A DNA stretch of 63,524 nt, filler included, from Globobulimina sp. (GCA_003354225.1; 52 parts of 52 records of this genome joined end to end with filler, not necessarily neighbours in it), one strand, 5' to 3'; positions 1 through 63,524 are shown, counted from the whole stretch's first letter. Notes: a model not told the origin generated them from the sequence alone. Numbers and translations are program-made.

Positions 1-591
1 GTTTGATTGTGATGTAAATTCCCCATTCATATTGAATGGACCATATATTAATAACATTCTATTTGGATTATCAAAATTGCATAAATTATAAAATGAATGT
101 TGGATAAAATTATGCCAACATTGTATTGGTGTCACATGAAACACATTGATTGCAAATATCATGTCGTATTTTATATTGTTTTTAATACCAATTCGATGTT
201 TCATTTCAAGCAAATCCAATACAAATGGTTGATTCACAATGTTTGTATTATCATAGTTAACTATGTTTTCCTCAATCAAATTAAATGCATTATCGTTGTA
301 ATCAGTTGGTTGCCAAGCAATGGTATTTTTAATATTTGATTGTTTAAAATAGTGTGCAAAATAATTTATATGCATTCCTTTTCCAGATCCAATTTCCAAA
401 ATGTTTATTAGGTCATTATTATTATCACTCACTAGTGTTTGCATTTGCTTTTTCATTACGTCTAAAATATGTTCTCTATTGCTGAGACCTGACCTATTGT
501 TACCTCCTGATAATGCACTTGGATCAAATACTCCCGCGGCCGCGTGATAGAATTGTTTACCATACTTCAACAGGTTTTTTCTAAGTATCAT
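1..591 (-). CDS. METTL26: METTL26/DUF938-family SAM-dependent methyltransferase (3' end runs off window; missed by ORF track)
   Basis: Manual translation of the minus strand is open from the ATG at 591: MILRKNLLKY...NREHILDVM...ILEIGSGKGMH...AWQPTD...MIFAINVFHVTP...LLIYGPFNMNGEFTSQSN, which are the hallmark DUF938 motifs. Confidence 0.85.
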   Translation of the reverse strand, partial: MILRKNLLKYGKQFYHAAAGVFDPSALSGGNNRSGLSNREHILDVMKKQMQTLVSDNNNDLINILEIGSGKGMHINYFAHYFKQSNIKNTIAWQPTDYNDNAFNLIEENIVNYDNTNIVNQPFVLDLLEMKHRIGIKNNIKYDMIFAINVFHVTPIQCWHNFIQHSFYNLCNFDNPNRMLLIYGPFNMNGEFTSQSN

Positions 592-633
592 GTCTTAAAA
601 CGTTTTTTCTCTGAAACAAAAATCAAGAGAATA

Positions 634-1125
634 ATGGGAGAGTCACACAGTTCACAATCAGATAAACAACCAATTTTGAACGAAGACAACAAAGAAGACA
701 TTAACATCCAACACCAAGGATCAGTTCAAATTCAGTATGGTATTACAGAATGTTTACATGATCGTTGGGTGATTATTACTGATACACATTTTGTAGTTAA
801 AGAAATGCAGAATAATGAGCAAAAAGCAAATGACTTCTCATCTTTTGCACTGTCGATTGAATGGACAAATTTAGTGAATATTGATGATTTGAGTGATAAA
901 AAACGTGTTCATTCTTTTCAACTTTTATTCAAAGATAAATTACATCCAAGTATTTATATTTATTGTGATTCTAAATCAACCAAACAAGTATGGCTTCGAA
1001 TGTTTGAGAGATTCCGTCCTGATTCTATAGTAACAAAGGAACTAAAAAGATTAAAAAGTTGTGTTACAAATTTAGGCTTCACGCCGGTACAAATTGAAAA
1101 AGCATTGGTTACATATCATCAACAA
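634..1125 (+). CDS. PH-domain protein with N-myristoylation-like start and C-terminal UBA-like motif (partial)
   Basis: ATG at 634 gives MGESHSS (MGxxxS). PH-like core DRWVIITD...SFQLLF...YIYCDSKSTKQVWLRMF, then LGFTPVQIEKALVTY. Confidence 0.6.
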
Positions 1126-1225
1126 NNNNNNNNNNNNNNNNNNNNNNNNNNNNNNNNNNNNNNNNNNNNTTAATTAATTAANNNNNNNNNNNNNNNNNNN
1201 NNNNNNNNNNNNNNNNNNNNNNNNN
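1126..1225. other. Artificial scaffolding linker N44-TTAATTAATTAA-N44 (first of 51 identical copies)
   Basis: Identical 100-bp spacer between all contigs. TTAATTAATTAA places stops in all six frames. Contig lengths decrease monotonically from 1125 to 1122. Confidence 0.99.
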
Positions 1226-1920
1226 CTCGTTTTGATGTTGTCCTGCGGCATTCTCAACAAAACAGAACATGCCCCCGCAGGTGCTCCAGAAAAGCCATTT
1301 ATCAGCGGCGACTTTTTTTTCTCCTTATCACCATCAGTCACAATTTTTACAATAAAGCTCTGGATCGGAAAGCGAACCATTTGATTAGTTCCTTGCTTCA
1401 TAATTGTTGGTGCTACGCCTCGATATATCCCACCAAAACCTTCACTTCGTACTATTTTATAGACTGCGTTGACACTGTTTGAATATTTCTGTGTCCCTTT
1501 TCTTAAGTCATCAGTGACTCTTGTTTTTATTGTCTCGATTGGTGTGACGGCCAATATTGCCTCACTTGTTCCTGCCACAAAGCCACATAACATGTTGGCG
1601 GCTAAACCTATGTTGCCTTCACTGTCACGGAAGTGTTTACTGGCATTTGTATAGGCAGTCCAACGGGCGGCTTGTTTCCCACTCGAGCCGACAAGCAAAG
1701 GTAATAAGCCTCGATATAAGCCGAGTGGCCCGTGCTGGCGAACTACTTTTACTGCGCAATCCAATATTCCTTTATATTCTGGATTTGTGCGACTCTGAAG
1801 TTGTAATTGAGTTTTTATAAATTCTGTTGGATAACAAATAATTGCTTCTGTTGCTCCCGTTGCGGTGCCTTTTAAAAAAGACCTCCAAATACTGGCTTTG
1901 TCATCTGACACGAACGCCAT
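1226..1920 (-). CDS. Mitochondrial carrier, tricarboxylate/citrate carrier-like (SLC25A1/CTP1), 3' partial
   Basis: Three Px[DE]xxK signatures (PTEFIK, PIETIK, PQDNIK); GLYRG and GIYRG; KQAARW and KQGTNQMVRF typical of citrate carriers. Confidence 0.85.
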
Positions 1921-2818
1921 TCTACTGATTCTAGCACAAACTAAGGACAGTTTTTAGTAATAGCTAACGACTATGTCCCTGTACGTACAAGTTATTATAC
2001 TTTTATTTTTATTTTTATTTTTATTTATTTTTCCGATGTATGCTTCTTCAAAACTTTAATCATTCCAAAAACTGTGCAATATTTGCGGGACAGAAAACCA
2101 TTTTTCAATTTTGCAATTAAACACAGTTTGGCCCTCTGGTTTGCATTCCAATATTGTCTCACACAAAATAGCATCTTTACTACTCATCACACTCAAAATG
2201 GTGGCAAAATCATTATTTTTATATTCATCCAGTACCTCATGTAATAATTTGCTTTTATAATAAGTATGATGATAATCTCTATGAATACCCATTGTTTGCA
2301 CAATTTGAACACCAAACTCTTCATCAAAATTATTTTCATTTATTATATCTNNNNNNNNNNNNNNNNNNNNNNNNNNNNNNNNNNNNNNNNNNNNTTAATT
2401 AATTAANNNNNNNNNNNNNNNNNNNNNNNNNNNNNNNNNNNNNNNNNNNNACTGTTTATGACATTGTTTAAAATGACTGCGAAAAAAGTCCAAGTTTTAC
2501 GAATATTACAAAACAATATATAAGACATTGTTCAACAAAACACACTATACCCAATATTGTTTTGATATGCACAAAGCTTAGGATATTATATATTTGGTAC
2601 TCCATCCTTTTTTGGACCACAAGATAAAATATTCCGAAGCTAATTACCATGTATAATATGACTGTGAGTGGGATAACATGTACAAACTCTGTCAGCCATA
2701 ATCGCATCTGATGTTAACTAAAAAAAACATCCTCTTCAACTGAGTAAGTGAGTCAAGTGGTAATACGACTTTGTTTCATTTGCAACAAGCCGCAATCAAA
2801 GCTTGTTTTTGAACAAAA

Positions 2819-3575
2819 ATGCAACAACGCTCCAAAGGCAGAAACAAAACGGGCCGTAAACGTCCACCTCAATATCGCCGTAAACGTGGCCGTAAAACCT
2901 CGACCGCAAATGAACAATTACTATCTATATTAAAACCGTCCGAAGAAGACGTGATGAAATTATTGGCGGCCCAGGTCCACATTGGCCGTCGTAAGGCGCA
3001 CGTTAACATGAAACGTTATATCTGGAAGAGGCGAGAAGACGGCATCCATGTCATCAATTTAGAGAAAACCTGGGCCAAATTGGTGTTAGCCGCGCGTATC
3101 TTAGTCACAGTGCGCGAGCCCTCCGATATTTGTGTAATGAGCACGCGGACGTACGGCCAACGCGGAGCCATCAAATTTGCACATTACACCGGAGCCACTG
3201 CGTCCGTCGGCAAGTGGGTTCCCGGCACCTTCACCAATCCACAGAACAAAGCCTTCTTCGAGCCGCGAATATTAATTGTCGACGACCCAAGTACTTGTTT
3301 TGCAGTTAAGCAAAAATCAAATCTTGCCACAAACGCATAATCGCATACAAATAACAAATCTAATCACATCGCTAAGGCATTGCGCGAGACCTCGTATGTG
3401 GGAATACCGGTGATTTCGTTATGTGGCACCGATAATAACTCGCGTTTCGTAGACTGTTGCATCCCTTGTAACAACCGCGGCAAATTCAGCATTGGTTTGA
3501 TGTTTTGGTTATTGGCTCGAGAGTTGTTGCGAATGCGTGGCGATCCATCGTGTATTCGCACAGTGGAATGGAAGG
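2819..3575 (+). CDS. RPSA: 40S ribosomal protein SA (uS2), 2 exons (intron 3305-3376), 3' partial
   Basis: [53 protein letters not shown] 72-bp GT..AG intron joins DPSTCFA to [11 protein letters not shown] in frame. Confidence 0.92.
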
Positions 3576-3675
3576 NNNNNNNNNNNNNNNNNNNNNNNNN
3601 NNNNNNNNNNNNNNNNNNNTTAATTAATTAANNNNNNNNNNNNNNNNNNNNNNNNNNNNNNNNNNNNNNNNNNNN

Positions 3676-4163
3676 TTAATCTACTGGCACTACTACTCCT
3701 GTAAATCTTGGACAAGCAACTTTTTCAGATGTTGATGGAGATTCTGTAATTATCACTAATGATGCACCATCTGGAGAATCAGACTTTTCATTTACCTTTG
3801 CAACTCCTGGAAGTTCTGGTGAGATAAACAATGCACATGATGTAGCCGTTGGAAGTGATGGTAAAATTTATGTTGCAGACTTTCATCAACAACGAGTTCG
3901 AGTATACTCTCCTGACGGATCTTTTGATAGAACTATGGCTCAAGGAATCTGGTCTACTGGAATTACTGTTGATAGAAATGACAACTTGATAGTACCTGAT
4001 TATTCTAACCATCAAATGAAGATAGTTGATCAAAATGATGATGTGATCAAGACCTTTGGTAATGGTGTATTACGATACCCATATGATGCAACAGTAGCCT
4101 CTAATGGATTGATTTACGTAACTGATTCTAACAATCATAGAGTTGTAGCATTTGATTATGATC
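3676..4163 (+). CDS. NHL-repeat protein with HYR-like segment, prokaryotic fragment fused to other DNA at about 4160
   Basis: Frame is open from near the contig start: TTPVNLGQATFSDVDGDSVIITNDAP...HDVAVGSDGKIYVADFHQQRVRVY...YPYDATVASNGLIYVTDSNNHRVVAF (three NHL repeats). No introns; homology ends abruptly. Confidence 0.75.
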
Positions 4164-5428
4164 GCTTCTTCTGTTAACTGTAGTTTTGCTGCCCATAATT
4201 ATAGGTAATCTGTTTACTTGCTTTTTGTGCTGTCGTTTAGAAAATGACAGCCATGCGCATGAATTAGTCATTGCCAACTTTGTCAACATCCAAAGCGTCG
4301 AATGGTTTTCTTTTGGCAACTACTAACACGTGCACCATGCACCAAGTCAATTCCATGCACCAAGCTGTCAAATAGTACAATTTTTTCGTGCCGTCATATC
4401 GTCGTATAATTGACGCTCGTTGGCAATTTTCTGTTGTCTTTTTATTTCATCATTGTTTGTGTTTCGGCGCGAATCGTTCTTTGTGATATAAAATTCTTAA
4501 AAACGGAATAAAATTAAAATGTCTCAAAGTGGTAATAATAAAGAAGAGACACAAAATATTATAATCGATGGTTAGTCTTCTACTATTTTTTTGGTCATAG
4601 GATATGTTAATCAAAGAATTACTTGCAGATAACGACGCAACAATACCAATGTTGTATGGTAATGCAACAAGTACACCTATGAGACGTACTTCTTCGGCTT
4701 CCGATGTAAATTTGTCGCCAATAGAAAATATTATCGACATTACAGGAATTACTTCAACTAGTCCAGAACAGAAGTGATATTTCTATTAATTATAATATGN
4801 NNNNNNNNNNNNNNNNNNNNNNNNNNNNNNNNNNNNNNNNNNNTTAATTAATTAANNNNNNNNNNNNNNNNNNNNNNNNNNNNNNNNNNNNNNNNNNNNT
4901 CCATTATTAATATCAAAACCAGTGTTGTATAAAGATATAAATAAAAATAAAAATTATTACAAAGAAAATTATCAATTACAAACAGTACAATCGTCATTTT
5001 ATGATTTTGATGCTCTTAGCAATATTTCTAGTCATTTAGAAATGTCGCCATCACTGTCATTTGATGTCAATACATTGATTCAGGCTTCTTCCATCATCGA
5101 AGACAACTTAATCGCATACATCTCCACGGGATTGAGCGTGTTATTGATTATGGTCACTTTAATCAAATGGATCTACAAATGCTATCAAAGATTTTTTAAA
5201 TAACTTTCTAGCTTCAGTTGCAATGTAAATGTAAATCTGTGCAAGGATCTTTCATAGCGCAGTTAGCAAATTGAAAAAATATAAATTTATAATCTTAAAA
5301 CACATGATCTTAAACAATATTTATTTACTACACCAACTCAATCCAATTGCAACCCAAATTTATATCAGTTTGCAATCTGAATTTCGTATAGAATATATAA
5401 TCCAAAAAAAAAATATTAAATTTGCAGA

Positions 5429-5998
5429 CTATGTCGGCAAACTACTCGCGTTCATAACGTCAATGTAAATTTCTTCATTTTCTTGTTTCGATTTACTTTG
5501 TTTACAAAGTGTGACAATATTTGTAAATTGATTACTTTGTTTAAATCTTTCTAATGAGGCAGCTAACAACCAAAGCATTTCTCGTTTACAACTTTCAAAT
5601 AATAAAAAAACATCTGTCCAATTAATATTATACGATAATAATACATCCAAATCATCCAATAACGTGGTTAATTTACTTCTTTCTTCCGAGCATATATTTA
5701 TTTCAAATTCACTGCCTGTTTGAATATATTTTGTATAAAGTTTATGTGCTTTGATCTTAGCAACGTATAAAAATGGATCACTGTAATCATTATCATCTGA
5801 ATTGGAAATATCTTGATTATCTTCATTTGATTCTATTATATCCGAAAGTGGAATATTTGATGGAAATGTTACAATATCTACTTGCTTCAATACGTCTTCG
5901 TCATTATTTTTCTGCAATAAATATGTTTGAAACTGCATGAACTCGATATAACTTAAGGTAGTATCGGAGATAAGTGATGAAAATGATATATAATACAA
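5429..5998 (-). CDS. RGS-domain protein, C-terminal part (possibly a 7TM-RGS)
   Basis: LSYIEFMQFQ...KLYTKYIQTGSEFEINIC...LFESCKREMLWLL...LERFKQS matches the RGS pattern (KYI..S..EINI). Confidence 0.8.
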   Translation of the reverse strand: MYYISFSSLISDTTLSYIEFMQFQTYLLQKNNDEDVLKQVDIVTFPSNIPLSDIIESNEDNQDISNSDDNDYSDPFLYVAKIKAHKLYTKYIQTGSEFEINICSEERSKLTTLLDDLDVLLSYNINWTDVFLLFESCKREMLWLLAASLERFKQSNQFTNIVTLCKQSKSKQENEEIYIDVMNASSLPT

Positions 5999-6127
5999 AT
6001 CCTTTCAACACAGTATTTGTACGNNNNNNNNNNNNNNNNNNNNNNNNNNNNNNNNNNNNNNNNNNNNTTAATTAATTAANNNNNNNNNNNNNNNNNNNNN
6101 NNNNNNNNNNNNNNNNNNNNNNNTCGA

Positions 6128-6820
6128 TTGAGCGTAGAATGTACTTTGGAAAAAGCACGGAATGAATCCAATATTACTGAATTTACCAGAATCCATTACA
6201 TAGTCGTTTCCGGACTCACTTCTTTTCCTAAAGCATTTCTTCTGAGACATCAGGTTTGCCAGCATTGGCTCAAATGGATCGTGCAAAATAATTGGATACG
6301 TCACATGGATGATGATCGACATTCTTTGGATTTCCTAGCAAAGTTCTGTTGTGCGAGAAGGAAAGCCAGTGGGGCACCGACAAAGAGGTATAAACGAATT
6401 CATCATTACAAAGGAGATATGCTGCAATCATTGGTGGCTAATTCATCATTACTCTCTGATCTGCATTGTATTTGCATGCAATCAAATCAAGCCTCTGTTG
6501 TCAAAGCAATACAATATTTTTTACATTATTTGTTTCAAGCATCTGATTTTGGTTTCAATTCCGATCAAATTTATGCAATATATCTAAGAATGTATGGAAT
6601 ACTGCAGGATCGAGAAAAAATATTGGCTGATGAAAAGTGGATACATTTATGTTTCTGGCTTTCTTGTTTCGATCAAATCAAATCGGAAAACTGTTTATGT
6701 GTTGCAATTCCAGCAAGTATTCACAAGCTCCTTTCTCTGTGTAACAGAAGTAATGACAGAATCTATTTCCATTTCAAATCTATTCAACCATTCTTCATCA
6801 ATGGTTGTATGAATGGTTAA
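6128..6820 (+). CDS. Hypothetical protein, C-terminal fragment
   Basis: 230-aa open frame; no motif recognised. Confidence 0.4.
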   Translation: MSVECTLEKARNESNITEFTRIHYIVVSGLTSFPKAFLLRHQVCQHWLKWIVQNNWIRHMDDDRHSLDFLAKFCCARRKASGAPTKRYKRIHHYKGDMLQSLVANSSLLSDLHCICMQSNQASVVKAIQYFLHYLFQASDFGFNSDQIYAIYLRMYGILQDREKILADEKWIHLCFWLSCFDQIKSENCLCVAIPASIHKLLSLCNRSNDRIYFHFKSIQPFFINGCMNG

Positions 6821-7347
6821 ACTATGTATTAAATAAAATAGCACATATTCTTAACTTGCAGCAGTGCCAATACGTCCATCCCAATTTAAATATACTTCAA
6901 ATCCCGCTCGAGCATATTTTGCAGCGGCTTGTTGAGCAAAAGGTGTATAATATACAAATGCATTTTGGTTTGGTCCACTAAAAATACATTGTGTGGATGG
7001 TTTGCTTTCTTGGACGCCTCTACAATATGTCTCTACATCACCTGCATAGACATAGATAGCTTTGTAATTTTGTGATGTTACTATTTCATACCAATCTTAA
7101 TTTTGTTTGCCATCCGTGTAAGTAAATGCAAATGCTGCTTGATATCCATATGCGTTTCTCACTAAATGAACCACCAACAAACCTATGGGAGCGGTAACGC
7201 TCAGAAACCCCTGGAAATCATTATTTGGCTTTGGGTGTGATAGAATTNNNNNNNNNNNNNNNNNNNNNNNNNNNNNNNNNNNNNNNNNNNNTTAATTAAT
7301 TAANNNNNNNNNNNNNNNNNNNNNNNNNNNNNNNNNNNNNNNNNNNN

Positions 7348-8471
7348 CGGGTGAGTTCATGTACAATAGAGATGAACGAATGTGCCGAGAATTTTTGCAA
7401 AAGGTCAACACTTTCGATTTTGAGAAGGCACAACAACATTTGGCCGGAATGGACAAACCAAACTGGACTCGTATGGCTAAACGATTTGCAGCCCAAGGAA
7501 ATCCAGATGATCTAATCGCTCCTGAACCATATGCACTCTTTCCAATCAATGTTGATACAGTAGCATTATGGAAGAAGAAAGTCCCCATAACAAGAGAGTC
7601 ACAACCATCAATTATTGCCTCAGCAGAAAAAGAAATAAAGGCTATTGTATCAGAAGCAGCCAGAGAGACAATAAAATTTATATGGGACAATGCGCATGAA
7701 GGACACCCCGTGACTGTAGCTGATTTGGTCATACGGTTGGAACCTTTTAGTAAAGGTGATATTTACACCGTTATTTTGTATTGTTTGGATGGCACTTTGG
7801 GTAATGCAGCCATGTATTTGGGTATGCAAACCATGACACATTTCCCGGACGTTTATGATGAAGAAATTTGTCAAATAGAGAAACAACGTGTTCTCAGGGC
7901 TATACTTAATAGGGGCAATGAGAATCAGCAACAATTAGACCAACAACAATCAGAACAGCCCAGAGAAGCAACTTCATTTGTGGCATCGGTGGAAGCTAAG
8001 AAGAAAGTAGCAAAAACAAAGAAAGAAATTGCTAACATTGAATGGAAACTAGTGAGCTGTGATGGTATTATAGGTGAAGGACCAACAGAGTATTCCGATT
8101 ATTTGTATCAATTTGCAATGGCCACCGGACGTGCATATCCAATTGAAAACTGGGATGATTTACCAACAGCCAAGCCTAATCTGGTCCCAAACTCGAATTA
8201 TCCGGACTTGAGATCCGACTATGAGAATTGGATTTATTGGAGCGAGGTAGGACGACAAGAGGACGAAAGGTATGCAAATTATAAAAATAAAATTGCAATA
8301 ATGGAGACTAAAATACAAATAGATAAGTACAATGTAAAGATGGCGAGACTTAAGAACAAGTCTACGGGAACATCTACAGTAGAATTAGAATTTTCTAGTC
8401 GCGCAGCAGAGTCTAATGGTAACAAGAGGACTTACAAGTTTGTTTCCTCAGGGCCAGGAGTATGTACAGCC
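7348..8471 (+). CDS. Intronless orphan ORF, possibly Gag-like or viral
   Basis: Open across the whole contig and less AT-rich than typical host contigs. Ends GPGVCTA at the contig edge, a possible start of a Zn knuckle. Confidence 0.45.
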
Positions 8472-9216
8472 NNNNNNNNNNNNNNNNNNNNNNNNNNNNN
8501 NNNNNNNNNNNNNNNTTAATTAATTAANNNNNNNNNNNNNNNNNNNNNNNNNNNNNNNNNNNNNNNNNNNNATGTTTTTTAGTTTGAAATCGATTTTTCA
8601 GTTCCAACAATTTTTTCAGTTTCAAACTATAGACACCTGAGAATGTCGTGGATGATATCAATGCGAATGATTTGATGAATGGGAATACTAAATACTTTCC
8701 CTTAGAATGGTTGGAAAGGATTTAGTTTCAGTTAGCTTAGAGTGGTGATAATGGGACCACCATCTTCCAGCAGTGCGAGGATAGTCTGAAACCAACTCCT
8801 TTTGAACCAGTTGTAGCGTACGTCATATATTTGTCCCTAATTATATAATCTGCGTAATATTTTGATACCAATCTCAATCATCGTTTTTAATTGGTTTAGT
8901 TCATTAGTAATCATGTCATTTTTGAGTGTTATCATAATCACATCGCACGTGGAATGCATATAATATAACATTTCTATTTCTTTTGATGGACTATACTAAA
9001 CTGCGATGGTGGCAAGGTACACGTGGCAAAAAAAGTTAGTTCCTGGAAAACTGTATGTCAGTTAATCGGAGCCTACAAAAACGAAAATATGTATTGCGAC
9101 TGCAGTGCATATCTGTGCCACAAACCACAACTTTCCAACTAACCACGTTGGGGTTATGTTTCAATTATTTATGTTCCTAAACTGAAGTAGTACAAAAACT
9201 ATATAGAAAATAAGGG

Positions 9217-9695
9217 TCATTCCATTACAATTTTAGCAATCCACTCATCAAAAACATTGGCAAATTGCTCAACATTCCATGCTTTCTGGTCCATGGTATC
9301 TTTGTCATTTACAATCCACTCAATAAACGGATTTAATTCTTGTTTCAATTTATTTTTATTTACAGGTTGCACATTATCTTTATATTTCACTTTAATTACC
9401 AACAAAATGATTACTTCCAACAAGCCATAGATTTCCGAGGCTGATTTGAATTGATTTATTTTCATTTTCTTGGATGCGAAACTTTTAATCAATTTGACTC
9501 GTCCTTCTTCTTTAATCGCCACAACATATTCCTTCATTATGTCCGATAACAAAATAACATCACCACTCGATTTGCCAGCAACCGATGTCCGCATTTGCCC
9601 AATTTCCACATTGCCAAATCTCACAAAGCGCACAGCCTCCTTTTCATCATTCAGCTCAACTTCAAACTCATTCAAATCAAAGATCACTTCTTCCT
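9217..9695 (-). CDS. Hypothetical protein, C-terminal fragment
   Basis: Open frame of at least 156 aa with host-like codon usage. Confidence 0.5.
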
Positions 9696-9795
9696 NNNNN
9701 NNNNNNNNNNNNNNNNNNNNNNNNNNNNNNNNNNNNNNNTTAATTAATTAANNNNNNNNNNNNNNNNNNNNNNNNNNNNNNNNNNNNNNNNNNNN

Positions 9796-10699
9796 CGTTG
9801 GATGTGATGGAGGTATGCCATGCTTTTGGTTCATTCAAAGCAATGTTCCAATTTAATATGGACTCAGTGTATGGATCGAATACCTCAATAATTGATAATG
9901 GCAAGTTAGCATCAGAAAAGCCACCAAAACAGAAAATATAAGACAAAAAATAACGGCATTGAAGATTTCCAATGGCTCTGCTTAATGTTTCATCGATTTT
10001 AGTCCATAAATCATTGGATATGCTGTATTTCTCAATAGAATCCAAAAGATATACTGCTGGACCCTCCCATCCACCAAATACATAAATGAACTCCGCTGTA
10101 TTTTCATCCATAGCACAACCATGATGCGATCGTTTTTGTTGTAATAATTTTTTCTGTGCCCATTCATCTTTCGAGATGTTATAAATTTGTGTTGTTGCTA
10201 ACCTTTGTCCGCTCACTTTATCTATGCCAGCAATCACAAACAAAATATCATCCACAATCATAAGACATGAACCTTGAGCACGCTGAGGTAACAATGCATT
10301 GTACGATGCTGTATTTTGATAAGTTTGTTGCTGTAAATCGAATATAAATAGATATTCACCATAATACCATGTTGATCCTACATATATTCGAGGAACAGAA
10401 TACAGCAAATAAGATCCAATTGTTTGTGTACATTGTTGGCCATCATAATAAATACGTTCTGCATTGAAAGGATTGTTGATATTTATATGTTGAATCCAAG
10501 TCTTCCATCGATCATTGCTTGTGTATGAGCTGGTGAATTGAGTCGAGGTTTGTTGCTTCTTTCCATGGAGTATGCTATATGTTCCATTGTAGACAGCAGC
10601 GCACAAAACTTCGACCCCATTAGGTAATGTTTGATTTGATAATGTAATGGTTGTCGATGATGCTACGAGTAATGGAGCGATGGTTAAAAAGATTTTCAT
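9796..10699 (-). CDS. Secreted kelch-repeat beta-propeller protein (3' partial)
   Basis: Signal peptide MKIFLTIAPLLVAS. Kelch repeats RSHHGC...IYVFGGW...SIEKYSISNDLW and IFCFGGF...IEVFDP. Confidence 0.85.
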
Positions 10700-11064
10700 T
10701 TTTTTTTAAAGATTTTCATGATTTTTAACATTTTATCATTTTTACACTTTTACGGCTATTTAAATATTCCTGCTATTTAAGTTAAATTATGTTTGCTTTT
10801 TTTGGTGACTGATAAAGGTAAAAATAATATAGGTTTGCCTTCGTTTCTCAGAAACAATAAAAATCTGACGCTGAAAACCTGATGCTAGTTTTAAAATTAT
10901 TAGAAAAACAGCAGAAAAGNNNNNNNNNNNNNNNNNNNNNNNNNNNNNNNNNNNNNNNNNNNNTTAATTAATTAANNNNNNNNNNNNNNNNNNNNNNNNN
11001 NNNNNNNNNNNNNNNNNNNATTCCCAACAACAGAATAATTTCGGTAAGAAAACATATATGTCCT

Positions 11065-11298
11065 AATTATGTTGTTCATAATACGTCAGCCGGTGGAATG
11101 CAAATAAATGGCGTAGCTGGGTATGTTGCAAATTCTGCATTGGGTTTTGGCGGTGTTGGTGCAAGCGGTATGGGGACGTACCATGGCGATAAAACATTTT
11201 ATTCATTTTGTCATAAAAAACCAGTGGTAAGAAATCTCAGTGAAACGACTATTTTATATCCACCAAGAACTAAAGATTGGATTTTGAAATATTTGTAA
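11065..11298 (+). CDS. Aldehyde dehydrogenase (ALDH3-like), C-terminal fragment
   Basis: NTSAGGMQING...LGFGGVGASGMGTYHGDKTFYSFCHKKPVV...YPP is the ALDH3 C-terminal signature. Confidence 0.85.
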   Translation, partial: NYVVHNTSAGGMQINGVAGYVANSALGFGGVGASGMGTYHGDKTFYSFCHKKPVVRNLSETTILYPPRTKDWILKYL

Positions 11299-11454
11299 AT
11301 ATTCATCAATTGTAATTTGTATTTATCACTATTTGTAATTATTCGCGCTCAGACATTAATTTGTCTTTTTTATGGCTTTTAAATTTTAATCCTAAATCCT
11401 TACGGACTTTAATATTTAACTATTTTATTTGTTTTCCAGAGAAAAGAGCAAAGC

Positions 11455-12090
11455 ATGTCGAGAGTCTCTGAAGCAAGACGTTGTTTCTCTGTTCTTGCAT
11501 TTATATTAATTTTAATTACATTATTTGGTTCACATTTACCATGGATGGAAATAGGGGAAGAAGGACATGAACATAAATGGACAATATCAGAGGAAGGCGG
11601 TGAGCAATCTGAAACAGCCACCTTTTATATGGATATGTATTTTAATTTATTATCAGTAGAATCATGTCAAACATTTTTGGAAGATTCCGCTTTTTTTTAT
11701 AAGGGACAGGTTGTATGCTCAGTTATGCCATTTAGTGATTCAGATAAGAATACGGTAGATATTCATGATTGGAGTATGTATTCAGACTCATGTGAATCGG
11801 CTGGATTGTCAGCATTTGTATTATTAATCGCTGCAATCTCAATATTCATATTAGTTATATTAATATCGACATTTAAAAACATTCAAAGAAAATGTTGTCC
11901 AAAGGTTTATACGCAGCAACATGGGAAAGCTAAATGTATTGTCCCTTCGTGCGCTGCATTGGCGCCTATCTTTGGTATATTAGCCATTTTAATTTATTTT
12001 ATGCAATGTATTAATAATGCTGCTGGGAACGATGTTGTTACCGCTGAGGAGTTACGTACATTCTATATAAGTGCAAGGATATTTATATAA
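11455..12090 (+). CDS. Claudin/PMP22-like multi-pass membrane protein (probably continues after an intron)
   Basis: TM1 followed by LPW, a large Cys-containing loop, then two further TM helices. Confidence 0.5.
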   Translation: MSRVSEARRCFSVLAFILILITLFGSHLPWMEIGEEGHEHKWTISEEGGEQSETATFYMDMYFNLLSVESCQTFLEDSAFFYKGQVVCSVMPFSDSDKNTVDIHDWSMYSDSCESAGLSAFVLLIAAISIFILVILISTFKNIQRKCCPKVYTQQHGKAKCIVPSCAALAPIFGILAILIYFMQCINNAAGNDVVTAEELRTFYISARIFI

Positions 12091-12862
12091 TTTATATCAA
12101 TATTGCAGTGTTGGGGATGTACAAAGATCAGCAACTGGTTATGNNNNNNNNNNNNNNNNNNNNNNNNNNNNNNNNNNNNNNNNNNNNTTAATTAATTAAN
12201 NNNNNNNNNNNNNNNNNNNNNNNNNNNNNNNNNNNNNNNNNNNATAAATAAATTAATAATGTAAAAAAGTTTTTTTGATCGATGCATGATGAAATATGAA
12301 ATGTTAATTGTAAGGTATATTGTTTATTATGGTTGCGAGTATGTTTTTTTATATGTGTGTTTCCATAAATGATCCCTCGTTTCGTGGCATTTTGTGTATA
12401 CCATATTTCATTTTTGAAAATATGAAATTTCAAATAACATGGTATACAACGTAAAACCAAAGCAATTTATGTTGCAAAACCAAAGCAATTTATAGCCACA
12501 ATCAAACACTGTTTGTTAGAATTTTGTTGTTGTTTATCAGTTGTCCAAAGTACAAAAGCTATACTTGTATATAAACAACATTATTTGTTCAATATGTTAT
12601 TTATGGGTTGAATAATTAATGTTTAGTTTGTGATGCTTGTTGAAATGAATCAGCGGATTGTGAACCTATAGACACATAACAGACTAGAATGCATCATGTT
12701 GAGTTAGTAACAGTTTTTGTTTTTTGAAATTTTAATGACTGCGTGCAAACATTACAACTGCAATTAATTATAAGACAGAGTCATCCAATCTGCGCTGTAT
12801 AATTCAATAATATAATCAATGTATAATTCAATAATTGTATAATCAACAAACAGCAATACCAA

Positions 12863-13367
12863 ATGTATATTAATCATGCATCAAAAACATATCAAGATAA
12901 AATAATACAAATAAAACACAGCAACACTTCTCCTGTGATTACAGTTCATCAGCAAATACCAAGAAATAAAATTAAATCATCCTTAAAAGCGATTGCAAAC
13001 AATATTATTAATAAAGAAACATTAAAACAATGGCAATACAAACGTTATAGAAAGGATATAAGTACCAACGGCAAACAAATAATGACTTTAGGGAGAGATA
13101 TTTTACATTTATTATCTGGCGATAATATAGTCGGGTTTTTATCTAATTTATTAACTGAATCTGAACAACTATTATTGTCTTCAGTTATACCCATTTTACA
13201 ATCAATAAATGAACATATTTCCAATCAAACGATAGATAAAGAGCCCAAATGGAAATCTCTGCAATGTATAACTCCTCACATCTCATAAAATACATTACAA
13301 AAAGTTGGATTTGATTGTAAAACAAAAATATGGGATTATTCAAGCAATAAATGCAAAAACAATGGTG
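12863..13367 (+). pseudogene. Orphan ORF with an in-frame stop (reading continues NTLQKVGFDCKTKIWDY)
   Basis: 141-aa ORF; the same frame stays open after the TAA at 13286-13288 to the contig end. Confidence 0.3.
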
Positions 13368-13514
13368 NNNNNNNNNNNNNNNNNNNNNNNNNNNNNNNNN
13401 NNNNNNNNNNNTTAATTAATTAANNNNNNNNNNNNNNNNNNNNNNNNNNNNNNNNNNNNNNNNNNNNATAATAAAGAAGTAATAAACCAAAAAAAAATAA
13501 AATAAATAAATATA

Positions 13515-14591
13515 TCAAACAATGGTTTCTTGTCTGGTTCTTCCAAAATTTGATTCTAACGAATTGGATCTTCCTCTTTGTCCAACTTGCATTGCTTTAT
13601 TAGGTTTTGTGTCATCGACGCCACGTTTATTTTTCTTAACATTTCGTTTATTTTTCTTGTTAACAATTTTTTCAATTTGCGGATGATATTTGCTATTCGT
13701 TCTCTTCCTATTCGCATCCTTTTTTTTTGCGAAACTTTTAAACAATAATCCGATCGCTGACTGTCTTTTCCTTTTCGATGGCTTAATTTTAACATCATTC
13801 GTACTTTTTGACCTATGTTCCGTATCATTTTTACTTGCATAATCTGGTGTTTTTAATGAAATAGCATTTATAGCTGCGCCCGTTCCATACCTTCGATCAG
13901 TTCGATGGGCTCTCGTTGGCGGCGGCGTTTTAATCCCAGTCACACTGTGATGAGAGCCAATTTTGGATCGCAATTCATTTTGCAATTTATTATCCATTTT
14001 GTTACTGATAACGCAATTTAGAAATATCAAAAACAGAAACAATAAAAAACATATTAATATATTTATACCTCAACGATTTCTTATGTTTACGCACTTTTTT
14101 TTCCTCTCTCGGCCGATTTCCTTTATGTATTGGCTTATTATTCTGTTTCTGCGTACGTTTAAATTGACGAATAAATATCTTCGATTGTTTCAACTCATAC
14201 TCTAACGCTTCAATAGTTTGTTGTTGCAAAATATTTTCCTTTTCCATCTCAATATTTTTCTCATTTATTTTTTTATATTCATCCATAATCGAACTTATCT
14301 TCTTATTTTCATTGGTTTTATTGATTTGAATCCTGTGCAGTTCGGATTCTTTCGTATTTAATATCGTTTTGAGTTTAATATTTTCCTTATTTAACCGGCT
14401 AACTTCCTTCATTTTGTCATGCACTGTCTGCGCCGTTAACTTTTCAAACTGAAGCAAGTCACTATATTTATGATACAACATTGTATACGAACGCTGTAAT
14501 TCTTTTTCGTTTTTCAGATTAAACAAAACCTGCGGCTCAATAAACTGCGCCGGATCCGCATTGTAATCGCCATCGTCGTCTTCATCGTCAA
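13515..14591 (-). CDS. Coiled-coil / basic low-complexity protein, internal exons (intron 14005-14068)
   Basis: ORFs 14002..14526 and 13515..14042 are joined in frame by a 64-bp GT..AG intron (SL-S-NKMD). Confidence 0.6.
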
Positions 14592-14691
14592 NNNNNNNNN
14601 NNNNNNNNNNNNNNNNNNNNNNNNNNNNNNNNNNNTTAATTAATTAANNNNNNNNNNNNNNNNNNNNNNNNNNNNNNNNNNNNNNNNNNNN

Positions 14692-15815
14692 GAAATATGA
14701 AAATATTGGGAGGATATTCAAGAAAATATAAATATTCCTTACAATCAATAGTTTTAACATACCACACCATAAACATACTATATCCAATACTAAGTTTCCG
14801 ACAAAACACAGCTTGGTGCGTCCCCTTCAAAGTGACCTTATTGGCCATACAAATTTGCTCTGCTTTACTATATTTAATTGGATTTTGGTCGTTAAATTTT
14901 AATCAAACGAAAAATAAACGAAAAACAAATATAAATAAAATATTGGAAGAAAAATATACTGCATCAGCTTGGAGTGAATGCCCGCAGTGGAAGTTCCTTA
15001 TTTTATTTTGTATGACAATATCTTGGATGTCATCCTTTGTGGCTTTGATAGAAACAAAAACGAATTACGAGCAATATCAGACATTCTATATATTACAAGC
15101 AGTCTTATACGTTTTTGATTTATTTAAATGGTTTCAAACAGTGATGCTTGTTTTGATTCTGTATGGATTTTTAAATTCTTTTCCCGTTCGGTTTAATAAA
15201 TTCAAAAAAACGATTGAATGCATCATGAAAAAAGAGCCGCATAATGTTGGTCAACATTATAAATTGTCGCAGTTTTCATTTGCTGACAGTGTCTGGGATC
15301 ATCACTCAATTAATATGTACAAATATGATAATTTTGATCATTGCGAATTTATGGAAGAATACCATTTGATGACAGATTATTATACGATCATTTTACATCA
15401 CTTCCATTGGTATATTGTTGTATTTTGCCTGTTTAATCTTTTTATGTTGGGCTGTCTTGTCTGGTCTATGTTGGTGACATATATTGAAACTGACGAATGT
15501 AATAAAACAGGTAACTTGTCATGGTTTTATGTACATTATGTATCGGAGATATTGTTATATTACATTTTATGGTTTTCAATCTTGTTTAAATTAAACAGAA
15601 ATCATTCATTAATTCAAGAATATAAATATGAATTTAGTTTATATGTTGCTATTAAAAATGTAAATAATTCACATGAAAAATTAATTATCATTGATTTCTT
15701 AAAAACGGTAATAAATGAACGGTCACCTTTTGCTATCTTTAATAGAATAAATCCAACCACTGAACGAATAGTTGCTTTGTTTGTCTCTATCATTTTCCCT
15801 GTTTGTTACTATATT
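14692..15815 (+). CDS. Multi-pass membrane protein resembling gustatory-receptor-like/DUF3537 7TM ion channels (partial)
   Basis: About 6-7 hydrophobic helices, a long intracellular loop, and C-terminal DFLK...SPFAIFNRINPTTERIVALFVSIIF resembling the TM7a-loop-TM7b arrangement. Confidence 0.45.
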
Positions 15816-15945
15816 NNNNNNNNNNNNNNNNNNNNNNNNNNNNNNNNNNNNNNNNNNNNTTAATTAATTAANNNNNNNNNNNNNNNNNNNNNNNNNNNNN
15901 NNNNNNNNNNNNNNNGAAAGTAAAAAACTTCCAACTCTTAACATC

Positions 15946-17039
15946 ATGGCTTACAAAATCAAACTATTACTCTCTAAAAACGATGGTGATTGGCGCCGTA
16001 GATCAGCCTCCATCTTCAAACCATCCACAACATTAACGTTCAATCAATTTACCACACAATGTGCACAAAAATTATATCCAAACGAATCCATTACAAATTC
16101 AACTATAATTAAATTATATGATATCACGCACGCACAAAACGGTCTTATTCAAATAGATGATAATAAAGACACTCCGCTATCTGAACTTGAACACGATAAT
16201 GAAATCTATCGCAACTGTCAAATCCTTGTGATCGTGCCATCAAAACATAAATTAGGGATTGTAAATCCGTCAAAACAACAAAAAAATGAATTAAAAGAAG
16301 AACAGGAATTATTGTCTTGTTTATCCAACACAAATACATCTACTTCCACCTCATATACACCATCATCAAACAGATCACTCCAAACTTTATTATCTGTCCA
16401 TAAACTCAATGTATGTGTATGATGCGCAGATTTATTACATAATAACATTCCATTCATGTAAACCTACATACAAATACAGCAAAGTACAGTGCAAACAACA
16501 CGGACTTATGAGGAAACACCATTGGTTTTATCAAGAAACGCAACACTTTCACCATTGAAATTGCCTCCAATGTCACCAAAAAATATCACAAACGTTGACA
16601 AATCACCGTTGGTTATGGCAAATAACACCGTCAACACCGACAACGCGTGCACTGTATTGCAAAATAAAGAGATAGAATCAGATGATATGGATGAATTAGT
16701 CTGTACTCTAAGGAATGAAGACGAGGATATTGACAAAAACAATAAAATTTTATTAAAGAATATAAATAATAAACGTGCCGGGAGAGATTTTATACCATGG
16801 ATAAATAAGAAAAGGGCAAAGAAAAAAAAGAAAAAAAAACATACAAACGATGTTCTTACTTACTTACTTACTTCTGTTGCAACCCATGATGATGAGAGTA
16901 AAAAACAAAACGGATTTGATGATAAGAAACAGGAAAAACAATGTAAAGCAAAAAAACGCAAAAGAAACAAGGAAGATATTAATGTAATAACAGTGCCTGG
17001 CACTGATAGTGGATCAACACACAAAAATGGTAACGTGGC
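15946..17039 (+). CDS. Hypothetical protein with PB1/ubiquitin-like N-terminus and low-complexity tail (intron 16411-16479)
   Basis: A 69-bp phase-0 GTATGT..TACAG intron joins ORFs 15946 and 16489 in frame. Confidence 0.6.
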
Positions 17040-17158
17040 NNNNNNNNNNNNNNNNNNNNNNNNNNNNNNNNNNNNNNNNNNNNTTAATTAATTAANNNNN
17101 NNNNNNNNNNNNNNNNNNNNNNNNNNNNNNNNNNNNNNNAAATTGTTAATAATGTTGA

Positions 17159-17231
17159 GGGGTACTGGCGCAATCGGAAGCGCGTAACGTTCGCAACGTT
17201 AAGGCACCGGGATCGAAACCCGGGTACTCCA
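17159..17231 (+). tRNA. tRNA-Ala(CGC)
   Basis: Cloverleaf: acceptor GGGGTAC/GTACTCC with the G3:U70 Ala identity pair, D stem GCGC/GCGC, anticodon stem TAACG/CGTTA with loop TTCGCAA, T arm CCGGG-ATCGAAA-CCCGG. No encoded CCA; downstream T-run (Pol III terminator). Confidence 0.92.
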
Positions 17232-17479
17232 ATCCTCAGAAACTGAAATGTATTTTTTTGTTACTAAAATTTTTTAGCCTTTTTTTTCAGTCAATCAACA
17301 ATCTTTTGAATTTAAGAGATATTGCATTCCAAATGGTTTGTTTATTATCACATGACATGTTTAATTTATCAATTAGCATTATTGTGTTTTTAAATTAGGA
17401 TTTATGCAAACAACGATATATATATCATAGATTTGCAATATATTTTAAATCAACATATGAAATTAAATCATCTGAAAAT

Positions 17480-17742
17480 AAATTCATGCCATTAGCATTT
17501 GATAGTTTTGGAGGAATTTGTAAAAAAGGTAAACAATTATGTAACGCAGCATTATTATACAAGGCAGATTATGATTATAAAGAATAATTGTTATGCAAAA
17601 TTCACAATTTTTATGAAAAAAATGATGCTCCCATGAAACATCATGATGCGCAAATGAAAGCTGAGGATCTCAGCTATTTGATACACTTTGCTATTTTAGA
17701 CACAACAAATATACGTTTAACATCAGGCTTAAATAGTAAATA
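17480..17742 (+). mobile_element. Degenerate C-terminal (RLE) fragment of a CRE-like non-LTR retrotransposon
   Basis: KFMPLAFDSFGGICKKGKQL matches the F-x-P-x-x-x-[ED]-[ST]-x-G-G motif after the restriction-like endonuclease; an in-frame stop follows. Confidence 0.45.
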
Positions 17743-18156
17743 ATATTGTACAGTATTAAATATAATGCATGGTATTCTTTTCATGGTGATCAGAGATTTC
17801 TAATATATTTTTAATTTATGAGCTAAGCGTAGAAGTTTTTCTCATTACAATGTTTTCATTATATCGTTGTGGTCTCCAGCGAGTAAAACGATTGGAAGTG
17901 AACGACCGTTAAGGATCAAAGAAATTTAAAACTATTCCAAGAATTGAGGCACAATTAAGGTTGGTTTTGAAATGTGGTCATTGCCAATTTAATATTTTAT
18001 TTTGTTGTACGCTTCTTTATATTGAAAAACAATAATTGGCCTGTTTCCCCGAAGCAATTAAAATGCGCGGAGGTTTTCAAATTGTTAAAAGCTCAGCTCG
18101 CTTAAGTCAAGAAAAGAAAAGAATGACTAATTAAAACATATTATATAATAATGAAA

Positions 18157-18203
18157 TGACTCAGGCAGGATTTAAACCTGCATCTATGTGAGTTGCATCC
18201 ACA
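18157..18203 (-). pseudogene. tRNA-Cys(GCA)-like 3' half remnant
   Basis: Minus strand reads TGTGG-ATGCAAC-TCACA (anticodon arm), GCAGG-TTTAAAT-CCTGC (T arm), CTGAGTCA. The 5' acceptor and D arm are absent. Confidence 0.5.
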
Positions 18204-18507
18204 ACATTTAGTTTATAATCAACATATGAATGTTGGCAAACAATGAGGGATTAAATTTAGTTTNNNNNNNNNNNNNNNNNNNNNNNNNNNNNNNNNNNNN
18301 NNNNNNNTTAATTAATTAANNNNNNNNNNNNNNNNNNNNNNNNNNNNNNNNNNNNNNNNNNNNCATATCAATTATGTGTTTTGTTTCTGTTTTTCAAATA
18401 TCCGACAGATATACACATCAATTTTTTTTTATGTTTTTAATATACAATTTGCAAAATAACTGTCGTATATTATGTAATAACAATATATATCTCAAAAAGA
18501 TGTATAC

Positions 18508-18860
18508 CTCATATTGTTTTAAGGCAGCTTCAATATAATAATCGTGGACTTCAAACGTTTTCAATGCTTTTTTAACCTGTATACGCGATGAGAATTTCGT
18601 CTTATTTGATTTTTGCCATTCAGTCAGTTGATCTTTGATGGTTAGGCGATATAAAATTTCCCGAATTATACTGACATCATAGATTGGATAATTGTGCTGT
18701 ACGTAGGTATAGTTTTGCAATTAGACAACGTAATCTTTTCATTTGTATATATACGTACCTCATAAACGCGTAATGCTCTGTTTATTCGCTCCTTTTCAAA
18801 ACCGATTTCATTTAACGTACAACAAATGTCTTCTTTTGTTTGTGTTTGCTCGTTTGCCAT
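18508..18860 (-). CDS. Protein with tandem UBA-like repeats (intron 18697-18758; second intron starts 18507)
   Basis: IGFEKERINRALRVYE|HNYPIYDVSIIREILYRL...HDYYIEAALKQYE|; GT donors follow YE in both repeats. Confidence 0.6.
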
Positions 18861-19199
18861 GAGGAAATAATGTTTTTTTTACCTTCCTAAAAACATCAAC
18901 TTACATCTGTGAAAACTGAAAACCTTTCAAGTAAAGTATAATTTTATAGCATTAGATGTAATTCGCATGTGCAGCATCTCAAATTCTCGCAAAGGGTACT
19001 AGAAAAAAAAGAAGGAAAAGAACACGGAGAAGGATTAAACAGTGGATGAAGGCGATGAAGGATTAAAAAAGAAAAAAAGAAGGATAAAACAGTGGATGTT
19101 GTGAAAGAAGCATCGAATGAGTAAAGTGTTAAGAAAAAGAAGAAGAAAAAAAAGAAACAGTAAATCCAAAACAAGAAATTTAAATGAAAACAATGCATT

Positions 19200-19362
19200 A
19201 AAGTCAGAGGTTTGAGAGGTTGAGAGGTTCGGAAGTTTAGGCGTTGAGAAGTTGGGAGGTTCAGAAGTTGAATTATTAATGAAACAAGAATCCAATTCTA
19301 CGATACTTTTATCCACCAACTTCCGAACATCACAACCTCTCAACTTCTCAACCTCTGACTTA
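19200..19362. mobile_element. MITE (163 bp) with TIRs built from 8-bp subrepeats and an 8-bp TSD AATGCATT
   Basis: Left AAAGTCAGAGGTTTGAGAGGTTGAGAGGTTCGGAAGTT; right AACTTCCGAAC...AACCTCTCAACTTCTCAACCTCTGACTTA. AATGCATT flanks at 19192-19199 and 19363-19370. Confidence 0.75.
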
Positions 19363-19809
19363 AATGCATTCCTTCCAATGACATGAAATTGATCCATGAA
19401 TTGTTTTTTTTTGTAGAATGTGTCATCTTGAATTAATACTATTTTGTTTTTGATTTATTGTCATTGCTGATTTGCACAAGTCCGGTTNNNNNNNNNNNNN
19501 NNNNNNNNNNNNNNNNNNNNNNNNNNNNNNNTTAATTAATTAANNNNNNNNNNNNNNNNNNNNNNNNNNNNNNNNNNNNNNNNNNNNCATGGACATATTC
19601 CAAAAGAGAACCCTTTTGTATACATTTGCTTCAATTATAAATTTGTTCTGGGATTTGCAAATTTAAGGCAAAGTTATAACAAACACAGAACAAATTCAAG
19701 ACAAACATATAGAAAACAGTTTCTGGATTTGCAAAGCGCTCAGATAATTGAATCAAATGTATACAACTTATCGCATTTTATTTTCAGTTACAAGTTACAA
19801 GTTACAACC

Positions 19810-20630
19810 ATGTTGTTTCAAACCGCTTTTTCGTTATGTTTAAATATTGGATTATTACAATTCCAAATCGTTCCATCATCATCCACCGTTGCAACCACAC
19901 CACCACGAGGGTGGAATTCATATGATTCGTATAATTGGATTATAAACGAATCTCAAGTTTTAGCAAACGCTCAAGCTATAAAACAATATCTCGCACCGTC
20001 TGGTTATGAATATGTTGTGATTGATTTTTTATGGTTCCAAGATATTGATAATCCCTCTCATTTATATGTCGATCAATATGGCCGATTACAACCTGATCCA
20101 AAGCGATACCCACACAGTGCTGATGGATCTGGCTTCAAATGGATTGGCGATCAAATTCATAATTTAGGTCTAAAATTTGGGCTCCATGTAATGCGCGGAA
20201 TATCCTCCACCGCCGTCCGTGCAAAATCCCCTGGTATGTGTCTGCATATATTTCACCATTCAACAAATCAAAACTAATACTTATGTATATTCCACGCAGT
20301 ATATGGTGCATCAGGTACATACGTATACATTCTGCAAATAAAAAGTGCCATTGCAACGCTATATATATACTTTAGGAGTTACTGCAGATCAAATTGTCCA
20401 AGCAAACACGCAATGTGGTTGGTATACCGCTGTATCGAGTGTAGATATGTCCAAAAATGGTGCACAGCAGTTCGAAAATTCACTATATGCACAATATGCT
20501 GAATGGGGTGTGGATTTTATAAAAAATGATTGTGTATACGGTGCAGATTATGTATTGGATCAAATCCGTTCGGTTTCGACTGCCATAACTAACTCTAAAC
20601 GAGAAATGGTTTATTCTTGCAGTTGGCCTT
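19810..20630 (+). CDS. Secreted GH27 alpha-galactosidase (introns 20234-20299 and 20315-20375; 15-nt micro-exon 20300-20314), 3' truncated
   Basis: TPPRGWNSYDSY, YEYVVIDFLW, DQYGRLQPDPKRYP, LGLKFGLHVMRGI, WGVDFIKNDC. The spliced junction reads KSPVYGASGVTADQI. Confidence 0.88.
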
Positions 20631-20847
20631 ATTACAAAATGGCCCTGTTCCGCCCTGAGTCCTCGCTACGTCCTCCTTATACGGTGAAGTCAGCCATGTG
20701 CCTTTAAGAAGNNNNNNNNNNNNNNNNNNNNNNNNNNNNNNNNNNNNNNNNNNNNTTAATTAATTAANNNNNNNNNNNNNNNNNNNNNNNNNNNNNNNNN
20801 NNNNNNNNNNNACGTTAATATAGTACTCTTGTCGACTGTCAACAAAA

Positions 20848-21935
20848 ATGTCATCACTATCTCTCGTAGATCCATTGCCTCAACAAGCTGTTACTTTATA
20901 TGAACTGAGACAGTCCAAATTCAATATCATTCAATCCACATCGATTGAAATTACTAAATTATGCCTCATCATTGATTATCTAAAAGATATGGATGACAGA
21001 AATGAATTATTAACAGATAAAAATCAACGTGAAAAATTATACGAAAATATTGTACAAGAATTAAAAGAAAATGACGCAACCGAACAAAAGAATGATTATA
21101 TTGAAGAAAAGAAGAAAAAGATGATAGAAATAAATAATATTATCAGTGTATACCGTCGAAAGAGCAGTTATAATGGAAATATTGAATGCGAAATCAGAGA
21201 AACAATTGATTCAAAATTATCATTTATTAACCATATAACGCAGCATATTTATAATTTGCGAGAAGAAATTAAATTTTTAACAAATAAAATTAAATCGAAA
21301 ACGTTTGAATGCACAATTTGTTTTGAAGTATTACATTCTGAGCATTTATATATTATTTCAAAGTGCGGTCATAAATTATGTCGTTTCTGTTTTCGTCGAC
21401 ATATATTTTCTTCGATTCAGCGCAAAAAACAAGAGCCAAAATGCCCATTTTCCGAATGTGAACAAATATTATCTCATTATGATGATTTACAAGTGATTTT
21501 ATCACCGACAGAATACCAAGATATTAATTATAAATTAAATATGACTGCGGTATCAAAGTTAAAGGGAATTAAATATTGTTTAACGCCCGATTGTGACAAT
21601 GCGATTGAATACGATACAAGTCAATGTTCGAAAAATGTTAAAGTAACAAAGTTTGAGTGCAAGAAATGTCACAATTGCTGGTGTTTGGACTGTAAAACAG
21701 AATGGCATGGTGGATATAGTACATGTAAAGCATGGAAAAGAAGCATTAAAAGAAAGAAATATGAAAATGTTGCAGATGTAAAGTATGCCAAATGGTATAA
21801 AAACAATAAGAAATTAGTCAAAGAATGTCCTGGCTGTCATGCTCATGTTGAAAAAAATGTAATGGTAAAGTTAAAGTTTGAATTTTCAAATGTTTTTTCA
21901 AAATGGTTCTCCATGCTTGTTGAAGAAAATTTTCA
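20848..21935 (+). CDS. RBR (RING-IBR-RING) E3 ubiquitin ligase, 3' partial
   Basis: RING1 CTICFE...CGHKLCRFC...KCP; IBR YCLTPDC...CKKC...WCLDCKTEWH; RING2 start KECPGCHAHVEKN. Confidence 0.9.
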
Positions 21936-22719
21936 NNNNNNNNNNNNNNNNNNNNNNNNNNNNNNNNNNNNNNNNNNNNTTAATTAATTAANNNNNNNNN
22001 NNNNNNNNNNNNNNNNNNNNNNNNNNNNNNNNNNNTAAAAAACACAAAGTTCACACTAAGAAATAAGAACCACTCAAAAAAAGGAAGGAAAGAAAATAAT
22101 TAAATAAATAGAAATCCGAAAATATTTCCCATATTTACAAATCTTAATAAAATTGTTATTGAGACAACAGATATTTATGGATTAACAGAATATAGATTTA
22201 GTTTATTATTATTTTTATCATCGATTGAATCATGCAAATCATCCATAAAATATATTATTAAAGCAAGGAGATATGAAAATAAAAGCTGGTTCAGTGATAT
22301 TTTGAATGAGTCCATAAAACAATGCTTTAATGATAAAAAATGGAATATAAATTCATCAAAAGATGGTGGTTGGGATTATTTGATAATTAAGCAATGATTT
22401 AATTTTTTGTTTGCATGTTTTTGTGATTGGTTGCTGTGATAATTGGGATTTGAACCCAAATCTTGTTGAATAAGATGCTTTCTTAAGCTACATCACATTA
22501 ATTATTATTATATTATTATTAATATATATATTCCAGATTGTCCGGCACCGTCAAAGGTTTCGGCACCGTCAAATATAAATACTGCATGTTGTACGATCCA
22601 GAGTGTAACTCAGACTCTGGTGAATGTAATAAATATATTGTAAATTTAATATATAATAAAAATTATGTCATGTTTTGATATGGGTACGTCATGTTTTGTA
22701 ACAATCCACGTACAGTTAT

Positions 22720-23060
22720 TCATAATAATTTTAATTTCTTTTGATATTTTTGATAGTATTTTACAAAATAGTCACGTTTCATGACTTGAGTTGCATGAAA
22801 CCGTTTATTTTGATCGATCATTATCAAATGTTTTAGTAAAGAAAATGATTTTTTTTTAAAATATTTCAATAAATTATATTTTCTGAAATATTTATTATTA
22901 AGAAGAGCTAAATAACCATTTCGTGGCTGCGACCACGTATCTTCTGGAACGTACAATGGCTGACCGACAAAACATTCATAAAATAACATTCCAAAGGACC
23001 AAATATCACACGATCGACAATCATATAATACACCCTCGTATACTTCTGGGGATGCAAAAT
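22720..23060 (-). pseudogene. Ser/Thr protein kinase C-lobe fragment with a frameshift
   Basis: YFASPEVYEG (subdomain VIII) is one nucleotide out of frame with YDCRSCDIWSFGMLFYECFVG (IX); KRFHATQVM (XI) follows. Confidence 0.65.
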
Positions 23061-23259
23061 ATTAATTTTCTTATTCGGCATTCATCAGTTGTCAGGTCCT
23101 TAGGAATGATGTGTTTGATTAAAAAAAAAAAGTTAAATTAAGATTTCTGTTAGTTAATANNNNNNNNNNNNNNNNNNNNNNNNNNNNNNNNNNNNNNNNN
23201 NNNTTAATTAATTAANNNNNNNNNNNNNNNNNNNNNNNNNNNNNNNNNNNNNNNNNNNN

Positions 23260-23454
23260 ATGGTTACGGATGGTTTGCTTAACTCGATTTGCATCGTATT
23301 TTCATTCAATATGAGATATGTATCAGTTCCCGACTTGAAATGCAAAAAGAAAAAGATAACAAATGATAAGGATAAGGAAGGAAATGGAAATTACGATAAA
23401 GTGAAGACTGAACCCACGATAACTGAGTGTCAGACAATATGTATTTCTCCATAA
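23260..23454 (+). CDS. 7TM/GPCR-like protein, last TM helix and tail
   Basis: DGLLNSICIVFSF resembles the TM7 D-x-x-x-N-x-x-C motif of the paralogs at 40460 and 60301. Confidence 0.45.
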   Translation: MVTDGLLNSICIVFSFNMRYVSVPDLKCKKKKITNDKDKEGNGNYDKVKTEPTITECQTICISP

Positions 23455-24146
23455 ACTATCCAGTTATTTGATTTTTGTTTTGTTTGTTATTGTTTTGTTT
23501 TGTTTATTGAAAATATATATTTTAAATGTTTGGTTTGTTTGTTTGTTTGTTTTTTTATTCCCGAACCCTTTGGGTTTTCGAACATTTTTATTATTGTTTT
23601 GTTTGATATGGTGACATTTTTTAAATATTTGGTTTGTTGGAGAATAGTATTCGGCGGCTGTGCCTCATACTATTTTCTAATTTTTGTTTAATAAAAAGTT
23701 ATACAAAAAATAATCCCATAAACAAACAAAACACACACTTTTGAACATTCTTTTTTTTGAAACATTAAAAATTTTGAACTAAAGAGTGATCACCATCTTC
23801 CGTGTGATGCTTTTTCTGCTAAAAATATATTGATTGATTTCTTAAAGTTTTGAAGAAGAACATTTTTAAGGTTTTTCATATAATGCACTGCAGTCACAAC
23901 ATTGAGCTAATTTTCATTGTAGGTCTTGCATTGTTGCAATTTGTTACAATGTGAAAAATCTGCTGAACTGCTTCAGATATAAACTCACTGCAGACACAAC
24001 TATTGAGCTAATTTATTGTGGTGAGCGATTACCTCCAAAAGTTGAAGTCCGATCACCAACTTCGACATTATTCATTTCATTTCCGCAAATTCGACATTAT
24101 CACAAACTAAAATTTATGATCAGCAAATTATATTTATTTATTATCC

Positions 24147-24383
24147 ATGATCAAGCTTTTCATATTCTGCTTTATCGCGATTATTTGGAATGTAGTGAAT
24201 GCTGCAAATTATTCAGATTTACCACCTCATTTAATGCGAAATAAAATTGCTCCGCACGTAGTTCCTGCCAATCTTTATGTTCTCCGATCTGTAAATCAAA
24301 AACATTATAAATCGGTAACTGATTATTACAATCAAAGTATTACAAAAATTAAATCCATTTTCAATAATACTAGCAATGCAATT
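24147..24383 (+). CDS. Secreted protein, N-terminal fragment
   Basis: Signal peptide MIKLFIFCFIAIIWNVVNA; runs into the gap. Confidence 0.5.
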
Positions 24384-24541
24384 NNNNNNNNNNNNNNNNN
24401 NNNNNNNNNNNNNNNNNNNNNNNNNNNTTAATTAATTAANNNNNNNNNNNNNNNNNNNNNNNNNNNNNNNNNNNNNNNNNNNNCCGACACGATAAAAAAA
24501 GTTTTTTTTATTTGCAAGTGAAGTAAAGTTAGTTTTGTATC

Positions 24542-24811
24542 ATGGATAGCAAAGGAAGGTTCTTTTACAAAGGACATCCACCAGTAAGCAGATTTAAACC
24601 ATTCCCATGCGATATTGGTTTGGAAGCATATTTTCGAAAACATCCAATTTATGACAATCAACGATCAGGAAGGCATTGGTGGACTTTTTTTTGGATCATT
24701 GTCATTCCATTTGCCGTCGGTGTTCCATTGACATCGAGGAAATTTAATAGAGAGGCCAGGAAGTTGCATGGTGTAAATGCCTATTTTTATGGCTGGAAAC
24801 CGCCTTACGAG
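24542..24811 (+). CDS. Small single-TM protein, possibly a mitochondrial complex I accessory subunit (NDUFB4-like); first exon
   Basis: About 90 aa with one TM (WWTFFWIIVIPFAVGV); GTATGC donor after YE. The family assignment is only a resemblance. Confidence 0.3.
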
Positions 24812-25175
24812 GTATGCGATTTTGCGACTATTTGCGTTGTATGAGTCAATGTGAACTATATGATGCATACAGTACAATGCCACGGAAAATCCACTTCCAA
24901 TTTGGGAAAATCCTTTATATGATTCATGGCTACAAAAACAAAATCATATTCGAGAAATTCAGGGAGATCAAGCATTTCCAACAGTTTCTGTTATCAAAAC
25001 AAACAGATAAAAGCCATAAAACATATTCTCGTCATTCAGATGCAGCATACATATCATTGGAATGTGACATATTTCATCATTGTTAGTAAGTAACTCATAT
25101 TTGATCCTTGCACCCATGTTCTCAGTTGCCATTACCTCAAAATGTTAGCTTATCGGGAAAACAGTCTTTACTCCG

Positions 25176-25607
25176 ATGTCTTGTACATCACTGATCTTCA
25201 ATGTCCCATTGATTGCTAGCGCTGCCAAAACAATGATGCATGGTTCTACATCGCCCGATGACATACTCGAAGAAATACGACATTCCAATGATGAAAGCGC
25301 GCATCATCCATTATTAGGAATGGGATTAGTAACACTAGCTGCAATATGTTATTCTGTTTTAAACTTATCCGTTAAAACAGTAATGTATGAAACACCATGG
25401 CAAGAAATCATGTTTATTCGTATGGCCATAACATGGATTGCAACGATGATATGGATACTTACCAAATATGGGTGCAAATTGAATTTATGCGGACCGTCCA
25501 ATAAGCGCTTATTATTAATAATGCGTGCTATATTTTTATGGGGTGCTATGTTTTCTTGTTGGTGGTCTTTTGAGTTCTTAACGGTCGGAGATGGCACCAC
25601 TTTGCAA
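25176..25607 (+). CDS. EamA/DMT (SLC35G-like) transporter, 3' partial
   Basis: AAICYSVLNLSVK...EIMFIRM...LLIMRAIF...LTVGDGTTL. Confidence 0.8.
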
Positions 25608-27107
25608 NNNNNNNNNNNNNNNNNNNNNNNNNNNNNNNNNNNNNNNNNNNNTTAATTAATTAANNNNNNNNNNNNNNNNNNNNNNNNNNNNNNNNNNNNN
25701 NNNNNNNTTAATTTGACCCTTAACAAAATGCGATTTCTATTCAAAACAAAAATTCAAACAAAGACATTTAACTTAAAATATACATCAATTCGTAATATTT
25801 TAGCATTCCATATAACTAATAATATCAGATCAAATTAAATATAACATTTCAATGATTTTTAAAAATTCCCTTATTTCTTAGTTTCCTTCGACATCAAAAT
25901 ATCACCCTTTACTAAAAATGTAAAAGCTTTGTTGTTACTTTTTTTCTTATTGGTTCTCAACACTTGTTCTTCCCTTTTCCATTGTTCTTTTTCGGGATTT
26001 TCTTTCCTATTATTTTTCTTCTTCTTTTCTTTTTTAATATTCATCCCGATCTCCTTTCCATCTGTCTTCGCTTCTCCTGAGATATCGGCATCTTCAAAAT
26101 TTTGTTCTTCTCTTTGTTTGTTTGAAAATGAAGAGCTTACAGATAAACCTTCTAATACTTCTTGTTTAAACATCTACAATGTTATTAAATCTATATTATT
26201 ATTTTCATAAAATAATAAATACACTAAACTATATCTATAACTATAAATTTACCTCAATTTTATTTAAAATCGTTTCGTTCCATTTGCTTAACTTTTCGAC
26301 TTCCACTTTAGCATTATCAAAATTTTCCAAACCAGAAATATATAATCCAACTATTTCATCAAAATTTGATTCTCTCTTTTTAATTTCCAATTCCTATAAT
26401 ATTTTAAATATAATTTAAAAATTTTATATTGAACTTTTTAGCCTTTTTAACTATGTTACTTTTGTTACCTCTATAATTAGTATATCATTGCATTTATTTG
26501 ATGATGGAAAACCTTCGCTTGTTATTTCTTCTATGTAACTAGTTGTTAGTTCGACATATAACGTATACATTTCACAACTAGAATCAAATTTTTCCCATAA
26601 TTCCAAAAGTTCATTCATCTCATCTATGATTGATTTGTTTCTATTCAACAATGATTCAAAGTACGCTTTGTTGTTGTTTATATCTTCTTTTTCTCCTCCT
26701 GTTGCAGAGTGTATCCCTTTTTGTATTTCTTCGAATTTATAATTACCCTTTGTTTCCTAAATACGACCGAAATTAAAACGTCACACAACATACAATATAT
26801 ATATATATATACGGTCAGAACGTAATGTCGTNNNNNNNNNNNNNNNNNNNNNNNNNNNNNNNNNNNNNNNNNNNNTTAATTAATTAANNNNNNNNNNNNN
26901 NNNNNNNNNNNNNNNNNNNNNNNNNNNNNNNTGGCCACAAAAAAAAACACAGCTAAATAGTAAAGCCAACACTGCAAAATTAGCAGTCACAAAAGAGATC
27001 AAAACACATAGGAGACCAAAAATGTAAATACAATACTATGCACAGCATTTTGTGCAGCACAAATTAAATTAAAGCTAATCATCAGTTCCATCTTCAACAG
27101 GTTTGTC

Positions 27108-28055
27108 TTAATGTCTATTGACCTGTTCACGCCATGTATTATGATGAATGTGGAAGCCATGGCGAGTCATATCTCGAAGGAGCCAACGACCGGCTAAAGC
27201 ATTGATATGGAAGCCATCATGATCAAGCATGGATTTCCGAGATTCACTCATTTCCTTATACAGATCAATAACCGTGCAGCATTCAATATCATCCGTCATT
27301 TCAATAATTGCTTTGTTGTATTGAGCTGCGACTGACTCATTGGAGCGCATTGGTGGAATGTTAACAATAAGAAATGCATTTTCGTAATTGAATTTTGATT
27401 GAAAGTAAGTAGTAATGTCACCAATGGCTTTCACAAAATTAGATTGTGACACTCCTTTTCGAATCTCATTTGTACCGAACATTAAGGCAATTAATTCTAC
27501 CTTAGGGCCCAGAAATTGACTATGTTTGATGTATTTAACCAATGCATCCTTGGCAGTATAGCCAGAGAGAGATATAAACTGACAGCATCGAATTGGGTGG
27601 CCCTTAGCAGTGTATGCTGATTCCATTCGGGCAACATTTGAGTCACCAATAATAACATGTTTAGCAACCAGATTGTTAGGATTGCCGATTCGGCCAGACA
27701 GTTGATGTGAAGAAGGATTAGGAGGACGGTAATCTCTGGGTGCACTGGAACCCCGAGCATTACCATAACCCCTTCCACCTCGATTTTGTATGGGTTCATA
27801 ACCACCAACTGCAGAAACATGGGAGGTTTGACTAGGTGGTTGGAACGTGGGTGTAAAACCCTGGCCCCTTTGACCACGAGACATTTCATGAGATCTTTGG
27901 CGGTACCTGGGTGTAAAACCCCGGTACTGGTTATTCCAGCGATTTCCACGTCGATTTGGCTCAGCAGTATAGGAGTTGTCACCAGTGTACGAGTTGTATG
28001 AGGAGCGGTGACTGGGGGCTATACCCCTGTAACCACTACTATGACCACGATAACT
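27108..28055 (-). mobile_element. SGNH/GDSL esterase domain preceded by an RG/SY-rich disordered region; retrotransposon ORF1-like
   Basis: IIGDSNV (block I), SLSG (II), MFGTNEI (III), DHDGFHIN (V). The frame is open to the contig end, intronless and less AT-rich than host genes; GGGTGTAAAACCC occurs twice (GFTP). Confidence 0.65.
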
Positions 28056-28302
28056 NNNNNNNNNNNNNNNNNNNNNNNNNNNNNNNNNNNNNNNNNNNNT
28101 TAATTAATTAANNNNNNNNNNNNNNNNNNNNNNNNNNNNNNNNNNNNNNNNNNNNACACAACCTTTAAGAATTCAATTTTGACTTTCAATGTTTTTATTT
28201 TGAATAATCTGTAAAAAACTGTAAATTCAAAGAGTTTACAGTAAAAACAGTAATTTCAAACTGAAAAGCAAAAAATTAAATGTTACCTTTAACATTTTAT
28301 TA

Positions 28303-29279
28303 TTAACATATTTTCCTTCCATTTAATAATGAATTATTACTTAACATTGATGGCTCGATTTGATATCTATCGCAAAATATTTGCTTTAATACGATGAATT
28401 CGTCATAAATATGATTTGATAATAAATTACAACCGATTTTGTTACCAATAATTTGCAAATATGGAATAGTTTGGGCGTAGGAACCCAGATAAGCCGCGAA
28501 TGAAATATCTTCAATGGTGCGAACTCCATGACCGCCTTCCTTGATTCCCAAACAAAATTCCATAAATTCAAAATCGGTAAATGTCCGACCGAAAACGCGT
28601 TCGAATGATTCCTTCAATGAATAATCAAAATCTTTCAAAGCATCAATAATGATCAACGGATGCGTTGTCCGAATAATATGGTTCAAACGACAAGCATCGA
28701 AACAATTTGATAATAATAAAACTGCCGCCTGCGTATCCTCCAAAGCGGCGGCTTGGTCCATAAGAAATTGTAGTTCTTGGACTTTCTGACCAACTTTTTC
28801 TTTCACAAATAATTCGTCGCCGATATATGCGCCTAATAATTTCATATTAAATCCATATTGTATGGATATCTCCGAATCTCCCAACATTTCTCGGATTTTA
28901 TAATGTCGGATTTTATAACATAACTGTTCTGGCTCTAAAATATCTCGCCATTCCATCCGTTTATTCCTCATAACTGTACGACCAATGATTCTGTCCAATA
29001 CATCGCCGGCTGCAATGGGTCTGGCACCAATTCGAGTGTGGTCTTTCCATAATGGGTATAATGAGGATGCTGAATAATATCTGCCTAAATATAAAGGGAA
29101 ATTCCCCCTAAATAGACATTTTCCAAATTTCGCGATACTTACAGCCAATTTACGTCCACTAAAACTCCGCGCACATTGACGAATATGGTATGGTCTCAAT
29201 AATGATGGACCAGAGCCTCCCAAACGTTGCTGTTTCAGGCATGTTTTATATATTTCGCCAGAAATTACTTCAAGATCGG
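28303..29279 (-). mobile_element. CRE-clade non-LTR retrotransposon reverse transcriptase fragment lacking the catalytic core
   Basis: GGSGPSLLRPYHI, ARPIAAGDVLDRIIGR, LEPEQL, then directly KLLGAYIG, CRLNHIIRT, LGIKEGGHGVR, AAYLGS. No QGDP or YxDD motif. Confidence 0.85.
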
Positions 29280-29379
29280 NNNNNNNNNNNNNNNNNNNNN
29301 NNNNNNNNNNNNNNNNNNNNNNNTTAATTAATTAANNNNNNNNNNNNNNNNNNNNNNNNNNNNNNNNNNNNNNNNNNNN

Positions 29380-30503
29380 TATGTAACAATAATTATCAAT
29401 TATCACATTCCAATTGGGAGGCTACATGTTTATTTTATTATGATGCACATTTAGCATCGATACATAATGAATCACAACTCCTCGAAGCACAAACTACTGT
29501 TAATTATACTAATGACGCATGGATTGGTGCCAGTGATACTGCAGAAGAGGGTACATGGCTATGGACTGATAATACAGCATTTAATTATGGTTTAAATTAT
29601 TCACAACGTCCATGGTTGCCTGGTGAACCAAATGATGAAGGAGGAGGAGAAGACTGTGTTGAAATAAGGCCCTCTAAGCTTGCATTGTGGAATGACGTTG
29701 ATTGTTCAGATTTAAATTACGGATTATGCGCTTATCCCATACCAACGCATGTAATCAATGACAAGTCAAGCTTTGTACGTACACGACAGCAACCAGGCTA
29801 TATCGGAAAGATTGATATTTTGGATGAAATATATATTGATTTTTATATAACATTTACGTCCTGGCCAGCTGGTTGGGGAAATATACTACAATTTGGTGAT
29901 AATGATACACAGAAATATCCAGGGATATATATTAATGGAGTGACACATGTATGTACTTGAGCATAATATATATAATATTATTTTTTTTCACTTGCAAAAA
30001 CCTATTTTGAACAATGTGTGCGTTCTAATTAGTTGGTGCGTGTTAACAAACATTCGTGTTGAATGTGTGCGTTATCTATTTTCTTCGTGTGCGGGTTAAT
30101 TGTTTTTTATGCGCGGTCACTATTTTCGTGTGTGTGCGGGTTATATTTTTATAGATTTGTTTTTGCAATTTGATTCTGCTAAAAATATATAACCCGCACA
30201 CGAAATACATACACCACACCACAAAAACGAATCAGCCCCGCACATGAAAAAAATAGATAACACAAATCGCCCACCCATCGAAAGAACAACGCGCACAAAG
30301 TTTTCTAGATCTTGCAAGTGAAAAAAATATGTAATAAATAACTACAGAATGTCATGTCCAGTTTTGCCACGGTGGCAACATTAAATCCAGAACAATCCAT
30401 AACGACATCGAATTATTCATTGAACACTGAATATCATTATACTTTGTATCAAACGCAAAGAAGGTTAACAGTCACATTTGGTGGCGATTATGTGTATGAT
30501 GAC
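29380..30503 (+). CDS. C-type lectin (EPN motif) plus LamG/concanavalin-like domain, partial (intron 29949-30347)
   Basis: HLASIHNE...AWIGASD...EGTWLWTD...PWLPGEPND...EDCVEI...WNDVDC. A phase-0 GTATGT..TACAG intron joins GVTH to NVMSSF. Confidence 0.88.
29982..30327. mobile_element. MITE/foldback element inside the lectin intron
   Basis: 16-bp perfect TIR TTTTTTTCACTTGCAA / TTGCAAGTGAAAAAAA. Internal GTGTGCG(G/T) repeats on the left arm are mirrored by CGCACA repeats on the right arm. Confidence 0.75.
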
Positions 30504-30603
30504 NNNNNNNNNNNNNNNNNNNNNNNNNNNNNNNNNNNNNNNNNNNNTTAATTAATTAANNNNNNNNNNNNNNNNNNNNNNNNNNNNNNNNNNNNNNNNN
30601 NNN

Positions 30604-31702
30604 TTTTATTCAAAACCATAAGAGAATCGACATACACTCCTTTTTCCAAACATCTCCATTGTGCAATATTTGACACATTGTTACCACAAATATCATGAGT
30701 TACACTTTGATTTAACGCTAAAAATGGATTAGAATAATTGGATACATTGGAGGAAGAATATTCGGTTTCGTACTCAAAACAATCTTCAATATATTTAGGT
30801 ACATCGTGTAAATTTGAGGTACCAAATATCAAATAATCATCAATGATGGCACCAGACATTCCGTATGATGACATGCCTCGATATGATCTGTTATATCCAT
30901 CAAATTCTGTTTTGTTAATATTGGTTAAAGATCTCCATTTATGCACAATTTTGTGTTTATCAATATCAATTTTAACATATCCTCCAAGAATATGGCCATC
31001 AGTGCCAAGATAGTAACCGTATGCACCGGCTTTTATTCCGCCATAAGCATAATTCTCATCCACTACAAATCCACTGATTGTGCACAAATAATCATTTGGA
31101 TCTATGGCACCATCACCAATTTTTAACTTCCACCACAAAGAGCCATTATTTAAGTGGATGGAAACTGCATAACATCCATAGTCACCAACAGTTACTAAAT
31201 CATCATACCACTTTCTTGTTGGTGTACCAAATAGTAATCCTTTATTACCATTGCTATCTTGATATATTGTCAATGACTGATCATTGACAACCCGCACCGA
31301 TGTGTTATGACCTAATAATTGTCCGATATATTGGCGCCAATTCAGCGTGCAATTATCATCCAGATTGATTGCAGTAATATATCCCGACCAGAAATCAGTG
31401 AAATAAGCATTGTTATCATTATCGACTGTTGGATATCCCATAAATACGGTGCCGTTTTGTGCAAGATAAGTACAGTCAATTTGAAGTCGATCTACATTCT
31501 GTCTCGTTATTGCGATGTCATTTTGATTGGGTGCTTTTTGCTGCATTTTGATACTTCCAGAATATACTGCCCATTTGCCATATAAACCAGGCTTGTGAAT
31601 CGTATCTGAGCTGGATTTTACAAATGGAAATATGTTAACGTAATATGCGATTAATAAATATATTCCAAATAAACACGAAATACAAAACATTATAATGAGC
31701 AT
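30604..31702 (-). CDS. Membrane-anchored/secreted PQQ-type beta-propeller (polyvinyl-alcohol-dehydrogenase-like), 3' partial
   Basis: N-terminal TM; GYPTVD...YFTDFWSGYITAIN...NWRQ; NGSLWWK; YRGMSSYG...LIFGTSNLHDVP..IEDC...CLEKGVYVDSLMVL. Confidence 0.7.
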
Positions 31703-33051
31703 TCTTTCGTTTATGTTGGATTTTGGTNNNNNNNNNNNNNNNNNNNNNNNNNNNNNNNNNNNNNNNNNNNNTTAATTAATTAANNNNNNNNNNNNNNNNN
31801 NNNNNNNNNNNNNNNNNNNNNNNNNNNCAATTTGTTAACATTTTATGAATATCATTAAACATAATAAAATATAATTTTCAAAAAAAAAGATAATTTTTCA
31901 AACAAAAAAATTTCAAAAAAAATAACATATTACGTGTTTGATGTCTTGTGACTTCGATTTTTTGCTTTCGAAGGCTAGACACTGATATATATTGTCCAAG
32001 CACTGATCATACACAATATATATATACACCCCATTCTACCTGATATCTGAGTATACACAGGAGGAAAGGAATTCTTTCCTGTATTGCAGCAAATAACATT
32101 TTTGCAATATTCATCTGATTCGAACATTATTTGAAAAGTAGTTTGTGCGTCGTCGTCTTTTTTGGAAGTAGATTAGGTTTTCTCAGTTCGACCATGGCAG
32201 ACTGGTAGGATAGGATATGATTGCATGGCCACTATCTATCTTCAAAAACCTTGACTCAATCACAAAAAGACGACGGCGACCAATGGCTTTTCAAACAAAA
32301 TGAAAAATGTAATAAAAAAAAATACAATTTATTTAGAATCATTATGATGAATATAAAAATTTTGATCAAACTCCATAACATCATGATCATTTGTGTTGAC
32401 TGCCCATTTCTTGCTATAGATATTCTCTCCAAACTATGCTAATCTGCATTGTGCGGCATTGATTTCGGAAATCTCAGCCAATTATATCTTAATTTCAGAT
32501 TTTGAAAACATTGAAACATATCGATCCATTGTGCTTTCATCTTCATGGACATTTTTTATGTAATCAGTATTATCTTTCTTGGTATTTATTACCTTTCCAT
32601 ATCGGTTATAAAACCGAGTGATCACGTCAAACGGTAAGAACTTGTCGATTTCCATATCGAATAGACAGGTGGGACACCTGAAACCACTGGAAAAAGTTAC
32701 GAAGTATGCTACTTACTTTAAAGTTTTTAGTCAACATGCGATGTTCAAAAACAAGATACCGATGACTAGCTTACTTCGTGAAAACTTTTGAAAACAGTGT
32801 TATTACCGTCAAGACTGGAAATTTTGCTGTCCAGTCTTTGAGGTGAGAACATAAAATACAGATAAATTACAATTCCCATTAGATCACACACATTATTGAT
32901 ACATTTCTCATCAAACAATGAAAAGCAATAACACAGGCGATGGATTGCGTTNNNNNNNNNNNNNNNNNNNNNNNNNNNNNNNNNNNNNNNNNNNNTTAAT
33001 TAATTAANNNNNNNNNNNNNNNNNNNNNNNNNNNNNNNNNNNNNNNNNNNN

Positions 33052-34174
33052 CATATTGTTTGGCATTTGTTTTTTTGCATTGATTGTTGCTGCGGTCTCC
33101 AATGACTATGCCATTGCAAACAGTGTCGGTTTGCGACATGTACAGCGAGTCCAAGCCAAAGCATTTTGTGTCTCAAACAAATTGCCGCCCTCATTATCCA
33201 TTGTTGTGATGGCACATTTAATAAAACATAATAATAATAATAACAACAAGATCAATATTGATTGTTTACCGCCGCAAATACAAAGATGTGTTGCCAAGCA
33301 TTGCGACGAAGAGAAACGTTTTTATATTGCAAACGTGCAAATATTTCAAGATTTAAATGGTTTTATTCGTGGACTGATTGCGTTGCAACTAAAAGGTCTA
33401 AGTTGTTGTGGCGAGGAATATTTATTTGAGAAATATGAGTTTGAGGCATCAAAAATGTACATCCAAACAAGTGGGGAATGCTTGATGTCATTTAATGGCA
33501 ATGGCAAATCTAAGAATGTAGTGATAAATCGTGGTGGTGCGGTATTTGGTTATTTCAGTTTTCTTAATCCCGGATTGCGCCGCCAATGCACAGTCAAAAC
33601 ATTGTGTTTTTGTGAGTTTTGGTGTTTAGATATGTTCGATGTAATAAATGTTTTAAAACAAACATTTCCAACGACATGGCACAGATTTTGGAAATTAATT
33701 AAAGGAGAAATTCAAATTTTATATAAAAATCAACAAATACAAATCAATATTAATTGCAATGACAATGACAATAAGAATAAGAATAAGAATAATATCGATT
33801 ATGAGTTTGAAATAAATTTAATGCAAAAAGAGGCAGAAAAGCATGAGAATGAGAATGAGAATGAAAATGAGAGTGATATGGAAGTTGAAGAAGAAACAAA
33901 ATTAAACGAAAATAACATTGATATGGAAGTTGAAGAAGAAAAGATTGATAAAACTAAATTTGATAAATTGGAAATACCAAAACCAAAACAAATATATATA
34001 AAAAAGAAGAAAAAGAAAAGAAAGAAAAAACAAATTATTAAAAATGAGAATGAAGAAAGTTTATCTTCAAATTCCATGTTTGGAGAAAATTCACTAAATT
34101 CATTGTCGCATTCAATAGCGATGACTGATGATAATGACCATGGCCCTGACCATGCATCTGATGATTGTTCATAA
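33052..34174 (+). CDS. Cyclic-nucleotide-binding-domain cation channel (KCNH/CNG-like), C-terminal part
   Basis: S6-like FGICFFALIVAAVSN, C-linker (LPP...IDCLPPQIQRCV), CNBD (GEEYLF..MYI..G..FGY..RRQCTVKTLCFCEFWCL). Confidence 0.8.
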
Positions 34175-34275
34175 TNNNNNNNNNNNNNNNNNNNNNNNNN
34201 NNNNNNNNNNNNNNNNNNNTTAATTAATTAANNNNNNNNNNNNNNNNNNNNNNNNNNNNNNNNNNNNNNNNNNNN

Positions 34276-35311
34276 ATCCGGTTGCTTTTAATGTGCGTTG
34301 TTTAAGTCCGATAGAATCGGTAGTAAAATTTCTTTTATATTGCAACAAATCCGGCGAACATGAATAATGCAAACAAGTGAACGTATTATGGTGAACAGTA
34401 ATATTTTGTCGGTACAATTGGGTATCACTTAAATTTCTGGTTAAACCAAAATCGATTAAGTAACATTTATGTGTATATTTATTGATTAATATATTTCTTG
34501 AGTTAATGTCATCGTTGTACGTATTTAATTTAATTAACGCTGCCAATATGGATGATATTTGGCGGAAACACTTCATTAAAAACGAGATGATTCCTCCATC
34601 GATGTCGAATAAGACCAATAATTTTTTAATGGTCTCTTTTGATTCAAATCTAGCGATTTTCTGCAGTTTTTTGAATGAAAATGTGTGGTCCAGTTTTTCC
34701 ATGAAAAAGAAACAAGATATATCTGAATGGTTTTTGTAATAATAAAATGGTAATTTATTATCAAGAAAGGCCATGTTGAGAGGATCCGGAGATGTTTTAT
34801 TGTAAAGATATAACTCATTCATTACGTGATATTCTTGGTAAAATATGTCTATATTGCACTGTTTTTTGTATTTCATGACATACGATTTATTGTTATTATT
34901 AGTGTTGAATTTCACTGAATAGATAGTTGCATCATTTCCTTTTCCGATATGAAAAATAGTGAAATTAGCAGATGGTGATAATATGCATATTTTTTTGTGT
35001 TTTAAGCAAGAAGTGTTCCAATATTTTAGTTTTACTATATTCCCATTAATATGATTTTGCAATTGGCTGACAACAACAATTTGTTTTGGTGATGGTGATG
35101 GTGTTTGTAATAGCATTAGATTGGGAGCAATAAATATTGCATTTATTTCAAGATGATATTCCAAGGGATCCGTGGTTGTTGGTGTTCCCGTTGGATTTGC
35201 CTGTTCTCCAAACCATGTCAGAAGAAACAATGCATTGAGAAATATGAGTGTAATCGATAGTGGTAACCATAAAAACAGCTTCCTTGTTCGATTATTATAT
35301 AAACTCATCAC
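34276..35311 (-). CDS. Type II membrane-anchored protein-kinase-like protein, 3' partial
   Basis: N-terminal signal anchor; IGKGNDATIY (Gly loop), YVMK, YQEY, FFFMEKL, YNDDINSRNILI, LIDFGL. Confidence 0.75.
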
Positions 35312-35499
35312 GAACTGATTACTGATCGTTAAAGTGTACTTGAAGCGAAGTGTTAAAAATGACGGAAAAAGAAAAATCCTTATAAGTTTAAAATAACGTN
35401 NNNNNNNNNNNNNNNNNNNNNNNNNNNNNNNNNNNNNNNNNNNTTAATTAATTAANNNNNNNNNNNNNNNNNNNNNNNNNNNNNNNNNNNNNNNNNNNN

Positions 35500-36492
35500 G
35501 ACTTGCATCGGGGGCTTGATATCAAAACGGATGTCAACAGTTCATTATTTGCCATCACATCAGGCGAAGTCGAGGACATTCAGCCTTCCTCCACTGACGG
35601 AATATCAATTCAGTTGCAACATTTCCGCTCAGGTATTCGCGGGAATTGTTCCGCAGGATGTTACTTCTCCAGATATTTACATGCGAGCGCCACAACATTG
35701 CATATTGGAGATTGGGTGGAAACGGGCCGTTTGATTGGATACAGTGGAATGTCATCGAGTGGCAACGCACATTTACATTTTGAAATTCGCAGTGCAAACA
35801 CAGACGATGCAGAAAGTGACTGGCAACGAGAATGTGTGAATCCATTTAGAGTTTTGGCATACTGTCCTGATATGGAGCCACGTACAAATATCGAATTGGT
35901 CAAATGGAATAAAATCAGTGTTACATCCAACAGGAAAGATATAGTGAGAATAGAGCTTGAATTGAAGGATATGAATGGTGCTATGATAGCAACTGCAGTT
36001 GCAAATGAATATGGATATGATGTCAATCCTACTTTTTTAGATATTGAAGCAATGAATTTCCAATATACACATAAAGATTCATCAGTTGCGGAGTGGGAAT
36101 CGTTTGGTTTGAATGGAGTGCATCAATGCCCATATTACAGTGAACATGGATTGAGTTATGATGCGAATCTACATTTGGATGTGCAATCTGTCAACAATCA
36201 GAGTGTGGGACAGTTTAATGGTTTGATGATTTTCCCGTACGATGAAGAAGATTATTTTTGGGGAATGTCTGTAACATTTGTTGTAATTGGCGAATCTGTG
36301 CATAGTTTGGTGCAATGTACTGTTGTGAATGTGTATTCTGCTGAGTTTGGGACACTTGGCACACACATTGTGAATTCTACAGACTTTGGAAATTGTGTAG
36401 CGGATACTGGGACTGCACTGTTTGAAGGAAACTGGTCAAACAAAATATACTGTATCATGTTTCTTATTTGTACTTATCACTGTATGTGCTAA
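35500..36492 (+). CDS. Peptidase M23 family metalloendopeptidase with C-terminal extension and hydrophobic tail (5' partial)
   Basis: HRGLDI (HxxxD), RYLH, GDWVETGRLIGYSG, HLHFEIR (HxH), CVNPF; C-terminal IYCIMFLICTY. Confidence 0.85.
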   Translation, partial: DLHRGLDIKTDVNSSLFAITSGEVEDIQPSSTDGISIQLQHFRSGIRGNCSAGCYFSRYLHASATTLHIGDWVETGRLIGYSGMSSSGNAHLHFEIRSANTDDAESDWQRECVNPFRVLAYCPDMEPRTNIELVKWNKISVTSNRKDIVRIELELKDMNGAMIATAVANEYGYDVNPTFLDIEAMNFQYTHKDSSVAEWESFGLNGVHQCPYYSEHGLSYDANLHLDVQSVNNQSVGQFNGLMIFPYDEEDYFWGMSVTFVVIGESVHSLVQCTVVNVYSAEFGTLGTHIVNSTDFGNCVADTGTALFEGNWSNKIYCIMFLICTYHCMC

Positions 36493-36723
36493 ATGGTAGT
36501 ACAAAATGCAGTTTTAAATATATATTTAAAAGGCGCTCAATGTGGTTTTATTAAACAATTAAATTTCTTGAAACAAAGTCATTTATTTGCAGCCAAAAAT
36601 ACATTTTCAATTCGTGTCACAATNNNNNNNNNNNNNNNNNNNNNNNNNNNNNNNNNNNNNNNNNNNNTTAATTAATTAANNNNNNNNNNNNNNNNNNNNN
36701 NNNNNNNNNNNNNNNNNNNNNNN

Positions 36724-37751
36724 GAGCAATAAAATCAATTCAAAATATATGCGATAAAGAAGATGATGGAAACAGTTTGTTGCACATTGCCTGCGTACAT
36801 AAACAACTACATTTAGTCGAAGCCTTTTTAAGTATTTCCAATTTATTTGATGTCAATATTCCAAACGATATCGGCAACACACCATTACACTTAATAATCG
36901 TTAAAGATTCATCATATATTCCAATTATTGAATGTTTAATAAAGCATTACAATGCATCACCATTTACGCGCAATAAAAATGGCGAAACACCGCAATTTTT
37001 ACTGTCGTGTTCTCAATTTGGACTGCAACGGATTCCCGAACTAAATATATTATTATCAATTCACACATTTCGACAAAAAAAAGAGAATGCAATGTTGAGT
37101 TTAAATAGCAACGAATCATTGCGAAGCTGTGTAAAATCTAAAATATGTAAAATGTCGCCTGAAAAATTATTAGTCTATAAACAAATTTATAGAACATTGG
37201 CAAATGGCTGCGTATGGTTAAGAAAAGAACATTTATTCAAAGTATTTGAACAAATGAATTTAAATTTGCTTGATCGAGAATTGAAACAGATATTGGACAC
37301 AATTGATACTAATAACGATGGACACGTTGATTTTGAGGATTTTTTAGCATTTCTATTGATGCCAATTAATGAGTGGAGCACAAATGTTTTAGCGAAAAAT
37401 AACAGAAGTAAACAAAAAAAGAAAGTCAACCAATTTAAAGATAGCATTTATTATAATCCTTTGATACAAACTGGAATAATATCTGTTGCCAATGACGTAA
37501 AAGAACCAATCAAAATTAATAAAGAACATTACATCAAATTACACGAAAAGTTTGGTGGATTATTTAGCTGTAAACCAGAAGAAATCGACTCTGTTTTAAA
37601 ACGAATAATAAAATGTGGCAATAAAGAGGATTATGTCGCTAATGATGAGGAAGAAGAGCTAAATTACTTAGATGACAACATATGGAACAAAATAATAAAC
37701 CATCAAATCAATGTAAAACATCAAATCAATGAGAAAAATGCCTCAAATTAA
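36724..37751 (+). CDS. Ankyrin-repeat plus EF-hand protein, partial
   Basis: GNSLLHIAC, GNTPLHL, NKNGETP; EF-hand DTNNDGHVDFEDF. Confidence 0.85.
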
Positions 37752-38009
37752 TTCAACCATGATATATTATGCTTTTTTAGTCCAATTAGTCCGTAGTCGA
37801 AAATCCCTTTACGCTTTGCATCATCTCTTCTTTGTATCCTGTAAATANNNNNNNNNNNNNNNNNNNNNNNNNNNNNNNNNNNNNNNNNNNNTTAATTAAT
37901 TAANNNNNNNNNNNNNNNNNNNNNNNNNNNNNNNNNNNNNNNNNNNNTTTTAATTATGTACATTTGTTTCTTTTTTTATTTTTATGTATCTTTACCCGCG
38001 CCCAGCTTA

Positions 38010-38152
38010 CTTTAGAATAGGACCTGTTTGAAACACTGCGTTTTAGAAAAATTTTAAAACCTATGGAGAGGTTATCACCATCTCCTAACAAAACGACTTG
38101 CGAATTTGCGGATTTTAAAAACAATGTGTTTCAAACAGGTCATATTCTAAAG
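38010..38152. mobile_element. MITE (143 bp) with 27-bp TIRs and TA target-site duplication
   Basis: TA|CTTTAGAATAGGACCTGTTTGAAACAC ... GTGTTTCAAACAGGTCATATTCTAAAG|TA (one mismatch). Confidence 0.8.
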
Positions 38153-38199
38153 TAGTTTAAATAAAAAACAGCTTAGTTTAAATAAAACCTGGTAATCTA

Positions 38200-39070
38200 A
38201 TGACGTTTTATGCCAAACAACTTTTGAATGAACTGCCATCGGAGGACACCGTTTATGATTGGGTATATGGCCCCAAAAATGGATTCTTAAGATATGTCGG
38301 TAGAGCACAGGAATATTTGGGTAGAAGGCATCCGACGGGCTCATCATTTTTAATTCCGTTTCATAAAAACAATGCAAATTCAATGGTCATACGATTCCCT
38401 GCTGTTGGTTTTTTAAGCATTGTAGGATTTAATGTAGGATTATACGGAGCAGTTTCATTTGCAAAATTATACAAAAAATGTGAGAAAATATCAGCTTTCT
38501 ACTTTGCGTTATCGAATTTATTTTTTTCAGGAATGAATACTGCCGCATTAATATATCATTGTGTTTTACCAAACGACTTTAAATGGAGATATATCTTCAG
38601 ATATACTGATCAAATTTGTACAGGAATTGCTGGCATATTTATGGCCTTTGCCTTGCAATCAATTCATGAGGAAATAAATAATGACAATGTGACGTTGTAT
38701 TTGGATGAAGAGGAAACTGAAAAGGAAACAAGTAATGAATGGTACAAAGAGAAACGTACAATTTATAGCATTGTTGGTTCAGCCATGGTGTTACCACTCA
38801 TCCATCCGATATTTGGTGATATTATATATGTTGGAGGCGTTTTACTTTCTGTCTATAATGTGTTGCAATGCAATTTAAAATTGAGGCAATATGAGAGTGA
38901 TAAGGAAAGTGACAATGAATTGAAATATTTAAAAACAATGGCAAAGACTGTATTATTTGCATCTGGTATGGCTGGAATTGGTGTGTTAGCTGCTAAAAAT
39001 GTTGCGTTGTGGACTAACGGTAAACTAAATGTAATGAGAACAATGTTTATGTTGAGTGATATTGGATATA
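38200..39070 (+). CDS. Multi-pass membrane protein, possibly CREST superfamily (3' partial)
   Basis: Several TMs; GMNTAALIYHC...RYTDQ resembles the SxxxH...D CREST motifs. Confidence 0.4.
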
Positions 39071-39601
39071 NNNNNNNNNNNNNNNNNNNNNNNNNNNNNN
39101 NNNNNNNNNNNNNNTTAATTAATTAANNNNNNNNNNNNNNNNNNNNNNNNNNNNNNNNNNNNNNNNNNNNAAAAAATGCACAAAAAAGCAAAATGATTTA
39201 TTCCAAAGCAAGCACAGTGTGTCTGAGTTTGGAGGGATTGTTTGGAGAAATAAATTAAGGATATTCTGCAAAATTGGAGGCAACGAGTATTGGCAGAGAC
39301 CAGCCCTTCAATCGCGTGGTATGAACCCACAGTGACTTGGCTCCAAAGTGCAGATATATCAAAATAAGGGAAAAAATAAAAACAAACAAAAAAAAAGATA
39401 AAATAATAAAATATTATTGATGTCTGACGATGAATGACATTTGTGAGCTACATATATATCTCACGCAATTGCTGACGGGCTGGTCTCTGCGATCAGTACT
39501 CTTATTATGTCAACAAACATCAAACAACATCAGAATCAAATAATAGTATATAATTAAAAACAATCAAATAGTGTATTTTTTGTGTTTTGTTGTAATATTA
39601 A

Positions 39602-40159
39602 TTACATAGAATTTGGAATATTATTATTATTATTATTATATTGTTCATTATCGGTTACCATTTGTGGTGTGTCATTATAAGAACGATCGTGATAAGTTGG
39701 TGCATTTGCTGATGTACATTGTGTAACTTGTTGGTGATATTTTAATATAGTTCTTCTGTGTTCATGCATTGTAATACCCATTTTTTTTAATACATTGTCA
39801 TTCAAACGAAATACAGCAGATAAATCATCGCCAAATTCACAACGAATGAAATTACGATAATATTGTCCTAATGCGATATCATTCAAAAATATTTGTAATG
39901 CACTTGCTTCTGTCTGCGGTCTACGTGTAACTGGCGGTAGATTTGGTGGTGGGATCGACGGTGGTGCTGAATGTAAAGGGTCATGTCTCGATGATGAAAC
40001 ACTGTTTGTTTGTCCTCTGACTGCACCAAAATTATGGTTGTTCTGTGCTTTTTGTTTTGGACCAAGGGGAGGATATTGATACGATAATAATATTGCATCC
40101 TTTTTGTTATGCAGAGAATGAATTAACTCTACGCCAATACGGGTATCTATCAACAGCAA
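39602..40159 (-). CDS. SAM-domain protein, internal exon
   Basis: LQIFLNDIALGQYYRNFI...LNDNVLKKMGITMHEHRRTIL. Confidence 0.75.
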   Translation of the reverse strand: MLLIDTRIGVELIHSLHNKKDAILLSYQYPPLGPKQKAQNNHNFGAVRGQTNSVSSSRHDPLHSAPPSIPPPNLPPVTRRPQTEASALQIFLNDIALGQYYRNFIRCEFGDDLSAVFRLNDNVLKKMGITMHEHRRTILKYHQQVTQCTSANAPTYHDRSYNDTPQMVTDNEQYNNNNNNIPNSM

Positions 40160-40393
40160 ACGTATAAATTATGTTGCTATACAATATAAGATAAATATAT
40201 TTGAACCTGTTGAACTTGGATCAATCAGAAAATAAAAGCTAACATCACTTAATTTATCCGCTCTAAATTGTATCATTGTTCTAATACCGCCATNNNNNNN
40301 NNNNNNNNNNNNNNNNNNNNNNNNNNNNNNNNNNNNNTTAATTAATTAANNNNNNNNNNNNNNNNNNNNNNNNNNNNNNNNNNNNNNNNNNNN

Positions 40394-41284
40394 TCGATTA
40401 CCACTGTTATTTTCTTCATATCATCCGCTACTTTTGTATTATATGCTACATTTCAGACTTTGTTTATTTGTTTTGGGGAGTTGCCATTTGGTGCACGCGC
40501 TCTTGTGATTGTAGGAGCATTCCAAAATAGTGTGTATGGCACCCATTATTGTACGCTAATCATTGTCTTATTTACGAGAGTAAAGGTTTCATTCGATGGC
40601 ACATCGTATCAATTTTCAACATGTTCAGCTTATTGCTACAAAGCATTGTCGTGTTGCTGTTTTATGTTATTTATGGTGACGTTGTTTGCAGTTTGTGTTG
40701 TTCCTCGACGAATAAGTTTCCTTTTTTTCGCGTCAATATTCGTGTTTTTATTTTGTTCTGGATTGGTGTATCAGTCATTATTTTGGTTATTTGTGTCGAA
40801 ATTAAAAAAGGTGCTGCAAAAGTCGAGTGACAGTGGTAAATCTGATAAAAAATTACGAAAAGTAATGATGAAAAATGTATTATTGTCATCGTTTAGCATC
40901 ATTGGAACCGCGTTCTGGCTTTTAATGATCTTAATTATTGCTGTGGATATGCGAGGTGCGGGTGCAGCACGATTCAATTTATATGGCATGGCGCAGAATA
41001 TCGATGTATTTCTAAATTCTTTGTGTATTTATTTAACAATGAAAGGTACTGCAAGGACATATAATAGATATTGTGGGAGAATACATAAAAAGTGTAGCAA
41101 AACCTGTTGTGGTATTACCAATGATGAAAAAATGATTGGAACAGTCATTGGGTTACAAGCAACACGTTCAACCTCTGGAGATACAGTACATTCGGATTCA
41201 ACAGTAACAAATACAGGAAAGTCATGTCCAGATTTCTCACCTACAGATTTCTCAAAAACAAACACAGAAAATACAAATGTTTAA
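40394..41284 (+). CDS. 7TM GPCR-like protein (5' partial)
   Basis: Multiple TMs; LFTRVKVSFDGTSY (TM3-ICL2), LFVSKL, IDVFLNSLCIYL, YNRYCGRIH. Close paralog of 60301-61080. Confidence 0.7.
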   Translation, partial: SITTVIFFISSATFVLYATFQTLFICFGELPFGARALVIVGAFQNSVYGTHYCTLIIVLFTRVKVSFDGTSYQFSTCSAYCYKALSCCCFMLFMVTLFAVCVVPRRISFLFFASIFVFLFCSGLVYQSLFWLFVSKLKKVLQKSSDSGKSDKKLRKVMMKNVLLSSFSIIGTAFWLLMILIIAVDMRGAGAARFNLYGMAQNIDVFLNSLCIYLTMKGTARTYNRYCGRIHKKCSKTCCGITNDEKMIGTVIGLQATRSTSGDTVHSDSTVTNTGKSCPDFSPTDFSKTNTENTNV

Positions 41285-41616
41285 TAGCAATCCATTTTAA
41301 TCTGTTGAGTTGACAACATTTTGTTTTATTTATGAATTTCGATATGGATAAGTACTTAATTATTATTTAATTTTCACATAATATAACAATCCCCATTCAA
41401 CCAAACCAAACATATAATCCTGAAATCAAAACAGATTTCATGATATCTCCGAGTCGCTTAAATCTTAATAATTATATTATAATAAAACTAAATCACTGTT
41501 ATCCATTTCGACTACANNNNNNNNNNNNNNNNNNNNNNNNNNNNNNNNNNNNNNNNNNNNTTAATTAATTAANNNNNNNNNNNNNNNNNNNNNNNNNNNN
41601 NNNNNNNNNNNNNNNN

Positions 41617-41965
41617 CTAAACAAGCAATACAATTAAATCTTTGTTCCATTAATCTAATTCTTGCCTTTTGAATCTTATTCATTCCAACTTGTAATTTTA
41701 TTTCCAATGCATTCAATTCTTTCAAATTCAATCCATTAAACTTACTCACCGAAGCTGTGCCATTCAAATAATCCAATCTTTTTTTTAACGCACAATTTGC
41801 GACAACATATTCATTCATTTCACCATTTAAATCATGCATTTTCCGCAACAATTCTTCATGTTTTTGTTTCATTTCATTCAATTTGAACTTCCAACGCACA
41901 TTTTTGAAAAGATTAAAATCTTCTTTTTTTTCAGTCTCGTCAGCGTTGCTTTCTTTACAGTTCAT
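41617..41965 (-). CDS. Coiled-coil protein with start of a C-terminal RING
   Basis: Heptad region followed by CIACL at the contig edge. Confidence 0.5.
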
Positions 41966-42027
41966 TTTGATGGAATAGCAATTACTTTCAATTATGGTCG
42001 ATTATTAACTCATAATATAGTGATTTT

Positions 42028-42738
42028 TTGATGAATACAGCAGTTTGGGGTTTTGCTTTTAAAGATTATATCCAACCAAACATTGTAAAACAAACAATTC
42101 TCAAAAAGCATCACCTGGACACTATGGAATTTGAGGAATTGAATGATAACGAATGCAAACCATGTGACACATTTAGCTCTCCACAAAAAAGTGCCAAAAA
42201 AAAGAAAACTCCGAATATTATCCATCGAAATAAAGCAATGAAATATAGCAAAATTCCAGCAGCCAAAAAACAATCTATGTTTGGTACATCATCAACAGAT
42301 AGAAATGAAATAAATGCATCAAAAAGACCTGGACCAGGTTCATATGGCGTAAATACATCAACATTTCAGTCGCTAAATTCACCCAAATCACCAAAATTTA
42401 AATCAACATTTGGTATCAGTACAAAAGAAGCAGCAAAAGAGGTTATCAAATCGGATAAAATTGGTCCAGGAACATATGAGTCACCAAAACACAAAGTTAG
42501 CGGCGGTATTTGGGCCAAAGCAACACGGCATGTTTCCACAGTGATTGATTTTAACAATAAAGGCGACGATGAAGCTATGCAAATTACAGAACAAATTACC
42601 CCAATTTTCAGTCAATCTGAAAGAACTTTTGAAAATTCACAGTTTGATTGGAAATGGTATAGAACACAATATCATGCTGCAATGAATGGCCATGAAACAG
42701 CTGATGATACAGTCAAATCAGCAAAATTAGGAAAATAA
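42028..42738 (+). CDS. SHIPPO/PGP-repeat (ODF3/STPG-like) axonemal protein
   Basis: SMFGTSS...PGPGSY and STFG...IGPGTY repeats. Confidence 0.65.
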   Translation: MMNTAVWGFAFKDYIQPNIVKQTILKKHHLDTMEFEELNDNECKPCDTFSSPQKSAKKKKTPNIIHRNKAMKYSKIPAAKKQSMFGTSSTDRNEINASKRPGPGSYGVNTSTFQSLNSPKSPKFKSTFGISTKEAAKEVIKSDKIGPGTYESPKHKVSGGIWAKATRHVSTVIDFNNKGDDEAMQITEQITPIFSQSERTFENSQFDWKWYRTQYHAAMNGHETADDTVKSAKLGK

Positions 42739-42839
42739 TNNNNNNNNNNNNNNNNNNNNNNNNNNNNNNNNNNNNNNNNNNNNTTAATTAATTAANNNNN
42801 NNNNNNNNNNNNNNNNNNNNNNNNNNNNNNNNNNNNNNN

Positions 42840-43608
42840 CGGTGAACGTGGCGTCGTGTTTAACCGTTTATGGGGCGTCAAAGATAACATTTATTCGGAA
42901 GGCACCCATTTCATACTGCCAATCTTAGAGTGGCCAATCATCTACGAAGTGCGTACGCGTCCTACCGAGCTCTCCTCTTATTCGGGCACTCGCGATTTAC
43001 AATATGTCAATATGGCATTGCGGGTGTTATACCGACCAGAAATCAGTGCGTTGCCCTCCATTTTGCGCAAATACGGCACCGATTACGACCGCAGAGTGTT
43101 GCCGAGCATCATCAATGAGACGTTGAAGGCCATCGTTGCTATGTATAATGCGGAGCAATTGACCACGCAAAGGGAGGAAGTGAGTCTCCGCATCAAGCGC
43201 GACTTAATGGAGAGGGCGGAGGAGTTCCACATCGATATCCAAGACTGTGCTATCACGCACTTAGAGTTCAGTAAGGAGTTCGCCAAAGCGGTGGAGGATA
43301 AACAGATCGCACAGCAAGATGCTGAACAAGCGAAATTTTTGGTGCAGTTGGCGTTGCAGGAAAAGCAAAGTAAGATCATCGCGGCGGAGGGTGAGGCTCA
43401 GGCGGCGAAGTTGATTGGTGACTCGATGCAGAAAAACCCGGTGTTTGCCGAGTTGCGGAGGATCGAAGCGGCCAGACATGTGGCTCAGGCATTGGCCAAT
43501 TCGCATAATAGGATTTTCTTGGATTCCAATAGTTTATTAATGAACATGTTGACTGATTTTGTCAATGATGACTCGGTTTCGACACATAAACAAACCGTTA
43601 GGCAATAA
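42840..43608 (+). CDS. PHB2: Prohibitin (PHB2-like), 5' partial
   Basis: FNRLWGVKD..YSEGTHF, DLQYVN..LRVL.RP, RVLPSIINETLK, KQIAQQDAE, AEGEAQAA, NRIFLDSNSLL. Confidence 0.88.
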
Positions 43609-44250
43609 ATTGATATCTTAAGTGTATTGTAGGATTTATTAATAACTGTTATTGTTTAGCTTTTGATTAATTGCAAGATAAGTCCGTAAAATATATAGCA
43701 GTCTACAAACTTATAACGTGCGCACGTTTCTACTTTCTATAGTTATATCTTGTTGTGAGTGTTGTAATCGATTTGCACCAAATTGTATGTTTCCATAAAT
43801 ACCCTGATTTCATGGCCTTTTGGATGATGTATCTCAAATATGTCTTTCATTTTGGAACTATATTTGCGCGATAAATAATTATTAAACAAAAAAAAAACTG
43901 ACAGTTCTAAAATACTGTAACACCGTGAATTAGAAAAATCAAGGACTTTCCATTAGACTATGNNNNNNNNNNNNNNNNNNNNNNNNNNNNNNNNNNNNNN
44001 NNNNNNTTAATTAATTAANNNNNNNNNNNNNNNNNNNNNNNNNNNNNNNNNNNNNNNNNNNNACGGCAATCGATATGATTTAGCTTTGTTTAAGTTGGCA
44101 CAATATATTGCCGATGTTGATGCTACTTTTTATGAGTTATAGTTGTTCCAAATTAAGCGGGACCGCAAATAACAACAACAAAAAACTTAACAAAAACATA
44201 AATAACATGTATTAATTTGATATTCCGATAATAAGATGCAGCCCACTTAA

Positions 44251-45185
44251 ATGCTGTGCTTCAATAATTCTTTTTTTTGTTCGTGTATTCAATTAAATTT
44301 CATCATGTCACTTAACCAAGCAATAAGATTTCGATTTTTGGCAGCCCAATTAACCCAATCCGAAACATATCAATTTGTTACTAAATTATTGAATGGGAAC
44401 AGCAACATTATTATCAAGGCATTATTTAATCAAATATTAAATACATTCGTAAATCAACAACCTGAGGCTGATAATATTAATGATACAATATCAAATATCA
44501 TTTTATCCAGAAAGAAAAAACCCAAACCAATTCCAATACAAAATATTAAATTAGATCAGTTACCAAAACTATTAATTGGTGTTACATCTTCCTTTTTAGA
44601 TCAAAATGACAATCTTAATTTCAGTAAAACGAATAGATTTATTTTTTTAGGATGCAACTCACCAAATTTATTGCAAGAATTGGATTTAACGGCAATTCAA
44701 AATTATTCATATGTCAATTTAACATTATACCCATCTGTAAAAGATTTAAAATTACATTTACATAAATTTAATGAATTAATACCTTTTAATGTCATGAATG
44801 AATTAGAAACAATTGAATTAAATGCAAATTTTGATGGTGATATTGATATTGATACATTTTTAGCATTTAATGGGATAAATGTTGATAATATCACAACATT
44901 AAAATGTTCCCAATTTGAAATTCATTTTCCAACTTATAAATTGATGCAAATATTGACAAAGTTACCAAATGTACAATATTTAATTTTAAAGAGTGTGCAC
45001 TTGACACTTCACGCAAATGTAGTTAAAGATTTATATCCAAATTTAAAAGGTTTAAAATTGGACGGTGGTGTTCAAGCTAATCATAAATTAATTAATACAT
45101 TTGGAAATAATTTATATTTCTTATCATTCACAATTGCAACATGTCAAATTAACTTTGATTTGAATTTACAGAATACAAATTTTAG
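44251..45185 (+). CDS. F-box-like / LRR-like protein (3' partial)
   Basis: LDQLPKLLIGVTSSFL...FSKTNR (F-box-like) followed by LxxLxL repeats. Confidence 0.55.
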
Positions 45186-45285
45186 NNNNNNNNNNNNNNN
45201 NNNNNNNNNNNNNNNNNNNNNNNNNNNNNTTAATTAATTAANNNNNNNNNNNNNNNNNNNNNNNNNNNNNNNNNNNNNNNNNNNN

Positions 45286-46341
45286 GCCATAATCCTTGAA
45301 TTCTCCCTTTACGCTCACATTCACACTGTCAATCAACAATAATTTAGTGAAATATCTATCAATCAACACATTGCGATGCTTATTTATATGATACATCAGA
45401 TTCAAAATAGATTTATTCGCTTCAATCAATGACAAAAACTCTAAATTTACACTCAAAAATAACTTATCCCGATATGACGAATGCAAACCATACAATTTAT
45501 TAAATATATCCATCAAATCATAATTTTCCTCTTTCTCATTCATAAGAAATACACTAAACAGTTTTTTTGCGATTTGTGAGTAATTATTTCCAGAACGAAA
45601 TAACTTCTCCACATTCACATTAAATCTCTTCTTTTTCCTTTTTTTCTTTCTCTTCTTTTTCTTCTCCGTATTAACAACAATAACTTCCACCACTTCATCC
45701 TCCGCATCCTCCCCATCCTCCGCATTCTGCTCATCCTCCTCTTCCGGTTCCTGTTCATTCTCGCTCTCAAATATCGGTTCCAACACAATCTGTTTACTTT
45801 TTATTTTAAACGAGCCAGGAACGAAAGGCACGGCGTCCACATTCAAACTGTTATTCTTCTCCTCATTCGCCTCCGTTTTGATTATCTGCGCACATTCACA
45901 TTGAATATCGTCTGCAATGTCGTTATAATTGTTGTCAATCACGGCGTTGATGGCTTTTTTTCGTTTCTTGCCATGGTAATCTGTGTACACTTTAATATCA
46001 AATAATAATCGCATTTCTTGGCCAATCAAATATTTCGGGAAATTAAAGTCCGTTTCATACACAAATACATCATCCGCAATATCCTTACAATCGCACTTAA
46101 TAAAACCGTGCTTTTTATCCGTATTAAACCATAATAACTTCCCTTTATATTTGGGTCTGTTTTTGCTGCGATTATGTGTCGAATAATGCAATCGATTGTG
46201 TCTCGGCGCCGGTCCATTGTCCATTTGTTGGATTTGTTTATCTATATTGGCCTTCCACGGCTTCCCCGATCTCACCACAGGAACAGAAACGTGCACATTC
46301 GCCATGGCCAGCGACAGAGTGCGATTTTGCGCGGTTTCCAT
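45286..46341 (-). CDS. Cold-shock-domain protein with PAM2 motif (partial)
   Basis: KGKLLWFNTDKKHGFI...DVFVYETDF (CSD); SLNVDAVPFVPG (PAM2-like); acidic and basic tracts. Confidence 0.75.
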
Positions 46342-46704
46342 CTCGTTGACATTGATGGCTTTTTTTTTGGCGTTGCCCCAGTGATCGCGGTATATTTCGA
46401 TCTCAAATNNNNNNNNNNNNNNNNNNNNNNNNNNNNNNNNNNNNNNNNNNNNTTAATTAATTAANNNNNNNNNNNNNNNNNNNNNNNNNNNNNNNNNNNN
46501 NNNNNNNNCTGTTATTACAAAAACATCAATATCACCAATATCCTTAAAGCCTTCATTAAAATCTGAAGTATTTTTTAAACTGGATCATAAGGACGGTATT
46601 CCCTTATTCTACAAAAAGGGCGCCGATAGTCGGTGTATTGGGCAATTCATACAGCTGCTCCATCATCGCTATATCCACGACCGCCCATTTCCCCCATGGA
46701 GTGC

Positions 46705-46919
46705 ACGGTTTTTTCAGCAAGTACGAATTACTGTATAAACGGTGGCGGTCAAAATACAATGAATGCATTTACGTAGTAAAAGAGGGCGATAACCTGTCAA
46801 CTATTGCTGAACGTCACAATGTGCCTTTACCGGCACTGTTCATCTGGAACCGGTTAGACAACAAAAAACACATCTATCCGGGTGAGCGGCTGGTTGTCTG
46901 CCAGAAGGGGCTGATGTGA
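46705..46919 (+). CDS. Bacterial LysM-domain C-terminus (lytic transglycosylase-like), fragment
   Basis: YVVKEGDNLSTIAERHNV...WNRL...IYPGERL. Converges on the gene at 46929 with a 9-bp gap. Confidence 0.75.
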
Positions 46920-46928
46920 GTTTGTTAT

Positions 46929-47631
46929 TTAATCAACATAAAGCTGTTGGCCGGGAAATATTGTAGTAGTGAAATTTAAACGGTTTATCTGCAATAGACG
47001 ATTGAGAGGCATTTTATGATTTCTGGCTATTGTGAATGGACTGTCTCCCTGCTTTACCTCGTATGTCTTTAAAGAGCTTTGTAATGGAACTTTATTTTTT
47101 CTTCCGGGTAATTTCAGGACCTGACCCACATAGAGGTTCGTACTGGTCAGGCTATTTAAATACTTAATTTTTTTTGTTGTGGTACCGTATCGCTTTGCAA
47201 TAATCCAAAGCGAGTCACCCCTTCTTACAATGTGTTTTGCAGCATGATAATCTACGCTGAAGTTTTTTGTCTTTGGAATGTATGATCTTCCCTGTGGTAT
47301 TTTAAGAAGCTTGCCAGCAACTATGAAATTTCGTTTATTAATATTGTTTGCATGGGCAATTCGCCTCACGCTTGTGCGATATTTCTCGGCAATAGTTGAA
47401 AGCGTTTCTCCCCGTCTAACCCTGTGATATACAAAAGCTTTCCTGGGAGGCGGCGGTATGGGGATTCCATCTATTTTTGAAAGCAGCAATTCAGTATGAC
47501 CGGGAGGAACCTTAAGCGCATATTTACATTCGGGAAGCATTTTGTAACGTAGTTCAGGGTTCAGTTTTTTAAGCACACCTGCAGAAACACCGATACTGTT
47601 TCCAATATTTTTCAGGTAGACCTGCCTGGAT
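46929..47631 (-). CDS. mltD: Bacterial MltD-like lytic murein transglycosylase, C-terminal region with three LysM domains
   Basis: LKKLNPELRY..LP..Y.LKVP, then HRVRRGETLSTIA, HIVRRGDSLWIIA, YEVKQGDSPFTIA; intronless. Confidence 0.75.
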
Positions 47632-47731
47632 NNNNNNNNNNNNNNNNNNNNNNNNNNNNNNNNNNNNNNNNNNNNTTAATTAATTAANNNNNNNNNNNNN
47701 NNNNNNNNNNNNNNNNNNNNNNNNNNNNNNN

Positions 47732-48838
47732 CACCGCTATGTTTATCAGTAGTATATATCAGCCATAGGAGCCATTTTGGTTGCTATTTTAATAATCGCC
47801 ACGACAGGACATGTGATATATCGATTCATCGCAACCAATTCAAACAGCAATAACCAACAACTACAACAACGAAAAACCTCATATGTTCTTTTTTTATTAA
47901 TGTCTATAATATCGTTGTTGGTTTGTAGCTTTTATGCATTTCTTCGAGGAAACATATTTAACGGATTTAATGAGAACCAGTTTAGTTTATTGTTATGTGA
48001 AATGATATATTATTCTACGTTTGCATTGATCGCAATATATTCAATTTTATTATATTCGTTGTTTATATACCGGATTCAAACAGTATTTAAAGAAACGATC
48101 TACGAATATCCTCCCAGGTTATTTACTATTTTATATGCATTGTTGGTTAGTGGTTTCGGAGCATGCATAGTGTTGCTATTTTCCGTCTATCCTACAAACC
48201 GATTTGTTATTTATCAATTTGAAGAAACAACATTATTATTTTGTGGCACTTCACACGAATCTCCCAATATTGTTGAAAATATTGTTGGTACAGTTTTATT
48301 TGTATTTTTGACGATAATATTTAATGCTGTAACATTATATTTGTTCACTAAAAAATTATATGCATTACAATCTGAATTAATGCAGCAATATTTGGATGAA
48401 ATGAACTACCAACCATCGAATATAATCGCTGTGCCATCATCTCCGAGTGTTACTGAACCGAATCTTAACGAGGAGACGAAAGATAATAAACAACAAACAT
48501 TGAACAGATGCATGTCATTAAAGATAATGATAACGTCTGCTAAAAAAAATGAATCTGCAAAAAGAGTTATTAAGCTTCATCGATTAATTAAGAAGCATAC
48601 AATTTTAATTTGTGTTGCAATTTTAGCTGTTACTTTATGGATATTGACTACATTTCTTTTATCATCGTGGATATGGATACAAATGGTATGGCTTATGCTG
48701 GTAAATAACATTTGTGTATGGTTAATGTTTTCTTCTTCAAACAAATATTGGAAAATAGGTCAACATTATCTCTGTTGCTATATATGCTATTTTAACAAAA
48801 ACATATCGATACAGAGGCGATGTTTATGTTTTTGCTAG
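47732..48838 (+). CDS. 7TM GPCR-like protein
   Basis: Seven hydrophobic segments; LFIYRIQTVFKETIYEY, LYLFTKKL, LVNNICVWLMF, CCYICY tail. Confidence 0.7.
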
Positions 48839-48960
48839 CTAATTGTCTAGGAATNNNNNNNNNNNNNNNNNNNNNNNNNNNNNNNNNNNNNNNNNNNNTT
48901 AATTAATTAANNNNNNNNNNNNNNNNNNNNNNNNNNNNNNNNNNNNNNNNNNNNCCAATA

Positions 48961-49035
48961 TAGAAATAATGTTACGTGACAAAATTAGAAATAGTGTTAC
49001 ATGACAGAAATAGGAATATTGTCACGTGACAAGTG
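48961..49035 (+). repeat. Three tandem 25-bp repeats carrying a GTYACRTGAC core
   Basis: TAGAAATAATGTTACGTGACAAAAT / TAGAAATAGTGTTACATGACAGAAA / TAGGAATATTGTCACGTGACAAGTG. Confidence 0.7.
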
Positions 49036-50424
49036 TAACGTCACCATGTTACATAACACTTCATGCTGCCATGCACTATGTAAGAATACAAAATAAACGG
49101 ATACAAACAAAATAAAATAAAATGGAATGAAAGAATATAAATATTATAAGGATAAAGGATGAAGGGTACAAAATCAATAACAAATCAAACTAAATATTAT
49201 TACAACCAGATAAAAAAGTAAAGGAGAAAAACTATGATGGTGAATAAATAAAATGGATGAAATGAATGAAAAAATTAAAATATTATCATACGAGCACCCA
49301 AAGCCTAAATCAATATAAATATGAATTCTATGCTCCCCATCCATGGAATTTGTGATGATGTTCATGTCAACAAATATTTATAACCAGTAAAGATATAACT
49401 TTATAGATCAAAATAAGGTTTAAAGACAGTGCATGTCACCAGATCCAAAAATAAAATAGAATGAGACAATAAATGGATGAGTATATAAAAAGTAGAATAA
49501 AAACAAATGAATACTATGAAACAAAATGGAATAAATTACAGATTAAATACTATGGGGAGCAGTAGAGAAAGAATAAAATGGCAAAAATTGTATTATTAAA
49601 GTCAATGTCGAAAAATAAAGCAAATACTAAATAATAATAATAACCAATCAAATGATATTTAAATGAAAGAATGAATGAATGTGAAATTATTATAATATAT
49701 TATAACTATCAACATATATCTGAAATAGAATAGAATAAAATAAAATAAATTGATTGTAAATTAATGGATTGGATTGAATTGAATTTCTTTTTTTCAATTA
49801 TCGTCGATGAGAGCAAAATGGTGCTAACTAAATTAAACTACAAAAACAAACACCATTAAATTTTCACACAAAAATACATAATGAAGTGTAACAAACAAAT
49901 TAATTTATATATAACACACAACAAAAACAAACAAGACACCACACACAGCTCATATACACACAGTCGCATTAATTTAATTTGAATATTTTAAAAAATACAC
50001 AACAATATGCATTAATTTGAATAAATTCCGAGCAAAAAAACACAAAAGTTTGCATGCAATAATTATTTTTTCTATTTNNNNNNNNNNNNNNNNNNNNNNN
50101 NNNNNNNNNNNNNNNNNNNNNTTAATTAATTAANNNNNNNNNNNNNNNNNNNNNNNNNNNNNNNNNNNNNNNNNNNNTATACTATCAAGTTATTGAGTTA
50201 ATACATTGGTGGATCACTAACACACTGGAGGGAGCAGGGAGTGGAACAATGCATCGATATATGTTGCTTGTAATGAGACTATTTTGACAACCATTTACTT
50301 AATGATCTGAATGTAATTGCATTAGTTGACTTTACTGACTTGCATCGTCTGTTTTTCTTTTTTGTCGCTGACATCCTCTGACACAGCAAGTGGCTAAAAT
50401 TGTTAATTCGAAAAATAATATACA

Positions 50425-51300
50425 ATGAGCGAGCTATTATCATTTTTAGCACTATCAGCATTATATTTTTTATCTAAATCCCAAACGTCGACAGAAATCG
50501 TTGGTGCATGGCTTGATGACTTTGCATATGATAGTAGTCAAGCAAACGGATGGTACACTTTTGTTGGACAATTCAGCAACACACAGCAAGAATTGCCAAA
50601 TTATTTGGTGAATGGAGATGGAACATCAGCTACAAAATATCATGGCCCATTCAAGAGACAGTTAATATATGGCACACCGAAAAGATGGAGACATAATTGG
50701 ATAGTACGGACGTTCAGATGCCAGCAATATGCGCAAGTTTTTATTTCATACCATTATGGATTTTGCAACTGTGCTGGTCAGAGCAGCACATTGATCCGCT
50801 TTGGACAAAACCAAGCAGCAGAAGTCATGGATAATTTCAACGATGCAAATGCATTACAATTTGATGATGAAATATTTGAGAATAATCTGACCGGAGTATC
50901 AGTTGAATGCTCCACAGATGAAAAATGGAAATATAAATCCACTATTATGGATCTAGGATATTTGGCAGCGAATGAAGATTTTACAATAGGTATAAAGCAG
51001 ACCATCGACGACAACACACGCATCAATACAATGTATTCTATTCTGTACAACATACAAATAGAATGTGTCCGTCCAACTACACATCCTACAAATGATCCTA
51101 CACTCCACCCTACCATTAACCCAACAAACTTTCCCACGAAATCGCCCACTAAATCTCCCTCGAAATCACCCACTAAATCTCCCACCAAATCTCCTACTAA
51201 ATCTCCCACCAAATCTCCTTCTAAATATCCAACTAAATCTCCCACACGCGATACAACAATACATACAACGTATAATCAAACTAAATATCATACAAAATAT
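50425..51300 (+). CDS. Secreted protein with PT/SPTK mucin-like stalk (3' partial)
   Basis: Signal peptide MSELLSFLALSALYFLSKS, a globular domain, then (K-S-P-T)n encoded by 12-bp repeats at about 51135-51245. Confidence 0.75.
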
Positions 51301-51400
51301 NNNNNNNNNNNNNNNNNNNNNNNNNNNNNNNNNNNNNNNNNNNNTTAATTAATTAANNNNNNNNNNNNNNNNNNNNNNNNNNNNNNNNNNNNNNNNNNNN

Positions 51401-51985
51401 TCAATTCAAAAAAGTTTTGTTGTCGGTGCCATGACAAAACCGATCACTAACACAAAGAAAAATTTATTAGGAATCCGATTTAAACCAGGGATGGCCCATC
51501 TTTTTTTGAAGCATCCCATGAATGAATTCACAGATCAGATTATTGATTTTTATAATTTTTTCGGAAATGAAGCCACTTATATATCCGAGCAGCTTGCCCC
51601 TCTACTTACGATTGAAAGTCAAATCAGTTTGCTAAATAAGATAATGAAAAAACAAATATCAAAATTTCTACCAATGAATAAGCAAATGATGCTTGCTCTG
51701 GGATATATTTTTGAAACCAAAGGTAAATTCAACGTAATCAAATTAAGTAATCACATTGGTTGGAGTCGACAACATTTCACACGGACTTGCCTGCGATATA
51801 CAGGACTCACTCCAAACTATTTATCCCAGGTGCTTCGTATCAATAATCTAATCAGTCAATTCAACAATAATTTTCCAGACTCTTTGTGTAGTTTGTCTTT
51901 ATCAAATGGATTTTATGACCAAAGTCACATGATCAATGTGTTTAAAAAAATTACCGGTATTCCACCTGCAAAATATTTTGATTAA
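51401..51985 (+). CDS. Bacterial AraC-family transcriptional regulator (DUF6597 + HTH), 5' partial
   Basis: GIRFKPG; WSRQHFTR...YTGLTP; GFYDQSHMINVFKKITGIPP. Confidence 0.88.
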   Translation, partial: SIQKSFVVGAMTKPITNTKKNLLGIRFKPGMAHLFLKHPMNEFTDQIIDFYNFFGNEATYISEQLAPLLTIESQISLLNKIMKKQISKFLPMNKQMMLALGYIFETKGKFNVIKLSNHIGWSRQHFTRTCLRYTGLTPNYLSQVLRINNLISQFNNNFPDSLCSLSLSNGFYDQSHMINVFKKITGIPPAKYFD

Positions 51986-52229
51986 AGTGATTGCTAAAAT
52001 AACTTTCTGATTAACCATAAAACGCAATGCAATCACCAAAAACACAATAGTTTATAAATTTAAAGACTTAAACCAAATAATATGCGATCTCTCAACCCTG
52101 CCTAACGGAACTGATTTGATAACATTTTATATAATTTTTAAAATGTTCCATTTTTCCAATACCTGCTGTCAATTATGCATTATACTTAAAAGTATTGTTG
52201 AAAATTACATTAAAAAAATAGGAGAAAAA

Positions 52230-52490
52230 ATGATTGCATATTGTGGTTTAGACTGCTCAGCCTGCGAGGCGTTTATAGCAACCAAAGAAAATGATGATAC
52301 TAAAAGAGAGACGGTTGCCCAAAAATGGACGGTGACCTATAATACTGAAATGACAAAGGATCAAATTAATTGTCATGGCTGCAAATCAACTGGTCAAAGA
52401 TTCTTTTTTTCCGAGAACAGGTGCGAAATCCGCAAATGCAATATTGAAAAATCTAATGCCAATTGTGCGGAGTGCAGCGAATACCGTTAG
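52230..52490 (+). CDS. Bacterial DUF3795 Cys-rich protein, truncated
   Basis: SD-like AGGAG before the ATG at 52230; MIAYCGLDCSACEAFIAT...INCHGCKS...CEIRKC...NCAEC. Confidence 0.85.
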   Translation: MIAYCGLDCSACEAFIATKENDDTKRETVAQKWTVTYNTEMTKDQINCHGCKSTGQRFFFSENRCEIRKCNIEKSNANCAECSEYR

Positions 52491-52623
52491 CCGCAATGCC
52501 TGTGGGCATTCACGGTATTCGCGNNNNNNNNNNNNNNNNNNNNNNNNNNNNNNNNNNNNNNNNNNNNTTAATTAATTAANNNNNNNNNNNNNNNNNNNNN
52601 NNNNNNNNNNNNNNNNNNNNNNN

Positions 52624-53380
52624 TTGGTTGTTCATGTAATAAAAAGAATAAATATGAAATATCCTCACCATTATCAGCCATTAATTCCATATTCATACTG
52701 TCATTCTGATAGAAATCAATATTCATACAACCATTCATTCCATTCATTGTATTCTGCATCAAATATCTATCAATTTTTGTCTTTGCGTTAATTAATTGAA
52801 TAGGTGCAATATCGATGATTTTATAGTTATATTCATCATACACATTACAAGCACCATTGGAATCTAATAAATTGGATATTAAATCAGTTGAAAAATTGCC
52901 ATAAACACACGCTATTTGCGCTATATTTAAACTCAATGTACCATTGTTTTGATAAGTATTTATTTCTTGAATAGCTTCGTTTTTTAATCTATTGAAATTG
53001 CCCCATAATATGGCATCGACCAACCACTGTCTTTCCCAGAATTTAACAGCATTTGGGTTGATATATGCCCACCAATACGTTGATGATAAATAACATGGTA
53101 TTAAGGCATCGTCCAGCGGCGTTTTAATAAAAGTTTGAATTTTATATTGCATTTCCATCGGTGACTTGCAATTGTTATCAAAGCTATTTATTGAATCTAT
53201 GGATGGATTGCAATTGAGTGTTGATTGAGATCTGGATTGGGATTTTGAACCGAGCTGTCTTAAACGATATTGATTTTGAAATAATGGAATACGCGGTGTT
53301 GAGTATAATGGAATGTATCGATATCGACTTAATGCACGGATATATAATGGTTTTGTTCCATTTGTCATAGATTTGAACAT
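52624..53380 (-). CDS. rquA: Rhodoquinone biosynthesis protein RquA with N-terminal mitochondrial presequence (3' partial)
   Basis: IPCYLSSTYWWAYINP.AV..WERQWLVDAILWGNFNRL, QIACVYG, IIDIAPIQL.NAK.K, FFLLHEQP are diagnostic RquA motifs. The N-terminal ~55 aa are Arg/Ser-rich and lack acidic residues. Confidence 0.92.
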
Positions 53381-53536
53381 AGTTTAATATGGTTTCCGAT
53401 AGACTGGATATTAGTATGTGATACAATTATATAATTATTTTCATACAGCATGGAAAGAAATGAAGTTGTTACTAAATTTTTTGCATTTTTGCATCTTTGC
53501 ATACAGATAACAATAATAGCCATTTAGAATTAAGTG

Positions 53537-53746
53537 ATGCAAAAATCAAAAATCCCAAAGGAACTGCAATTGTTGACATCAATTTTCCAAAATATTTTGA
53601 ACAATCCGCAGAACAAAAAGTATAGAAACCTGAATTTTAAGAGAATTTGCAGACAGATCAATGAATCATATCTCAAATGGATTTATAATGCCGGGTTTGA
53701 AATATCAAGCGATGAGAAACGATTAGTGTTAGATTCATCAAATATA
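53537..53746 (+). CDS. PUB-domain protein (partial)
   Basis: LLTSIFQNILNNPQNKKYRNLN...IYNAGF is the PUB signature (NI..NP...KYR.....GF). Confidence 0.8.
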
Positions 53747-53846
53747 NNNNNNNNNNNNNNNNNNNNNNNNNNNNNNNNNNNNNNNNNNNNTTAATTAATT
53801 AANNNNNNNNNNNNNNNNNNNNNNNNNNNNNNNNNNNNNNNNNNNN

Positions 53847-54777
53847 TTTCGCTGTTGTTCTGAGTGGAGTTTGACGTTTCGTATGGACAATCTCCGGCAT
53901 AATGACCTTGAAGCCCGCAGCTGTGACAGAAGTAGATTTTTCGCGCTGGAGCCGAGGAATTTTGAGGGGCATTTCTTTGGAATTGCATTTGATTTTGGCC
54001 AAATTGGCCAAACTGTCCAGTTTGGTGTTGGGTTGACTGATTGAGGTGTAATTGAGACAAGAATTGACCGATAATCGCTGCTTGGTCGAGAGGCTGATTG
54101 GCGGGAGTAGGACCCGCCGTGAACCGAAAGGGCTGTTGAGTTGAACGAGAGAAACGATCTCCAGACTGATCGTTTGGACGTCCATATGGTCGGTAACGTG
54201 GTTTTTGCTTTACCCGGTCCAAAGCACGATCCAAAGCTTGACGATCTTGCGAGCTTGAAAGAACAGCATTTGGACGACGCATCTCCTCAACAACAGTCCA
54301 TCCATATTGATCGGCCAAAGAAACATCTTGTTGTCGTCTTTTTAAAATTTCATGACTCTCCATAATGTTGTCCATCAATACTGCATCATAAGTCGGTTCA
54401 GTAGATAAACGTTCTATAGCGTGAGATAATGGAGCCATTGCAGATGTAACAACTTCATACTGCTTTTGTAAACCGATATTTTGGAAATTTGGTGTTGTTG
54501 GGGGAACAGAAGTAGCTTGAGAGGCACGTACGCCTGAACGAACGGCTTGGTCGATTAAATCCTTCAATTCATGACGAGAGAAAGTAACAGTTTCGGCTGA
54601 TTCATTGTTTGGAACCGAAAAAATACTTCCGTCATCTAATGTCGGACTGGGTGACGAAATGACTGGTTCATTTATGACCACTGCAACAGGCTCTTTAGGT
54701 AGATTTTGTCTTCGATGAACTGATCGAGTTTGTAGTGGTTTAGGGACAGTTTTCTCCTTCTTATTTTTTGGAGGCAT
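53847..54777 (-). mobile_element. Gag-like ORF1 with CCHC knuckle of a DIRS/Ngaro-type tyrosine-recombinase retrotransposon
   Basis: RRQQDVSLADQYGWTVVEEM...LSSSQDRQAL motif; CHSCGLQGHYAGDC; intronless and GC-richer than host genes. Confidence 0.75.
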
Positions 54778-54859
54778 TATTAACGTAACAACAATATTAG
54801 AAAATTATGCAGTTTAGGAATAGAAACGAATGATAGATGATCAAACGAGATTAAAGCAA

Positions 54860-54969
54860 CCAAACGCCGAAAAGTGGCCTTCTCTCCTCGCCGCTCGAAA
54901 ATACACTAAAGGGCGTGGCCCAGACACACGGACAACCAATCAGCGCCCATCGGAACTTTCAAAAGAGAT
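54860..54969 (-). promoter_or_regulatory. GC-rich upstream segment with CCAAT and GC-box-like motifs (probable retroelement terminal repeat/promoter)
   Basis: GGGCGTGGCC and CCAATCAG lie about 130-165 bp upstream of the Gag ATG. Confidence 0.4.
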
Positions 54970-55069
54970 NNNNNNNNNNNNNNNNNNNNNNNNNNNNNNN
55001 NNNNNNNNNNNNNTTAATTAATTAANNNNNNNNNNNNNNNNNNNNNNNNNNNNNNNNNNNNNNNNNNNN

Positions 55070-55247
55070 TTTGACCAAATAACATTGCCTCAAAGACCGG
55101 ACTTATGGTTGCCAAAAATGTTCGGTTTATATTGTATTCTTTTCTATCCGCACCAATAATAAATGTTGTATCTGCAAACTTTTCTGTATTCAACACATTT
55201 AACAATAATCCACGTTGTTGTGCCTGTTTCGACTCAGCATACTCCAT
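55070..55247 (-). CDS. BTB/POZ-domain protein, N-terminal fragment
   Basis: FADTTFIIG...YNINRTFLATISPVFEAMLFG. Confidence 0.85.
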
Positions 55248-55317
55248 TATCTCTTATAAAAATAGCTTAAATAAATTTTGTATCTAAAAATGTCTAAAGT
55301 AAACAAGCAGATCATCT

Positions 55318-56192
55318 TCAAAACTGTTTGCCTTTTGCTTTTCCAGCCATATACCTTTGCCACTTTCTTTTATTCTTTCCCGCCTCCCATCTCTGAATAG
55401 CAACATTAAATCGAGTCATATTTGGCCTCTTCACATTATCCACATCTTGTATCAGGTTCCAATCTGACATCAGTTCACAGTCAAATTCATTCAAAAATAT
55501 TTGCCGGTATCCAAACATTTTTGCATATGGATGCAATGAATGCCATATCTTGCACAGTTTATGTTCTCCAATTGACTTAAATGCATATTCCATTGTCACA
55601 ACACTAACATTATCATCATGTGTCCTGTGAAATAAATTGGAATTATAATTATACTCAAACGCACATTTAATTCTTTGCAATAATTGTTCATAACTTATAG
55701 ACCTTGCACTAACTTTATTTTCTGGCAACACAAAATCTGTTGTCTCATTAACAAAATATAAATGTTTTATAATCTTCAATACCTCCTCATATCTTTTATT
55801 CCCATCCAATAAATCTTCATATCGAATCCTTACAATTCTGGATTGTTCATTGTGCCATTTCCTTTGTTCATCGTTCAACAAAATATCAACAATTTCAAAT
55901 TGCAACTTCCACTTTTCCGCCAATGATATTTCTCTGAGTCCCATATAAATGTCCATCCAAAAATGATCTGCATCCCAGTCATTCATTTTGATTCTACCAA
56001 AATGTTGCATATGTTGTGTGAATCTCAGCTGATATAAACTCCACAGCGAATGCCAAGGATCCCTGATTAACCAAACTAAGCCAGCAGCAGCGCCAATGAC
56101 TGAGCTTGTTTTTTTCCAGACGCCGGCTGGCGTAAACTTGACCGGCGGCATTTGTTTAAAGAACCAGATCGGATGGACTTTGCAAACGATTA
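55318..56192 (-). CDS. Sulfotransferase-family protein, C-terminal part
   Basis: 3'-PB motif LIRDPWHSLWSLY and IRYEDL. Confidence 0.7.
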
Positions 56193-56292
56193 NNNNNNNN
56201 NNNNNNNNNNNNNNNNNNNNNNNNNNNNNNNNNNNNTTAATTAATTAANNNNNNNNNNNNNNNNNNNNNNNNNNNNNNNNNNNNNNNNNNNN

Positions 56293-57150
56293 CTATCTCT
56301 AAGTTCAAAGTATTTCGAACATAATCCTTTTCCTTAATATTTGAGTTTAATCCGCAAGAAATAAAATATTCAAATTCATCATTTGCATTCTTAACATCAT
56401 CGTCACTCTGCGTAACATAGTTAAGCGGTTTACATTTTGCATAACAATATGAGGGATAAAACATATCCCCCTCATATTCAATATCACCACCTTTACTCGA
56501 ATATTGTTTCTCTTTTTTTTCTTCATCCACATCATCTTCAATCATATCATTATGTGCTGCAACATGTACATTCTCCACCTCTTTGCTTTCTGTTTTTGTC
56601 TCTGTATCAAAGAAATAATTATAAAAAATGCCAGTATATGTAATCGATGTGCTGTTAGGCATTTTATTTGCTTTCAATATCGCATCCCTGAATATTTAAT
56701 ATTAAAATAATTTGTATACATGTATTTAAATATAATTTTGTAAGTTACCTAAAATTATTTACGTCTTTTGCACCGCCAACGCTAAATCCAATACATGAGC
56801 CCATTTGGCCCATACCAACCATGACTCCCTGATGGCGAGATCTGCCCACAATTGTTGGAAACACGGCTCTCGGCGCGTCGTCACCACAAAAACCTGCTTT
56901 TAAATAGAAAGAGCCGCTGTCAATCACAATAGCTTGCAATTCTTCTTCTTCTTCTTCTTCTTCAAATTCTTCAGTTAAACTTATGATATTCAAATCAATT
57001 TTGTTTGTTTCACTCATTTGAGTCATTTTCAACATATCGCTCAATTTTGTTTCATCGATATTAATTCCAACTTTATTGCAAATATGAAATTCTTCTGTTG
57101 ATGATAAATTAGGATATAATGTCAACGCTTTTTGCTTTAAACTTGAGACA
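56293..57150 (-). CDS. Beta-grasp-like / actin N-terminal fragment / VWA-associated domain fusion protein (intron 56688-56748), partial
   Basis: [43 protein letters not shown] (actin) runs in frame into [40 protein letters not shown]...FYPSY...ISCGLNS...RNTLNL. The 61-bp GT..AG intron preserves the frame. Confidence 0.75.
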
Positions 57151-57239
57151 TTTATTTCATCTGAATTTAACCACACAGGCACGATCTCTATCTTTTCTGA
57201 GCTGACTCCCTTCTGAATGAACTGGCTCCTGAAACCTTC
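57150..57239 (-). CDS. Bacterial GT4 (WcaI-like) glycosyltransferase sliver within a chimera
   Basis: [23 protein letters not shown] resembles the GT4 'GF...L..KGV..EKI.VIPNW' motif. Confidence 0.5.
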
Positions 57240-57414
57240 CACTTTTGTAAACCTGAGTGGCAATGCAGTCCGTTATTGGCTAAAGAAATTAAAACTTCCG
57301 GAAGAAAACCTGATGGTGGTGGTGGATGATATTGCCCTGCCTTATGGCACCTTGCGCCTCAGGGCAAAAGGAGGAGACGCCGGCCACAATGGGCTGGCAC
57401 ATATCACATCCATT
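57226..57414 (+). CDS. pth: Bacterial peptidyl-tRNA hydrolase fragment (Bacteroidota-like)
   Basis: [19 protein letters not shown]...[27 protein letters not shown]. Confidence 0.9.
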
Positions 57415-57514
57415 NNNNNNNNNNNNNNNNNNNNNNNNNNNNNNNNNNNNNNNNNNNNTTAATTAATTAANNNNNNNNNNNNNNNNNNNNNNNNNNNNNN
57501 NNNNNNNNNNNNNN

Positions 57515-57800
57515 GTATTGCTCTTGGGCCCCACATTTAGGACAAGTACCTTTAACAAATCGATCAGGTAAAAAGATATTGTCATGCTCACAAAAAGTTT
57601 GTTCTACGGAGCGGCGCTCAAGATGTTTGTTTTCTTTGAGCTTTTCATAAAAATAGGCCGCCCATTTTTCATTTTCAGGACTGTGGGTAGAATAATAATT
57701 ATCAAATTGGATGCCAAAAGCAGCAAAATCTCGACGGTGTTCTTCATTCATCCGTTCAATTAACTCTTCTGGCTTAATCCCTTCTTGCATGGACCGGATC
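57515..57800 (-). CDS. metG: Bacterial methionyl-tRNA synthetase internal fragment (chimeric join at about 57800)
   Basis: QEGIKPEELI...EEHRRDFAAFGIQFDNYYSTHSPEN...FLPDRFVKGTCPKCGAQEQY. Confidence 0.92.
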
Positions 57801-58110
57801 CAATATATAATCGCATTTGTATCCCATTTGGATACGCGAACTGGATTAACAGGCACGCACCTAAATAGCTTAATCATGTACCTTGATGATTGCTTGGCAG
57901 TTTGAGAGATTGTTTTCGTTTAAGTGTTGTAAATATCTGCTTAACTCTACTATGACAACAAAACAATTAAATAGTGAACATTTAATTCAACCATCTGTCA
58001 AGGTCTCAAGGTCTCTGATTATGAAACTCTGTAAACAAATTTTGTACATTTTATTACAAAAATAGAAAAACTATAAATAAGACAGTGTCAATTATCTGAA
58101 TAAAACAAAC

Positions 58111-58635
58111 ATGCAAATATTATTCATCTGTATTATCATTGCAGTGTTATTCATTACAACAGAAACAATCGACTGTTTCCGAAACGACGGACATCTAAAT
58201 CCTGTCATCGACCATACTACATTCCAGCATCCAGTTATCCACAAAAATCAAATTCTACGACCATTAACATCAAAAGAACAAGCATCATTTGGATGTAATT
58301 CAATTACAAAACATGTTGGAATAACAGAGCAACCACTTGCAATTATTGTGCTTACTCCGGATATAATCACTCACGAAAAAGCCATTAGATACATTTCCAG
58401 AAACAAAATGGTCAAACATTTATCACGACTGATTCGCACAAAAATGGATGCAGTCATTGCAGATTCAGGGCAATGGCAAGCCACACATTCAGATATACGC
58501 ACATTAACACAACAAGCACAACCACATGGCGGATGTGACGATATTGATAAACTTATTAAAAAGGAACAACGTAAATGGGAAGAAACAACCCTTAACAAAG
58601 AAGTTACGAAGAAACAAAATATTATTTGGACATCA
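58111..58635 (+). CDS. Secreted hypothetical protein (3' partial)
   Basis: Signal peptide MQILFICIIIAVLFITT; host-like composition. Confidence 0.5.
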
Positions 58636-58736
58636 ANNNNNNNNNNNNNNNNNNNNNNNNNNNNNNNNNNNNNNNNNNNNTTAATTAATTAANNNNNNNN
58701 NNNNNNNNNNNNNNNNNNNNNNNNNNNNNNNNNNNN

Positions 58737-59809
58737 AATTGGAAAAACCAGAATCAAAATACCTCGTTCAACCACAACCAACCACCACTGAGTTGACGCG
58801 AAACAGACATAAACATTTCAAACGAGTACAATCAATCTCATCATCCATCACCAACTACCAACCAATTGCAACGAATCAGACCCATGATTTTCAAAAAAAA
58901 GAAGATGACTCAAACGAACTCACAGATTCCGACCAACAACCACCCGAAGAGGAAAAGGAAGCATTTCTAGGATTAATAACTCCAAAACGCAACATTCTGC
59001 AACACAAAGATAAAGAGATGCACTCAAAATTAGCTCATTTAACATTATCCGCAGCATCAATTACAAAGCCACAAAAGAATGATGCATCGATAACTATCAA
59101 TACATTGTCAATATATGATACTGTGCAGTCACAGTCTGTCAACACACAAAATACAATCAATACATCAAAATGGATGAGCTCTTTTATGGCGAATATGGAG
59201 TGGGTCACTGCTCCATTTATTGCACAAAATAAAAATAAGAATTATTTTATTGTCATCTATATAGCATTCATATTATTGGATATATTGATATTTATTATTG
59301 AAATGTTTGTAGATAGCATGACAGTGTCAGTACTGCCCAGTATATGGCAGATATTACGGGAATATTTTATGAATTTTTGGTTTTATTTGTTGAAATGTGC
59401 TGATTTTGTTTTGGAATTGTTAGTGTTGAAGGATTGGACTGAACGGGATAGCTGGAAAGAGAGAGCAAGGAAATTGTACGAACAATCTGCGAGAAGACAT
59501 AAGTTTTATTTGGTTTCAGATGATATTGTTGAAGATCAAACCTTTGACCACGGTGTCCATGCCCATGCTCGTCGGGGACGTAATTTATTTGGTGTTCAAA
59601 ATACAAGAAAGATAATCGAACGACAACGAGCGGCAGCAATTATAAGTACGGATATTGGAATTTGTTTAATTTGTTTGATTGGTAAAAAAGAAATGGCGTT
59701 AAAGGAATGTGGACATATTGTGTGCTGTCAAAAATGTATAAAAGGACTTAAAAAATGTCCAGTTTGTAGGGCAAACATAATAACAGCACCCTTGCGATTG
59801 TTCACTTAA
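58737..59809 (+). CDS. Membrane-associated C3HC4 RING E3 ligase (5' partial)
   Basis: TM segment; CLICL...CGHIVCCQKC...CPVCR at the C-terminus. Confidence 0.85.
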
Positions 59810-60300
59810 TTCACACTGTCATTCATCACCTCGTTTGAACATATATACTTGTTCGTAANNNNNNNNNNNNNNNNNNNNNNNNNNNNNNNNNNNNNNNNNN
59901 NNTTAATTAATTAANNNNNNNNNNNNNNNNNNNNNNNNNNNNNNNNNNNNNNNNNNNNAATATTAATATTAACGTAATTATTTAGTAAGTGTACTACAAG
60001 TACATTTTTATAGTTTATCGTCCTTTTTAATTAATTTTGATTAACTTTGAAGTCATAAACAAGTATAACTCATTAGAGTACTACTTATCTACAAGCAGTT
60101 AAGTTGTATGTTCATTGTAGAATTTTAGGCGAAAAAACCACCAATGACCTATGAAAAAAAATGCAGCAAAGTCAAGCAATGATGTCGCTAATTTAAAACA
60201 AGAAATCGCTTTATTAAAAAAGAGGCTTTCAAAAGTAAAGCTAGGAAAAGATAAAAGTCTTTACGTTAAAATTGATGATGTCATATATACATATTATCAT

Positions 60301-61080
60301 TTAAACAGTATCATCAGTGCACGTCCCGACAGTGGATGCTGCAGCTGAACCAGATTGCAACTCAATGCTCTTTACAATCATATTCATGTCTTTACTCTCA
60401 GTTTTATAGCCACAACATTCATTAGCACAAAAATAATGTATCCTTCCACATAGTTTCAAATACGTTTTATGTGTTTCCTTCATAGTCAGATAAATACACA
60501 TACAGTTCATAAATACATCAACGTTTTCAGCCAGACCATATAAATTAAACCCAGCATCACTGTTCTTTATAATATGAGTGAGCAGCAATATAAGCACCAT
60601 AAGCCACGTACATGTGCCAACAGTACTTAATCCTATGTGAGTTACAGTGTTAGTACGCAATCATAAATAGGGTTAATATGATGTACATTGCATAAATACC
60701 TGACAAAATAAAATTTTTCATCATAATATCTATTAACGGTTGGGATATACACATATTTTCATCACCGCTATCATTTACCAATCTTTTTAATTTGGTGGCA
60801 AATAATCCAAACAATGTCTGATAAACAATACCGCTGCAAAGTAACAACACAAATATTAAACCGATAGTCAATCGAATAACGGCGTGGTTAGAGACAATAA
60901 AAGCAATCAACAAACTCAATAAAAGCAAAGAAACACATAAAGTGAAGATTAAATTGTATGCAATTGTGGCACATTTGGAAATACCATATGCTGTCCCATC
61001 AAATGAAACTTTAACTCGCATAAACAATACATATATCAATGTGCAATAATGCAAACCATAAATAAAATTATGAAGCGCAG
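60301..61080 (-). CDS. 7TM GPCR-like protein (intron 60633-60699), 5' partial
   Basis: HYCTLIYVLFMRVKVSFDGTAY...FNLYGLAENVDVFMNCMCIYLTMK..CGRIH. The 67-bp intron contains a TACTAAC branch point. Confidence 0.75.
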
Positions 61081-61180
61081 NNNNNNNNNNNNNNNNNNNN
61101 NNNNNNNNNNNNNNNNNNNNNNNNTTAATTAATTAANNNNNNNNNNNNNNNNNNNNNNNNNNNNNNNNNNNNNNNNNNNN

Positions 61181-62302
61181 TAACAAATACCATCTTTTAA
61201 CTGAAAATGATAATCTTTTACCAATCTTGTTTAGATAACCATGCATGTCAGGCACCGATGGTTCAGACATATTATATTTAAATCCAAATAAACTTTTTGT
61301 GCGCAATAAGGCCGGCGGAGGATGTGCATGCGGAATATACTGCGAATCAGATGTATTATTTTCTTCTTGTTCGCTGTTTAATGATTTATATGATATCGAT
61401 GATACTCTTTGAATATGCAATTGATTTGAAAATGGTTCCTTTGGTTTTAATACATTATCAATTAACAAATGGTCATTGTTCTTCTTACTCAGTTTATCAT
61501 ATTCATTGTTTGCATGCGGTGCGTGCAATAATTGCATATTGTTACTAATGACTGAAGTGGCGGAGGCCATCGATGATAATGACTCGCTTCGTCTTCGTCG
61601 CAAACCAGGAGTTAAACTTATATTACATGTCGAATTTAATTTGAATGTATCCTCTATAATTTGCCATAAATAAACATGTTCGACAATCCATCCCGTAAAA
61701 ATACGCAATGTTAAATATTTGGAATTTGATGGACAATGCTAAATATGTTCAAATGTTATTATATAATTAAAAACAAATTAAAGTCAGAAATGTATAATTA
61801 ACTGCGAAGGCGTCCTCTAATAGTTCGGCAACGATGGTTTCGCAGTCAATCTCCATGACAGCTTTGGTGCGATGCAGTGTCGTATTTTGTTCATTGTCAA
61901 TGTCGAATGATTTTATATTTTTGGGTGAATCGATAAATTCATTGTCGTGGAGCCAACTTTGTTGTGCTGACACTATACAATTTAATACTGTTTCTAAATC
62001 AGTCTGAGATATTTTTTGCTGTTCATCCAGATCCATGATAGCAAATAATAATTTTACTTTGTCCTCAATGCTGCCTTTTAGAATAATCGCAATGCCATCA
62101 AAGAATTCAACATAAGTTATCAATTCGGTGTTGTCAGAGTCAAATACTTTGAATAATCTGTCTCCCAAAACACCAGGCAATGGGAATACGCGGCAGAATG
62201 TTGCTTTGTCGATACAGCGCGGATGTTGCGATCTTTGTACTAAATTTTTGAATAATTTTGATAATAGTTCCCGTTCGTTCAGACAAACTGTATTAACAAC
62301 AA
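61181..62302 (-). CDS. EF-hand (calcineurin-B/NCS-like) plus PH-domain protein, partial (intron 61739-61802)
   Basis: LPGVLGDRLFKVFDSDNTELITYVEF...GSIEDKVKLLFAIMDLD; HGYLNKIG...KRWYLL. Confidence 0.8.
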
Positions 62303-63285
62303 NNNNNNNNNNNNNNNNNNNNNNNNNNNNNNNNNNNNNNNNNNNNTTAATTAATTAANNNNNNNNNNNNNNNNNNNNNNNNNNNNNNNNNNNNNNNNNN
62401 NNCGTAGATAGAACGCAACTTATTGTTATATTACTTATATACGAATAATATATTAAGCAAAATACTTTCCTGTGTATAATGGTACTGGATTACCATCGTT
62501 ACAGCTGCTATTACAACATTTCCGAGCATTTGTTATGCAAAAATTATATGTTGTATTGCTCGTCATAACGTCCCATGGAATATCATCATACGAATCACCA
62601 ACAAGTGAACAATCATCACTTTCAGAGCACTCTGTCATGCTGATTACGGATTGTACAGTTTGTAGAAAAACTTGACTTTGAACATACAATTAGCATGTCT
62701 GCTGCACGCGTACATCGGTGAAAAACTATCACAAGTATGTGGTATGATGACGGGTTATCATAATATGAAACAATTAGCCTGTCAAAAAAAATAATTTTTT
62801 CACAATGTTCTGTGTGTATAATATTGACTTTCATTTTTATTACAAATGTTTTTCTTTCATTTTTTTGTGTGTCAATCATTTATTTAATATATGACTGGAT
62901 CATATATGTATATCTTATCGGGAACACCCCCTGTATGCAACATGAAAATTCAGTGGTCCTGGCTGACCACGAATTGTATTTTTTTCATTTTTTTCCCAAA
63001 TTTTCTGTTTTGTGTTGTTGTGGTGATGATGGCGATGCACTGTGACATTTATTTTCTTTCTATTCCAATTTAATTCATCCAATCCAACCAATTCAATTCA
63101 ACAAAATCAATTCCTTTTCTATTCCAATTATAATTTGTATAATATAACGTGATAAAGATGCAGTTTGATGTACTGCATTTTCACGTTGCATATAATTAAT
63201 TTGTTTGTGTATTGTTAGAGCATGCATGTCATAGCAGATGCTCATGTTTAATTAAATAATAATTTTTCCATTCCATTCCATCTCA

Positions 63286-63352
63286 TCACCGCCGTAGGAT
63301 TCGAACCTACATCCATTTGGTTTGCAATCCGTTCAAACCAATGCTCTGCCCT
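63286..63352 (-). pseudogene. tRNA-derived remnant (possible SINE head or tRNA pseudogene)
   Basis: Perfect T arm GTAGG-TTCGAAT-CCTAC plus GGCGGTGA; anticodon-like stem TTGGT/ACCAA with an oversized loop; no matching 5' acceptor strand. Confidence 0.5.
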
Positions 63353-63524
63353 ATATAAATAATATAATGCTCTGTCCTCTCAAAAACGCCTAAATAAAAT
63401 TTTGTGCATAGAGCAAAAAACATCAGATAAAGTTATTTATTCCCAACAACGCCTATAAAAGTAACTTTATTTTACTTTTATTATGCTATGCAAAAACCTA
63501 TTATTGTATACAAGAATTATAAAA

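What the first reader, a model, noticed from the sequence alone, without database searches (positions are those of the whole stretch)
52624..53746. Host-encoded, mitochondrion-targeted RquA: rhodoquinone-based anaerobic respiration
Seen: diagnostic RquA motifs (YWWAY..P, ILWGNF.RL, QIACVYG, DIAPIQ, FFLLHE.P), a presequence-like basic N-terminus, Asn-rich host-style insertions, and a divergently oriented eukaryote-type PUB-domain gene on the same contig. Established: RquA converts ubiquinone to rhodoquinone, enabling fumarate reduction by complex II under hypoxia, and it has spread patchily among protists by lateral transfer, including some rhizarians, so novelty would be at lineage level. Inference: this organism has facultatively anaerobic mitochondria; how RQ interacts with foraminiferal nitrate respiration is an open question.
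Basis: partly seen in the sequence, partly recalled or inferred. Interest (0 to 1): 0.88.

Follow-up and report, generated by a model that had tools for sequence, protein, structure and literature searches.

The report
Foraminiferal rhodoquinone gene RquA, cut short
This short contig carries the first three quarters of a foraminifer's own gene for RquA, the enzyme that turns ubiquinone into the low-oxygen electron carrier rhodoquinone; the gene is real, but it is already described in foraminifera, so it is a routine addition.

Summary
The window is 52 unrelated ~1.12-kb contigs joined by N spacers, and the finding is one whole contig. On its minus strand an ORF starts at ATG 53380 and runs off the contig end after 252 codons (…FFLLHEQP).

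- **Family:** the only convincing family hit is NCBIfam RquA (E 3.2e-33, profile 1-130 of 218). There is no UbiE/UbiG hit.
- **Phylogeny:** it sits in a fully supported clade with RquA of the foraminifera Bolivina, Nonionella and Ammonia, next to Reticulomyxa and far from E. coli UbiE/UbiG.
- **N-terminus:** a 93-residue extension, basic and free of acidic residues for 61 residues, has a start conserved in the closest relative. This fits a mitochondrial presequence.
- **Neighbour:** a PUB-domain gene fragment lies head-to-head 153 bp away.

Not shown: the C-terminal ~85-95 residues lie off the contig. Targeting rests on composition only. The rquA-PUB join is not independently bridged. No rhodoquinone or expression data exist.

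RquA is already published for Reticulomyxa, Nonionella, Bolivina and a basal foraminifer, including its interplay with denitrification. It is a new member of a known kind, of low interest.

The parts
52625..53380 (-). rquA coding sequence, codons 1-252, one continuous exon. It is cut at its 3' end by the contig end; base 52624 is the first base, A, of the next codon, which fits the Lys that follows HEQP in relatives.
   Evidence: Translation. A TAA stop lies two codons upstream of the ATG. NCBIfam RquA E 3.2e-33. A single colinear tblastn segment matches full-length relatives.
53102..53380 (-). N-terminal extension, residues 1-93, a putative mitochondrial presequence plus linker. It includes the block KSQSRSQSTLN, conserved among foraminiferal homologues.
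   Evidence: The extension is 93 aa against 19-35 aa in three bacterial RquA, and has no D/E before residue 62. The start and the block align with P0272, P0123, P0268, P0004 and P0269. pLDDT is under 50 for residues 12-60 and 62-72.
52625..53101 (-). RquA catalytic core, residues 94-252: the RquA-specific N-terminal helices, the altered motif I (QIACVYG), D190 at the end of strand 2, D227, and FFLLHEQP.
   Evidence: Alignments A1 and A2. The AF2 model has pLDDT mostly above 90 here. The nearest solved fold is yeast Coq5, 4obw.
53381..53533 (.). 153-bp AT-rich (GC 0.25) intergenic region between the two divergent genes. It holds short TTTGCAT-like repeats and single-base length differences between runs.
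   Evidence: Sequence, composition, indels at 53427 and about 53467 in runs X1/X2.
53534..53746 (+). 5' part of a PUB-domain gene (71 codons; GTG 53534 / ATG 53537 directly after an in-frame TAA), cut by the contig end.
   Evidence: Pfam PUB E 4.3e-6, profile 6-72 of 82. The three best Atlas clusters are eukaryotic PUB families, scores 0.87-0.88. A contig of run X6 continues 581 letters beyond 53746.

Best explanation
The contig is a piece of the nuclear genome of a rotaliid-type foraminifer. It holds the first 252 codons of its rquA gene. Established for the family: RquA is a class I methyltransferase-fold enzyme that does not methylate. With Mn2+ it transfers the alpha-amino group of S-adenosylmethionine onto ubiquinone, replacing a methoxy group and giving rhodoquinone. 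Rhodoquinol's lower potential lets complex II run as a fumarate reductase when oxygen is lacking. Inferred here: the 93-residue basic N-terminal extension directs the protein into the mitochondrion, where ubiquinone is, and is at least partly removed. Also inferred: the mature enzyme works like the bacterial and Pygsuia enzymes. Shown here: family identity, eukaryotic (foraminiferal) affinity, an intact reading frame and key residues in the part present, and purifying selection against near relatives. Not shown: the last third of the protein, its localisation, its expression, and rhodoquinone itself.
For: (1) Family. The best NCBIfam hit is the RquA equivalog, E 3.2e-33. The only other hit at E<=1 is a 0.015 chance-level one, and no UbiE, MenG or UbiG model appears. 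Pfam gives no methyltransferase hit at E<=1. All 8 relatives scanned score 210-306 bits on the RquA model, above its 175 cutoff.
(2) Signature residues. The RquA-only block IPxYLxxTYWWAY..P.AV.FWERQWLV.AILWGN is present. Motif I reads QIACVYG where E. coli UbiE has DLAGGTG. W104, A105, Y106, L125, G127, L132, Y160, D190, Q195, K202, L247, H249, E250 and P252 are invariant in 75 of 75 aligned sequences. D190 and D227 lie where the SAM-binding D118 and D143 of R. rubrum RquA are expected; the double mutant D118A/D143A abolishes RQ synthesis (PMC9814641, passages). My mapping rests on the 25-residue spacing seen in bacterial P0052 and is not an alignment to R. rubrum.
(3) Phylogeny. In 67 rows rooted on E. 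coli UbiE and UbiG (end branches 5.7), the window sits in a 6-row clade (SH-aLRT 99) inside a 13-row eukaryote-type clade (95). In the careful 28-row tree it pairs with Bolivina argentea P155118 (95/84), inside an 8-row foraminiferal clade (100/100). That clade groups with Reticulomyxa and P0138 (87/80), inside a 15-row clade with the rhizarian Apiculatamorpha (99/98). Species names come from EukProt and MMETSP labels.
(4) Host. A prohibitin on another contig of the window is 87-91% identical to cluster representatives whose named members are Bulimina, Ammonia, Bolivina, Nonionella and Elphidium.
(5) The N-terminal extension and its Met1 are conserved in the transcript-derived closest relatives P0123 and P0272 (63-64% identity from residue 2). 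It has no acidic residue in the first 61 positions. The first ~40 residues of bacterial RquA are dispensable for activity (PMC9814641). All full-length eukaryotic RquA had predicted targeting signals, and Pygsuia RquA localises to the organelle (PMC5953543, passages).
(6) Selection. Contigs of two further studies (X6, X8) are 95-99% alike over 52624-53258/53249. 8 of 14 and 7 of 12 listed substitutions are synonymous, and the two insertions are in frame, 9 and 6 nt.
(7) Fold. The AF2 model has pLDDT mostly above 90 for residues 81-250. The best solved match is SAM-bound yeast Coq5 (4obw_B, E 6.8e-4), the only match at E<=0.001.
Against: The gene is incomplete: profile positions 131-218 of the RquA model (VDYHxP, LEPFAxDLW, GGLYQK) lie off the contig. 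The fragment's 115 bits are below the curated 175-bit cutoff. No other contig of the window holds the rest (tblastn, all other hits E>=1.3). No intron is seen in the 756 nt, so the intron argument that Stairs et al. used for Reticulomyxa is not available here. No targeting predictor could be run, and the maximal helical hydrophobic moment of the window's N-terminus (0.53) is at the low end of the eight eukaryotic sequences compared (0.53-0.75). Contigs of the two runs guessed to be RNA (X6, X8; two studies) end at 53258 and 53249, inside the extension (codons 41-44), while DNA contigs run on. The tool calls this a weak hint of a transcript end; if real, translation would start at Met75 and there would be no presequence. 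Codon composition does not tie the contig to the host: rquA GC3 is 0.27, like the RING/IBR and ankyrin contigs (0.24-0.26), but the prohibitin contig is 0.61 and bacteria-like contigs are 0.32-0.36. The assembly does contain bacteria-like contigs. The fold match has low TM-scores (0.34-0.37).
Confidence: 0.82

Rival explanations
1. The gene belongs to another eukaryote in the sample (a second foraminifer, prey or carry-over) and not to the organism the assembly is named for.
For: The assembly is a mix: there are bacteria-like contigs with AraC+DUF3795, M23 and LysM, and codon composition is very uneven among eukaryote-type contigs (GC3 0.24 to 0.61). Near-identical DNA is held by runs under two different coded organism labels, and 95-99% variants by runs under labels B and C. 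EukProt sets of two different foraminiferal genera share >=90% identical RquA in two clusters, which shows that carry-over occurs in this kind of data.
Against: The closest relatives are foraminiferal. The one housekeeping gene tested in the window is also rotaliid-like, so the simplest reading is one foraminifer. Mean word depth of the rquA contig is 98.5 and 38.5 in the two DNA runs, but depth from contigs cannot rank organisms.
Confidence: 0.1
2. It is a bacterial rquA from an associated bacterium or symbiont, and the contig joins it chimerically to a eukaryotic PUB fragment.
For: Bacteria-like contigs exist in the window. No intron is seen. RquA is common in Proteobacteria: the 80 metagenome loci kept are 35-43% identical, and I did not annotate them but took them as mostly bacterial.
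Against: The window protein is 47-64% identical to foraminiferal transcript-derived proteins and only 40-43% identical to named bacterial RquA. It lies in the 100/100 foraminiferal clade. It carries a 93-aa extension, conserved from Met1 with a transcriptome protein, where bacteria have 19-35 aa. It has foraminifer-specific insertions at three sites. GC is 0.31.
Confidence: 0.02
3. The gene is a decaying or re-purposed RquA copy that no longer makes rhodoquinone.
For: Only 252 codons are visible. RquA evolves fast in this clade: 64% identity to the nearest relative against about 90% for prohibitin. Several relatives have N where the window has D227.
Against: The frame is open for all 252 codons. 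Every column that is invariant in the 75-sequence alignment is kept. There is a synonymous excess and in-frame indels against near relatives. DNA contigs of other runs continue 218 and 348 nt beyond the contig end, so the truncation is an assembly matter.
Confidence: 0.05

Closest known systems
RquA of foraminifera: Bolivina argentea / Nonionella stella transcripts (EukProt EP01084, EP01083; bioRxiv 10.1101/2022.07.20.500910), Ammonia sp. (MMETSP1384) and Reticulomyxa filosa (the protein cited as ETO28810.1 in that preprint; the NCBI 'methyltransferase [Reticulomyxa filosa]' hit P0008 is probably that record, not verified)
   Same: Same clade (100/100 for the rotaliid-type set, 87/80 with Reticulomyxa). 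Same long basic N-terminal extension with the K-S-Q-S-R-x-Q-S-T block, the same three insertion sites, and the same core motifs.
   Different: Only 64% identical to the nearest (B. argentea P155118), 53% to P0268/P0004/P0007 and 38% to Reticulomyxa over the alignment. The C-terminal third is not on the contig. No identical protein turned up in the 5.8-billion-protein search.
RquA of Rhodospirillum rubrum and other Proteobacteria (NCBIfam NF038261; mechanism in PMC9814641)
   Same: Same family model, the same altered motif I, a conserved acidic residue at the end of strand 2 (D190), and FFLLHEQP. The expected chemistry is the same: SAM as amino donor, Mn2+, ubiquinone to rhodoquinone.
   Different: 40-43% identity to the named bacterial members aligned. 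The eukaryotic N-terminal extension is about 60-75 residues longer, and there are three lineage-specific insertions. Activity is not tested.
UbiE / Coq5 and UbiG / Coq3 quinone methyltransferases
   Same: Class I SAM-dependent methyltransferase fold. Yeast Coq5 (4obw) is the best solved structural match.
   Different: 21% identity to E. coli UbiE. No UbiE, MenG or UbiG model hit at E<=1. Motif I glycines are replaced (GGTG becomes CVYG). There is an extra RquA-specific N-terminal helical block. The outgroup branches are very long in the tree.
PUB (PNGase/UBA- or UBX-containing) domain proteins of eukaryotes
   Same: The neighbour's first 71 residues match Pfam PUB positions 6-72 of 82 (E 4.3e-6). 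The nearest Atlas clusters are eukaryotic PUB families.
   Different: The score is below Pfam's gathering threshold. The rest of the protein is off the contig. A word-based search for longer homologues found none.

Membership tests
RquA (rhodoquinone biosynthesis protein, NCBIfam NF038261) | Best (reciprocal-type) profile hit is the RquA model and not UbiE/MenG/UbiG | tested here: met
   RquA E 3.2e-33. The only other hit at E<=1 is a 0.015 chance-level one; no Pfam methyltransferase family at E<=1.
RquA (rhodoquinone biosynthesis protein, NCBIfam NF038261) | Whole-protein score above the curated equivalog cutoff (175 bits) | tested here: inconclusive
   The fragment scores 115.3 bits on profile positions 1-130 of 218, and the rest is off the contig. 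All 8 relatives scanned score 210-306 bits.
RquA (rhodoquinone biosynthesis protein, NCBIfam NF038261) | Substituted SAM-binding motif I (Q-[IV]-A-C-V-Y-G in place of D-x-G-x-G-x-G), as described by Lonjers 2012 and Stairs 2018 | tested here: met
   QIACVYG at 155-161 against DLAGGTG in E. coli UbiE. Q155, A157, C158, V159 and G161 are at least 90% conserved and Y160 is invariant in 75 sequences. The literature statement was seen as passages of PMC5953543.
RquA (rhodoquinone biosynthesis protein, NCBIfam NF038261) | RquA-specific N-terminal block (IPxYL..TYWWAY..P.AV..ER.WLV..ILWGN) absent from UbiE/UbiG | tested here: met
   Residues 94-128. UbiE has a gap or no similarity there. W104, A105, Y106, L125 and G127 are invariant in 75 of 75.
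RquA (rhodoquinone biosynthesis protein, NCBIfam NF038261) | SAM-contacting aspartates equivalent to R. rubrum D118 and D143 (required for RQ synthesis, PMC9814641) | tested here: met
   D190 (invariant) and D227 are present. The equivalence is inferred from position in the fold and the 25-residue spacing in bacterial P0052. The R. rubrum sequence itself was not in hand.
RquA (rhodoquinone biosynthesis protein, NCBIfam NF038261) | Branches inside the RquA clade, apart from UbiE/UbiG | tested here: met
RquA (rhodoquinone biosynthesis protein, NCBIfam NF038261) | Conserved C-terminal half (VDYHxP, LEPFAxDLW, GGLYQK) | not testable with these tools
   The contig ends after codon 252. No genome is held for this window, and no other contig of the window has it. 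Contigs of public runs extend 218-455 nt further, but their letters are not given.
RquA (rhodoquinone biosynthesis protein, NCBIfam NF038261) | Converts ubiquinone to rhodoquinone with SAM and Mn2+ | not testable with these tools
   This needs a biochemical assay or heterologous expression.
Eukaryotic, mitochondrion-targeted RquA (Stairs et al. 2018) | N-terminal mitochondrial targeting signal | tested here: inconclusive
   Composition fits: a 93-aa extension, 7 K+R and 0 D+E in the first 40 residues, the first acidic residue at 62, and a disordered model. No TargetP, MitoFates or MitoProt was available. There is a weak contrary hint from contig ends at 53249-53258.
Eukaryotic, mitochondrion-targeted RquA (Stairs et al. 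2018) | Spliceosomal introns or eukaryotic gene neighbours showing a nuclear location | tested here: inconclusive
   No intron in the 756 nt present. A PUB-domain neighbour lies on the same contig, but the join was not independently bridged.
PUB domain (Pfam PF09409) | Profile match above the gathering threshold | tested here: inconclusive
   27 bits, E 4.3e-6, under the 34.3 cutoff, on a 71-residue fragment. Atlas leads agree.

The most novel reading that the evidence does not exclude
RquA entered a common ancestor of Foraminifera (or of a wider rhizarian group including Apiculatamorpha) once, already or soon equipped with its long presequence. It has been inherited vertically from monothalamids such as Reticulomyxa to rotaliids. 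On this reading, rhodoquinone-dependent fumarate respiration is an ancestral, group-wide trait that coexists with denitrification, and not a patchy recent acquisition. This contig would be one more genomic (not transcriptomic) anchor for that.
Probability: 0.45. Interest if true: 0.35.

Novelty: new member of a known kind. Interest (0 to 1): 0.2.

Why it matters
It adds a genomic copy, from a further rotaliid-type foraminifer, of a gene that marks the capacity to make rhodoquinone and so to respire fumarate without oxygen. That supports the published picture that benthic foraminifera combine several anaerobic options: denitrification, fumarate reduction and fermentation. It opens no new question. 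The gene family, its mechanism, its presence in foraminifera and its transcriptional interplay with denitrification are all in print. Its practical value is as an annotation, and as a reminder that this assembly is so fragmented (about 1.1-kb contigs, mixed with bacterial pieces) that gene-level claims need completion by reads.

Tried and rejected
- **Own-genome search** for the missing 3' part: no genome is held. tblastn of five full-length relatives against the whole window found only this contig.
DNA contigs of X1 and X2 cover 52624-53466, and their 10 loose letters equal the window with one T fewer, so they reach about 53477. A contig of X6 starts at 53490. Nothing among the 4 runs laid bridges 53478-53489.
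- **Expression:** no RNA holder is listed. X6-X8 are only guessed to be RNA, so no statement on expression is made.
- **Metagenome scans.** The single-protein scan found no relative. The profile scan found 157 relatives among 211 pattern matches, and the 80 kept are all 35-43% identical; I did not annotate them. None is a close foraminiferal locus, so there is no independent synteny and no full-length orthologue.
- **PUB fragment:** the search for longer homologues gave 12 candidates and none at E<=0.01.
- **PDB by sequence:** no significant match. All 13 rows have E>=0.16, and they are chance hits.
- **Codon/GC composition** as a host marker: not discriminating.
- **Two RquA paralogues in foraminifera.** Both types occur under both Bolivina and Nonionella labels. 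I rejected this as the main reading because >=90% identity between genera for so fast-evolving a gene is better explained by carry-over between data sets.
- **Earlier findings of this scan:** none for this genome or sequence, and the word search returned only bacterial RquA cases.
- **First tree script** gave no answer. The tree had been saved and the same script was rerun.

Full report
**What the window is.** The 63,524-base window is not one locus. It is 52 pieces of 1122-1125 bases, sorted by length and separated by 44 N, the word TTAATTAATTAA and 44 N. The finding's coordinates, 52624-53746, are exactly one such 1123-base contig. Neighbouring pieces are unrelated. No whole genome is held for the window.

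**The observation.** On the minus strand an ORF begins at ATG 53380, two codons after an in-frame TAA. It stays open for 252 codons until the contig ends at 52624.
- Full-length relatives continue after HEQP with K-[DE]-V-R-L-K-T-I and about 85-95 more residues. The gene is therefore truncated by the assembly and not by a stop.
- The last, unpaired base of the contig is an A, as expected for the Lys codon that follows in relatives.
- On the plus strand, 153 bp away and head-to-head, an ORF starts at GTG 53534 / ATG 53537 directly after a TAA and runs off the other contig end after 71 codons.
- That ORF matches Pfam PUB positions 6-72 of 82, at E 4.3e-6 and 27 bits, under the 34.3 cutoff. Its three best Atlas clusters are eukaryotic PUB families at scores 0.87-0.88, which are leads only.

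**Family.**
- Against NCBIfam the fragment hits the RquA equivalog NF038261 at E 3.2e-33 (115.3 bits, profile 1-130 of 218). Nothing else is credible, and no UbiE, MenG or UbiG model appears at E<=1.
- Pfam gives no methyltransferase family at E<=1.
- The score is under the curated 175 bits because a third of the model is off the contig. All 8 relatives scanned reach 210-306 bits.
- In an 11-sequence alignment with E. coli UbiE, the window shares the RquA-only N-terminal block. It has motif I QIACVYG where UbiE has DLAGGTG, and FFLLHEQP where UbiE has SFGLRNVT.
- In 75 aligned RquA-type sequences, 14 columns covered by the window's fragment are invariant and the window keeps all of them, including D190.
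- D190 and D227 sit where the SAM-contacting D118 and D143 of R. rubrum RquA are expected. The D118A/D143A double mutant makes no rhodoquinone (PMC9814641, passages).
- I inferred that equivalence from the fold position and from the 25-residue spacing in a bacterial member. I did not have the R. rubrum sequence.
- An AlphaFold2 model built on the 75-sequence alignment has mean pLDDT 76.5. Confidence is mostly above 90 from residue 81 onward and below 50 for residues 12-60 and 62-72.
- The best solved match is SAM-bound yeast Coq5 (4obw_B, E 6.8e-4, TM 0.34-0.37). It is the only match at E<=0.001.
- By sequence no solved structure matches; all 13 rows have E>=0.16.

**Whose gene it is.**
- The word-indexed search gave 3064 proteins at E<=0.001 among 3173 candidates. 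The top five are 47-55% identical eukaryote-style proteins of 262-339 aa, followed by the Reticulomyxa filosa 'methyltransferase' at 45%.
- The exhaustive search of 1.84 billion representatives gave 424 proteins at E<=0.001 and 4 at E<=1e-30. One is a 130-aa fragment that is 63% identical from residue 2.
- Source labels identify these as Bolivina argentea and Nonionella stella (EukProt), Ammonia sp. (MMETSP1384) and the rhizarian Apiculatamorpha spiralis.
- **First tree.** It has 67 rows:
  - the window;
  - 11 named or top hits;
  - P0010 and P0013;
  - 51 of the 145 new representatives, namely those of at least 225 aa (shorter fragments were dropped);
  - E. coli UbiE and UbiG as outgroup.

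  It puts the window in a 6-row clade (SH-aLRT 99) inside a 13-row clade (95). The outgroup sits on branches of 5.7 changes per column.
- **Second tree.** This careful 28-row tree pairs the window with B. argentea P155118 (95/84), inside an 8-row foraminiferal clade (100/100). Next come Reticulomyxa and P0138 (87/80, not starred). All of this lies inside a 15-row eukaryote-type clade (99/98) that is separate from 13 other rows, among them the named bacterial RquA.
- A prohibitin fragment on another contig (42841-43605) is 87-91% identical to cluster representatives whose named members are Bulimina marginata, Ammonia, Bolivina, Nonionella and Elphidium. The assembly therefore contains a rotaliid-type foraminifer.
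- Other contigs carry eukaryote-type domains: mitochondrial carrier, RING/IBR, and ankyrin plus EF-hand. Some are bacteria-like: AraC plus DUF3795, peptidase M23, LysM. Each contig therefore has to be assigned on its own merits.
- Codon composition does not help. GC3 is 0.27 for rquA, 0.24-0.37 for most contigs and 0.61 for prohibitin.

**The N-terminal extension.**
- The conserved core starts at residue 94. Three bacterial RquA have 19-35 residues before it.
- The extension has 7 K+R and no D/E in its first 40 residues, and its first acidic residue is at position 62.
- It aligns from Met1 with the transcript-derived P0123 and P0272.
- It shares the block K-S-Q-S-R-x-Q-S-T with five other foraminiferal sequences.
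- That an R-x-x-S pattern can mark a processing-peptidase site is my recollection and not a tool result.
- Bacterial RquA does not need its first 40 residues (PMC9814641).
- Stairs et al. report predicted targeting signals on all full-length eukaryotic RquA and organellar localisation in Pygsuia (PMC5953543, passages).
- I could not run a targeting predictor, so targeting remains an inference.

**Public reads.** The stretch is held by runs of four studies. I laid four runs as Logan contigs.
- Two DNA runs match at 99% or more from 52624 to about 53477. They continue 218 and 348 letters beyond the contig's rquA end, so the missing 3' part exists in public data, but its letters are not shown.
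- Contigs of two runs guessed to be RNA are 95-99% alike over 52624-53258/53249 and continue 455 and 383 letters beyond.
- Against these, 8 of 14 and 7 of 12 listed substitutions are synonymous. The two insertions are in frame, 9 and 6 nt in the extension. This is the pattern of a gene under purifying selection.
- Those two contigs end 9 nt apart inside the extension while DNA contigs go on. The tool rates this a weak hint of a transcript end.
- It conflicts with the transcriptome proteins of relatives, which include the whole extension. I give it little weight but record it.
- No contig bridges 53478-53489, so the rquA-PUB join is not independently confirmed. This is a hole, not a contradiction.
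- Just upstream of the PUB start, one related contig has 60 extra letters and another runs on for 111 unlike letters.

**Comparison with what is known.**
- RquA was found in Reticulomyxa filosa with introns. A 'rhizarian amoebae group' sits in Group B of the RquA tree (PMC5953543, passages).
- RQUA transcripts of N. stella and B. argentea were found with the Reticulomyxa protein as query. RQUA and complex II rise and denitrification genes fall under anoxia with nitrate (bioRxiv 10.1101/2022.07.20.500910, passages).
- A basal foraminifer expresses 'the rhodoquinone-biosynthesis methyltransferase' together with a QFR-type complex II (PMC13561418, passages).
- An earlier metatranscriptome study discussed rhodoquinone only through COQ-2 (PMC7490399, passages).
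- A 2026 preprint on another rhizarian mentions RquA only as absent from that organism (10.64898/2026.09.23.753574, passages).
- My searches 'RquA + Reticulomyxa', 'rhodoquinone + foraminifera' and 'RquA + foraminifer' returned 2, 10 and 4 papers.
- The kind of gene, its lineage and even the question about nitrate respiration are therefore in print.
- What is new is only this orthologue, which is 64% identical to its nearest recorded relative and was not found as an identical protein in the searches made.

**Verdict.** This is a genuine, eukaryote-type RquA gene fragment of a foraminifer, most likely mitochondrion-targeted and most likely functional, truncated by a very fragmented assembly. 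It is a new member of a known kind, of low interest.

Noticed in passing
window 1-63524: The window is 52 unrelated contigs of 1122-1125 bp, sorted by length and joined by N44 + TTAATTAATTAA + N44 spacers. ORFs that seem to end in runs of X are cut by contig ends.
   Followed up: yes
window 51401-52523: A bacteria-like contig carries an AraC-family regulator (HTH_18 / HTH_AraC / DUF6597) followed by a DUF3795 protein. The assembly therefore includes DNA of associated bacteria.
   Followed up: partly
window 35500-36489 and 46932-47630: A peptidase M23 fragment and a protein with three LysM domains. These are possibly further bacterial contigs; they were not assigned.
   Followed up: no
window 42841-43605: A prohibitin fragment is 87-91% identical to rotaliid foraminifera (Bulimina, Ammonia, Bolivina, Nonionella, Elphidium). 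Its GC3 is 0.61, far above the 0.24-0.37 of the other contigs measured. This is either codon bias of a highly expressed gene or a second organism.
   Followed up: partly
window 53848-54804 (-): A 319-codon open frame on the next contig (GC 0.44) has a C-x2-C-x4-H-x4-C zinc-knuckle-like motif near its C-terminus and Q-rich stretches. It has no Pfam hit at E<=0.001. It may be a gag-like retroelement protein.
   Followed up: no
proteins P0003/P0268 and P0123/P0272 (relatives, not in the window): The EukProt sets of Bolivina argentea and Nonionella stella each contain both RquA types. The two genera share >=90% identical sequences in both clusters. That points to carry-over between the two data sets, or less likely to two paralogues.
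   Followed up: partly
window 52624 and protein P0272: The transcript-derived B. argentea protein P0272 ends at exactly the same residue (…FFLLHEQP) as the window's contig. This may be an assembly-graph break at a motif shared between co-occurring sequences, or an intron at that spot. It is not resolved.
   Followed up: no
window 53531-53533: Immediately upstream of the PUB start codon, a related contig (run X6) has 60 extra letters and another (X8) continues with 111 unlike letters. This is an insertion or a different 5' leader in close relatives.
   Followed up: no
window 1228-1953 (-), 20824-21933 (+), 36726-37748 (+), 50419-51300 (+): Eukaryote-type gene fragments on other contigs: a mitochondrial carrier, a RING-IBR E3 ligase, an ankyrin plus EF-hand/EH protein, and a secreted-looking protein with PT repeats.
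   Followed up: no
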